From: Octopus vulgaris
Lineage: Eukaryota
Direction: 5' to 3'
Length of the DNA stretch: 64,000 nucleotides
NCBI GenBank assembly: GCA_951406725.2
Contig: OX597836.1
Coordinates: 25,482,001-25,546,000, forward strand
The notes under the pieces are model-generated. The model was not told where the DNA came from and made no database searches. It saw only the letters and a program-made list of their open reading frames with translations. The translations under genes were made by a program, and so were the position numbers. Positions 1 through 64,000 of this stretch are shown piece after piece; positions within the stretch are counted from its first letter, which is position 1; each line of letters begins with the position of its first letter.

Positions 1-394
1 CTCCAGCATGGCCACAGTCAAAGGACTGAAACAAGTAAAAGAGTAAAGAGTATATAAATAACTGGGTGACCCTATCTTTTGTTTTGAACCTTAAAACTGC
101 TTGTTGAATTGAATTAAAAGATAAATTAAATTAACTCTATCTTAATTGTAGGGATGAGATGCTTCACAGTCCAATGCCCCACTACAACGTTCTCTGACTT
201 CCATCATTGCTATAAATCCTAGGTACACCACACACGACATTGCGTTATCTTCTCCTATAATACTATCCATATGCACTAACAAATTCATTTTGCGACCAGC
301 AAGGGTCATAGAATCATGAAGGTGCACATGCTATTAGCTTTTGAATGTTGGGGTTTGTGTACTCACCTGATGCAAACGGCTTTTTCTATTGATG

Positions 395-715
395 TAATGT
401 CGAGCTTACGATCGTGAGGTTGTGAGCTCGAATCCCGGACTGGGCTGCGTGTTGTGTTCTTGAGCAAAGTACTTTATTTCACGTTGCTCCAGTTCACTCA
501 GCTGTAGAAATGAGTTGCGACGTCACAGGTGCCAAGCTGTATCAACCTTTGTCTTTCCCTTGGATAACACTGGTGGCATGGAGAGGGGAGGCTGGTATGC
601 ATGGGCGACTGCTGGTCTTCCATAAACAACCTTGCCCGGACTTGTGTCTAGGAGGGTAACTTTCTAGGTGCAATCCCATGGTCATTCATGACCGAAGGGG
701 GTCTTTACCCCTTAA
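395..715 (+). mobile_element. tRNA-derived SINE (additional family; related copy at about 36790-37045)
   Basis: B-box-like gagctcgaatccc followed by gtgttcttgagcaa..cactttatttcacgttgctccag. Confidence 0.65.
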
Positions 716-812
716 TGTCTCCATTAATCAATTAAAAACTTGTTGGAAACAGCTGTAGTGAAATGACACAATATCCATCTGTTGTTATTTATTCGTTTAT
801 AATTCACCTCTC

Positions 813-1240
813 TTGGAACCTGCTCCTCGTGTAATCTACCTCAGAGAGCCTCCTGGGTATTTGAGAGAGTTTAAGTCCCTTGTGCGCTTAGTACTTACTG
901 TTCCTGTGCATCTGCCACACACGAAAGCAACCTTGTCTGATAATCTTCCCATGATTCCACTGCATCTCTTATGCATCCATAGCTTACACTTGGTGCAACG
1001 AAAGGAATTACATCCCACTCCTTTCTTACATATTGAAGAGGACCATTTGCCAGCCAGAATGAGAGTCTTATCTCCTTTCTCACTAACAACAACTTTAATC
1101 TTAGCTAAATTAACTTTAATACCCTTCGATTTCAGGTTTTGCTTCCAAATCTGGAACTTCTCCAATTCTGCTTCAGATCTACAATAAGAGCAAGATCATC
1201 AGCATATTGTAGTTCCCATGGGCATCCAGTTTTGTATTCA
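813..1240 (-). mobile_element. RTE-clade LINE remnant (RT C-terminus with Cys-rich insertion)
   Basis: CPWELQYADDLAL...WKQNLKSKGIKVNLAK.KV, then C..C..C..W.HKRCSGI.G.L....F.C.RC. Confidence 0.8.
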
Positions 1241-3402
1241 TCTATTTGACCTGTTATATATTTGTGTGGTCTCATGTTTGTGTTTGTTCATTAGTTAAGC
1301 TTTTCGTGTCTATTACTTATTGTATTTGTTATTTTTGAGGTGTGGTGCTAGTATTTCTTGCAATTATAAGTGGAGGAGGTTTTTTTAATTTCCTTATAGT
1401 TTCTTCCAAAGTTGGTAGTGGGCATTTCTTTATTTTTTTGTTTCTTTTATTTTTTATTTATTCCTTTACTTTTGTTTCTTTCCCCACCTTTTCTAATGGG
1501 GGGGAAAGGCTTTTTTTAACTGAATGATTTTTCTTTAAAACAATATTTTGAAAAAGTAATTAAAGCCATGTGTATTAGCTATATTTCTAATGAATGGGAC
1601 TTTTTATGGGGGTGTTTTGTGAAAAAATCTCTTCTTTGTAGGAATTTGTTATGGAAAAATAACTGTGTGTGTGTGTGTGTGGTAGTTTGTATGTTTTTAG
1701 AATTTTGATTACTGACATCTCTTCCACCCTTTAACATTAAAACCGGGCAAATCCAGCCCACACATATTCAACCTGTTTTATGTTCAAACTGGCCAGATCT
1801 CGCCTCTTGCACTCATCCTGCAATATCATTCAAAAATTAAGAAAATCTCATCTTCAAAATCTCAAAACTACGAGATAATACAGGATTAATTTTATAAAAT
1901 GTGAAAATATAAGCATGACTCTTGACAAAGTAGTCTGAATGATAAAGGGTTGAGGAAATGTGTGTTTATGCATGTCCAGAAAATTTGCTGTGAATATTTT
2001 TGCCATGGGAAAATTTTTGTTGGAAATTTCGCCATAAATGAGTCACACAAACATACTGTAAACTAGAAAACTCATTTTAAAGAAATTACTTTGGTACGTT
2101 AACTGATGAAGTTTCCATTTTGAGAGAAAACATTTCCTTTTCTTGTTTTTACAATTAATTTTCTCTTTTTACAAATTTTCCTACAAATTATCCACAATTA
2201 ATTAATAACTGAGACGCATATAATACATCATAATTAAATGATTTATGAATCCGTGTTCCCCAGGTTTGTATGTATTTCATCCATTCTGTAATCTTTCTGC
2301 CTCTAGACACCCATGAAAGGGTACTTAGACAATAATGCATAAATTCTCTTTAGTTTTCTCTTTCTATCATATATATATATAAACACACACACACACATAT
2401 GATTAAATATTAAGTTTTAAATATCAGTTATATTTTTACTGAAAACACTCTAAACAAATCATTGCTATTATGCAAGAGGGTTGTAAGTCCAAAACGTTGC
2501 TTTTTTAGAAAAAAAAAAAAAAAACCCAGTTTCACCATTCCGTTTCTTTTTACTTTAGCAACAGTTTCAGATAAATGATAATACTTTGCTGGGTGCAAAG
2601 AATCGTAACTCCATGCATGTATGATGTTTTCAGTCAGAAATATTTTTGTAAAATTGTCGTATGTGGGACTTATGCACTTTTGAAAAATGCTAAATTGTTA
2701 TGCAATTTCCATATCTTGGCATCTGAAGCAGCTGGAGATACAATAGTTTAACCAAAAGATCCACCTATTACAAGCAAAATTAAATATTAAAAAAAAAAAA
2801 AATGAGTTTGGCCAAATTTGGACATACAACAGTTTAACATGATAGCAATGAAATGTAAGTTATCTATAAATATCGTTTATCCTTTACCTATTTCACTCTT
2901 CAGACTGTGGCCATGCTGGGGCACCATTTTGAAGAATGAATCGATTCCAGGACATATTTTGGTTCTCAGTTTGGTACTTACTCTAAAAGTTGCTTTTTGC
3001 TGAACTGCTAAGTTATGGGGTTGTAAACAAACCAACACTGGTTTGTCAAGTACTGCTGGGGGGGACAAACACAGACACAGAGACATATGCACGCAAACAC
3101 ACACGACAGGCTTTTTTCAGTTTCCATCTACCAAATCCACTCACAAGGCTTTGGTCAGTCCGATGCTTTAGTAGAAGACACCTGCTCAAGGTGCCATGCA
3201 GTGAGATTGAACCCAGACCCATGTGGTTGGAAAGGAAACTTTGTACCACACAGCCATGCCAGCACATACATGTATAAATGTGTGTGTGTATGTATATATA
3301 TATGTATATGTGTAATATATATATATATATGTATGTACACATATATGTATATGTGTACATATATATATATACATATATATACATATACATATATATATAT
3401 GG

Positions 3403-3433
<31 letters not shown>

Positions 3434-3595
3434 TGTATGTATGTAGCAATGTGGTAAGAAGCTTACTTCTCAATCACATGGTTTCAGGGTCAGTCTTACT
3501 ATGTTGCGTTTTGGGCAAGTGTCTTCTACCGTAGCCTTGTGCCAACCAAAGACTTGTGAGTAGATTTGGCAGATGGAAACTGAAAGAAGACCATC

Positions 3596-3679
<84 letters not shown>

Positions 3680-3979
3680 CTGTGTGTGTGTGTGTGTGTG
3701 TCTGTGTGTATCATTCACCATTGCTTGACCACAAGTGGTGGCATGTTTATGACCATGTAGCTTGGCAGTTCAGCAAAAGCAACTGATAGAATAAGCACTA
3801 GGCTTCGTAAAAGCAACAAGTCCTGGGATCCATTTGTTCAACTAAGAACCCTTCAAGGTGATGCTTCAGCATGGCCACAATCAAATGACTGAAAAAAATA
3901 AAAGATAAAAGATTTATTATATATTTTTGCTACATTGTTTACATATATTGTTTACGTGTTTTTTTTTCATTATTTCTAG

Positions 3980-4214
3980 TGGAAATTTATTAGTGGCGAT
4001 GAATACTTTGGTAGACGCAGAGAATGATATGACAAAGTCTGGTTCACTTCATTATATCTTGGTGGATATCCAGATATGGCTGGCACATTGTTACCTGATT
4101 AATGGGCAAACAGACTTAGCCACAAAGAAATTTGAGGAGAGCTACAAGAGCTTGGAACAATTAAAGCATCCCTGCGACAATTCCTGTAAAACCATCGCCA
4201 GGAACCATCTGACG
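3980..4214 (+). CDS. Internal exon of an unidentified gene, helical/TPR-like: [78 protein letters not shown]
   Basis: Polypyrimidine acceptor tttttttcattatttctag, donor gtcagt, open frame of non-repetitive sequence; LAHCYL..GQ.D.A...FEES has TPR spacing. Confidence 0.65.
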
Positions 4215-4306
4215 GTCAGTGTTTGTAATAAATTGCAATTTTTTGTTTAGACCTTTTGTTTCTCTATCTATTTGTCTGTCCATCAGCATGTAAGCATGTG
4301 TATGGC

Positions 4307-4352
<46 letters not shown>

Positions 4353-4381
4353 ATGTGTGAGTGTATGTGTATGCAAATATG

Positions 4382-4548
<167 letters not shown>

Positions 4549-5184
4549 TTATATATATATATATAAATAAATGGAGTTAAACGCAGGTGTTATTCAAGTT
4601 CTTTTACTTCCGACACATGTTTCGAAGATATCACTGATATTATTCCAAAAGAATAAAATGGTGTAAAACAATGTAATCTTCTCTTCGGGAAAGTGAAGAA
4701 ATGAAACTCATCAATAAGATATTTTAACAGAAATATTAATATTAATATTGTTTCAAAAAAACGTTATAGGATATAATGTCAGAGGTAGCCTATAGAAAGA
4801 GGAGGGATAAAGTAAAGAAAAACTAAATAAACGAGAAGTATATGACTATATGTATATTAAATAAGACCTTATAAACTAGGAAATATATATATCTAGTGAA
4901 TATGAAATGTAAAAAGACATATGTGCATATATGTATATGTGTGTATGTATGCATATATAAATATATGTATATACATATGTATATATGGATATGTGTGTAT
5001 ATATGCATATATAAATATATGTATATACATATGTATATATGTGTATATATGTATATATATATATTTATGTGTGTGTATATATATATATATATATGTTTAT
5101 ATATATATATATATATATATAAACATATATATAAATATAAATATATATACATATATATATATATAAATATATAAACATATATCA

Positions 5185-5430
5185 TCATCATCATCATCAT
5201 CATCATCATCGTTTAACGTCCGTTTTCCGCGCTAGCACGGGTTGGACGGTTTCGACCGGGGTCTGGAGAGCTCGGGACTGCCCCAGGCTCCAGTCTAGTC
5301 TGGCAGTGTTTCTACAGCTGGATGCCCTTCCTAACGCCAACCACTCCGTGAGTGTAGTGGGTGTTTTTTACGTGCCACCTGCACAGGTGCCAGAGGGGTC
5401 TGGCATCGGCCACGTTCGGATGGTGCTTTT
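5185..5430 (-). mobile_element. RTE-tail SINE or LINE 3' end next to (CAT)n; partial copy at 7403-7520
   Basis: catcatcgtttaacgtccg...ggatgcccttcctaacgccaaccac, seen twice in the window. Confidence 0.6.
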
Positions 5431-5761
5431 TTATGGGGGGGGGGGGGGTGCAGAAATATAGGGGAGCACCAGTGGGAGGGGTGGTTCAGAGGACAGGTTC
5501 TAGGCAAGTAGAACGTAGGATATCGAGAGAGGGGTTATGCATGGTGAAATAGCGTATTGAAGAGGGGGTTCAAAGAGTAGACACCTATAATGGTGGTGGT
5601 GGGGGTGCAGAAATATAGGGGAGCACCAGCGGGAGGGGTGGTTCAGAGGACAGGTTCTAGGCAAGTAGAACGTAGGATATCGAGAGAGGGGTAATGCATG
5701 GTGAAATAGGGTATTCATATATATATACATATATAAATATATATATATACATATATATATA

Positions 5762-5801
<40 letters not shown>

Positions 5802-5883
5802 TATATATATATGTATATATATATATTTATATATGTATATATATATATGAATATATTTATATATATATATATGTTTATATATT

Positions 5884-5914
<31 letters not shown>

Positions 5915-6126
5915 TTATATTTATATATATAACTACACGTTCTTTATTTTCTCTCCTTGTTTCTGTCTGTATTCCTTTCTGTTGAAGAGTGTAGGTTCAA
6001 AACGTTAAAGACTTTTTCACTTCCCAAGCGTTTAAAGACTTTTTCACTTCCCAAGCGTTATACTAATACATCTGTTTGTTGTCTACACCATCTGTCTTCG
6101 TCTTTTGTTTTTTTGTGAATTTTTCC

Positions 6127-6172
<46 letters not shown>

Positions 6173-6323
6173 TGACGTATATTTGCCATCTCAATATGGC
6201 TACCCCTAAGGGTGGATGCTACTGTAGTTTTTAGCCCCAGGAGGACACACTCCTCCAGCTGGCCATAGACACACTTTCTGTGTCCTGTCAGTATTTGCAA
6301 AGGGAAGTCATCCTTCCCGTCTT

Positions 6324-6393
6324 CAACTTATGATACACACGGACTCGAGTTTCGAGGTATTGACCTCTCGTCAGCGTGTGACAATCATAGTTG
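6324..6393 (-). ncRNA. Type I hammerhead ribozyme, copy 1
   Basis: Minus strand reads caactatgat-tgt-CACACG CUGACGA GAGG-ucaaua-CCUC GAAA CUCGAG UC^ CGUGUG-u-atcataagttg: complete core, stems I and II paired, palindromic minimal stem III, GUC cleavage triplet. Confidence 0.88.
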
Positions 6394-6675
6394 TCGGCAA
6401 GAATTAGATTTCCTTCACAAATACTTATACTTTTTCCAGCGTCCACTGTCGCTGATATTGAAAAAGTGAAATCAAACAATGATAAATATCAAAGTGAGTT
6501 ATATACAGTAGCGGTAACACATCGTGACGTATATTTGCCATCTCAATATGGCTACCCCTAAGGGTGGATGCTACTGTAGTTTTTAGCCCCAGGAGGACAC
6601 ACTCCTCCAGCTGGCCATAGACACACTTTCTGTGTCCTGTCAGTATTTGCAAAGGGAAGTCATCCTTCCCGTCTT

Positions 6676-6745
6676 CAACTTATGATACACACGGACTTGA
6701 GTTTCGAGGTATTGACCTCTCGTCAGCGTGTGACAATCATAGTTG
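6676..6745 (-). ncRNA. Type I hammerhead ribozyme, copy 2
   Basis: Same as copy 1, offset by exactly 352 bp; stem III region CUCAAG (one substitution). Confidence 0.82.
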
Positions 6746-6876
6746 TCGGCGAGAATTAGATTTCCTTCACAAATACTTATACTTTTTCCAGCGTCCACTG
6801 TCGCTGATATTGAAAAAGTGAAATCAAACAATGATAAATATCAAAGTGAGTTATATATATATATATATGTATATAT

Positions 6877-6940
<64 letters not shown>

Positions 6941-7297
6941 TTATATGTATATATATTATATATATATGTATATATGTATATATATCATGTGATCACGTGA
7001 CCGACCAGACTATCAGATGTTGCTACACATCGCTGGTCACAATGCGTTCGCATTGTTCTAGCCTTCGAATGATGCCACCCCGCTGGCTAAGCAAGCAGGC
7101 CAACAGCAGAAAGAGTGAGAGAAAGAGTGGTGAAAGAGTACAGCAGGGATCACCACCACCACCCTGCCGGAGCCTCGTGGAGCTTTTAGGTGTTTTCGCT
7201 CAATAAACACTCACAACACCCGGTCTGAGAATTGAAACCGCGATCCTACGACCGCGAGTCTGCTGCCCTAACCACTGGGCCATTGCACCTCCACATG

Positions 7298-7373
<76 letters not shown>

Positions 7374-8254
7374 AACAAATATGTATATATGCATATATAT
7401 ATCATCATCATCATCATCATCATCGTTCAACGTCCGTTCTCCATGCTAGCATGGGTTGGACGGTTCGACCGGGGATCTGGGAAGCCAGAAGGCTGCACCA
7501 GACTCCAGTCTCATCTGGCAATGCTTAGAACATATACATCTGAAGAATTATCAGGAGTAGATAATTAAGGTTGTTATCAGCAAAATGAAATAAAGAGAAG
7601 ATCTTCAGGCCCAGATGAGTAAAAGAAAGAGATCATTTTTTGATGTATAAACAATTCGAGTCCCTTGTATAAGCCTCATCAGAGCCAGTGGTTTGAAGGG
7701 AGATGAAATTCCGTGCGAAAGGATGGCTGGGTAGTAAAATCTGAATCCAAATACCTTTATATTATGAGCATGATTGTTAGCCATTGAACTACATATCAAT
7801 TAGAATTAAAAACAACAAAATAATTTAGTAGAATCTACATCAATCAAAATATATTTCTGTATATCTCAAATAATATTAAACCAAACTCATTTATGTTGAA
7901 GACAATATTTCTCTACTATAATAATATACAACAATAATATATATGAATGTAATTAAGTATCAGGGTCTTACTTAATCTTATTATTATATACCTATCTATA
8001 ATGACCATGGGATTGCACCTAGACAGTTCCCCCTGAGACGTGTATGTATGTCCACGTGTGTCTTCCTGCTCCGTTTAATCCATGGCATTGTGGTCATGTA
8101 TGTATGTATGTATGTATGTATGTATGTATGTATGTATGTATGTATGTATGTATGAGTGTATGTATGTATGTATGTATGTATGTATGCATGCATGAATGTA
8201 TGTATGAGTGTATGCATGTATGTATATGTGTATGTATATGTATGCATGCACAAG

Positions 8255-8550
8255 CACTGGTTACATTGGACTGGGCCTCCTATTAGAATGAAGGAGAGCA
8301 GGATCCCTAAGCAGATGCTATATGGGGAACTTGCGAATGGAAAGAGACCCGGCAGAAACCAAGGCTGCGATTTAAGGACGGTTTCAAGTCCTCATGAAGG
8401 GCGTGTGATATGCAGGAGACTGACTGGGAGAGCAATGCCCGTCATCACCACAGCTGGAGGGAGCAGGTTAAGGAGGGGGTCAGCACTTTTGAGAGAGCAT
8501 GTATTCTGCATGAAGAACTTAAGCATGCTGCTGGAAAGCACACTGCCGGT
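8255..8550 (+). mobile_element. RTE/BovB-like LINE 3' fragment
   Basis: LHWTG..RMKESRIPKQMLYGELANGKR..G..LRFKD pattern, frameshifted. Confidence 0.7.
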
Positions 8551-8761
8551 GTAATGAATGAGGAAAACTTGTTTGCTAATTCCCCCAGGACACCTGATGA
8601 AGGCTGGAGAGTACATCATCCAAAACGTTGTGTTAACAACAAACAAGATGAGGACAAATATCTGTCAAATGTAAATAATGTAAATAATGTACATAATTCT
8701 TCATCTCCCAAATATATATACAACTGTAAATACTACATGTTCTATTGTATTATACTTGCAG

Positions 8762-8941
8762 AATCCGAGCAATTGCTTAGACGTGGCCGACTGCGACATC
8801 TGTTTAAATTTAAAAGAGCACAACAGACAAGTAAAGTTACTGGAAGAGGAGGAGCATCTTGGAAATGGAATGAGGTGTCTAAGTGCATCAGAGTCAAGTA
8901 ATGAGTGCCGTTTCCCTCAGTGTGAGTCTGGCCGTCATTAA
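8762..8941 (+). CDS. Candidate next/terminal exon of the plus-strand gene: NPSNCLDVADCDICLNLKEHNRQVKLLEEEEHLGNGMRCLSASESSNECRFPQCESGRH*
   Basis: tacttgcag acceptor in phase 0, compatible with the donor at 4215; open to TAA; an alternative donor gtgagt lies at 8922. Confidence 0.45.
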   Translation, partial: NPSNCLDVADCDICLNLKEHNRQVKLLEEEEHLGNGMRCLSASESSNECRFPQCESGRH

Positions 8942-9945
8942 AAATCAAGTGAGGAATAATTATTGGTTAAATTGGGGACATATATATATATATTTCTTTA
9001 CTGCCCAGAAGAGGCTAAACAGGGAGGGGACAAACAAGGACAGATGAAGGGATTGAGTCGATTATGCCCCCACCCCACCCCAGTGCGAAACTGGTACTCT
9101 ATTTATCGACCCCGAAAGGATTAAAGGCAAAGTTGACCTCGGCAGAATTTGAACTCAGAACGTAACGACAGACGAAATACTGCTAAGCATTTCGCCCGGC
9201 GCGCTAACGTGTCTGCCAGCTCACCGCCTTATACCAGCTCACCGCCTTCGACATATATATATGCCTTGCTCATTATCTCTGAGTTTTTCAAGTTTCATCC
9301 ATGAGCCAACACTCTCTCTCACCTTACCCCACACTTCCACTCTGATATTACCCATCAAGCTGCACTGCCACACCTATTCATCACCTGCCACATTCACCTC
9401 GATCTCAATCTCTGAGCATCACTTGCTCTCCACTCACACTCTCATAATACCTCCCCTGCTCCGAACCCACTCTCTCTCTGTCATCACTTGCTTCTTGAGA
9501 GTTTCACTCTGGCATCCTGTCACTGCCATTTTATCTTCATCCTTGATACTCCTGTCCACCCTGATATAATGCTATTTTCTGTATAGCACAAAGAGTCATT
9601 TGAGTGTGGTCATGCTGGAGCTCTGCCTTTAGTCGAACAAATCAACCCCAGGACTTATTCTAGCGATCTATTTTGCTGAACCGCTAAGTTACAGGGACAT
9701 AAAGACACCAACATTGTTTGTCAAGCGATGGTGGGGGCAGACAAACACAGACACACAAACATTATATATGTATACGATGGTCTTCTTTCAGTTTCCGTCT
9801 ACCAAATCCACTCACAAGGCTTTGGCCTTAGTAGAAGGCTATAGTAGAAGGCACTTGCCCAAGGTGCCATGCAGTGAGACTTAACCCGGGACCACGTAGT
9901 TGGTAAGCGAGCTACTTACCACACTGCCACTCATGCACCTGTAAC

Positions 9946-9989
<44 letters not shown>

Positions 9990-10046
9990 ATTGATTGATT
10001 GATTCCAGTTCCAGCCTATGAGCTGTGGCCATGCTGGGGCACTGCC

Positions 10047-10101
<55 letters not shown>

Positions 10102-10691
10102 TAGAAAAAAATCACCTTTTATCAATTCAATAATGAAAAATGTAATTATGCCATCTAGAAAATTACATATTATAAAAAGGTTAAATATAAGATAAAACAT
10201 ATAAAGCACTATTATTTACACTATCATCCCTCATTATTTGTCAAATATATGTGTGTGTGTGTGTGTGTGTGTGTATGAGTGAGTGTGTGTATGTGTGTGT
10301 GTGTGTGTTTTTTACAGAAATGATGAGAGATAAGAGTGTAGTGGGTTAAGTGATATCTAACTTCCTCCCCTGAAAAGCCAAATTTTATCCTTTCCCTAGA
10401 TAAAAAGATTCATAATCTGTATTCATGAAGTTCTCGAAATCCAATATTTTGGTGCCCTTCTACCTCAAAACTTTCACCCCCAACGCTTACATTTTCTTTA
10501 GGGTCCCACGAACAAACTATCCCCCTTCACCGAAGCTTTAAGTCTTTCAGTAGATTCTTCACAGAAATGCATGTGAAAGAGTTCAATGGAAGATAAGAAA
10601 ATATGGGTCATTAAAATTTATTGACATTAACATGCTGCCTAGTTTTCTTTTTACCATATATATCCACTCAAAAGCATGTATGTATGTATAT

Positions 10692-10814
<123 letters not shown>

Positions 10815-10826
10815 TATAGTGTGTGT

Positions 10827-10887
<61 letters not shown>

Positions 10888-10943
10888 CACATACATATAT
10901 ATATATATATATATACACATACATATATATATATATATATATG

Positions 10944-11121
<178 letters not shown>

Positions 11122-11180
11122 ATTCTTGATGTGAAATCGTGTGTTGCAACAGATATTGTTGTACCTGGGGATGAACATAT

Positions 11181-11576
11181 TTTGCCAGATAAGCACACAC
11201 ACTATATGTTCGGACTTCACTTCAGCTTGCTTGCCAAAGCTCTTTCATCACGTGTCCTGTGACCTCTTCAACAACTCTCCATCCCATGTGTCTCCTTTTT
11301 GTTCTGCTTATTCCATTTTGCCTTTCTGCGCTATGTGTCTTTATCTGCGCATGCATTTGCGTCTGTATCTGTGTGCATGCATAAACGCATGCGCAGATAC
11401 AAATACATACCACAGAAAAACAAACTGGAGCAAGCAGAACAAAAGGAGACATGGGATAGAGAGTTGTTGAAGAGGTCACAGGGTGTGAGACGAAAGCGCT
11501 TTGAAACAAAGAAACAAAAATAATGATAAAGCTGAAGTGAAGACCAAATATACAATGTGTGTGTTTAATTGCTAAA
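11181..11576. mobile_element. ~400-bp foldback element / MITE
   Basis: cctgtgacctcttcaacaactctccatcccatg...ttctgctt mirrored by aagcagaa...catgggatagagagttgttgaagaggtcacagg; outer arms cttcacttcagctt/aagctgaagtgaag. Confidence 0.8.
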
Positions 11577-12144
11577 CTATGACCATCCGAAAGAATAACA
11601 ATATATATGTGTGCGTGTGTGTATGTGTGTATATATTTCTGTATGAATGCTTATTTATTTGTATATATTTATCTGTATATTTATTTGTTAACTTATTTTG
11701 TACCCTACTGTTTTTTTGTATTTATATGTTTTACTACTCAATGTGGTGTCGTAACAGGCAATGACAATGCAGTCATCCATTACATCTGACTATTTGTTGA
11801 TCTCCCACTGATGAAAGAGATTCTAAACATAACTTCACTTTCCATTTCATAGTTTTCCACTTTTTGAGCCTTTTAAACAAAATATGAGCATGTCTTAGTC
11901 GCTAGGGTGTTGCACCCATGGCAGTAAGATCATAGTTTCACACATTGACTTGTGTTGGTTGAACTGAGTAGAATGTTGGAGAAGGACACTTAGCTGTTTC
12001 TTGTAAGACCAATACAAACATCTAAATTAATATTTTTGTTAGGGACTCTTAGAATATTATTGTGGACCTCCAATTTACTGTTTTGTTATTTGGAACCCCT
12101 AAAAATCTTACATGACTCCTCAGGGACCATATGTGTCCTGGTTG

Positions 12145-15100
12145 AGAACCACTGATATATGGCACGTGTTTGTTATATATATATATATATATATATATAT
12201 AACAAACATATACATATGAGAACCACTGATATATGGCACGTGTTTGTTATATATATATATATATATATATAACAAACATATACATATGAGAACCACTGAT
12301 ATATGGCACGTGTTTGTTATATATATATATATATATATAAACAAACATATACATATGAGAACCACTGATATATGGCACGTGTTTGTTATATATATATATA
12401 TATATATATACAAACATATACATATGAGAACCACTGATATATGGCACGTGTTTGTTATATATATATATATATATATATACAAACATATACATATGAGAAC
12501 CACTGATATATGGCACGTGTTTGTTATATATATATATATATATATATAACAAACATATACATATGAGAACCACTGATATATGGCACGTGTTTGTTATATA
12601 TATATATATATATATATAACAAACATATACATATGAGAACCACTGATATATGGCACGTGTTTGTTATATATATATATATATATAACAAACACATACATAT
12701 GAGAACCACTGATATATGGCACGTGTTTGTTATATATATATATATATATATATAACAAACATATACATATGAGAACCACTGATATATGGCATGTGTTTGT
12801 TATATATATATATATATATATAACAAACATATACATATGAGAACCACTGATATATGGCACGTGTTTGTTATATATATATATATATATATAAACAAACATA
12901 TACATATGAGAAGCACTGATATATGGCACGTGTTTGTTATATATATATATATATATATATATATAACAAACACATACATATGAGAACCACTGATATATGG
13001 CACGTGTTTGTTATATATATATATATATATATAACAAACATATACATATGAGAACCACTGATATATGGCATGTGTTTGTTATATATATATATATATATAT
13101 ATAACAAACATATACATATGAGAACCACTGATATATGGCATGTGTTTGTTATATATATATATATATATATATAACAAACATATACATATGAGAACCACTG
13201 ATATATGGCATGTGTTTGTTATATATATATATATATATATATAACAAACATATACATATGAGAACCACTGATATATGGCATGTGTTTGTTATATATATAT
13301 ATATATATATATAACAAACATATACATATGAGAACCACTGATATATGGCACGTGTTTGTTATATATATATATATATATATATATATAACAAACACATACA
13401 TATGAGAACCACTGATATATGGCATGTGTTTGTTATATATATATATATATATATATACAAACATATACATATGAGAACCACTGATATATGGCATGTGTTT
13501 GTTATATATATATATATATATATATAACAAACATATACATATGAGAACCACTGATATATGGCATGTGTTTGTTATATATATATATATATATATATAACAA
13601 ACATATACATATGAGAACCACTGATATATGGCACGTGTTTGTTATATATATATATATATATATATACAAACATATACATATGAGAACCACTGATATATGG
13701 CACGTGTTTGTTATATATATATATATATATATAACAAACATATACATATGAGAACCACTGATATATGGCATGTGTTTGTTATATATATATATATATATAT
13801 ATAACAAACATATACATATGAGAACCACTGATATATGGCACGTGTTTGTTATATATATATATATATATATAACAAACACATACATATGAGAACCACTGAT
13901 ATATGGCACGTGTTTGTTATATATATATATATATATATAACAAACATATACATATGAGAACCACTGATATATGGCATGTGTTTGTTATATATATATATAT
14001 ATATATATAACAAACATATACATATGAGAACCACTGATATATGGCATGTGTTTGTTATATATATATATATATATATATAACAAACATATACATATGAGAA
14101 CCACTGATATATGGCACGTGTTTGTTATATATATATATATATATATAACAAACATATACATATGAGAACCACTGATATATGGCACGTGTTTGTTATATAT
14201 ATATATATATATATATAAACAAACATATACATATGAGAACCACTGATATATGGCACGTGTTTGTTATATATATATATATATATATATATAACAAACATAT
14301 ACATATGAGAACCACTGATATATGGCATGTGTTTGTTATATATATATATATATATATATATAACAAACATATACATATGAGAACCACTGATATATGGCAT
14401 GTGTTTGTTATATATATATATATATATATATAACAAACATATACATATGAGAACCACTGATATATGGCACGTGTTTGTTATATATATATATATATATATA
14501 TAACAAACATATACATATGAGAACCACTGATATATGGCATGTGTTTGTTATATATATATATATATATATATAAACAAACATATACATATGAGAACCACTG
14601 ATATATGGCACGTGTTTGTTATATATATATATATATATATAACAAACACATACATATGAGAACCACTGATATATGGCACGTGTTTGTTATATATATATAT
14701 ATATATATAACAAACATATACATATGAGAACCACTGATATATGGCACGTGTTTGTTATATATATATATATATATATAACAAACACATACATATGAGAACC
14801 ACTGATATATGGCACGTGTTTGTTATATATATATATATATATATATAACAAACATATACATATGAGAACCACTGATATATGGCATGTGTTTGTTATATAT
14901 ATATATATATATATAACAAACATATACATATGAGAACCACTGATATATGGCATGTGTTTGTTATATATATATATATATATATAACAAACATATACATATG
15001 AGAACCACTGATATATGGCACGTGTTTGTTATATATATATATATATATATAACAAACACATACATATGAGAACCACTGATATATGGCACGTGTTTGTTAT

Positions 15101-15167
15101 ATATATATATATATATATATAACAAACATATACATATGAGAACCACTGATATATGGCATGTGTTTGT

Positions 15168-15198
<31 letters not shown>

Positions 15199-17010
15199 AT
15201 ATACATATGAGAACCACTGATATATGGCATGTGTTTGTTATATATATATATATATATATAACAAACATATACATATGAGAACCACTGATATATGGCACGT
15301 GTTTGTTATATATATATATATATATATAACAAACACATACATATGAGAACCACTGATATATGGCACGTGTTTGTTATATATATATATATATATATAACAA
15401 ACATATACATATGAGAACCACTGATATATGGCATGTGTTTGTTATATATATATATATATATATAACAAACATATACATATGAGAACCACTGATATATGGC
15501 ATGTGTTTGTTATATATATATATATATATATAACAAACATATACATATGAGAACCACTGATATATGGCATGTGTTTGTTATATATATATATATATATATA
15601 ACAAACATATACATATGAGAACCACTGATATATGGCATGTGTTTGTTATATATATATATATATATATATACAAACATATACATATGAGAACCACTGATAT
15701 ATGGCATGTGTTTGTTATATATATATATATATATATATAACAAACATATACATATGAGAACCACTGATATATGGCACGTGTTTGTTATATATATATATAT
15801 ATATATATAACAAACATATACATATGAGAACCACTGATATATGGCATGTGTTTGTTATATATATATATATATATATATAACAAACATATACATATGAGAA
15901 CCACTGATATATGGCACGTGTTTGTTATATATATATATATATATATAACAAACACATACATATGAGAACCACTGATATATGGCACGTGTTTGTTATATAT
16001 ATATATATATATATAACAAACATATACATATGAGAACCACTGATATATGGCACGTGTTTGTTATATATATATATATATATATATATAACAAACATATACA
16101 TATGAGAACCACTGATATATGGCACGTGTTTGTTATATATATATATATATATATAACAAACACATACATATGAGAACCACTGATATATGGCACGTGTTTG
16201 TTATATATATATATATATATAACAAACATATACATATGAGAACCACTGATATATGGCATGTGTTTGTTATATATATATATATATATATAACAAACATATA
16301 CATATGAGAACCACTGATATATGGCATGTGTTTGTTATATATATATATATATATATAACAAACATATACATATGAGAACCACTGATATATGGCACGTGTT
16401 TGTTATATATATATATATATATATAACAAACACATACATATGAGAACCACTGATATATGGCACGTGTTTGTTATATATATATATATATATATAACAAACA
16501 TATACATATGAGAACCACTGATATATGGCATGTGTTTGTTATATATATATATATATATATAACAAACATATACATATGAGAACCACTGATATATGGCATG
16601 TGTTTGTTATATATATATATATATATATAACAAACATATACATATGAGAACCACTGATATATGGCACGTGTTTGTTATATATATATATATATATATAACA
16701 AACACATACATATGAGAACCACTGATATATGGCACGTGTTTGTTATATATATATATATATATATAACAAACATATACATATGAGAACCACTGATATATGG
16801 CATGTGTTTGTTATATATATATATATATATATATAACAAACATATACATATGAGAACCACTGATATATGGCATGTGTTTGTTATATATATATATATATAT
16901 ATAACAAACATATACATATGAGAACCACTGATATATGGCATGTGTTTGTTATATATATATATATATATATAAACAAACACGTGCCAAATATCAGTGGTTC
17001 TCATATGTAT
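12145..17010. repeat. Tandem satellite of ~70 units of about 66-74 bp: aacaaacatatacatatgagaaccactgatatatggcaYgtgtttgtt + (at)n, closed by an inverted copy
   Basis: Directly visible; the terminal segment aacaaacacgtgccaaatatcagtggttctcatatgtatg is the reverse complement of the unit. Confidence 0.97.
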
Positions 17011-18572
17011 GTATGGATGCACTTATGGTGTGTGTATGTGTAAATATACAAAATGTGTTATCAGAAATTGAAACTAGGATTTTACAAGTGTCTTTCTGTT
17101 ATTCTCAGAACTTGTGCTCTGAATTTATGTGTGCTATATGTCAAATTTGCCAAAATCATAAGTGAAAAGGAATTCAGTTAAGATAAACTGATTAAATTCC
17201 ATTCCTACTTACCTATTTGAACTTTAGCATGTGTATAAATTCAAAACACTTTTCACAAGACATTACATATTTTTTTTCATCCCTTACTCCCTCTTTATTC
17301 AATGATTGTCTGAGAGGTAACATCTTTGTCTGTCTCTCCTTTTTCTATCTTCTACTCATTGACAACTGGTTTATCAACAATGGTAATACTCTCTCCCTCT
17401 CTCCCTGTCTCTCTCTCACCTCTCACATAATTTTTGTGGTAAACCTACACGACATTCCCTTATTCCCTTTCAGACTAACATACGGACTTATTCCAACTTT
17501 TTCTCTTTTCTCTTTTACTTGTTTCAGTCATTTGACTGCGGCCATGCTGGAGCACCGCATTTAGTCGAGCAAATCGACCCCGGGACTTATTCTTTGTAAG
17601 CCCAGTACTTATTCTATCGGTCTCTTTTGCCGAACCGCTAAGTGACAACTTGTGGTTGTCATGCTAAACTTTTTGTCTCAATGTATTTGAAGTACTCCCA
17701 AATCACCACCAATATTTCTTGAAGTCTTTGCTCAACTGGCCTTCTCCAAACCCCACCCCTAGTCTTTCACTGCTCTACCAAATTTATCACTAGTCTACAC
17801 TAACACTTATCACACACTGACACACACACACACTGACACACACAAAAACACACGCATACACTGACACACACATTCACACACATGCGCGCACATACTTGTG
17901 TGTATGCGATTGTGTCTGTCCCCAATTTCCATCACTTGACAACCAATGTTAGTTTGTTTACATCCCTGTAACCTAGTGATCCAGCAAACAAGAACAAATA
18001 GAATAAAAACCAGACATTAAATTTATAAATGCAAGGGTTGATTTGTTCAAACTAAAATCGTTGAAGGATGTGAGGTTTAAAGTAATTTTTATTACCAAAC
18101 AGTACATTAATGAGACTTAAAAAAAAACAAAATCAGACAAATTAAAAAAGAACAAACAAAAACAAAAAAAAGAGAAACACAAAGAAAACACTTTGAGTTT
18201 TCTTTGTGGAAATATCTTAAATGTTAAACAACAAACATATTGTAACAGCTTTGTACTCTTGGAATAAAAATATACTTTAAAAAAAAACAAAATATCTGTG
18301 TTCATTTTTATAACTTGTATTGGATAAATATAATTCATTGTGATGGATAGAGGTAGGTATGGCACGGCTGTATTGTAAGAAGTTTACTTCTCGACACATG
18401 GTTACAAGTTCAATCCCACTGCATGGCACTTTAGGCGAGTGTCTTCTACAATATCTACAAGCCAATATATATATAAATGTTGGAGAAGGACACTTAGCTG
18501 TTTCTTGTAAGACCAATACAAACATCTAAATTAATATTTTTTTTAGAGACTCTTAGAATATTATTGTGGACC

Positions 18573-18625
<53 letters not shown>

Positions 18626-18627
<2 letters not shown>

Positions 18628-20135
18628 TAGCATATGCTAAACATTATAGGCCTATATATATATAGGTAGCAGATGCTAAAAATTATAGGCCTACCTCTCT
18701 GACCTCACACATCAGCAAAGTCATGGAATGAATAGTCCGCAAGAAACTAATCATGTTCCTTGAAAAAAATGACTTGCTGACTGACACCCAGCATGGATTT
18801 CGACCAGGTAGAAGCTGCCTAACACAGCTCCTGCAACACTATGACTGGGTGTTAAAACAGCTACTAAATGGCTCAAATGTGGATGTAATATATCTCGACT
18901 TTGCAAAAGCCTTTGATAAAGTCGACCACGGTATGATTTGTCACAAACTGCGTGGTCTCGGCATAGGCGGAAAACTTGGAGAGTGGCTGCACAACTTCCT
19001 AAAAGATAGAAGACAGGCAGTTGTGACCAATGGAGCCACCTCCGAGGAAACACAAATAACAAGCGGTGTTCCACAGGGCACTGTCTTGGGGCCACTGCTG
19101 TTCATAGTGGCCCTTTCAGACATGCCCTCAGTTGCTAAGATGGCCACCCTTGCTAGCTATGCAGATGACACAAAAGTCTCCCACACAATACAAAACCCTG
19201 AAAATATTGCGCATCTGCAACAGGAGTTGGATACAATATACAGGTGGGCTGAGGACAACAACATGCAGTTTAATGCAGGTAAGTTCCAGGCCCTGCGCTA
19301 CCGGCACACAAAGGTAAACGACGTGCAGACTGGATACACTGGCCCAGGAAGAATTGCAATCCCTGAGTCAAAATCAGTGCATGACCTGGGCATTGACATG
19401 AGCAATGATGCATCTTTCCAAGCGCATATTACTAATATGGTGATAAAATGCAGACGGCTAGCTGGATGGATTCTCCGAAATTTCAGAACAAGAGAGACGG
19501 AGACACTGATGGTCCTGTGGAAAACATTCCTCCTCAGCCGCTTGGACTACTGCTCCCAACTATGGTCACCACACAATATAAAACTAACAGCAGAACTTGA
19601 AGCAATTCAAAGAAGCTACACAAAGAAGATCGTCTCAATGCAAAATATCAGCTACTGGGAAAGACTGAAAGTATTAAACCTCTTCTCCCTAGAGCAAAGG
19701 CGGGAGAGATATGCGGTGATATACATCTGGAAAATCCTGGAGGGTCTTGTCCCAAACTTTGGCATTCAAAGTTACCCCAACTGCAGAACTGCATGGTGCC
19801 AAAGATTCCAACATCACCATCAAAATACAGGACCAGATACTGCAACAGCTTGGGTTTCAGAGGACCATGGCGGCTCTTTAACATCCTCCCTAAATGCCTG
19901 AGAGACTTGCATAGTGTGGATGTGGCTTTCTTTAAAACTAAACTGGATCTCTTCTTGTCGGGGGTCCCAGATGAACCTACCTCACAACAGGAGACACAGA
20001 TGCGGGCAGCGGCATCGAACTCCCTTGTTGACCAAGTGCCACGTATCAGAGGTGGATTCACATATTAGTGTAGCTCATTCAGCGGTGGTGCCCCAGCATG
20101 GCCGCGGCCTTCGGGCTAAAACATTTTTAAGGATT
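18626..20135 (+). mobile_element. 5'-truncated CR1/L2-group LINE, reverse transcriptase domain (ORF 18753..19901 plus frameshifted C-terminus 19793..20068)
   Basis: YRPTSLTS, QHGFRPGRSC, YLDFAKAFDKVDH, SGVPQGTVLGPLLF, YADDTK and LDYCSQLWSP motifs; one upstream stop and a frameshift near 19790. Confidence 0.92.
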
Positions 20136-20171
20136 TATATATGTACATGTATATGTATATATGTATATATA

Positions 20172-21060
20172 CTAGCTGAATGACCTGGCATTGCCTGGGT
20201 TAATGCTGTTCTAATTCAGATTAGTAAACAATAAATATAAAGATATATTCTCATAATTATTTCAAAATATCTATATTTTATTTAAAAATATCCAAATTGT
20301 AATGGTAATAGAATTTCAAACTGAAAATCTGTTAATCTTGAAACACTTCAGAGTAAACAATATTGTGTAAGTTTTTCTTGGTGTCCAAACAAATAAATTG
20401 TTGCTGCTTCCAACTTTTGAGCAACCAGCATGTGTTAATGGTGGGAGAAGCATGTACTACCTTGAGGGATTGATCCTGAGATTTGTTAATTGAAATACCA
20501 AAACTTAGTTTGACTGGAAACTGAAACCTCTGAAATTCAAATGGAACATCTGTAGGTATGAAAAAAAATTTTTGGAATGAAGACATTTTCTCCTTTGTGA
20601 CTACCTGTTATGATTGTTGCCTGGAGGACATGGGCCTTTATGGAAGTAACAATGAAGTGAGTTCCATTACACAGGCGAGGTGGGTCAAGATTCATAAGCA
20701 ACATAATAGGAGCATCCAGCTTTAGTGTCAAGTTATGCAATGGCATCCCAGTGGGTTTAAGTGTGTTCAGAAATTCAATAGGGTATTGATCAGCCTGATC
20801 TTGATCGACTGCTGTCAATTGATCGAAAAGCCATTTTTGCTGTATCTGTTAACTTTTGAAGAAGTTCCTAATTGAGTTTATCAACCATTTCATTAAATGG
20901 GGACCAGTATAGCTCTTTCACACAGCCAGTTTACATCAGTCTAATTGACAAGGAAATACTTCATCCATAAGATACCTAAGAGAAATACCATTTGACCACA
21001 TGTTATTTCATGTAGCTGAATTCTTGAATTGAATGTTAATATCCCATTACCAATCTTAAG
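20172..21060 (-). mobile_element. Helitron 3' fragment with degraded PIF1-type helicase C-terminus
   Basis: EFLNTL.PTGMPLHNLTLK...PIMLL.NLDPPRLCNGT, FQRFQFPVKLSF.ISINKSQ.QSL and NIVYSEVF; 3' hairpin cccaggcaatgccagg followed by CTAG|T at 20175-20172. Confidence 0.88.
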
Positions 21061-21170
21061 AAGCTCGCATGATCACTTTGTAGAAGTACTCTGATGTTGC
21101 TTGTAACATGAAGTTTTTTCACGTCTCTAAAGGTAGGATTTTTTGAAGCATGTATTGTAATCGTGTAATT

Positions 21171-21945
21171 ATAGGTCGTAAATGTGATTTAACTGCTTCA
21201 GAAAAATCTGATATCATTTCTGAGCTTGCCAAAGGAAAATCAACATTAGAAATGTCTAAAATAATTTGAAGATATCACCAAACAGTCAAAAGAATTTTGA
21301 AAAGATATGTAAGAGAGCCGACAAGGGATAGTCGAGGGCTTTTTCTCCACGTATTCTGTCACGAATTATGCGTGATGCTGTAAAGGAGTCTGGTCTTACA
21401 AGTGGAGAACTTTTCAAGCGCTTTGGCGAAGCAACTGTGTCCAGAACTAACCGATGTCATCTGAAAAAGGTCGGTAAACCAGTGACATCAGTTAAAATGC
21501 CTCCTTTAATCGAAGTGTGCGTGCATGCAGAAGATGACATGAAGGTCGACTTTTCAAAAGTTTTTTTTAGGGACGAAACTCGTGCTACCCCTGATGGATC
21601 TGATGGTTGGAGCAAGTGCTGGGTTGTAAATTGTGGAAATCGTGTTCAACGATTGAAATGCCAACAAGGGGGTGGAGGCATCATGATTTGGGCAGGTGTT
21701 ATTGGAGGCATTATGGTTGTTAAAGTACAGGTAGATGCTTACTCAGCCTTTCTGAGTGAGCACCTTGAACCTTGGTTTTAAAAAATCAGACAATTGCCTT
21801 CACGACGACAATAATTAATATTCATGCAAGATAATACTCACTCGTACTCTGCAAAGAAAACTACGGAGTATCTGCAACAATTAGGCTTCTGCGAACCTCG
21901 GAGGACGAAGTGGCCTGCTTGTTCCTCTGACTTAAATCCTTATGG
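21171..21945 (+). mobile_element. Degraded Tc1-family transposase (resembles the DD37E/TRT type)
   Basis: GRKCDLTASEKS..., FSKVFF.DETRATPDGSDGW, QQGGGGIMIWAG, MQDN and WPACSSDLNP; stops and frameshifts. Confidence 0.85.
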
Positions 21946-22222
21946 AGTATTCAAAAAGGACCTGTTTAACAATATCTGGTTTTGTGTTTTTTCTCTTTCT
22001 CATTTTTGCTTTCAGGATAAGTCCACCTAAAATAATTCTAGTTGTGATCAAATCTTTGAACGGCATCAAATATGTGAAATTTTCCTGTATATTTCCTTAT
22101 AATTTATATCTTCAAAAAACAAGTTCTCTTTGAGAGTGTTCATCTTGTTCTTTCGACATTTTTTCCTCTGAAGAATAATATTATTTTCACAAGTTTTTTG
22201 TTTGGATTAAATAAATACACAC

Positions 22223-22301
<79 letters not shown>

Positions 22302-22449
22302 AAAAGGAAGGTGAAAAAATTTTTTTTAAACATTTTATTTCAATTTCAATTTTTTTCTTTAAATATGGTTCATGAAAAAGAATTAAATATGAGTTTTTTT
22401 CCATTTTACTTTCCATACATATATATATATGTATATGCATGTATATATG

Positions 22450-22490
<41 letters not shown>

Positions 22491-23035
22491 GTATGTATAT
22501 ATACATATATATATATGTAGGTATGTATATATACATATATATATATATATAATGTATATGTATATATATGATGGTATGTCTGTGCGCGCGCGCGTGATTG
22601 TATACTGGTGATGGTAAGTGAAAACATGACATGATCCAGTATGAAAAAGTATGTGAAGAGAAGAAAGATAAGAATAATGTGAAAAGAGAGAAAAGGGGAG
22701 AGAGAGAGAAGGAGAGAGAAAGACAAAAAGATAGATAGAGAAAGAAAGGGAGAGAGAGAGAGAGAGAGAGAGAGAGTAGTGTTTTGATCAGTTAATCATT
22801 TATAGATTCGAAATATAAAACCATGCAGTTAGATGGAAATTGAAGATCGATGGTTCATAAGAAGAAAGAAAATGGTAAGGAAATAGAAAATGAGCGAACA
22901 TTGGCTACAATTTGCCGTCCAAGATGGCAACAAGACCAAAATTATGGAAGCAGACGTAATCACATAAGAGGATAAAAGCAATAACGTTTATACATACATA
23001 CATCACTGTGTGTGTGTGTGTGTGTGTGTGTGAAA

Positions 23036-23070
<35 letters not shown>

Positions 23071-23196
23071 TATGAATAGTTAGATTTGGTATAGAATTAC
23101 ATAATGGTAAAAAATATATGTATGTATATATATATGTATATGTGTATATGTGTATATATATTTATATGTATATATTTATATGTATATATAAATATA

Positions 23197-23234
<38 letters not shown>

Positions 23235-23382
23235 GTATATACACACACATATATATATGTATGCACCTATATATATGCATGTATGTATATATGTATATAT
23301 ATATATATATATATGCATATATACATATATATGCCTGTGTGTATATATATTATTATATGCATGTATGTATGTCTGTATATTC

Positions 23383-23416
<34 letters not shown>

Positions 23417-23617
23417 ATGTGTGTATGTAACACACATGCATGAGAGTGTAAGTAAATGTTATTTTGAGCGAGAGTCTATTTTTCTTGATTTTGGTTGAAA
23501 TCTGGCGTTACATGCAACATCATGGCCCGCACATCATGTCCTCGTCAAAGATGACCGGGTTTTATGGAAAACATTGTAAAATAAATAGTCAAGAAAATAT
23601 GTAGCGTATGCTTCGCG

Positions 23618-23648
<31 letters not shown>

Positions 23649-23670
23649 ATGCGTACATACATCCATACAT

Positions 23671-23722
<52 letters not shown>

Positions 23723-23725
23723 GTA

Positions 23726-23777
<52 letters not shown>

Positions 23778-23851
23778 CATACATATACACACATAGATAT
23801 TTGTGTGTTTATATATATACAAATATATGTATGTGTGTATGTATGTATATT

Positions 23852-23882
<31 letters not shown>

Positions 23883-23924
23883 CATCATCATCATCATCAT
23901 CATCATGATATATATATACATACC

Positions 23925-24005
<81 letters not shown>

Positions 24006-24234
24006 ATACATAGTGATGAACAATTCATGAGGTTTTGAGCACGTTGCTTCATAATTATGTCCCTTGCTCGAATCTTTAAATTGTAATTATCTCCCTTGGA
24101 GTGAATAAACGTTGAAAAAATTTTTTCTGCATTTAAAAAATTTTGATTATTTTTTTTTTGGTCGAAGCACTTTCATTCCCTTTGAAATATGTCTTGAAAT
24201 ATATTTTGTGAGGAGTTATCCGGACACACGTCTT

Positions 24235-24370
<136 letters not shown>

Positions 24371-24607
24371 TATATATATATGTATGTATTGATATATTTT
24401 CCCCTCTCCGAATATTTCGGTATATTTGTTTCTTCCACGAACTGTTACAAGTCGGGTTTGAAATGTAGATTGAAAGATCCATTTTTTCAGTTTGGTTTTG
24501 CTAATATCACGGCGTAGACAACTGTGATTGACTTGAAACTTCCAAGGACGATGCAGTCATTTTTTTTTTTTTAAATAAATGCGTAACTGTAAGAAGTTAC
24601 TCGGCTT

Positions 24608-24678
24608 TCAAGTGATCATACAGGCCATTGGAGAACAAGTTTTCTGGCCATGGAGTGTGACCTTGCGCCGAATTTGCT
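24608..24678 (-). CDS. ANKDD1A: ANKDD1A-like terminal coding exon: (E)QIRRKVTLHGQKTCSPMACMIT*
   Basis: tttgcag acceptor in phase 1, matching the previous donor; 71 nt ending in TGA; ends in a CaaX motif. Confidence 0.82.
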
Positions 24679-24750
24679 CTGCAAATATAATACATGGAAA
24701 AATATTAGAATTTATTAACGACTAGTCTTGAACGTTTTTGTCTAGTAGTA

Positions 24751-24782
<32 letters not shown>

Positions 24783-24799
24783 ATAGTAGTAGTAGTAGT

Positions 24800-24846
<47 letters not shown>

Positions 24847-25353
24847 TAGTTCATTCTTTCAATACTAGAGAAGCATTGTTAAATCCTTATTGCCGAATCG
24901 ACGAAAGAAATTTTACCTGGTAGCACGAACTGCTAGAAACAGGAGCTAACTTCCCTCAAGTGTCACCCTAACGTGTTAAAAATGGACGACACAGTGAACA
25001 ATGTTGTCCTTGATATATCAAATAGGATAATCACGTCTAAGGCGTCCTTGATTATAGATCAGTTCACCGAGCGCTGACCTCGGATTAGATAGCAACACGT
25101 CCTCATCGTTACCCCTACTCTGTTATCTATCTGATAACAGAGTATCACGGCCACAACATCCCCTACATCTGTACATCTGCTATACATTTTACACAACAAC
25201 CGTAGACATTACTAACAACTCAAAAACCACAAAGTCAGAATCACTGTCACAGACTCAAGTTGTGACCTATCATCCGCACTCGTGATCAGTTCCTCAATTT
25301 ATTGATTAGTCCTCAATTCCTCAATTTATTGATTAGTCTATTGACTAATTTAT

Positions 25354-26251
25354 ATTGGTGTAAATGCTTCCATAAAACTGAGCAACATACTATAAACTTA
25401 GTGCCCAGATGATGCTAAATTATTTTACACATTATGTCTGCTGTCCAATGTCATGTACGAGATTAGGACGGGATTTTGTGTAACATAACCTACTACGAAA
25501 TTCGAAGCATGCTACCGATAATATCAAGCGGGTTCTGAACGCATCTAGTACTCACCTGAGAATCTCAGACATTTTAGAAGAAATTTAATGGCTTCAAACT
25601 TTGGCACCGGACCAACAGTCTTTGAGGGGAGGGGTAAGTGGATTACTTAGACCCCCTCCAATGGTATTTAATTTGTTGACCTCGAAAGGGTGAAAGGTAA
25701 AGTGGACCGCGTCGGAATTTGAACCCAGGGCCGTAAAGACGGACGAAATGTCTCTAAGTATTTTGCTCGGCGTGCTAACACCGAACTATAATATTGATGA
25801 GTCAGAAAACTTCTAGCACGTGAACAGTAATTAGCTGGAACGCAGCAAAATCACGTCCTAATCCCGTACATGTCATTGGACAGCAGACATAATGCAGTTC
25901 TATATGTAAGAGATGAGGAATTATGTACACTATTTACCTTATTTCCATTTGACAGATATTTGTCCTCATCTTGTTTGTTGTGAACACAACGTTTCGGCTG
26001 ATGTACCCTCCAGCCTTCATCAGGTGTGATTGGGAAATTTCGAACCTGGGTTCTCATTCCCAAGACACCTGATGAAAGCTGAAGGGTATATCAGCCGAAA
26101 CGTTGTGTTAACAACAAACAAGATGAGGACAAATATCTGTCAAATGGAAATAATATAAATAAAGCAGACATAATGTGTAAAATAATTTAGCATCATCTGG
26201 GCACTAAGCTTATTGTATGTTGCTCTCTCTTATGGAAGCATATACACCAAA
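25354..26251. mobile_element. MITE with ~125-bp TIRs containing a SINE B and an inverted Penelope-like insertion
   Basis: Left arm 25354-25480 is the reverse complement of 25845-25894 plus 26163-26251; 13-bp duplication agcagacataatg at 25882 and 26163. Confidence 0.75.
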
Positions 26252-26607
26252 TTTTCGCCTAGGAGTGGCACATGAATCGTGCTTTCTTCTTCTTTATTCA
26301 ACCACGAGCTTCCCCTAAGTCTTGGAAGAAATGTCATGCTCATGGCCGTAACACCCCATCACCACTTTCATTAAATATCGCACGAAAACGTAAATAACCA
26401 AGAATAATGAGATTATTAATAAATCTCTGAACGAGATATAAACAGTAACCGCTCGACAACGTAAAGTGTACTAGCCATCTGAATGTGGCTAGCCACTGGG
26501 GGTGGGGTATTACTGACGCTTTTAGCCCCAGGTGATCAACGTCACCAGCTGGCCTTAGACACAATTTCAGTGCCCTTGCGTTATTTGCAAAGGGAGGTCA
26601 TCCTCCC

Positions 26608-26688
26608 TCGAAAACCTAAGTGATACATACGGACTATAGTTTCAAGGTAATTGCCTCTCGTCAACGCACGGTAAACACCGGTTTTCGA
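26608..26688 (-). ncRNA. Diverged type I hammerhead in the last intron of the ANKDD1A-like gene, sense strand
   Basis: CGUGCG UUGACGA GAGGC-aauu-ACCUU GAAA CUAUAG UC^ CGUAUG, with distal pairing ucgaaaacc/gguuuucga; flank 26480-26607 is homologous to the 352-bp unit. Confidence 0.65.
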
Positions 26689-26698
26689 TATGAGATTA

Positions 26699-26953
<255 letters not shown>

Positions 26954-27151
26954 TCAGTCATTTGGTCGCGACCATGCTGGAGCACTGCCTTTTGCAGAAC
27001 AAATCGGCCCCAGGACTTATTCTTTGTGAGCCTAGTACTTATTCTATCAGACTCTTTTGCCGAACCACTAAGTTACGGGGCCGTAAAAACACCAACATCG
27101 GTTGTCAAGCGATGGCGGAGGGACAAAGACAGACACACAAATACACACACA

Positions 27152-27264
<113 letters not shown>

Positions 27265-27658
27265 CTCTATATATATATATATTCGACGGGCTTCTTTCAG
27301 TTTCCGTCTACCAGATGTTATTCCCTGCATATCAAGTTTATATCAGATTGGACCTTGTCCCAAGAGAAATTTTTCAACAAACGTTAAGAGGTGCTTCACT
27401 CCCAGTTGCCTCCCAGCACGCCGGTCACCGACCGGGAATTTGTGAGGGTCCGTGCTAATGCTTGATTGTCTTCGGACTTACACTGGCTCAACCCGTCCTC
27501 TTGACAGATGTTCGTTTCAGTCCTGTTGGGTTTCGATCAGCCCTCCTCACCAGGTGGTGGTGGAGGGTTAGTCACCGACGATACCATCATGCAATGGGTC
27601 GCACTGGATTCCACATTAGCAGTAGCACTCATAAGAGACCTCACAAGTGACCCGACAC

Positions 27659-27724
<66 letters not shown>

Positions 27725-27739
27725 GCAAAGGCATACATA

Positions 27740-27910
27740 GGCGCAGAAGTGGCTGTGTGGTAAGTAGCTTGCTTACTAGCCACATGGTCCCGGGTTCAGT
27801 CCCATTGCGTGGCATCTTGGGCAAGTGTCTTCTACTATAGCCTCGGGCCGACCAAAGCCTTGTGAGTGGATTTGGTAGACGGAAACTGAAAGAAGCCCGT
27901 CGTATATATG

Positions 27911-27964
<54 letters not shown>

Positions 27965-28178
27965 TGTGTGTTTGTGTGTCTGTGTTTATTCCCCCCCCCC
28001 AACATCGCTTGACAACCAATGCTGGTGTGTTTACGTCCCCGTAACTTAGCGGTTCGGCAAAAGAGACCGATAGAATAAGTCCTAGGCTTACAAAGAATAA
28101 ATCCTGGGGTCGATTTGCTCGACTAACAGCGGTGCTCCAGCATGTCCGCAGTCAAATGACTGAAACGAGTAAAAGAGT
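27740..28178 (+). mobile_element. SINE family A (tRNA-like head, internal microsatellite, ccagcatggccgcagtcaaatgactgaaac tail), representative full copy
   Basis: A/B-box-like gtggctgtgtggtaag and ggttcagtccc. Other approximate copies: 2890-3260(-), 3447-3910(+), 9600-9940(-), 17505-17645(-), 26940-27312(-), 45250-45620(-), 45690-45900(-), 46660-47080(+), 47135-47495(-), 56150-56465(-). Confidence 0.9.
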
Positions 28179-28247
28179 ATACCCAAACGAATGAAAGAAT
28201 AAAAGAACGACAGAATAAAAGAATAAAAGAATGTCATCACCACCTAC

Positions 28248-28446
28248 CCACATACTGATGCTCGATGGCTTGGATGTGTTCTGGTTTAAATTTCCAATAC
28301 AAAGCCAACTTCTTCCACTCGTTGTTCTTTAGCTGTTTCGTTGATAGTCTCCATAGAATCTCTTTCATTTGTTCAGCTGAGGGATGGGTTGGTCTTCTCA
28401 GATAAGCATGAGGTTCAACATAACCTAGGTCGTTGTTGTGATATTC
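28248..28446 (-). CDS. ANKDD1A: ANKDD1A-like linker and death-domain exon: EYHNNDLGYVEPHAYLRRPTHPSAEQMKEILWRLSTKQLKNNEWKKLALYWKFKPEHIQAIEHQYV(G)
   Basis: 199 nt, phase 0/1, ttgtag/gtaggt boundaries; LWRL..K.L...EWKKLA..W.F...H..AIE.Q resembles the ANKDD1 death domain. Confidence 0.9.
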
Positions 28447-29144
28447 CTACAACGGTAAAGAATTGCTTACTACTAGAGATCATATGTATGAATGGGATTG
28501 CATGGCTAGCTAAGTGTCAGTATGGATCCAAACATGTTTTTCTTGGAATTTTATTGAAGTTCTTCTTAAGAAAGTCCAAGCCGATGCTTCGACCTGGCTT
28601 CACAAGACGTTTCGAGTTAAGTGAGTTCCCAGTCTTTGTAAATACGTGGTAGAGTTATCGTTTTGGATGAACTGTTGATGCAGACACCCAAGTGTGTACA
28701 GTTATTCATCTAAAGAATCTCAGATACAGAATTTTTAGAATGTCTTACAAATCTTCACTGTGCCACTTACAGTTTGTATGTATGTATATATATATGTATG
28801 TGTATGGATATGTATGTATGTATATATGAATGTATTATGCATGTATGTATGGGTGTATATGTATGTATGTATGTATGTATGGATGGATGTATATATGTAT
28901 GTGTGTGTATGTATGTATGTAGGCAGATAGATATGTATATAGGTATGTATGTATATGTGTATTTGTGTGTGTGATTCTGTGTGTTATGTGTGTGTGTGCG
29001 CGTGTGTGTGAAGTGCAATAAGCATGCATAGTGTAATATTCTTCATATATATCAAGAAATATTAGTTGTTGCGTGTTGCGTGAAATAAAATGCAGTCGAG
29101 TGTGAAGAGATATAAAGGAAAGGTGGGAGAGGAAAACCACTCAC

Positions 29145-29240
29145 CCGTGCCGTTGAATAGTACCGTTCTGCTTTAATGATTGTGTCGACTAAGGCAACGT
29201 GAGCCCCTCGAGATGCTAACTGAAGGCTGGTCTTTCCCGA
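29145..29240 (-). CDS. ANKDD1A: ANKDD1A-like last ankyrin exon: SGKTSLQLASRGAHVALVDTIIKAERYYSTAR
   Basis: 96 nt, cgcag/gtgagt boundaries; closely resembles the recalled ANKDD1A segment GKTAL..A.R.NHV.LVDMIIKADRFY. Confidence 0.9.
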
Positions 29241-29394
29241 CTGCGTTGAAACAAAAACACAATATTATCATAGTTGATTTGTTCATATATTTTAAACAGT
29301 TCGCATAATGTACATACATACGTACATACATAGATTGATACGCACATATATAAAGAGATAAGAACACACAGTATGGTAGAGGCCATAGTCGCTC

Positions 29395-29615
29395 ATAATA
29401 TGAAAGAGTGCTGGTGGAATGTCCAGTGAAATTTTCAATAATATAAAAGCATAATAGACCTGACATAGTGATTTGGGATGCGGAGAGAAACTGCGGATGT
29501 TAACATAAAAATAAAGATTAGCGAAAAAGAAAATACCTACGCTGAACCATTGAAAAATCTATAGTTACTCTGCCCAGATTAGAAGTTCATATTTATACCA
29601 GTAATTATTGCACCT
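29395..29615 (+). mobile_element. RLE-type non-LTR retrotransposon endonuclease fragment
   Basis: KHNRPDIVIWD...KENTY...FIFIPVII, a PD-(D/E)xK-type motif. Confidence 0.55.
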
Positions 29616-29796
29616 GAATAGGTATTTCGTATGCCGCTATGTTCTGAGTTCAAATTCCGCCAAGGTCGACTTTGCCTTTCATTCTTTCAGGATCGATGAA
29701 TTAAGTACCAGTGAAACACTGGGTTCAATGTAACCGACTTCCCCCCTCTCACACAAATTTCAGGCCTTGTGCCTATAGTAGAAAGGATTATCATTA

Positions 29797-31040
29797 TTGT
29801 CACTGAAAGGCGTGGCAGAGGTGGTGAATGCTCACATCGCCTCCGTTAGCTTTTATCACCTGACCGTCGTACCTTGTCCCGGTGACTGCTTGACCAGGTT
29901 GGAGCGTCTCTTATTAAAATTCGTGTGGAAGGGACGCGTTAGTCTGTTGCTAGCATCCTCTAAGTGGCGAATTAGGTACACCGTGGCTCCTAATGCGCAG
30001 ACACGCGCTATGGTTGCGCCTCATGTAACGATTTGTGAGGCTCGTCCTTCCGCAGCTCGTCTCCTTGACGGAGCTGCAATCTAGGCACATATAATGTCGT
30101 CAGGCGCTCACAACCCTCTACCAGTCGGGCAATGGGATCGGTGGATGTCCCGCTTTAGAAATTTATAGAGGATTAGTGGCGGGGAAGTGCGACGACGTTC
30201 TCGGGGAGACTGGATGCCGACGAGAACGAACTGGCAAGTCTGTTCCAGAGGACTTTCCGGTCGGGAACTATTATGGATAATTTCCAGATGTCCTTGGCTT
30301 GGCAGTGCTACCGGGGCGGGGTGCTCCTGGTTCGACATAAACTCTACAGGCATGGATATGCTGTGAGATAGACTTGTCTGAGGTGCGAGCAGAGTGACGA
30401 AACCGTTCTGCACGCCCTCGTTCAGTATCCGGGCATTACTGACTTGTAAGGTTATGTTGAACAGCTGTTGTCACGTGTGGGACGAATCCGTCTGTCGGTC
30501 GAGTCTGTAGTGATGATCTCACCACCACCCTCCTTCTATCGGGCAGGCAAGGCAGTTTTCCTGGAGGCTGTGGCGAAAGAGGTTGTTTGGTGGACAAGGC
30601 TGAAAGGCATGAGGACAGATATATTCCTCATTGTGAGAGCTCTCATTGACTTCAAGTTTCACTTGAAAAGGAAATTGAGAGTGGAGAGGTAAGAGCTGTC
30701 CTCGAGTGAGTTTATAGAAAGGTGAGTGAAAGTTGCGAAAATGGCACGAGTGGATGGAACCTCTCTAAGTGTAGACCTTTGAGTCGGATAGAAGGAATTG
30801 GAGAAGGCATTTGCTCCTAAGGTTTCAGGGAAATCTCGGACAGTGGGGTTCTTCGATTATCCCTAGAGGGCCACATCTCTATCATCCTCCCTGCCATTTT
30901 TTGGTACCTTCGTATGCTATGCAATATGTCCCTTCCTTTTGCAGTGTATACCTACTTTTTGTGTTTATCATTCCATTATATGTAAACCCCCAACACTTTG
31001 TATTGTCACCCTTATCCTTCGACCTTGTGGAAAGCAAATG
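29797..31040 (+). mobile_element. Degraded L1/Tx1-like LINE ORF2 C-terminal remnant with 3' tail into (ATT)n
   Basis: LERLLLKFVWKGR and C.RC...DETVLHAL zinc-knuckle-like motif; GC-richer than flanks; many disablements. Confidence 0.6.
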
Positions 31041-31049
31041 AAATTATTA

Positions 31050-31122
<73 letters not shown>

Positions 31123-31165
31123 GGACTCTCTGCAAACTCCAGGCTTTGTGCCAAAATAACAAAAG

Positions 31166-31230
<65 letters not shown>

Positions 31231-31273
31231 GGACTCTCTGCAAACTCCAGGCTTTGTGCCAAAATAACAAAAG

Positions 31274-31326
<53 letters not shown>

Positions 31327-31337
31327 CGTCATCATCG

Positions 31338-31371
<34 letters not shown>

Positions 31372-31804
31372 TGGCGTTGTTGTATTGCCGAAAACTGTTT
31401 CATTCGTATATGCTTGTAGCATATACACGACAATAACATTTCGTAATTATGACGAAGCGTCCATGCCCCCATGGATAATGCAACAGCAACATATTTCAAA
31501 CAGGATCTCTGCAGAATAAAAAAACCTACGTTGCGAATGAGATATGTCGACTGTTAGAAACATCATCCGTATTCTTGTAGTTGTTTTACGCAACAGAATT
31601 AATTCTATTAGTCAACCATTGTACTACCTCAGGCTACCTACATGTTTTAACGTCGTTCCTTTTATTTCTGAAATCCCTTTTTTTTTTTTAATCTTCTCTC
31701 TCGTTTATTCATTATCTAATAAATCGATTTGGAATGTCTCTTTACCTGTCTTAAACAATTTTATTCAATTTCTGTTGCTTTAAACTAGAACAACAGGACA
31801 GAAA

Positions 31805-31903
31805 TTAAATAAATAAAAAATAAATAAATAAATAAATAAATAAATGAATGAATAAATAAATAAATGAGTGAAAGAATAAATAAATAATAAATAAATACAT
31901 ACA

Positions 31904-31962
<59 letters not shown>

Positions 31963-32015
31963 AAAATAAAAAATAAATAAATAAATAAATAAATAAATGA
32001 TTAATAAATAAATAA

Positions 32016-32074
<59 letters not shown>

Positions 32075-32114
32075 AAAATAAAAAATAAATAAATAAATAA
32101 ATAAATAAAAAAAA

Positions 32115-32149
<35 letters not shown>

Positions 32150-32170
32150 ATGAATGAATAAATAAATAGA
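31805..32170. repeat. (AAAT)n microsatellite
   Basis: Directly visible. Confidence 0.95.
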
Positions 32171-32222
32171 TAACAAGCCCAGCAGAAGCATTTGGCAACT
32201 GAATATTTTACTAGTTTTACTC

Positions 32223-32270
<48 letters not shown>

Positions 32271-33870
32271 TTTTCACTTCTTCGGTTCCTCTCGATGCAC
32301 GAGAATTTACGAGGTTATTCAACTGTCATCATCTCCGTAAAGTGCTTCAACTCTCAACAAGAACGAATTGTCGACTGAAATAGGTTTTTCTTCTACATAT
32401 GTCGTCCTTTCTCTCCATCTCTCCATCCCCCCCCACCATTGCACTATTTACATTCCTATTTAAACGTTTTCACGTGAGTTATAACCCAGATATCCCCAAG
32501 AACAGTTCGCTGCTATGGCAATACAAAAGACAATACGCCAGAGATACACAATAACAACGGCATGAAAACAGATATAAAAATGGAGAATATCATTTTGCAT
32601 TAATGCATAGGTGCAGCCAATCTCGATCAAGTAATTGGATTCTAGCTTTAATTTTATATTCTTGAGATCAGATTTTATTATTGTTACAAAATTCTGGTAT
32701 TCCTCTGATAATTCGTAAGCTGAAGATTAGAATCTACTTTTTAACCATTGTTAAAATCGTGGCACTCCGTCGGTTACGACGACGAGGGTTCCAGTTGATC
32801 CGATCGATGGAACAGCCTGCTCGTGGAATTAACGTGCAAGTGGCTGAGCACTCCACAGACACGTGTGACCCTTAACGTAGTTACCGGAGAGATTGAGCGC
32901 AACACAGAGCGTGACAAGGCCGGCCCCTTTGAAATATAATTACAACAGAAACAGGAAGAAAGAGTGAAAAAAAAAAGAGTACTGCAGAAAGCCTAATCAG
33001 GTAAAATGTTTATATACATATTAATTACAGGTACTCTTAGTTATAATTAGAAATCTCGTCACTGGCATTATCAGAAAAATCTTCAATCTATCGGTGGACT
33101 CCCTTCAACAAATCAGCACTGTACAATAACAACGTAGTAGCAAGGGTTGGCTTTACTGATAACTTAGGCTATATAGAGGACCACCACAGTACCTCCAAAC
33201 CCTGTGTAAGAAAGTAAATAGAAATCTGTTGCAATAGTATTTTTAATATAACTATTCCTTTAAAGCAGTTGGAATCTTCCTGTTCCTAATTTGATAGCTT
33301 TTCTCAAGAGCCTATTGGTAACATAAGCTATTTGATACCCATAACATCTAGGTTAGCTACTTCTGTTAAAATATCGCTTAAAATATTGCATCCTACAACA
33401 GAAACAAGAATGCAATCATACTGTCTTTACCTCACATTCCAACCGCAAGTACTAGGAAAAGGTTAACTTTTCTTTATTCAGCTACATGTACACTACATAC
33501 ATACATGCATACATACAAACATACATACATACAGACATATAGACAGACAGACAGACACACAGGTTAACGTTTCTTTGTTCAGCTACATGTACACTACATA
33601 CATACATGCATACATACAAACATACATACATACAGACAGATAGACATACATACATACATACATACATGCATACATACATACATACATCCATACATACACA
33701 TGTGCATGCATACATACATACATACATACATACATACATACATACATACATACATACATACATACATACATACACCTAAGTATAGAAGATAGTTTGTTGT
33801 TTCGAAGAGAAGGTATATATTGAACTGATGGTGAAACATAACTCTGATAGTTAAAGGCAACTTCTCTGAC

Positions 33871-33969
33871 CTTTTCTCTGGCGTCCAGACTGGCCCCACC
33901 GGCCAACAGGACTTCTACAACTTCTGTTAATCCACTTTCTACAGCAGCATGAAGTGGGGTCTGCAACCT
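33871..33969 (-). CDS. ANKDD1A: ANKDD1A-like ankyrin exon: RLQTPLHAAVESGLTEVVEVLLAGGASLDAREK
   Basis: 99 nt, tttgcag/gtcaga boundaries; resembles the RQQTPLHLAAE repeat of vertebrate ANKDD1A as I recall it. Confidence 0.92.
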
Positions 33970-34086
33970 CTGCAAATAAATAAGAAAAACAAAAGACTCG
34001 TTTTATTTCAGTGTTGCAAAGGAATTTACAGTAACATTAAAGAAATACAGAAACTAGATACGACGATCTACAGGTAGAAGGGATTT

Positions 34087-34320
34087 AAGGCGGCGAGTTG
34101 GCAGAAACGTAAGCACGTCGGAGGAAATGCTTTGCGGTATTTCGTCTGCCGTTACGTTCTGAGTTCAAATTCTGCCGAGGTCGACTTTGCCTTTCATCCT
34201 TTCGGGGTCGATTAAATAAGTACCAGTTACGCACTGGGGTCGATATAATCGACTTAATCCGTTTGTCTGTCCTTGTTTGTCACCTCTGTGTTTGGTCCCT
34301 TGTGGGTAGTAAAGAAATAG
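34087..34320 (+). mobile_element. SINE family B (ggcggcgagctggcagaaacg head; ccgaggtcgactttgcctttcatcctttcggggtcg central domain), representative copy
   Basis: Other approximate copies: 8990-9250(-), 25600-25780(-), 29620-29790(+), 36330-36535(-), 48128-48345(+), 53630-53860(-), 54490-54722(+), 55770-55950(-), 61178-61593(+, dimer), 63620-63830(+). Confidence 0.9.
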
Positions 34321-34590
34321 ATAGAAGGGATTAAAATTTGTTTTAAACTGGAAAGAAGGCAGTACCTATGACTCGGCGTAGGGCCTATGAGAGTTGTGGG
34401 GAGAAGAGAAGGAGAAAAGTAGCTTTAAACTGGAGGTTTAAAAGGTTATGAAAACCTTTTGTAAGTGTTCGATTCACTTGGGACCTTTAAAAATAAAGTT
34501 ATAAAAAAATATATTTAATTTTGGTTTACAAGGCCAATGTTTTGTATAAACAATTATAACGTTATATGATTATGAATAATTGTTTGTTGA

Positions 34591-34638
<48 letters not shown>

Positions 34639-34879
34639 AGTACTAGGTTTACAAAGTATAAACTCTGGGGTAGATTTGCTTGACTAAAGACGGTGCTCCA
34701 GCATGGCGGCAGTCAAATGACTGAAATAAGTAAAAGAATAAAATAAAAGCAAGACATCACCTAGTCCAGGAATTGAAACTAGGATCTTGCGATCGTAAGT
34801 GCAACACCATGACCATTAGGCCATACGCCCTTACACACACACAAACGCACACACAAATATCGTTCTGGAATTTACTTAC

Positions 34880-34978
34880 GTAATTTGGTAAATCTAGTTC
34901 ACACCCTGCTTGTACAAGAATTTTGGCAGTATCTGCATGGTTTCCCATGGCGGACAAATGTAGGGCAGTGTTTCCTTG
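34880..34978 (-). CDS. ANKDD1A: ANKDD1A-like ankyrin exon: QGNTALHLSAMGNHADTAKILVQAGCELDLPNY
   Basis: 99 nt, tttccag/gtaagt boundaries, ankyrin consensus. Confidence 0.93.
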
Positions 34979-35334
34979 CTGGAAATAAAGTAAACAAAGA
35001 AGGGAAAAAAAAAAAGATTAATGACTTCTAAACACAAGGCATTTCGTTATGCAACCATTGATAAAGTAGAATAAACATTTTTCATAAGTCAGTTCCTTGT
35101 TCTGCTGTGTTAGCAGTGCTACTACATCAATTGTTAAGGTTATCTTTACAACCTTAAAAGATTAATACAGACAGAATTGATTGACTTATAACATACCACA
35201 CAAAGGAAGAGAGCGTTTAGTTCTGTGGTTCTCAACCATTTTTTTTTTACCTATGGACCTCTTTGGTTTCTAATTTACTCGAATGAACCCTCATAGCCAT
35301 TTGATGTTTAAAAAATGCTATTGTATTTTTATGC

Positions 35335-35636
35335 GCCCTTTTCAAGCCTAGCCAGGCTCATGGGCCCGGTTTTCCGGTTTCTGTGGCGTATGTGTTCCCC
35401 CCAGCTGGACGGGACGCCAGTCCATCGCAGCGTTACTCAAGAAACAGGAAGAAAGAGTGACAGAAAGTTGGGGCGAAAGAGTACAACAGGGGTCGCCACC
35501 ACCCACTGCCGGAGCCTCGTGGAACTTCAGGTACTTTCTCTCAATAAACACACACAATGTCCGATCTGAGAATCGAAACCGCGATCCTCCGACCGCGAGT
35601 CCGCTGCCCTAACCACTGGGCCATTGCGCTTCCACA
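35335..35636 (-). mobile_element. SINE family C (tRNA-derived head ggcgcaatggcccagtggttagggcagcggactcg), inserted in a hAT-type MITE
   Basis: Clear A and B boxes; duplication attgtatttttat on both sides. Other approximate copies: 6995-7295(-), 56868-57065(+), 62560-62925(-), partial 32760-32970. Confidence 0.85.
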
Positions 35637-36134
35637 TTGTATTTTTATAATTAAATATTATTTAAAATTGTATAAGAATTGAAAAAAAGATGTTTTGTGT
35701 ATTGTAGAAGTAAAGCCAATTTTGTTACTAATAAAATCAACAACAAAATCTCGTACAGACCCCGAAAGGATAAAAAATGAAGTTACCCTCATTAGGATTT
35801 GAAATCAGAACATAAAAATCTTGAACATAAATACCATGAGGTATTTTGTCCATCGCTCTATGATTCTACCAATTCATCGGAGACAAATAACGGGAGACAT
35901 CAGCTGCTTCACTGCTCTGGAAGTAATTCTTTCATTTTGTTAAAATAACAACGAAGACAATAGAAAAACAAACGAGCAAGATGGCGAGTGATGGTTGTTG
36001 AATCAATGTATAAATTTATTGAAATTTTATCGCTTTGTGTAAAAGATAATGTATTGCAAATGTTCACACTAATCGCCTATTAGGCGAAACACACAACCGA
36101 AACACAAACCAAATCAATACTAGAAACACACTAT

Positions 36135-36208
<74 letters not shown>

Positions 36209-36271
36209 ATATATGTGTGTGTGTATGTGCATTCACATACATACATACATATTATATCTATATATATTCTT

Positions 36272-36330
<59 letters not shown>

Positions 36331-37594
36331 CCTTTCTACTCTAGGCACAAGGCCTGAAATTTGGGGGAGGGAGATAGTGGATTACACCAACCCCAGTACT
36401 CAACTGGTACTTAATTTATCGACTCCGAAAGGATGAAAGGCAAAGTCGCCCTCGGTGGGATTTGAACTCCGAACCTGTAGACAGACGAAAGGCCGCTAAG
36501 TATTTCGTCCTGCGTGCTAACGATTCTGCCAGCTGATAAATAATTCGTTCTAGTTTTGACTCAAGACCAACAATTTTGAGGGGTTTAGTCGATTAAAACA
36601 GCCCCGTGGCTTGACTCATACTTTATCTTCTTGGCCTCGAAAAGATGACAGGTAAAGTCGACCACAGTGAGACCTGAGCTCAGAACGCAAAGAGCCGGAA
36701 GAAATACCTATTTCTTTACTAACTACCCACAAGGGGCTAAATACAGAGAGGACAAACAAGGACAGACAGATGGATTAAGTCGATGCGTAACTTAGTGGTC
36801 AGGGTATTCGGCCCACGATCGTATGGTTGTGAGTTCGATCCCCGCGGCACGTTGTGCCTCTGAGCAAGACACTTTATTTCTTATTGCTTCAGTCCACTTA
36901 GCTGGCAAAAATGAATCATACCTGTAATTCAAAGGGGTCCAGCTTTCTCACATTCTCCCTGAGAACTACATTAAGGGTACACTCAGCCACTTGCACGTAA
37001 ATTTCCCGAGCAAGAGTTCCGTTGAACAGATCGACTGGAACACTCATCAAAAGAACAGAGGTTATGTACTTTTCTTGAGAACTGATCTTGGATGTAGTCT
37101 ATATGAGTGGTACCAGTGACACCATTTCCACATGTCGAAGCAAGGTTCTAGGGTTCTACTGTAGGCCTAACCTGAGCTTCATAGAGTTTTAGGAATGGAA
37201 CATTCTTATTAGAAATGGCCCTAAAGAGACGAGATCAGTGTTTGAGATGCAGTTTTTGTTAAGTTGAGGATGGGTGTTTGCCAGAAGAGATCGCCAATAA
37301 TCATAAAACAGAGTATTTGTATTGACCCGAAAGATTCTAATTGTAGTGTGCACATTGTGGAAAGAAGAGCGATAAAATTTTCTTGATGCGCAAAGAAATT
37401 TCTACAGAAAGAGACAAGACTGGCATGACGTCATTGGAATATGGTCACGTGGTCTCTGTGCACGGACTCGGTGTAGATCGAACTCGAGTTGTTTAGGTTA
37501 TACGTTGAAGCACTTTACGAAGATGATGACAGTTGAATAACCTCGTAAATTCTCGTGCATCAAGAGGAACCGAAGAAGTGAAAAACAGCGAGAG

Positions 37595-37659
<65 letters not shown>

Positions 37660-38111
37660 CAGAGAGAGAGACAGAGAGAGAGAGACAGAGAGAGAGAGAC
37701 AGAGAGAGAGAGGCGGGGGAGTAAAACTAGTAGGTTATACGGAGGATTGAAGCAAAATATCACCCTCTTAGGAATGGATAGTGTTGGGGTGAGGGCAAGA
37801 AAGTTATTGACATATAGACGGAAGACTATCGAAGGCAAACCAGGGCCTAGAGGGAATACCGCAGTTGACGGAGTTTGGGGTCAGAAAGATCGATATCAGC
37901 AAAGTGCTACAGTGAAGCTACCTGACTGGAAACTACTGATTCAAACAAATGGAAAACGGACGGAGCCCGTAGATCGAGATTTTGACAGGAGATTCACGTT
38001 ACCTGTTACTTTGACTGGTTTTAAGTGCTTTCACTTAAATCCCCACGAGGTGAGCTACTCAGAGTAAGTCTCCATTATTGTTATCTGGTACCAAAGACGG
38101 GCACTGTGATA

Positions 38112-38273
38112 GTCGATGTTGACGGCGGTAGTGATGATGACGGCGATGGCGATCATGATGTTGATGATAACGACGACGACGACGATAAAGATGATGATGA
38201 TGATGATGATGATAACGACAGCGACGATGATGTTGATGATGATGACGACGACGACGACGACGATAACGATGAC

Positions 38274-38306
<33 letters not shown>

Positions 38307-38363
38307 AACGACAGCGACGATGATGTTGATGATGATGACGACGACGACGACGATAACGATGAC

Positions 38364-38399
<36 letters not shown>

Positions 38400-38588
38400 A
38401 ATGATGATGATAACGACGGCGACGATGATGTTGATGACGATGACGATGACGATGATGATGATGACGATGACGACGACGATGATGATGATGATGACGATGA
38501 TGATGATGATGATGACGATGACGACGACGATGATGATGATGATGACGATGATGATGATGATGATGATGACGATGATGATGACGATGAT
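38112..38588. repeat. (GAY)n trinucleotide repeat, intronic
   Basis: gat/gac tract lying just past the donor of exon 38607-38705. Confidence 0.95.
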
Positions 38589-38606
38589 CTGGCGTTATAT
38601 ACTCAC

Positions 38607-38705
38607 AAAGTTTTGAGCGTTTACTCCGCAGCCAAAGTGAAGTAGCTTCGCCACGACGTCCGTATGTCCATGGTTTGCCGACAGATGGAGCGGTGTCATT
38701 TCTTT
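38607..38705 (-). CDS. ANKDD1A: ANKDD1A-like ankyrin exon: KEMTPLHLSANHGHTDVVAKLLHFGCGVNAQNF
   Basis: 99 nt, tttcag/gtgagt boundaries, TPLH motif. Confidence 0.93.
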
Positions 38706-39092
38706 CTGAAACCAGCAGACGCGAACAGGCAATGCGTTAATAAACTGACGTCACAAAACTCAGAGCATTGATAGCAACTTTAAATAACATGCCAATAAAA
38801 CAATACATAGATATACATATACATTACATACATAATTACATACATACACACAAATACATAAATACGTACATATGTACGTGTGTATGCGTGTGTATACTTA
38901 CTCATACAGAAATGTCACTCAATAGAATCAATGATTATTTATTGTATAAGCTTATGCACTTTCTAATTTGGACAGTAAGATCAAAACATGCTTAAAAGCA
39001 ACATGGCGGCTTGTTTTAAGCGAATGATCACTAACTATATCTGACGATTCTTTCTTTGAGCACTGGAGAATATGTCTGCCATAGAACATATA

Positions 39093-39162
<70 letters not shown>

Positions 39163-39420
39163 TATATATATACATAGGGAGAGTTTACGAAAAAAACAAA
39201 CAGATGTATTAGTATAACGCCCAGGGAATAGAAAAAGTCTTTTACGTTTCGAACCTACGCTGTTCTACAGAAAAGGACACAGAAAACAAGGAGAGAAAGA
39301 AGGAGAGAAAAAAATGTGTGTAGTGGCTAATGATCTATCAACGATCTATCTATAAACACACAGACACAAACACATATAAATATATAGCATCCGGCTAGAA
39401 AGAACAATGAATTATCTTAC

Positions 39421-39519
39421 CAGCGTCTCTGCATTCGGATTGGCACCATATTCCAAAAGTAGGTCACACACTTCCGTATAGCCATTTTCACTAGCGATGT
39501 GTAATGCTGTACGGCCATC
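39421..39519 (-). CDS. ANKDD1A: ANKDD1A-like ankyrin exon: DGRTALHIASENGYTEVCDLLLEYGANPNAETL
   Basis: 99 nt, ttcag/gtaag boundaries, canonical ankyrin repeat. Confidence 0.93.
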
Positions 39520-39767
39520 CTGAATTTAAAAAAAAGAGAGAGATTTAGAGAAAGTGTAGGAGAAGCAGAGAGTAAGAGAGAAGGAAAGAGAAACACACAC
39601 AAAATATAGGTTTCGAATACTGGCACAATGTCAGCAGAGGCACAAAGTATTGAACAGGTGCACATAGACCCTACGTTTCCACATTACCTATATAACCATA
39701 AATGTCCGTATGTCTTCATTGTCGTCTGTTACATTCTTGTTCCGTTCTTTTGTTATTTATATATACA

Positions 39768-40270
39768 CTAGCAGTATCGCCCGGCGTTGCTCGGGTTTGT
39801 AAGGGAAATAACTATATAAGCATTTTTAGAGAGTTATAGCCAAAAATAGCAAAAAAATGCATTAAAAATGGAAAAAAAATGATGGTAAATTTTTTTTAAA
39901 ATCGTTGACTGATCGTAGACATTTTTAGAGAGTTACTTCCCTTATATAATAGCGAAAAAATGCATTAAAATGGAAAAAAAATGATGGTAAATTCTTTTAA
40001 AAATCGTAGACTCATCGTAGACATTTTTAGAGAGTTACTTCCCTTATATAATAGCGAAAAAATGCATTAAAATGGAAAAAAATGATGGTAAATTTAAAAA
40101 AAAATCGTAGACTCATCGTAGACGCGCGCTAATACCCAGAAGGGCTCGATATGAATCACGACTATAAGATATCCGGTTTTGGTTAAACTGCACCGCAAAA
40201 TGTGGGAGTAGTTAGGAATCTAAATCGAAGGGGACAGACACTCACACAACTACAGTTTTATATATATAGA
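39768..40270 (-). mobile_element. Complete non-autonomous Helitron (503 bp) with internal ~102-bp tandem repeats
   Basis: Minus strand starts TCTATATATATAAAA, ends cccgagcaacgccggg hairpin then CTAG, inserted between A and T; three internal copies of a catttttagagag...gatggtaaat unit. Confidence 0.85.
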
Positions 40271-40659
40271 TATAGCGACGTACGTACACCTTTAGCTCAG
40301 CTGGTAAGTATATATCTAAATTCTGAACGACTTTCTTCTTTTTTTCCTCTTTTCTTTTCTCGCTCCCCCTTTCCCACTTTCTTGGCATCCTCTTTCTTTC
40401 CATTTTCGTTTTCTCGCTCACCCTCTCTCACATTTCTTGGCATTCTCTTTCTTCAATCTCTCTACTTTCCTCTGTTGTCTCCCTTGTACCTTTCCCCCTC
40501 TCTCTAGTTCCTTCCCTAATTCTTCAATCCCTCTGCTCCCTACCTCTCTCTGTTCCTCCCACGTGACCGGTACTCGGCCATGCATGATCATTCTTTCTTT
40601 CTTGGCTTGACCGTCGCTTGCACAACTTATTTCCCTGTCACCATCACAAAATCTCCTTG

Positions 40660-40972
40660 ATTGTGTCGAGAACGGTGAGAGCTTTTTGAAAACTTTGCGT
40701 AGGCCTCTGAGCAGGTATCGCCAAGCTTTTGGCAAAATTTGATGCAGATTCTCTGCTCAACTTTTTCTGTCATGGTCAATGCGACAATCACACACTACAC
40801 ACCTTCCTTCCAAGCACTGCTGTAAACAGCTGAAGTGAGTGAGAACGCTAAAACTTAGAGCAGATGCACAGCAGAGTTCAAGGTCAATCTGTGCCAGGCG
40901 GCTTCGATCGGCATGATTTAACTTCGTTATTATGACAACAGCCCGGACACTTATTGATCGGACCCCCGAATA
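40660..40972 (-). mobile_element. Mariner-family remnant: one TIR plus the transposase N-terminus
   Basis: TA + ttcgggggtccgatcaataagtgtccggg TIR-like end; MTEKVEQRICIKFCQKLGDTCSEAYAKF from 40773 resembles the mariner HTH. Confidence 0.7.
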
Positions 40973-41511
40973 CACGAAATTTTCACACGGGAGCGAAGTT
41001 AGTTCTGCCGATCTCTCTTTCCATGTTTACGATGTTAGTGTACACGTTGACAAGATATTTATGTCTGACATACAAATATGGCGTCGGCTGAAATCTATAG
41101 ATATACTCTCTAGTACAGAATAACATCGAAATAAAACAGTTAACGCACCAGTAATTTGTACAATATAAAGACATACGTGATTAAAACACATACCAACGCA
41201 TATAGATACATACATACATACATACATACATATACGTACATATATATATTTATATATATATATAGACATATACATATATGTGTATATATATTTGTATATA
41301 TATATATGTATATATAGACATATGCATATATGTGTATATATATTTGTATATATATATGTATATATATATATATATTTATATATATGTATATATATATATA
41401 GACATATACATATGCATGTATATATATATTATATATATATATTTGTATATATATATATATGTATATATATATATTTATATATATGTATAAGTATATATAT
41501 GTATATATATG

Positions 41512-41543
<32 letters not shown>

Positions 41544-42011
41544 CATATATGTATATATATATGTATATATATATACATATATATGTACATATGTATGTAT
41601 GTATGCATGTACGTATGTTTATATGTATGTACATTCAAATAAATATGCGTGTGTGTGTGTGTGTGTACATATAGATGAAACAGATATTTATGCATACTTT
41701 TTTTCATTACTTCTGGCATTTAGTTAAGATCAAAGTATGCTACGTGTTATATAAAGTGTAGTAACATATTATTCCCCATTTCTCTTTCTCTCTCTCTCTC
41801 TCTATCCCTCACACACACGCACACACACACACAAACACACATACACAAACAAGCCCAAAACAGAAAACAGACACACCCACATTCACACAGGCACATATAT
41901 ATATATATACATATATATATATTCACACACAGGCTGAAATACAGACGTACTCGCTAGAAGCCCACCTGATGCCGTCCTATTTATACACCAGGAAATGCCG
42001 AGCTACAAACA

Positions 42012-42088
<77 letters not shown>

Positions 42089-42599
42089 ACACATATGTGT
42101 ATATATCATTATTGAAGATATAATCCTGTTGATACGTACACATGTGCATATACCCAAACGCATACAGATTCACACATATAGGTTCAAAATGGAAGACAAA
42201 ACGTAGTATTCATACATACATTTAATTTAAAAAAGAATAAATAGCAATAATAAAACGTACGCATCACCAACGACCAAACGACTCAAACATACACAGAGAA
42301 AATAAATTCTAATATTATATCCTCAGGAAACTACTTTCAAATCATCAAACAACAGGTTACCTACAGTCTCCACATTTTTTTTTCTTCTTGTTAAATATTT
42401 CATTCCTGTCAGGAATTTATACTTTATTACATGAACATAGCAAAAAACGGAGCGATACAGCATATTTGTAAGTTCTCCTAGTTGTGACTCCACTCATGAC
42501 TTTAAAAAACGTGTTTCAATATTGATAAAGTTCGTCAGAAGAGTGCTATCTCTCTCCCTACCTCATAACCGCTTCCATATATATATATATATATGTATG

Positions 42600-42647
<48 letters not shown>

Positions 42648-42667
42648 CATATATATATATAATAGTT

Positions 42668-42830
42668 ATCGCCATACTAATATGGCATTCTTATAAAAAT
42701 AAGAAAAAAGCTGTCCGCTTATTAGCTCCATGAGGCCATCGCCTTAAGTTAGCTATTTGATACACAAACTGTATCCATATAACCTTCGAACAAGGGAGGT
42801 CAGTCGCTCCACACTACTTGACCGGCAGCT
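42668..42830 (-). mobile_element. Truncated divergent relative of the 352-bp repeat; hammerhead part absent
   Basis: Colinear motifs gccat..aatatggc, ttagc.cca.gagg, ga.acaca..ctgt.tcc and aaggga.gtca shared with 6185-6320. Confidence 0.5.
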
Positions 42831-42867
42831 ACAGTATGTATGTATGTATGTATATATATATACATAT

Positions 42868-42928
<61 letters not shown>

Positions 42929-43948
42929 CATACATACAGACATACTGCCATATATAGCATATGCGTATATTTGAATACTTTTTACTACTTTAGGACAGAA
43001 CTTTCCATAGCCGTTAACATAATCTTTCTCACCTGTATGTTCTGAAAATGTAACTTTGTCAAATAAAGCCCGCTTCATATTCAAAGCTCTGAAGCAAAAT
43101 TTCTCTCAACACATGGCTATGATGCTCCTCTACTACTTCTGCGTGTGATCAGAGATGCACATATCATCAGGCACTAAGGGACATGGTCAATTGGTTAAGG
43201 TCAAACAACAGACAAGTAAATCTGTGGGTATTGAGCAGAATATTTGCTGTAGACCCTTCTCTTATATCAAGACAAAACAACGTACATGATAACACTTCCT
43301 ATCAGTTAAGATCAGAAGCCATGAGAGCCACTTATTATTGTTGTTGGTGTTGCTGTTGTTGTTATTGTTGTTGTTATTGTTGTTGTTACATAAGTTGTTG
43401 TTGCAACTGTTATGTGATTACAGCAATACAATTTACTTAGTCTACTCCATGTTGTAACGTTAATTATTCGACAAAAAAGTTAAAAACAATGAGTTGTTAT
43501 TGAAGGCTTGGCTGTGTTTGTTTAATATTTTGCACGTTCGTTCCTTTTTTTTTTATTGTTTGTTTTGTTGTTCTTGTTAAGTAAAAATTCCACCATCAAC
43601 GGCAAAGCAAGCAACTCTGCCCAAAGCTACATGTTCGTTCGGGAAGGAAGCCATCATGATCATAATCATGATGATCATCATCAACAACAGTAGCAGCAGC
43701 AGCAGCAACAGCACCACCACCACCACCACCACCACCACCACCACTAGCACGACCAAGTTTTTGCTTCCACGAAAGGCTTATTCTATTATTGCGTGCATTC
43801 ATTACGTAATCAAGCGCAAACCGCCCTGGGTATGTGTACAGGTGCCAGCGTGCGCATGCGTGAAATGCATTTTTTCAATGTATTGATCGACACCTTCATT
43901 GATGAGTGCTTTTGTAGTGTGTGTGTGCGTACGTGTGTGAGCATACAT

Positions 43949-44002
<54 letters not shown>

Positions 44003-44165
44003 GTATGCACCCGTCCACGCATATGCTAACTTACATTCATACATACAAGCATATATATATATATATACACACACCCATACGTACTTGCATACGTACATAA
44101 AAACACATACATACATACGCACATACTTACATGCATACATATACACATGCTCATACGTGTATGCG

Positions 44166-44207
<42 letters not shown>

Positions 44208-44318
44208 CGTGAGTGTTTAGATATTTTTTGGGTTCTATACATATTTGGCAGCATCTAATTTTATTCTTCCTTCTGCACTTTGTTATTGTCACATCAACGT
44301 TATATAGTAGTAGTAGTG

Positions 44319-44395
<77 letters not shown>

Positions 44396-44732
44396 TTATA
44401 GGTGATGGTATTTCAGGAATACGTGGAGAGACGTTTTTGAAACTAGGAATGGAAGGATTCAATCTTAAGTAAGATAATCAAGATTAGACAAATGGGTGTG
44501 TGAATGTGAGAATAGGTCTGGTACTTATTATAACGTTTTTTTTGTTTTTGTTTTGGGCCGAAATGCCATGTTACAGAGGCATAAACAAACCGATGCCGGT
44601 TGTCAGGCGTGAGAGATTAGACTTACAGAAACACAAGGATACACGATCACACACACACACACACACACAACACACACACACACATACACACACATATACA
44701 CACAACACACAATACACACACACATACACACA

Positions 44733-44764
<32 letters not shown>

Positions 44765-45894
44765 ACAACACACAATACACACATACATGCACACACACAC
44801 ACACACAAAACACACACATACACACACACACATATCTATAATAAAAATATTTTGACAAAAACATCCACGAAAAAAACAAATATACGTCATCAAAATTAGA
44901 ACCAATTAAAACTTGATCCTTTACCATAATACCATATATATATACTAAAAACTTTGAACTTATAACGTTTGGAAATAAGAGCGAAAATGCTAGAAATAAG
45001 AGCGAAAATACTCTAATACTGTAGTCAAAGCACATAATTGTATACATATATACTGACAGGGAGTGCAATCGTCCGAAAATGTTGTTCGAGAATTTTTTAT
45101 ACTGACAGTCAGTTTCCGCAATTTCCGTTGCTTCATCAGCAAGGAATGGCTTGAATTCGGAAGATACCGGACTTAATTCTATATCAGAATATGTTTTCTT
45201 CATAAAACTCTATGGATGATTTAGCGAATTTCTGTGTATATTCTTTTATTCTTTTACTTGTTTCTGTCATTTGACTGCGGCCACGCTGGAGCACCGCTTT
45301 AAAGGGTTTTAGTCGAAGCAATCGACCCCAGGACTTATTCTTTGTAAGCCTAGTACGTACTCTATCGGTCTCTTTTGCCGAACCGTTAAGTTATGGTGAC
45401 ATAAGCACACCGTCATCGGTTGTCAAGTTTTTGTGGGGGCCAAACACACACACACTAATATATACATATATACGAGAAGAATCTTTCAGTTTCCGTCTAC
45501 CATTCCACTCGCAAGGCTTTGATCGGCCCGAGGCTATAGTAGAAGACACTTGCCCAAGGTGCCACGCAGTGGGACTGAACCCAGGACCATATGGTTGGGA
45601 AGCAAGCTTCTTACCACACATAAAATAATATACATACATACATACATACATACATGTATATATATATGTGTGTGTGTGTATTCTTTTATTCTTTTTCCTT
45701 TTTCAATCATTTGACTCTGGCCATGTTGGAGCACCGCCTTGGAGGACTTTAGGTGAACAAACCAACCCCAGGACTTATTTTTTTAAGGCTAACTTATTCT
45801 ATCGGGCATTTTTGTCGAACCGCTATGTTACAGGGACTTAAACTCTCCAACACCAGTTGTCAAGCGGTGATGGGGGTACAAACTGAGACACAAA

Positions 45895-45932
<38 letters not shown>

Positions 45933-46551
45933 TGCACACACACACATTAAAATTAATTTTGCTTTTCAATCTTCTGGCCTCGTCGAAACGATACCAGCCA
46001 TATTGAGGACACCGCTTACACCTTTTCTGCAAGTTTAGTTGACTATTTCTAAGCCATTTGCAGCAAATAAAGATTCTAGAAATGGCAAAAGGTCATGCCG
46101 GTGGTTTATAATATACGTCAGTGAAATAGAAACAAAGAAAGACATTGTTCTGAAGGATTGTCTAACATAAACGAGGGAAAAAAATATGGCGGCTATTTCA
46201 GTTGCAGCTGATGGAATCATATCTCGTAAAGAAGAATGTGAGATTTTCTAAATATAAACCAACTTGAAGTAAAGATGGCCGTTATATAGTAGAAGAAATG
46301 GCAAGCAATGACTGCAGTAGTCATAATTTTTATTTTATATATCTTTTTATTTTGCAATGTCTGAGCAATCACGTGGTTAGTTACAAACTTGGCGGAGGTC
46401 ATTCACTGGTTAACTGTATGTCTGGGAGCAACAAAAATAAAGGGTTTTTCTATGCAGCTTGGGTGGATGAGCTACGACAAGGTATTTTTGTTCGAACGAC
46501 GAGAAAAATTTCCGTGAAAGATATATATTAACAAAAACATATACGCACACA

Positions 46552-46622
<71 letters not shown>

Positions 46623-48051
46623 ACACACACACACACATACGCACACACACATACAGAAGCGTAGGCGTGGCTGTGCGGTAAGAAGCTTGCTTCCCAGCCA
46701 CAGGGTTCCGGTTTCAGTCCCACTGCGTGGCACCTTGGGCAAGTGTCTTCTACTATAACCTCGGGCCGACCAAAGCCATGAGAGTAGATTTGTCAGACGG
46801 AAACTAGAAGAAACCCGTCGTATATATGTATATATATATATACTTATATATTTATATTTGTATGTATATATGTGTGTGTCTGTGTCTGTGTTTGTCCCCC
46901 GCCATCACTTGATAATCGATGCTGGTGTGTTTATTTCCCCGTAACTTAGCGGTTCGGCAAGATAGAGTAACTACTAGGCTTACAAAGAATAAGTCCCGGA
47001 GTCGATTTTTTCGACTAAAACCCCTTAAGGTGTTGCCCCAGCATGGCCGCAGTGAAATAACTGAAACAAGTAAAAGAAAAAAATCCATACCTACACATAA
47101 GGTCATACTGAACTGGTTTGTTTTATTTTATTACCTTTTACTTGTGTCAGTCATAAGACTGCGGCCATGCTGGGGCACCGCATTGAAGAACCTTTATTAG
47201 AACGTATTGATCCCAGTACTTATTTTATTAGTTTCTTTTGGGTCGATAAGTATGGGGACGCAAACATACCAGTGCCGGTTTTTCTCGCGGTGGCGGGGGA
47301 CAGACAGATAGACCGACAGACACACACACACGCGTACATATATGATGGGCTTCTTTCGGTTTCCGTCTAACAAATACACTCGCAAGGATTTGGTCGGCCC
47401 GAGACTACAGTAGAAGAAACTTGCCCAAGGTGCTACACAGTGGGACTGAACCCGGAACCATGTGGTTGGGAAGCAAGCTTTTTACCATAAAGCCACAAAA
47501 TAAATAAATAGATAAATAAGCGACTGCTTCGAACTTTGAACTATTAGTGAAAGGAGATTAATTCTTGAACCATTCTTTGCTTCACAAACCTATCGCATTT
47601 CATATATAATTGCATTATATTAGAACGATTGTATTTTACTAGCATCTGTTGTGCATTTCGAGGGTTAATTAAGCAACAAGGTAAGAAATACAGCGGAAAT
47701 TGAAGCAGCAGAAAAGAAAAGAAAAGCTTGGGTTAGTTAGTAAAATTGTGTTTGAAAGAGAAATGAGTTATCAGTCTGTTCTTTTGTCACAGCAGCCAGG
47801 AATATGCTTTCAAAATGAGTGATTATAAGAGAAGAAACCAGACGCTGGTGGTTATGTGCGTAGGATCAGTAGATTTTTCCAGAAAATTTGGTGCCGAGGC
47901 CCCGACTGAGATCAAACAAGATTAATGAGACAATGTACAATAACCTGCAATAGTCTCATGATAAGAAGAGAGCAGTGGATTATAACTCGTCAAACGAAGC
48001 ATCTCACAATTTCCCTACACAAAATATCATTATCATTATTATTGACAAAAG

Positions 48052-48106
<55 letters not shown>

Positions 48107-48353
48107 CCACCATTATTATTATTCCTCAGGCGGCGAGCTGTCAGAAACGTTAGCACGCCGGGCGAAATACTTAGCGGTATTTCGTCTGTCTTTACGTTCT
48201 GAGTTCAAATTTCGCCGAGGTCGACTTTGTTTTTCATCCTTTTGGAGTCGATTAAATAAGTACCAGTTACACACTGGGGTCGATGTAATCCTCTTTGTCT
48301 GTCCTTGTTTGTCCTCTCTATGTTTAGCCCCTTGTGGGCAATAAAAAATAATA

Positions 48354-49160
48354 CTGTATCCCAGTAGTTATAGGTGCATTGGGAAATATCCGTAAAGAAA
48401 TGAACAGATGCATAGAGGAAATAGTGATAAAACCCAGTTTAGTACAGTTCCAGAAAAAAGTGTTATTTGGGATAGCTAGGATACTTAGGAGGGTTCTTGT
48501 CATCAAAGGTTACTTGCTTTAACCCAATAGGAGGGTTCTTGACATCTAAGACTCCTTTTTGTAGGAAGAATATAAGAAATGGAGGCACGACCAGGTTGTA
48601 AAAGTTTTACACTGGAAACTTCCAGAAATGGGGATTTGAAGCTAGAAACACACGGTACAATAATCGAATCGAAAGAGTACTGGAGTCGGAGTAATGTAAA
48701 ATTTTGTGGGACTTTCCCATTCAAACGGACAAGAAGCTAGAAAATAATAGACCGGACATTACAATTATAGATATTGAAAAGTGAAGTTGCTTACTTATCG
48801 ACCCATCATACCCATTTGATTCCAGGATTGTAAAGAAAGAGGAAAAAAGAAACAAAGAAAATATAATCCTTTGCAATTTGAAATAGGAAGAATTTTGATC
48901 ATGCGAACAGTAAAGGTCGTGCCTATAATAATTGGCCTGTTGGGAACAGTAAACCAAGATATAGACAAATGGCCGAAGGAGACTGAAATAGAACACACGG
49001 TAGAGTTCCAAAAGGAAGTTTGCCTCTTAGGGACAGCAAGGATTATCAGGAGAATTCTAAGCATTTGAAAGACTGGCGAAAACTTGTGGATACTTAAGGT
49101 TACAGGCGGTGACTTGCTACCCACTCATATCCTACCAGGAATAAGACCAAACTCAAGCAT
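48354..49160 (+). mobile_element. RLE-type (R4/Dong-like) non-LTR retrotransposon remnants, two overlapping 3' ends
   Basis: IPVVIGALG...QKKVLFG.ARILRRVL; LWDFPIQTDKKLENNRPDI; VPIIIGLLG...LGTARIIRRIL. Confidence 0.72.
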
Positions 49161-49168
49161 CGTTTCTA

Positions 49169-49252
<84 letters not shown>

Positions 49253-49264
49253 AACAACAACAAC

Positions 49265-49301
<37 letters not shown>

Positions 49302-49307
49302 TCAAAT

Positions 49308-49585
49308 GAACAATATTTCGGCATGTAGTGTGCCTTCCACAGGTTCAAAAAATAAACATGTCGATCTACTTCATTTCTGGTAATATTTTATAGGATTGAA
49401 GTAACTCTTCCAGAAGGTATACAGAAGTAAAAGAAAAAAAAAAAAAAGAAAAAGATGAGTACCATTTTTTGCTTCTGTATACCTTCCGGAAGTGTTACCT
49501 CAATCCTATAAAATATTAGCAGAAATGACGTAGATTGACATGTTTTGAACCTGTGGAAGGCACACTACATGCCGAAATATCGTTC
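49308..49585. mobile_element. Near-perfect ~280-bp foldback element
   Basis: ~120-bp arms (atatttcggcatgtagtgtgccttccacaggttcaaaa...cagaag) around an A-rich loop. Confidence 0.85.
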
Positions 49586-49624
49586 TCTTGATAACAATGG
49601 CACTCTTCTTTTTTCGCTTCTGTT

Positions 49625-49681
49625 TTTAATAATAATAATAAATAATAATAATAATAATAATAATGATAATAAATAATAATG

Positions 49682-49739
<58 letters not shown>

Positions 49740-49819
49740 CAATAATAATAATAATAATAATAAAAACAACAACAATAATAATAATAATAATAATAATAAA
49801 AACAATAATAATGATGATG

Positions 49820-49865
<46 letters not shown>

Positions 49866-49875
49866 CAATAATAAA

Positions 49876-49913
<38 letters not shown>

Positions 49914-49930
49914 CAATAATAATGATGATG

Positions 49931-49979
<49 letters not shown>

Positions 49980-50000
49980 TAATAATAATAATAATAATTA
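49625..50000. repeat. (AAT)n microsatellite; similar tract at 52660-53200
   Basis: Directly visible. Confidence 0.95.
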
Positions 50001-50788
50001 CTTGCAATATATTAAGCAAATAATATGAAATTCTTTATTAATATTGTCACGTCACCGAATATTGTGTTTTTAGATTTACTTGCATTTCCATTCTAACGAC
50101 AAATAAACTCTGATTCAATGAATTCTTTTCCAAATCTTATTTGATTGTTGAAGCACGTAAGGTTGAAAAGACAGCCGGCAACGGGAAGAATATAAACAAA
50201 TGAACCATTTTTATCTTCATTTTTTTTTTTGGTCTCTCTATCAGAATTACGAAGGGTTTTTTTTTTATTCTATCTTTAAAATTTTAGTAGCAACAAAAGT
50301 TTACAGAGATATTTATGGAAGCCAAAAACAAAAGAAACATGGCAGTCGGCAGTGTTTGAAATACTATAGAAGCCGATATTAAACATTAAAAAAGTATACA
50401 TCTATGTACTTATTGCATATACACACACATACATACACACACGTACACACACACATACATACACACACACGTAAACACACACATACATGCACACACACGT
50501 ACACACACACATACATGCACACATACGTACACATACACACACATACAAACACGCAATGACAGGTCTGTATGGATGCATGCAGGTACGTATACATCTATGT
50601 ATACAAGCACACATCTATCTACCACTCATTTTTTTTGCATATATATATATGTGCACGTATGTGTGTATATACTTATTTGCATATATATATATGTGCACGT
50701 ATGTGTGTATATATAAGTACATATTTGTGTATGCACACATATATATGTGTGTGTGTGTATATGTGTGTGTATGTATACACACACACAC

Positions 50789-50822
<34 letters not shown>

Positions 50823-51337
50823 ATATACATATATATGTGTGTGTGTATACATATATGTGTGAGTGTGTGTGTGTGAGAGAGAGCGTGTGTGTGCGTGTGC
50901 TGAAACAAAGAAATAACACCCTATAAAACTTTACTCAGGAAAATACACACACAAACAACCACACAAACACATACGCAAACACAAACACGTGTACAAACAT
51001 GCAGAAACACACACACACACACACATACACAAAACATATAAAACACGCACTAACGTTTCTATCCACAAACTTAAACACACACACACGTATTCACACACAC
51101 ACATACACACACACACACACACAGACATAAATATGCAAACACACACATGCAACAGAAGACAAAATAGGACAAACGGTAAAGCTAGGAAAACTAGGAAAAA
51201 CACACAAAAGCAAAGTTAAGATAAGCAAAAAAAAAAAAAACCCACACTACATGAAAACAAACATAAATTAAAACAAAAGAAAGCAGACAAAACAAAGAAA
51301 AAGGATAAATAAAGAAAGCAAAATGGCGGCTACTTAC

Positions 51338-51436
51338 GACGTCACGATCATCGGAAATACTTCCGGAAGCGAGTAAGGCTTTCAAAATGTCAATATTGCC
51401 TTTTTTGGCTGCCAGATGTAAAGCTGTAGCACCATC
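51338..51436 (-). CDS. ANKDD1A: ANKDD1A-like ankyrin exon: [33 protein letters not shown]
   Basis: 99 nt, cag/gtaagt boundaries, ankyrin consensus GxTALHLAA; visible inside ORF 51191..51928. Confidence 0.92.
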
Positions 51437-51455
51437 CTGTGGATTAAAGAGGGAA

Positions 51456-51523
<68 letters not shown>

Positions 51524-51560
51524 GTATGTATATATATATATGTATGCACACACACATATG

Positions 51561-51604
<44 letters not shown>

Positions 51605-51939
51605 CGTATGTATGTATGTATGTATGTATGTATATATATATATGTATGCACACACACATATGTATGTATATATATATATATATATATATATTATGTATGT
51701 ATGTATGTATGTATGTATGTATGTATGTATGTATGTATGTATGTATATATGTATACACACACACATGTGTATGTGTATATATATGTATGTATATATATAT
51801 GTATATATATATATGTATATATATACATATATATATATATGCATAAATGTATGTATATATATGTGTATATATATATACATACATATACCCATGTACATAT
51901 ATACATACATGTGTATATATGCATGCATATATATATATG

Positions 51940-51984
<45 letters not shown>

Positions 51985-52547
51985 ATACATATACATATAC
52001 ATATATGTATATATACACATATACATATATATATGCATATATATACATATATATTCATATATATATATATATATATATACATCCATTCAGTTACACACAT
52101 ATGTATACATATATACGTATACGCATTCACATACACACATACACAAACATATATACATATGCATACATATACATACATACAGACATGTATCTACACACAC
52201 ATGTATGCACGCATCCATGAGCACCTTCTTATGTGTGTGTGTGTGTGTGTGTAAATATGAAGGAAAGCAACAACCCTAAAACTTTCTTCTTAAATATAAT
52301 TACTGATGGTGATGTTGTTGTTGTTGTTACTGTTATTTTCTCTTTGTTTTCGATATATTTGCTTCTGTTGTCTTCGTTGTCAACGTCGTCGGTGTCGTCG
52401 TCATCGTCGTCATCATTGTTACTGTTGTTGTTGTTGTTGTTGTTGTTGTCAATGATTGTTAATGTGTTTTGGTGTTGAGGTGTTCATAATTGCAATTCCT
52501 TTCCATTGTGTTACACTGAATAGAGAACACACACACACACACACACA

Positions 52548-52627
<80 letters not shown>

Positions 52628-52850
52628 AAATAACAAACTAATGTTCTTGTATATAGTTCACAAATGATGATGATGATGATGATGATAAATATAATAATAA
52701 TAACAATAATTATAACAACAATAATAATAATAATAGCAAAAAACAGCAATAATAATGATAATAATAATAATAATAATAATAATGATAATAATAATAATAA
52801 TAATAATAATGATAATAATAATAATAATAATAAGAAGAATAATAATAATA

Positions 52851-52900
<50 letters not shown>

Positions 52901-53011
52901 AGATAATAATAATAATAATAATAATAATGATGATAATAATAATAATAATGTAATAATAATAATAATAATAATAATGAATAATAATAATAATAATAATTAT
53001 AACAATAATAG

Positions 53012-53045
<34 letters not shown>

Positions 53046-53071
53046 TAATAATAATAATAATATTAATAATG

Positions 53072-53136
<65 letters not shown>

Positions 53137-53167
53137 TATAATAATAATGATAATAATAATAATGATA

Positions 53168-53198
<31 letters not shown>

Positions 53199-53224
53199 TG
53201 GTATGATCACCTATATATGAAGTG

Positions 53225-54985
53225 AACAAATGAAGGAAGGGGGCTGATAAGTGTGGAAGACTGCATGCGTATCGACCACGAGAGCTTAATGAGATACGAA
53301 GCCTGAAGTAAGGAAACCTTGCTAATGATAGTTAGGGAACGAGGGAGTATTGAGAACAGAGAGAAAAGGAAAAATGAAGGAAAGAGTACGAAAAGGACTT
53401 GAAGAAGCATTACGCAAGAAGGGACAACACAATTCCATGTAGCCAGAACAGAAGCTGCTAGAAAACACAGGTGAGATTGGCTGAAGAAGGGAACACTGAA
53501 AAAATGAAACTGAGAGCACTATACTAGCAGCGCAAGACCAAGCTTTGGCCACGAATTGGAGGGTTAACTTTAGGGATGAGCAAGTGTCTTCGTCGCTGTG
53601 CCGCATCTGTAATAGAGTGGAAGAAACCTATTTCTTTATTACCCACAAGGGGCTAAACACAGATGGGACGAACAAGGACAGACATAGGTATTAAGTCGAT
53701 TACATCGACCCCAGTGCGTAACTGGTACTTAATTTATCGACCCCAAAAGGATAAAAGGCAAAGTCAACCTCGGCGGAATTTGAACTCACAACGTAACGGC
53801 AGCCGAAATACCGCTAAGCATTTCGCCCGACGTGCTAACGATTCTGCCAGCTCGCCGCCTTTAGTGGAAGAAACCATTTCCCATATTACGAACGAACGCC
53901 CTAGACTTGCCCCAAACCATTACAAGTTGTGGCGACGCGGATCAGGTAGCGAAACTGCTACATTGGAAACTGTGCGAAAAGTGGGGTTAAAGAGAAGCAA
54001 GACGCGATATGAGCACAAATCGCAAAGAGTCGAGCAGTTAGAGACTTGTAAAATCCTTTGGGGTTACTCAATCCAAACAGATCAGGTGCTAGAGTACAAG
54101 AAACCGGACGTAGTGGAGGCAAACTGGCAGAAAACGGCGGCGAACTGGCAGAAAAAGGCGGCGAACTGGCAGAAAAAGGCGGCGAACTGGCAGAAAAAGG
54201 CGGCGAACTGGTAGAAAACGGCGGCGAACTGGCAGAAAAAGGCGGCGAACTGGCAGAAAAAGGCGGCGAACTGGCAGAAAAAGGCGGCGAACTGGCAGAA
54301 AAAGGCGGCGAACTGGTAGAAAACAGCGGCGAACTGGCAGAAAAAGGCGGCGAACTGGCAGAAAAAGGCGGCGAACTGGCAGAAAAAGGCGGCGAACTGG
54401 CAGAAAAAGGCGGCGAACTGGTAGAAAAAGGCGGCGAACTGGCAGAAAAAGGCGGCGAACTGGCAGAAAAAGGCGGCGAACTGGCAGAAAAAGGCGGCGA
54501 ACTGGCAGAAACGTTAGCACGCCGGGCGAAATGCGTAGCCGTATTTCGTCTGCCGTTACGTTCTGAGTTCAAATTCCGCCGAGTTCGACTTTGCCTTTCA
54601 TCCTTTCGGGGGCGATAAATTAAGTACCAGTTACGCACTGTGGTCGATGTAATCGACTTGATCCCTTTGTCTGTCCTTGTTTGTCCCCTCTATGTTTAGC
54701 CCCTTGTGGGTAATAAAGAAATAAGACGTACCACATGTGCTATATAGTTGATGTTGCATGTCCCATTAACTCACGAATAGTCAAGAACGAAGACTAAAAA
54801 ATAGATAAATACAACCCTCTTAAGTACAAAATAGCCCGGCTACGGAAAGTGAAGGAGGTGAAGATAGTGCCAATTATTGCTGGGTCCTTGGGAACAGTAT
54901 GAGAAGGCATCAAGAGGAATATAAAGGAAATCGGAATAGAGTGCCCAATAGAACTGTTACAAAAGGCTGTATTGACTATAAAGTA
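53225..54985 (+). mobile_element. RLE-type non-LTR remnant interrupted by two SINE insertions
   Basis: CRIC...EETISHI, KILWGYSIQTDQVLEYKKPDVV, IVDVACP, KIDKY and KIVPIIAGSLGTV; duplication agtggaagaaacc flanks the first SINE. Confidence 0.72.
54121..54510 (+). repeat. 21-bp minisatellite (ggcggcgaactggcagaaaaa) x ~18, an amplified SINE B 5' end
   Basis: Directly visible; the last unit continues into a full SINE B. Confidence 0.95.
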
Positions 54986-55132
54986 GATGTGCCACATAAA
55001 ATTGACGTACTATTGACCATAAACTAAATGTAGCCATATTGAGAGCCATCGGTAGTTCCATTAAATGGGAATGACTATGGCAGACGATCAAAATGATTAC
55101 ATGAAGGAAGGTCGCTTATGACATCGACTCAC

Positions 55133-55231
55133 CTTGTCTTTCATATGGATATCACATTTCATGGCAATTAATTTGAGAACAGCTTCTATACAACCATTGT
55201 CGGCTGCTAAATGAAGAGATGTACGGTCGTT
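55133..55231 (-). CDS. ANKDD1A: ANKDD1A-like gene, ankyrin exon (5'-most exon found): NDRTSLHLAADNGCIEAVLKLIAMKCDIHMKDK
   Basis: 99-nt phase 0/0 exon; acceptor ttttcag, donor gtgagt; ankyrin TxLHxAA motif; splices in frame to the next exon. Confidence 0.9.
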
Positions 55232-55623
55232 CTGAAAAATATAAGAAAATATGTTATAAATATGAGAAACATATGCAAAAATAGAGAAGTAAAGTCTGCA
55301 TAAAGCATTTTCTGATATATATATATATATACTTTATATAATTAGGGTTCAGTAAAAAAAAATTTACTTTACCACACACCGAACTTTTAGAAATACCAGC
55401 CAAAAAATTTAGCTATTTCCTCTACTATAAGAAAAGTCTCCCAGACAATGTATACTCAAAAATAATTCACGTAGGTATAGAGGGAAAAACAACGAAAGAT
55501 CACACGTACATCGATTACTTGAGAACGCCGTTTCTGGATTAGTTAGATATAGAGATGTTAGAAATACATACTCCTATCAACATTTCCGTCATCGGCCCAA
55601 GATTTCGTTAGGATTAAATTATT

Positions 55624-55716
<93 letters not shown>

Positions 55717-56027
55717 TATATATAAAATTTTTAAAGCTAAAAATAATGTAAGTTAGAAGAAATCGTCCCTTTCTATTGTAGGTGCAAAGATCGAAATTTT
55801 GGGGTTGGGGGTTAGTCGCTTACATCGACTCCAGTATTGGACTGGTACTTACTTCAACGATCCTGAAAGGGCGAAAGGCAAAGTAAGACTCAGCAGCAAT
55901 ATCTCAGAACGGAAAACCGGAAGAAATGCCGCTAAGCATTTTATCAGGTGCAGTAACAATTCTGTCACTTTGCAGCCTCAGAAGGAATAATACCAGTGGA
56001 TGGTTTGTGTTTTTATTTTGTATTTCA

Positions 56028-56151
<124 letters not shown>

Positions 56152-57221
56152 TGAGTCGAACGAATTGGTCCCAGCACTCACGTTTCTAAGCCTGGTACTT
56201 ATTCCATTGGTTACTTTTTGCTGAATTGCTAGATTAAGGAGACGTAAGCAAAGGAACTAACACCGGTTGTCGAGCAGAGGTGGAGAACAAATTGACACAC
56301 ACACATATACACAACGGGCTTCTTTCAGTTTCCGTCTTCCAAATCTACTCAAAAGGCTTTGGTGGGCCCGAGGCTATAGCAGAAGACATTTGTCCAAGAT
56401 GCTACGCTGTAAGACTGAGCCTAGAATCGTGTTGTTGGGAAGCAAGCTTCTTACCACGCAGCCACGCATACGGAAATCGCTTCTATCTAAATCCTATATT
56501 TTATTATCATCAGACTACAGGAATAGATGTTTCAGTTCTCGTTTTAACAAGATTAACCTCATGACGCCATTTGTTCTTTACACATTTCAACAACACAAGA
56601 CGCTCTTCGTCGAATAAAAACATAATAATCTCGCCAATAATCTCACAGTAGTGTTTATATAGAATTAATGATTAATGGGCGAAAAAATAGAATTGGCAAT
56701 GTCAGGACGAAATAAATTATACAAACGTATTCCCAAGTACCACGAAATATTTTTTTGAAATTTTATTTGGTTTTGCTAGATTAATTAATAATTTAGCAAA
56801 CGCTAACATTCTCGTGACTATCCCATATTTTGATCAAACAGTGACTACATCACGACTATATTATTTTATGGAGGTGCAATGGCCCAGTGGTTAGGGCAGC
56901 AGACTCGTGGTTATAGGATCGCGGTTTCGATTCACAGACTGGGCATTGTGAGTGTTCGTTGAGGGAAAACACCTAAAGCTCCACAAGGCTCCAGCATGGG
57001 ATTGTGGTGAACCTGCTGTACTATTTTACCAAAACTTTCTCCCACTCCTTCTTCCTGTTTCTGTTATATGGCGAGCGTCTTTCAGTTTCCGTCTACCAAA
57101 TCCACTCACAAGGCTTTCGTCAGACCAGGGCTATAAGTAGAAGACTCTTGCCCATGATGTCACGCAGTGGGACTGACCCGGAACCATGTACTTGGAAAGC
57201 TTCTTACCACACAGCCACGCC

Positions 57222-57253
<32 letters not shown>

Positions 57254-58789
57254 CTGTCTTCCCTTCTCTGGATCTTTCCTTCTCCTATGTTTCCGACGAA
57301 GAGCTCCGCTCGAAACGTTAAACCCTCCTTCTTTCCTTCTTTCATGAGCGTCCAATAATACTATATTTGTTTCACGTCCTCGCGTTGTTGTGTTTTTTTG
57401 TGTTTTCTTGTTTGGATTAACTTTATATATATATATATTTATATAATTAATCCTTTTACTCATTTCTTTTATCACATCATGTAAGGGCTACATAGCCCGA
57501 TGTAGGAGCCCCACTTTCATTTACTCCTGTATTATAAAAGGGATATTGGCATAAAAGGAGAAAACATGATCAACCACAGACACCATTACTGTCCTCCCGC
57601 CACCGAACAACGCTAACACATGTCAATGTGTGTCTGTCTGTATGTCCATCCATATAAAGGCTTCCGTTTCGCAAATTTCCATTCGCAAGACATTGATAAA
57701 AATCGACTCTACGGTAGAAACCTTTTCCCCAAACAGCTGCACAATGGGATTGAACCTGGAACCGCATGGTTGTGAAACAGACATCTTGACCATACAGCCA
57801 ATGCTTGCATCAGTTCCGTCACATCGAACTCCAAAAGCATTCTCTCCCTCACGTCTGTTGCAGATTTTTGCCACTGCAAATATCAACTCTGCTTCTACCA
57901 ACAATCGCCACCATCAATACCACTGGAGAAGCAAATTTCAGGAAGTTCGCTTTGTTCCCCACCACCATCACCACCACTACCATTACCATGACCTCCACCA
58001 CCACCACCACCACCACCACCACCACCACCACCACCACCATCACCACCACCACTGAGACCATTGACTTCAGCCACACACCGCCGCTTACGCGACAACCTAC
58101 TCACCATTAGTATCGCAATATCATGCCGCCACCGCTACCATCACAATCACCACCAGCAAAAACAACCACTACCACCACCACCACTACCACCGCAACCACC
58201 ATTACCACCACCACCACCACCAACACCACCAACACCACTATCACCCCCCACTACTACCATTACCATCACCACTACAAACACCGCCACCACCACCACAACC
58301 ACCGCGCCGCTGCCATCACTAAAACCACCACTAGCCCTCCATAAAACCGCCACCGTTTCTCTACCTACATAGTTTCGCCATTATTTCACACAGTCGTACT
58401 AGTTATTTCACCCCTGTCACTTTTGCTAAGAGCTTTTGTTTCTTAACGAACTGACCAAATCTCACAGACAAAAACGGACCACTTATTCTGCATCAGTTAC
58501 GTCTGGATATATCATCTGCTAACTTATTCTGCATCAGTTACGTCTGGAGAGATCGTCTGCACACTGGCTGAATGTCACGAGAGTCAAATATTGCAATGGC
58601 CGTCTAGCAGTTTCTCAAAGTAGAAAGATCAACCGAGTTAAAACCTGAAAAGTGATTCTTGCAGTCCACTTGCAGAAATAATTGCATCGTGATGCTCTGA
58701 CAGCCGACACAAGGTGCAGATACACGTATATAAATATACATATATGATATATATATATATATCTACATATCTATATGTTTATATATATG

Positions 58790-58853
<64 letters not shown>

Positions 58854-58946
58854 CAACTAACTTTTAAATTAGACAACTTCATATTTGTTGGATCTTGTTT
58901 TAAAGTAGACACGTTTACAATATTCACCTATAATCGATTTGTGTCT

Positions 58947-59048
<102 letters not shown>

Positions 59049-59527
59049 ATATTTGGTCGGTTACAGTTCAATAACTTGTAAACGGTTAAACGCCAGTACA
59101 TACGAACCTACACACGCATACACATAAAGGTTTTTAATTTTTTTTAACCAAAACCAATGCAAATTAAGCAGCATTTATATATCAGACAATGCTTCGCGCA
59201 AACTACGTTACTCTTGTATGCATACATGCATATTTATACATATAACTACACACACACACACATACAGTTATCTCTCTCTCTCTTGTATATATATATATAT
59301 ATATATATACATATACACATTCAAAATGTGACCTCGTGTGTACCGTTGGCGATTTTTTTCCTCTGTCTTCCCTTCTCTGGATCTTTCCTTTTCCTATGTT
59401 TCCGACGAAGAGCTCCGCTCGAAACGTTAAGCCCTCCTTCTTTCTGTCTTTCCTGAGCGTCCAATAATACTATATTTGTTTCCACGTCCTCGCGTTGTTG
59501 TGTTTTTTTGTGCTTTCTTGTTTGGAT

Positions 59528-59626
<99 letters not shown>

Positions 59627-59801
59627 TGTGTTGCAAAAGTGCTAACGCACGAAACTCTCGAACCTTGAGAGCTACAAAGCTGCTTCTAAATATATACGTG
59701 TGCATATGTGGTATCTGTAATATTTTAAATATATATACGTTTGTCTATGTATATGCATAGGTCTATGCATGTATGTATAATGGTGATACTGTCTAATCAT
59801 T

Positions 59802-59837
<36 letters not shown>

Positions 59838-60465
59838 ATAGTAGTAGTGTTTTAATATATCATAATGATTATTTATGGCGATATATTCTCCAATAATGAA
59901 AATACGTATCAGTCCGTTTGCTACAAAACGTCCATTGTTCGAATTCACGCAATAATAAAAGACTTTTGAAATTGAGAAATCTCCTATCTCTGATGGGGTC
60001 AGAGAGATTCCCATATATGTGTGTGTGTGTGTGTGCGTGAGCCAGTCTTTGTGTGTGTGTGTGTGCGTGTGAGCCAGTGTTTGTGTCTTTTGAATTTCAC
60101 CAGATTGGAATGAAATGGCGAAGTTCAGTGAATATAATGCAGTTTGTCAAAGAATTGAATGCAAACCTCTTCTCTGGAAGTTGGTGTCGTAAACGAGAGA
60201 ATAATTGCCTGTATACATTCGCATTCTACTAGACTTTTAATGTTGTAATTAATAATTTCCAAAAGCATTATTTATGTACTCGTATATGTTTGTATGTGTA
60301 TGACTGAGGCTATATGTATGTATGTATGTATGTATGTATTTATAAATGTATATATATATATCTATGTATACATTGGGTGTATTGTGCCGCCATGTGTGCA
60401 TATGTGGCACGTATACCCACATTAATGTTCGTAGATATATATGTGTTTACGAGTCGTTATTGGTA

Positions 60466-60547
<82 letters not shown>

Positions 60548-60959
60548 TGTATGTATGTATGTATGTATGTATGTATGTATGTATGTATGTTTGTATGTAT
60601 GTATGTATGTACGTGTGTATGTATGTATATATGTATGTATGTATGCATGTATGTATGTATGTGTGTATGTATGTATATATGTATGTATGCGTGCATGTAT
60701 GTATGTCTGTAAGTATGCATGCATGTATGTATGTATGCCTGTATACGTGCATGTATGTATGTAAGTATGTATGTATGTATGTATGTATGTATGTATGTAT
60801 GTATGTATGTATGTATGTATGTATGGAGGTATGCTCGCTTCTGTTTTTAATCATTTAAATTCTTCCTCTGAAGAAGGAACTGGTTTCCAACAAAGATATA
60901 AATCTCCATCGTTCGAATGTAAACAACAAAAGCAATTTCACATTTTAAACCTGAGAAAA

Positions 60960-62070
60960 GTCTTGCATACTCTTATTATTCCACTTACAGATTGTATTCA
61001 TAATGTGCGACACAGGAGGTTGATTTCGTTTTCTGAATACCCTAACTTACCTCGATTGTCACGTAAGCATTTATTCACAGAACTAAGCGCACACAACATT
61101 ATTGTTCTAAATTTACAATCTGGATATATAAGCTGGAGGGTTCGAAGCAGTTGTCCATCGGTATTATCTTCCTCTTGAAGGCGGCGAGCTGGCAGAAACG
61201 TTAGCACGCCGGGCGAAATGCTTTGCAGTATTTCGTCTGCCGCTACGTTCTGAGTTCAAATTCCGCCGAGGCCGCTTTGCCTTTCATCCTTTCGGGGTCG
61301 ATCAAATAAGTACCAGTTACGCACTGGGGGTCGATGTAATCGACTTAATCCGACTGTCTGTCCTTGTTTGTACCTTCTGTGATTAGCCCTTGTGGGTTGT
61401 AATGAAATAGGTATTTCGTCTGTCTTTATGTTCTGAGTTCAAATTCCGCCGAGGTCGCTTTGCCTTTCATCCTTTCGGGGTCAATTAATTAAGTACCAGT
61501 TACGCACTGGGGTCGATATAACCGACTTAATCCGTCTGTCTGTCCTTGTTTGTCCCCTCTATGTTTAGCCCCTTGTGGGTAGTAAAGAAATAGGTATTAT
61601 CTTCCTCTTTGATTTTCAAAGAGTTATTCACGCCAAAAGATGGTACACAGATTTTCTTGTCTCTTCCAAACAATATCTGGCCTGTTATGTTTACATTTGA
61701 TGGAAATGTTTCCTGTGTGACATTTTGGGGGGTAGCTGCTGATTAGATGTTTAATGACTTCGATATATTGACTGGCATAATCGATATTTTAGATCGTATC
61801 TTAGTGCTTTAAGGTCTTCACTGCCTCCAATATTCAACACACGTGTTCTGGCTGCCTGTTGTTGGAAACCTTGTGACGTGTTGCAACAGTTACGTGACTA
61901 ATAGATGCTGCGCTTCCTGTCTTTATATTTCACCATTCCTAGGTTTCGGCAAACATAACTATGCATGATCTTTTGCTGGTACTCAGAGCTTTAACCTCCA
62001 CTCCTTGATTCAGCAGTTTTAGAGGAGCATCGAAGTTCCCCAACAAGATGATCGCTATTGGTTTCAAACC
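60960..62070 (-). mobile_element. RLE-type non-LTR remnant interrupted by a dimeric SINE
   Basis: KCKHNRPDIV and QLLRTLQLIYPD motifs; target-site duplication ggtattatcttcctctt at about 61160 and 61593. Confidence 0.6.
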
Positions 62071-62251
62071 TCAAAATAGGAACACTTTATATTTTTATCC
62101 AGATGCTTTATTTTTTTCATTCCAGGCATAAAAATTGTGGCTTAGAAACGATCCTGGAGTTAATTACTAGTTCGTTAATATTGTTGTTTCGTTAGTATAC
62201 AACCCCATTCAAGGTTATTGCTTTATAATTATTTATTTCCATTCAAGAAAT

Positions 62252-62536
62252 CTGTGGTTCTCAACCGGCGTTCATATGACCTTTAGGGGTCCACATGGCC
62301 GTTGGGTGGGGCGTGGTGTCCATACGTGATTTTGTTGTTAAAAATTATGTACAATTAATTAATTGTACTTGTACAATACACGAAATATTTTAACAGGTTT
62401 TTTTAATATAATTCCGAACAATATCGAATTATAAAAATATAATAGGATTTTTGGGGCATCAAATGGCTTTGAGGGTCCAGCAGAGTAAAATAGGGAGCAA
62501 AGGGCTCCATAGGGGAAAAGGGTTGAGACCCATTGT
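62252..62536. mobile_element. hAT-type MITE with c(a/t)gtggttctcaacc termini; relatives at 35223-35760 and about 12040-12154
   Basis: ctgtggttctcaacc ... ggttgagacccattg terminal inverted repeats; CAGTGGTTCTCAACC is a typical hAT/Charlie terminus. Confidence 0.7.
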
Positions 62537-64000
62537 CTTAAAGTCCCATACATTTAAGTGGCACTTCGTCGGTTACGACGAAGAGGGTTCCGGTTGATCC
62601 GATCAACATAACTGCCTGCTCGTCAAATTAACGTGTAAGTGGCTGAGCACTCCACAGACACGTGTACCCTTAACGTAGTTCTCGGGGAGATTCAGCGTGA
62701 CACAGAGTGTGACAAGGCTGGCCCTTTGAAATACAGGTACAACAGAAACACGTAGAAAGAGTGAGAGAAAGTTGTGGTGAAAGAGTACAGCAGGGTTCGT
62801 CACCACACCCTGCCGGAACCACGTGGAGCATTATGTGTTTTCGCTCAATAAACACGCACAAAGCCCCGTCTGAGAATCGAAACCGCGATCCTATGCCCTA
62901 ACCACTGAGCCATTCCGCTTCCACATACATTTAAGTAAGTTACTTAATAACAGGTACATGGTCTTTGGATTTATTGCTCATCTTACATCCTATATAACGC
63001 TACCAATGTGTTTGATTCTTTGGTTGAGACTGTTGAGATTTTTGACAGTATTGTATTTTATTTATGTGGCTTATTTCATTGACCGGACCCACTGGTCTTA
63101 TTACCTTCCGTGTATAACACTGGTGTATATCTAATATTAGTCTTATGTCCTATAGATAACATTGGTGTTATATATAAGCTATAATACGAGTCTTGTGTCT
63201 TGTAACAGCAGCAGTATACAGACTGCTATCGATTGTGTTATTACATCATTTTATGTTATGTCTAACGATGTATCAGATAACTTTCACCAAGGGAATGAGT
63301 AATTTTTTTATGATGTCTATCATACGTGAAAGATGGTCTGTTGTCAAACTATAATTAAATTTGTGTTTATACATTTGATAAGATCAATATTTAATTAGAA
63401 ATCATTACACGGAGAAGGAAAAAAAACAAACAATACTAATTAATTGGTGATGTATATTTTATCATTTGGGTCTTAACATGCGCAGTTCAAATTCGCAGAG
63501 GTTAACTTTACCTTTCATTATTATTTCGATGCTATTAGGCCCCTTCAAGTATTAGGGTCGATGTAATCGAGTACCCTCCTTCCTCTGAAATTACTGTCCC
63601 TTCCCCCACAAAATTATTAAGGTGGCCAGTTGGCAGAATTTTGGTGCGTCGGACAAGTTGTTTAGCGGCATTTCTTCCGGCTTTACGTTCTGAGTTCAAA
63701 TTCCGCCGAGGTTGGCTTTGCCTTACATCCTTTAGGGGTCGATCAAAAGTAATAGTCGAGCACTAGGTTTGATGTAATCAAATAACCCACTCCCATCAAG
63801 TATTATTAGGCTTTGTGCCCAAATAAGAAATAATATTATGCATTCTATTTGCACCGTTTTGTTAAGACGAAAGGGCAGCGCCAACGGAATATGGTTTTTA
63901 GGGCGTTCAAGATCAGCAGTAGAAAGAAGGAAAGTTTCTGTTAAAGTGAAGATCTGGCCTTAACATTTTTCTACTAAATGGCGTTTGGTTAAAATATTAA

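Follow-up and report, generated by a model that had tools for sequence, protein, structure and literature searches.

A young, protein-free retrozyme family in Octopus vulgaris, probably copied by a Penelope-like enzyme from mostly single-unit RNA into TA repeats

What kind of element is a short non-coding tandem repeat that carries a hammerhead ribozyme in each unit, and which enzyme copies it from which RNA? The case we present lies in a 64,000-nt stretch of Octopus vulgaris DNA (contig OX597836.1, positions 25,482,001 to 25,546,000; the window). The original prediction, made from the letters of the window, assigned the repeat to the metazoan non-LTR retrozymes. These are described as non-coding tandem units of 170-400 nt with GC below 45%, of 350-390 bp in mussel (Cervera and de la Pena 2020, PMC7229834). 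Unit size, GC, type I hammerhead and dispersed copies all fit that architecture. Our reading, to which we give a probability of about 0.65, is that the element is a young protein-free retrozyme, copied by a Penelope-like element (PLE) of the Neptune/Nematis type from mostly single-unit, probably circular RNA, into (TA)n.

TRF reports at 6169-6857, on the minus strand, a tandem of period 352 with about 1.96 copies and 99% match, flanked on both sides by (TA)n; a 352-bp tandem at this locus is what had been predicted. The two units differ at three positions only (6172/6524, 6346/6698 and 6399/6751), all of them CpG transitions by inspection. The unit has a GC content of 42.6% and contains no ORF and no frame longer than 84 aa, so that the non-coding claim stands with a longest stop-free run of 84 aa. 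In the monomer numbering used throughout, position 1 is the first base past the cut. Table 1 collects the features.

An Infernal search with Rfam models had been proposed as a check on the type I hammerhead. The Rfam search of the 64-kb window gives zero matches at or above the gathering score, and finds RF00163 (Hammerhead_1) in both units just under its gathering score of 34 bits, at 6336-6380(-) with 32.2 bits (E 3.3e-5) and at 6688-6732(-) with 29.3 bits (E 3e-4). The miRNA matches from the same search are artefacts of the TA repeats and were discarded. We obtain the same predicted cuts as the original prediction, 6694/6693 and 6342/6341, which are 352 nt apart; loop II is UCAAUA enclosed by GAGG/CCUC as it had described, and the side hairpins that it named are present. 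It also had an intact CUCGAG hammerhead in each unit, which is correct for the downstream ribozyme and incorrect for the upstream one, where stem III reads CUCAAG. We take CUCAAG for a decayed variant because stem III is CUCGAG in 96 of the 100 core matches among the matches listed. In folding predictions, the stem III duplex of the upstream (CUCAAG) ribozyme with an intact partner has -4.7 versus -10.7 kcal/mol. A plant LTR retrozyme, with type III hammerheads in LTRs and a 4-bp target duplication, was considered and rejected: here the hammerhead is of type I, there are no LTRs, and the duplications are of 10-15 nt.

The circular monomer has a predicted fold of -117 kcal/mol with a z of -7.1 (60 shuffles), and the opposite strand also reaches a z of -5.4. 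A single ribozyme is predicted to misfold its own core; in the dimer folding prediction, two intact ribozymes co-fold as a classical double hammerhead via ACUCGAGU, and a dimer mode is described for metazoan type I hammerhead motifs (PMC4209133). The 7-bp long-range helix (6576-6570 with 6512-6506) has 98.8% of its cells paired and one double change in the alignment of three families described below, and the PLE protein may dock on the region that it spans.

Table 1. Features of the retrozyme locus and of a related copy in the window (window coordinates; cut sites, starts and RNA species are predictions).
Feature	Position	Strand	Remarks
Whole insertion	6169..6857	-	monomer positions 189-352, 1-352, 1-173; one orientation; A 3' end; 5'-truncated
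A 352-nt monomer between two cut sites	6342..6693	-	predicted circular RNA unit; release and circularisation inferred
Downstream hammerhead (type I, extended stem I)	6324..6395	-	Rfam core 6336-6380; palindromic stem III ACUCGAGU; cut predicted at 6342/6341
Upstream hammerhead	6676..6747	-	Rfam core 6688-6732; decayed stem III, ACUCAAGU; cut predicted at 6694/6693
Conserved 7-bp long-range helix	6506..6576	-	6576-6570 with 6512-6506; encloses GCCA/UGGC hairpin and site A
Candidate snRNA-type promoter element	6443..6464	-	ATCAG 6456-6452; second copy 6795-6816; predicted starts ~6395 and 6747
3' end A (monomer 169-173)	6169..6173	-	inferred first reverse-transcription start site; internal copy 6521-6525
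Penelope-type 'tail', site A to 3' end B	6475..6520	-	B at monomer 216-219 = 6478-6475; lies inside this copy but at the terminus of others
(TA)n target tract, 3' end	6129..6170	.	TRF
(TA)n target tract, 5' end	6852..6985	.	overlaps the element's own TATATA (microhomology)
Sister family 2 copy	26411..26689	-	predicted transcription start to site B, crossing an intact hammerhead; ~11-nt target duplication, non-TA site

The window element is a young insertion, one of hundreds of near-identical dispersed copies. The unit (family 1) has at least 143 matches among the best 40 of 2594 candidate places in the 2.8-Gb genome, and in these the full-length matches are nearly all 97-100% identical. A 33-nt core has 448 exact genomic matches, compared with 0 for its reversed control; the genome-wide copy count suggested with the original prediction thus finds the core conserved. 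Substitutions relative to the family majority amount to 0.47%. Copies are dispersed across many chromosomes, range from monomers to multimers, and have no LTR structure. There are two sister families: family 2, of about 355 nt and 68-72% identical, was reached via a diverged piece, and family 3, of 358 nt, via a pattern search. At core position 3, both carry U in place of C. When 12 units from the three families are aligned, double changes occur in 19 of 62 predicted pairs; with three families, these represent few independent events. Stem III is self-complementary in all three (ACUCGAGU, ACUAUAGU and ACCUGGGU).

Copies were compared at 175 non-redundant loci (90 of family 1, 38 of family 2 and 47 of family 3), taken from those listed on C1-C3 among the 33-nt core matches plus further best-scoring loci. 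Since they were picked by intact core or best score, the proportions below are biased toward young, long copies. Dropped before counting were L064 (mirror duplicate of L062), L149-L150 (duplicates of L148), and overlapping fetches of one array. Variant counts leave out L101/L012 and low-identity segments, and 5'-end counts leave out reference loci.

Insertions do not end at the cut site. They end about 170 or 216 nt downstream of it, at monomer positions 169-173 (site A) or 215-221 (site B), some 46 nt apart and at aligned places in the sister families. Half of the loci (88/175) are inverted, head-to-head, 20 of them with one undefined end. In the 68 inverted loci with two defined ends the combination is A+B in 68 cases, with 0 A+A and 0 B+B. 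Direct loci are A-ended (57/175) or B-ended (28/175), and 2/175 are of another type. The window copy belongs to the commonest single-orientation type, direct and A-ended, and is cut off at monomer position 189. (TA)n stands on one or both flanks of 83/90 loci of family 1, 24/38 of family 2 and 40/47 of family 3. Among 24 loci examined for target duplications, 8 of 10 inverted ones have duplications of 12-15 nt, mostly at non-TA sites, and 3 of 14 direct ones have a duplication of at least 9 nt; these lengths are measured with a few bases of overlap. The TA tract that holds the retrozyme in the window also holds a SINE-like element at 6985-7300 (-), which has a tRNA-like head by eye and ends in GGTCACGTGATCACATGA and then (TA)n; a similar one is found in L148.

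The signature of PLEs consists of partial tandems, 5' copies in inverse orientation and a one-end tail (PMC8557442). In purified form, a PLE protein both cuts and extends the two strands, and two internal starts bound the tail, a twin arrangement that is called unique to PLEs (PMC11167929). The retrozyme loci match this signature in their two fixed 3' ends, one-end tail, 5' truncation, inverted 5' copies and AT-rich target. Like canonical EN+ PLEs (Neptune, Nematis, Poseidon), they combine 5' truncation, partial tandems and inverted 5' copies with a one-end tail, microsatellite or AT-rich targets and a hammerhead in the repeat (PMC8557442, PMC11167929). Unlike canonical PLEs, the octopus unit has no ORF, its tail is of 46 nt compared with 30-40 nt, its full-length head-to-tail units run up to five deep, and its hammerhead is canonical where theirs is minimal. 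The PLE protein in vitro shows no strand difference in start site (PMC11167929), whereas the octopus copies pair A with B in 68/68 inverted loci with two defined ends. This A+B rule bears on how PLEs build their own tails and inversions. Mobilisation by a Penelope-like reverse transcriptase, as originally proposed, is thus backed by the insertion scars, and also by the copies joined to PLE sequence reported below. We conclude that the retrozyme is very probably copied by a PLE-type enzyme.

As for the RNA that is copied, the 119 arms of family 1 cross the cut site 169 times and stop within -3..+4 of it twice, with 2.2 stops expected; one of these two stops is an alignment split. All unit junctions (98/98) are free of indels. 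This excludes a linear monomer produced by the cut as the template. Arms have a median length of 496 nt, and 31/119 are longer than two units. Haplotypes agree in 443/446 comparisons within arms and 358/362 between arms, compared with 67% between loci. Among the rare variants of 88 loci, 22 are fixed in all covering units, 4 are partial and 153 single; 13 of the 22 fixed ones appear on both arms and 15 span at least two tandem units. Private variants common to all units of a locus require a single-unit bottleneck, most simply a circle, and the monomer circle is probably the main template. The variants were also compared for scars of RNA editing: A>G changes make up 6/22 of the fixed and 9/153 of the single variants (P 0.005), with P 0.12 for A>G against T>C and nothing in family 3. 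None of the sequencing runs that contain the unit is recorded as RNA, and 14 are presumed to be. Contigs of 4 of these 14 cover both the unit and the 781-aa PLE ORF described below, and are uninformative on strand, ends and level; one contig of 383 nt (353+30) is as compatible with a circle as with a tandem. Contigs from runs X5, X7 and X10 extend into related retrozyme-like families, unmatched to families 1-3.

Transcription may start within the unit. The upstream regions of host U1/U2 genes have ATCAGT at -57 to -61 in common in the 14 loci used, and the best match to their profile falls in all three monomers on the same aligned ATCAG (window 6456-6452), with a score that is equalled by 169, 60 and 13 of 1000 shuffles for families 1, 2 and 3, and is thus weak for family 1. 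The start predicted from it is the 5' edge of stem I, about 54 nt ahead of the cut site. In a 5-nt window at this start 9/241 arms stop, compared with about 2.84 expected from the neighbouring 5-nt window (P 0.003; the family-1 cluster was noticed beforehand, and the choice of window is partly post hoc). The family-2 copy at 26411-26689, outside the 241 arms, has its 5' end at the same predicted-start base. We lean towards an internal promoter of the snRNA type. The start-site stops together with the family-2 copy indicate that uncut primary transcripts are probably copied too, and uncut linear RNA probably serves as a template next to the putative circle. At L091, one arm has the unit-specific pattern G,C,G,G and the other G,C; the same pattern on both arms needs a multimeric template there.

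These same observations can be read the other way around, with uncut linear RNA as the main template: the same PLE enzyme would copy primary transcripts and multimers from a few homogeneous master arrays, arrays would regrow by local duplication, and the hammerhead would be a passenger or cut rarely. [quoted passage not shown] PLE insertion in vitro is also independent of hammerhead cleavage (PMC11167929). We regard this as unlikely. A same-register shared pattern is found at 1 of 5 split sites, against the 15 variants fixed across at least two units. Truncation at the 5' end would shorten arrays in each round, yet about a quarter of the arms exceed two units, and three families have kept a self-complementary stem III.

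Candidate enzymes are encoded in the same genome. In a GIY-YIG search, for which 150 of 6136 candidates were scored, 16 matches lie within open frames of 781 aa. Family N1 (L116-L120) consists of two-ORF elements, 96.6-99.6% identical, with a reverse transcriptase (RT), a CX4CX2C linker and GIY-YIG at the C-terminus; its 781-aa ORF has Pfam RVT_1 and GIY-YIG. RT, a CX2-5CxxC linker plus a C-terminal GIY-YIG with CCHH define the Neptune/Nematis type (PMC8557442), and by these sequence features N1 is a PLE of that type, Neptune and Nematis being taken together here. The N1 elements are young and intact (for example L120:481-5272), have an upstream ORF of 479 aa without a clear Pfam family, and carry a UUGAUAA-core hammerhead variant missed by Rfam. 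A similar isolated motif, with a UUGAUAA core and a palindromic stem III, is found at L049:26, away from a PLE end.

Families N1, N2, N4 and N5 have TA targets and A and B ends of their own, separated by 35-40 nt. A pattern search finds in them hammerhead-like motifs with a palindromic stem III, which are U3-A8 variants; such variants can be active. Rfam gives zero hammerheads in 20 PLE loci among the matches listed (150 of 155). The two-armed loci of N4, as detected by script, are A+B in 7/7 cases, one with a damaged end. Between the unit and five types of PLE end (150 of 6136 GIY-YIG candidates scored) we find zero sequence similarity, and the retrozyme 3' end is common to no autonomous PLE among them. 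By eye, the N4 end resembled the retrozyme tail, but we rejected this likeness; it is out of register with the true ends and gives no alignment under E 0.1.

Five of the 175 loci join retrozyme to PLE sequence. In L198, a family-2 arm ending at B stands head-to-head with an N4 arm that runs from mid-ORF to A, with no TA at the joint. In L197, a family-1 arm is joined by a 2-nt microhomology to the interior of the N4 ORF, followed by an inverted N4 end that is 25 nt short. In L239, a single TA tract contains 87 nt of an N1 end, 98.9% identical to intact copies, placed head-to-head with a family-1 arm of 98-99% identity; the locus is A+A, with a short TATA at the joint. In L196, an N4 body is followed by a family-1 array, and the PLE part (93%) is apparently older than the retrozyme (99%). 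L151:3970-4430 is a finely interleaved mosaic of retrozyme and N5 PLE 3' UTR, which may reflect repeated template switching or an error of the assembly consensus. Of these, L198 alone obeys the A+B rule, and three or four PLE families are involved, not one. The composites support shared machinery without naming one partner, because later insertion beside a PLE followed by deletion is possible, and the count has no genome-wide null. L083, L088, L090 and L244 were rejected as composites; PLE pieces are nearby, with TA or flank between, and we count them as neighbours. The copying enzyme is likely a Neptune/Nematis-type PLE.

One could also take the unit for a terminal repeat (pLTR) belonging to an unfound autonomous PLE, and its copies as truncated or tandem ends of that element. 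Every insertion feature is one that PLE ends show, Xenopus retrozymes are related to pLTRs (bioRxiv 10.64898/2026.07.22.740005), and the GIY-YIG survey scored 150 of 6136 candidates. We consider it very improbable: units wrap onto themselves across the 175 loci, each PLE family inspected has its own unrelated end, and PLE ORF pieces adjoin 3 loci only, at odd internal joints. No RT or GIY-YIG ORF lies in the unit or in register upstream of it at the 175 loci. Copies standing as pLTRs beside a Penelope ORF had been named as evidence against free tandem units, and none of these loci has an ORF with the unit as its terminal repeat. An ordinary minisatellite, or a SINE driven by a LINE and locally duplicated after insertion, would account for the window copy taken alone, which is a plain direct dimer, and is hardly credible for the family, already contradicted as it is by the end counts (two fixed 3' ends, no poly(A) or fixed 5' end, A+B in 68/68) and by the private variants shared between inverted arms (13/22), as well as by dispersal over many chromosomes.

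For a PLE-copied retrozyme with a mostly single-unit template, the life cycle could run as follows. The internal snRNA-type promoter would start transcription about 54 nt ahead of the cut site. Adjacent hammerheads are predicted to pair via their palindromic stem III, cut and release monomers, which a host ligase would circularise, while part of the RNA would stay uncut. As the scars suggest, the PLE protein would make nicks 10-15 nt apart in the two strands of an AT-rich target and prime two cDNAs, one from site A and the other from site B, with 46 nt between these sites. Copying passes the cut site without preferred stops and ends at scattered points, as observed in the scars. Two cDNAs joined at their 5' ends give head-to-head A+B arrays, and a single surviving cDNA a direct copy, as in the window, where the three differences between the units are CpG transitions, one of them weakening the upstream stem III. 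More tentatively, we suggest that a Neptune-type protein, probably a dimer, starts two cDNAs at two fixed sites on one self-made circle, one per nicked strand, and copies it repeatedly, that the composites record both RNAs in one event, and that the unit's own snRNA-type promoter lies just before the ribozyme. If true, this would be a complete and testable life cycle of an animal retrozyme, with the enzyme intact in the same genome.

The retrozyme class and the proposed PLE and rolling-circle route are already published, and the octopus family is not a new class. Like the retrozymes of PMC7229834, it is a non-coding tandem of low GC with one canonical type I hammerhead per unit and long target duplications. 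In that paper, rolling copying is proposed for a circle, and PLEs are put forward as a strong candidate partner. Cleavage and circles are demonstrated there and predicted here for the octopus unit; fixed ends, tail and composites are described here for the octopus family, and the main text of PMC7229834 has no mention of 'octopus', 'cephalopod' or 'inverted'. Li, Clavereau and Pollet (2026, bioRxiv 10.64898/2026.07.22.740005) describe animal retrozymes as non-autonomous, PLE-dependent sequences, based on co-occurrence and pLTR similarity in 35 genomes, with no mollusc; 1 of 9 predicted Xenopus retrozyme dimers cleaved. We arrive at the same claim of PLE dependence, from scar evidence in the octopus case and with no pLTR similarity to PLEs found. 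Non-autonomous Chlamys elements such as MRC1 are likewise PLE dependants with multicopy head-to-tail insertions; as a rule, their 3' end is similar to that of the autonomous partner, whereas the octopus unit resembles no partner found (PMC8557442). The main text of the octopus repeat annotation (PMC13282606) does not contain 'ribozyme' or 'Neptune'. We found no account in the literature of cephalopod retrozymes or of retrozyme tail and inversion scars; supplements and repeat databases may list the family. The additions made here are the PLE composites and the evidence for a mixed circular and linear template. PLE copying of animal retrozymes round a circle is proposed, not demonstrated, in PMC7229834 and in the 2026 preprint, and this family offers a direct test, with a young RNA, two mapped starts, the A+B rule, a 10-15 nt stagger and intact candidate enzymes.

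A few other features were noticed. A region triplicated on C15 contains, at L148:2200-2470 (also in L149 and L150), a short inverted element that lies in TA and bears a hammerhead-like motif with a CUGAUGA core. The window also holds a 157-bp spaced direct repeat (5433-5715), a 102-bp repeat of 2.7 copies (39845-40123), a 21-bp repeat of 18.8 copies (54118-54511), and at 12143-16979 a 68-bp minisatellite of about 70 copies with 96% matches and a TA run inside each copy.
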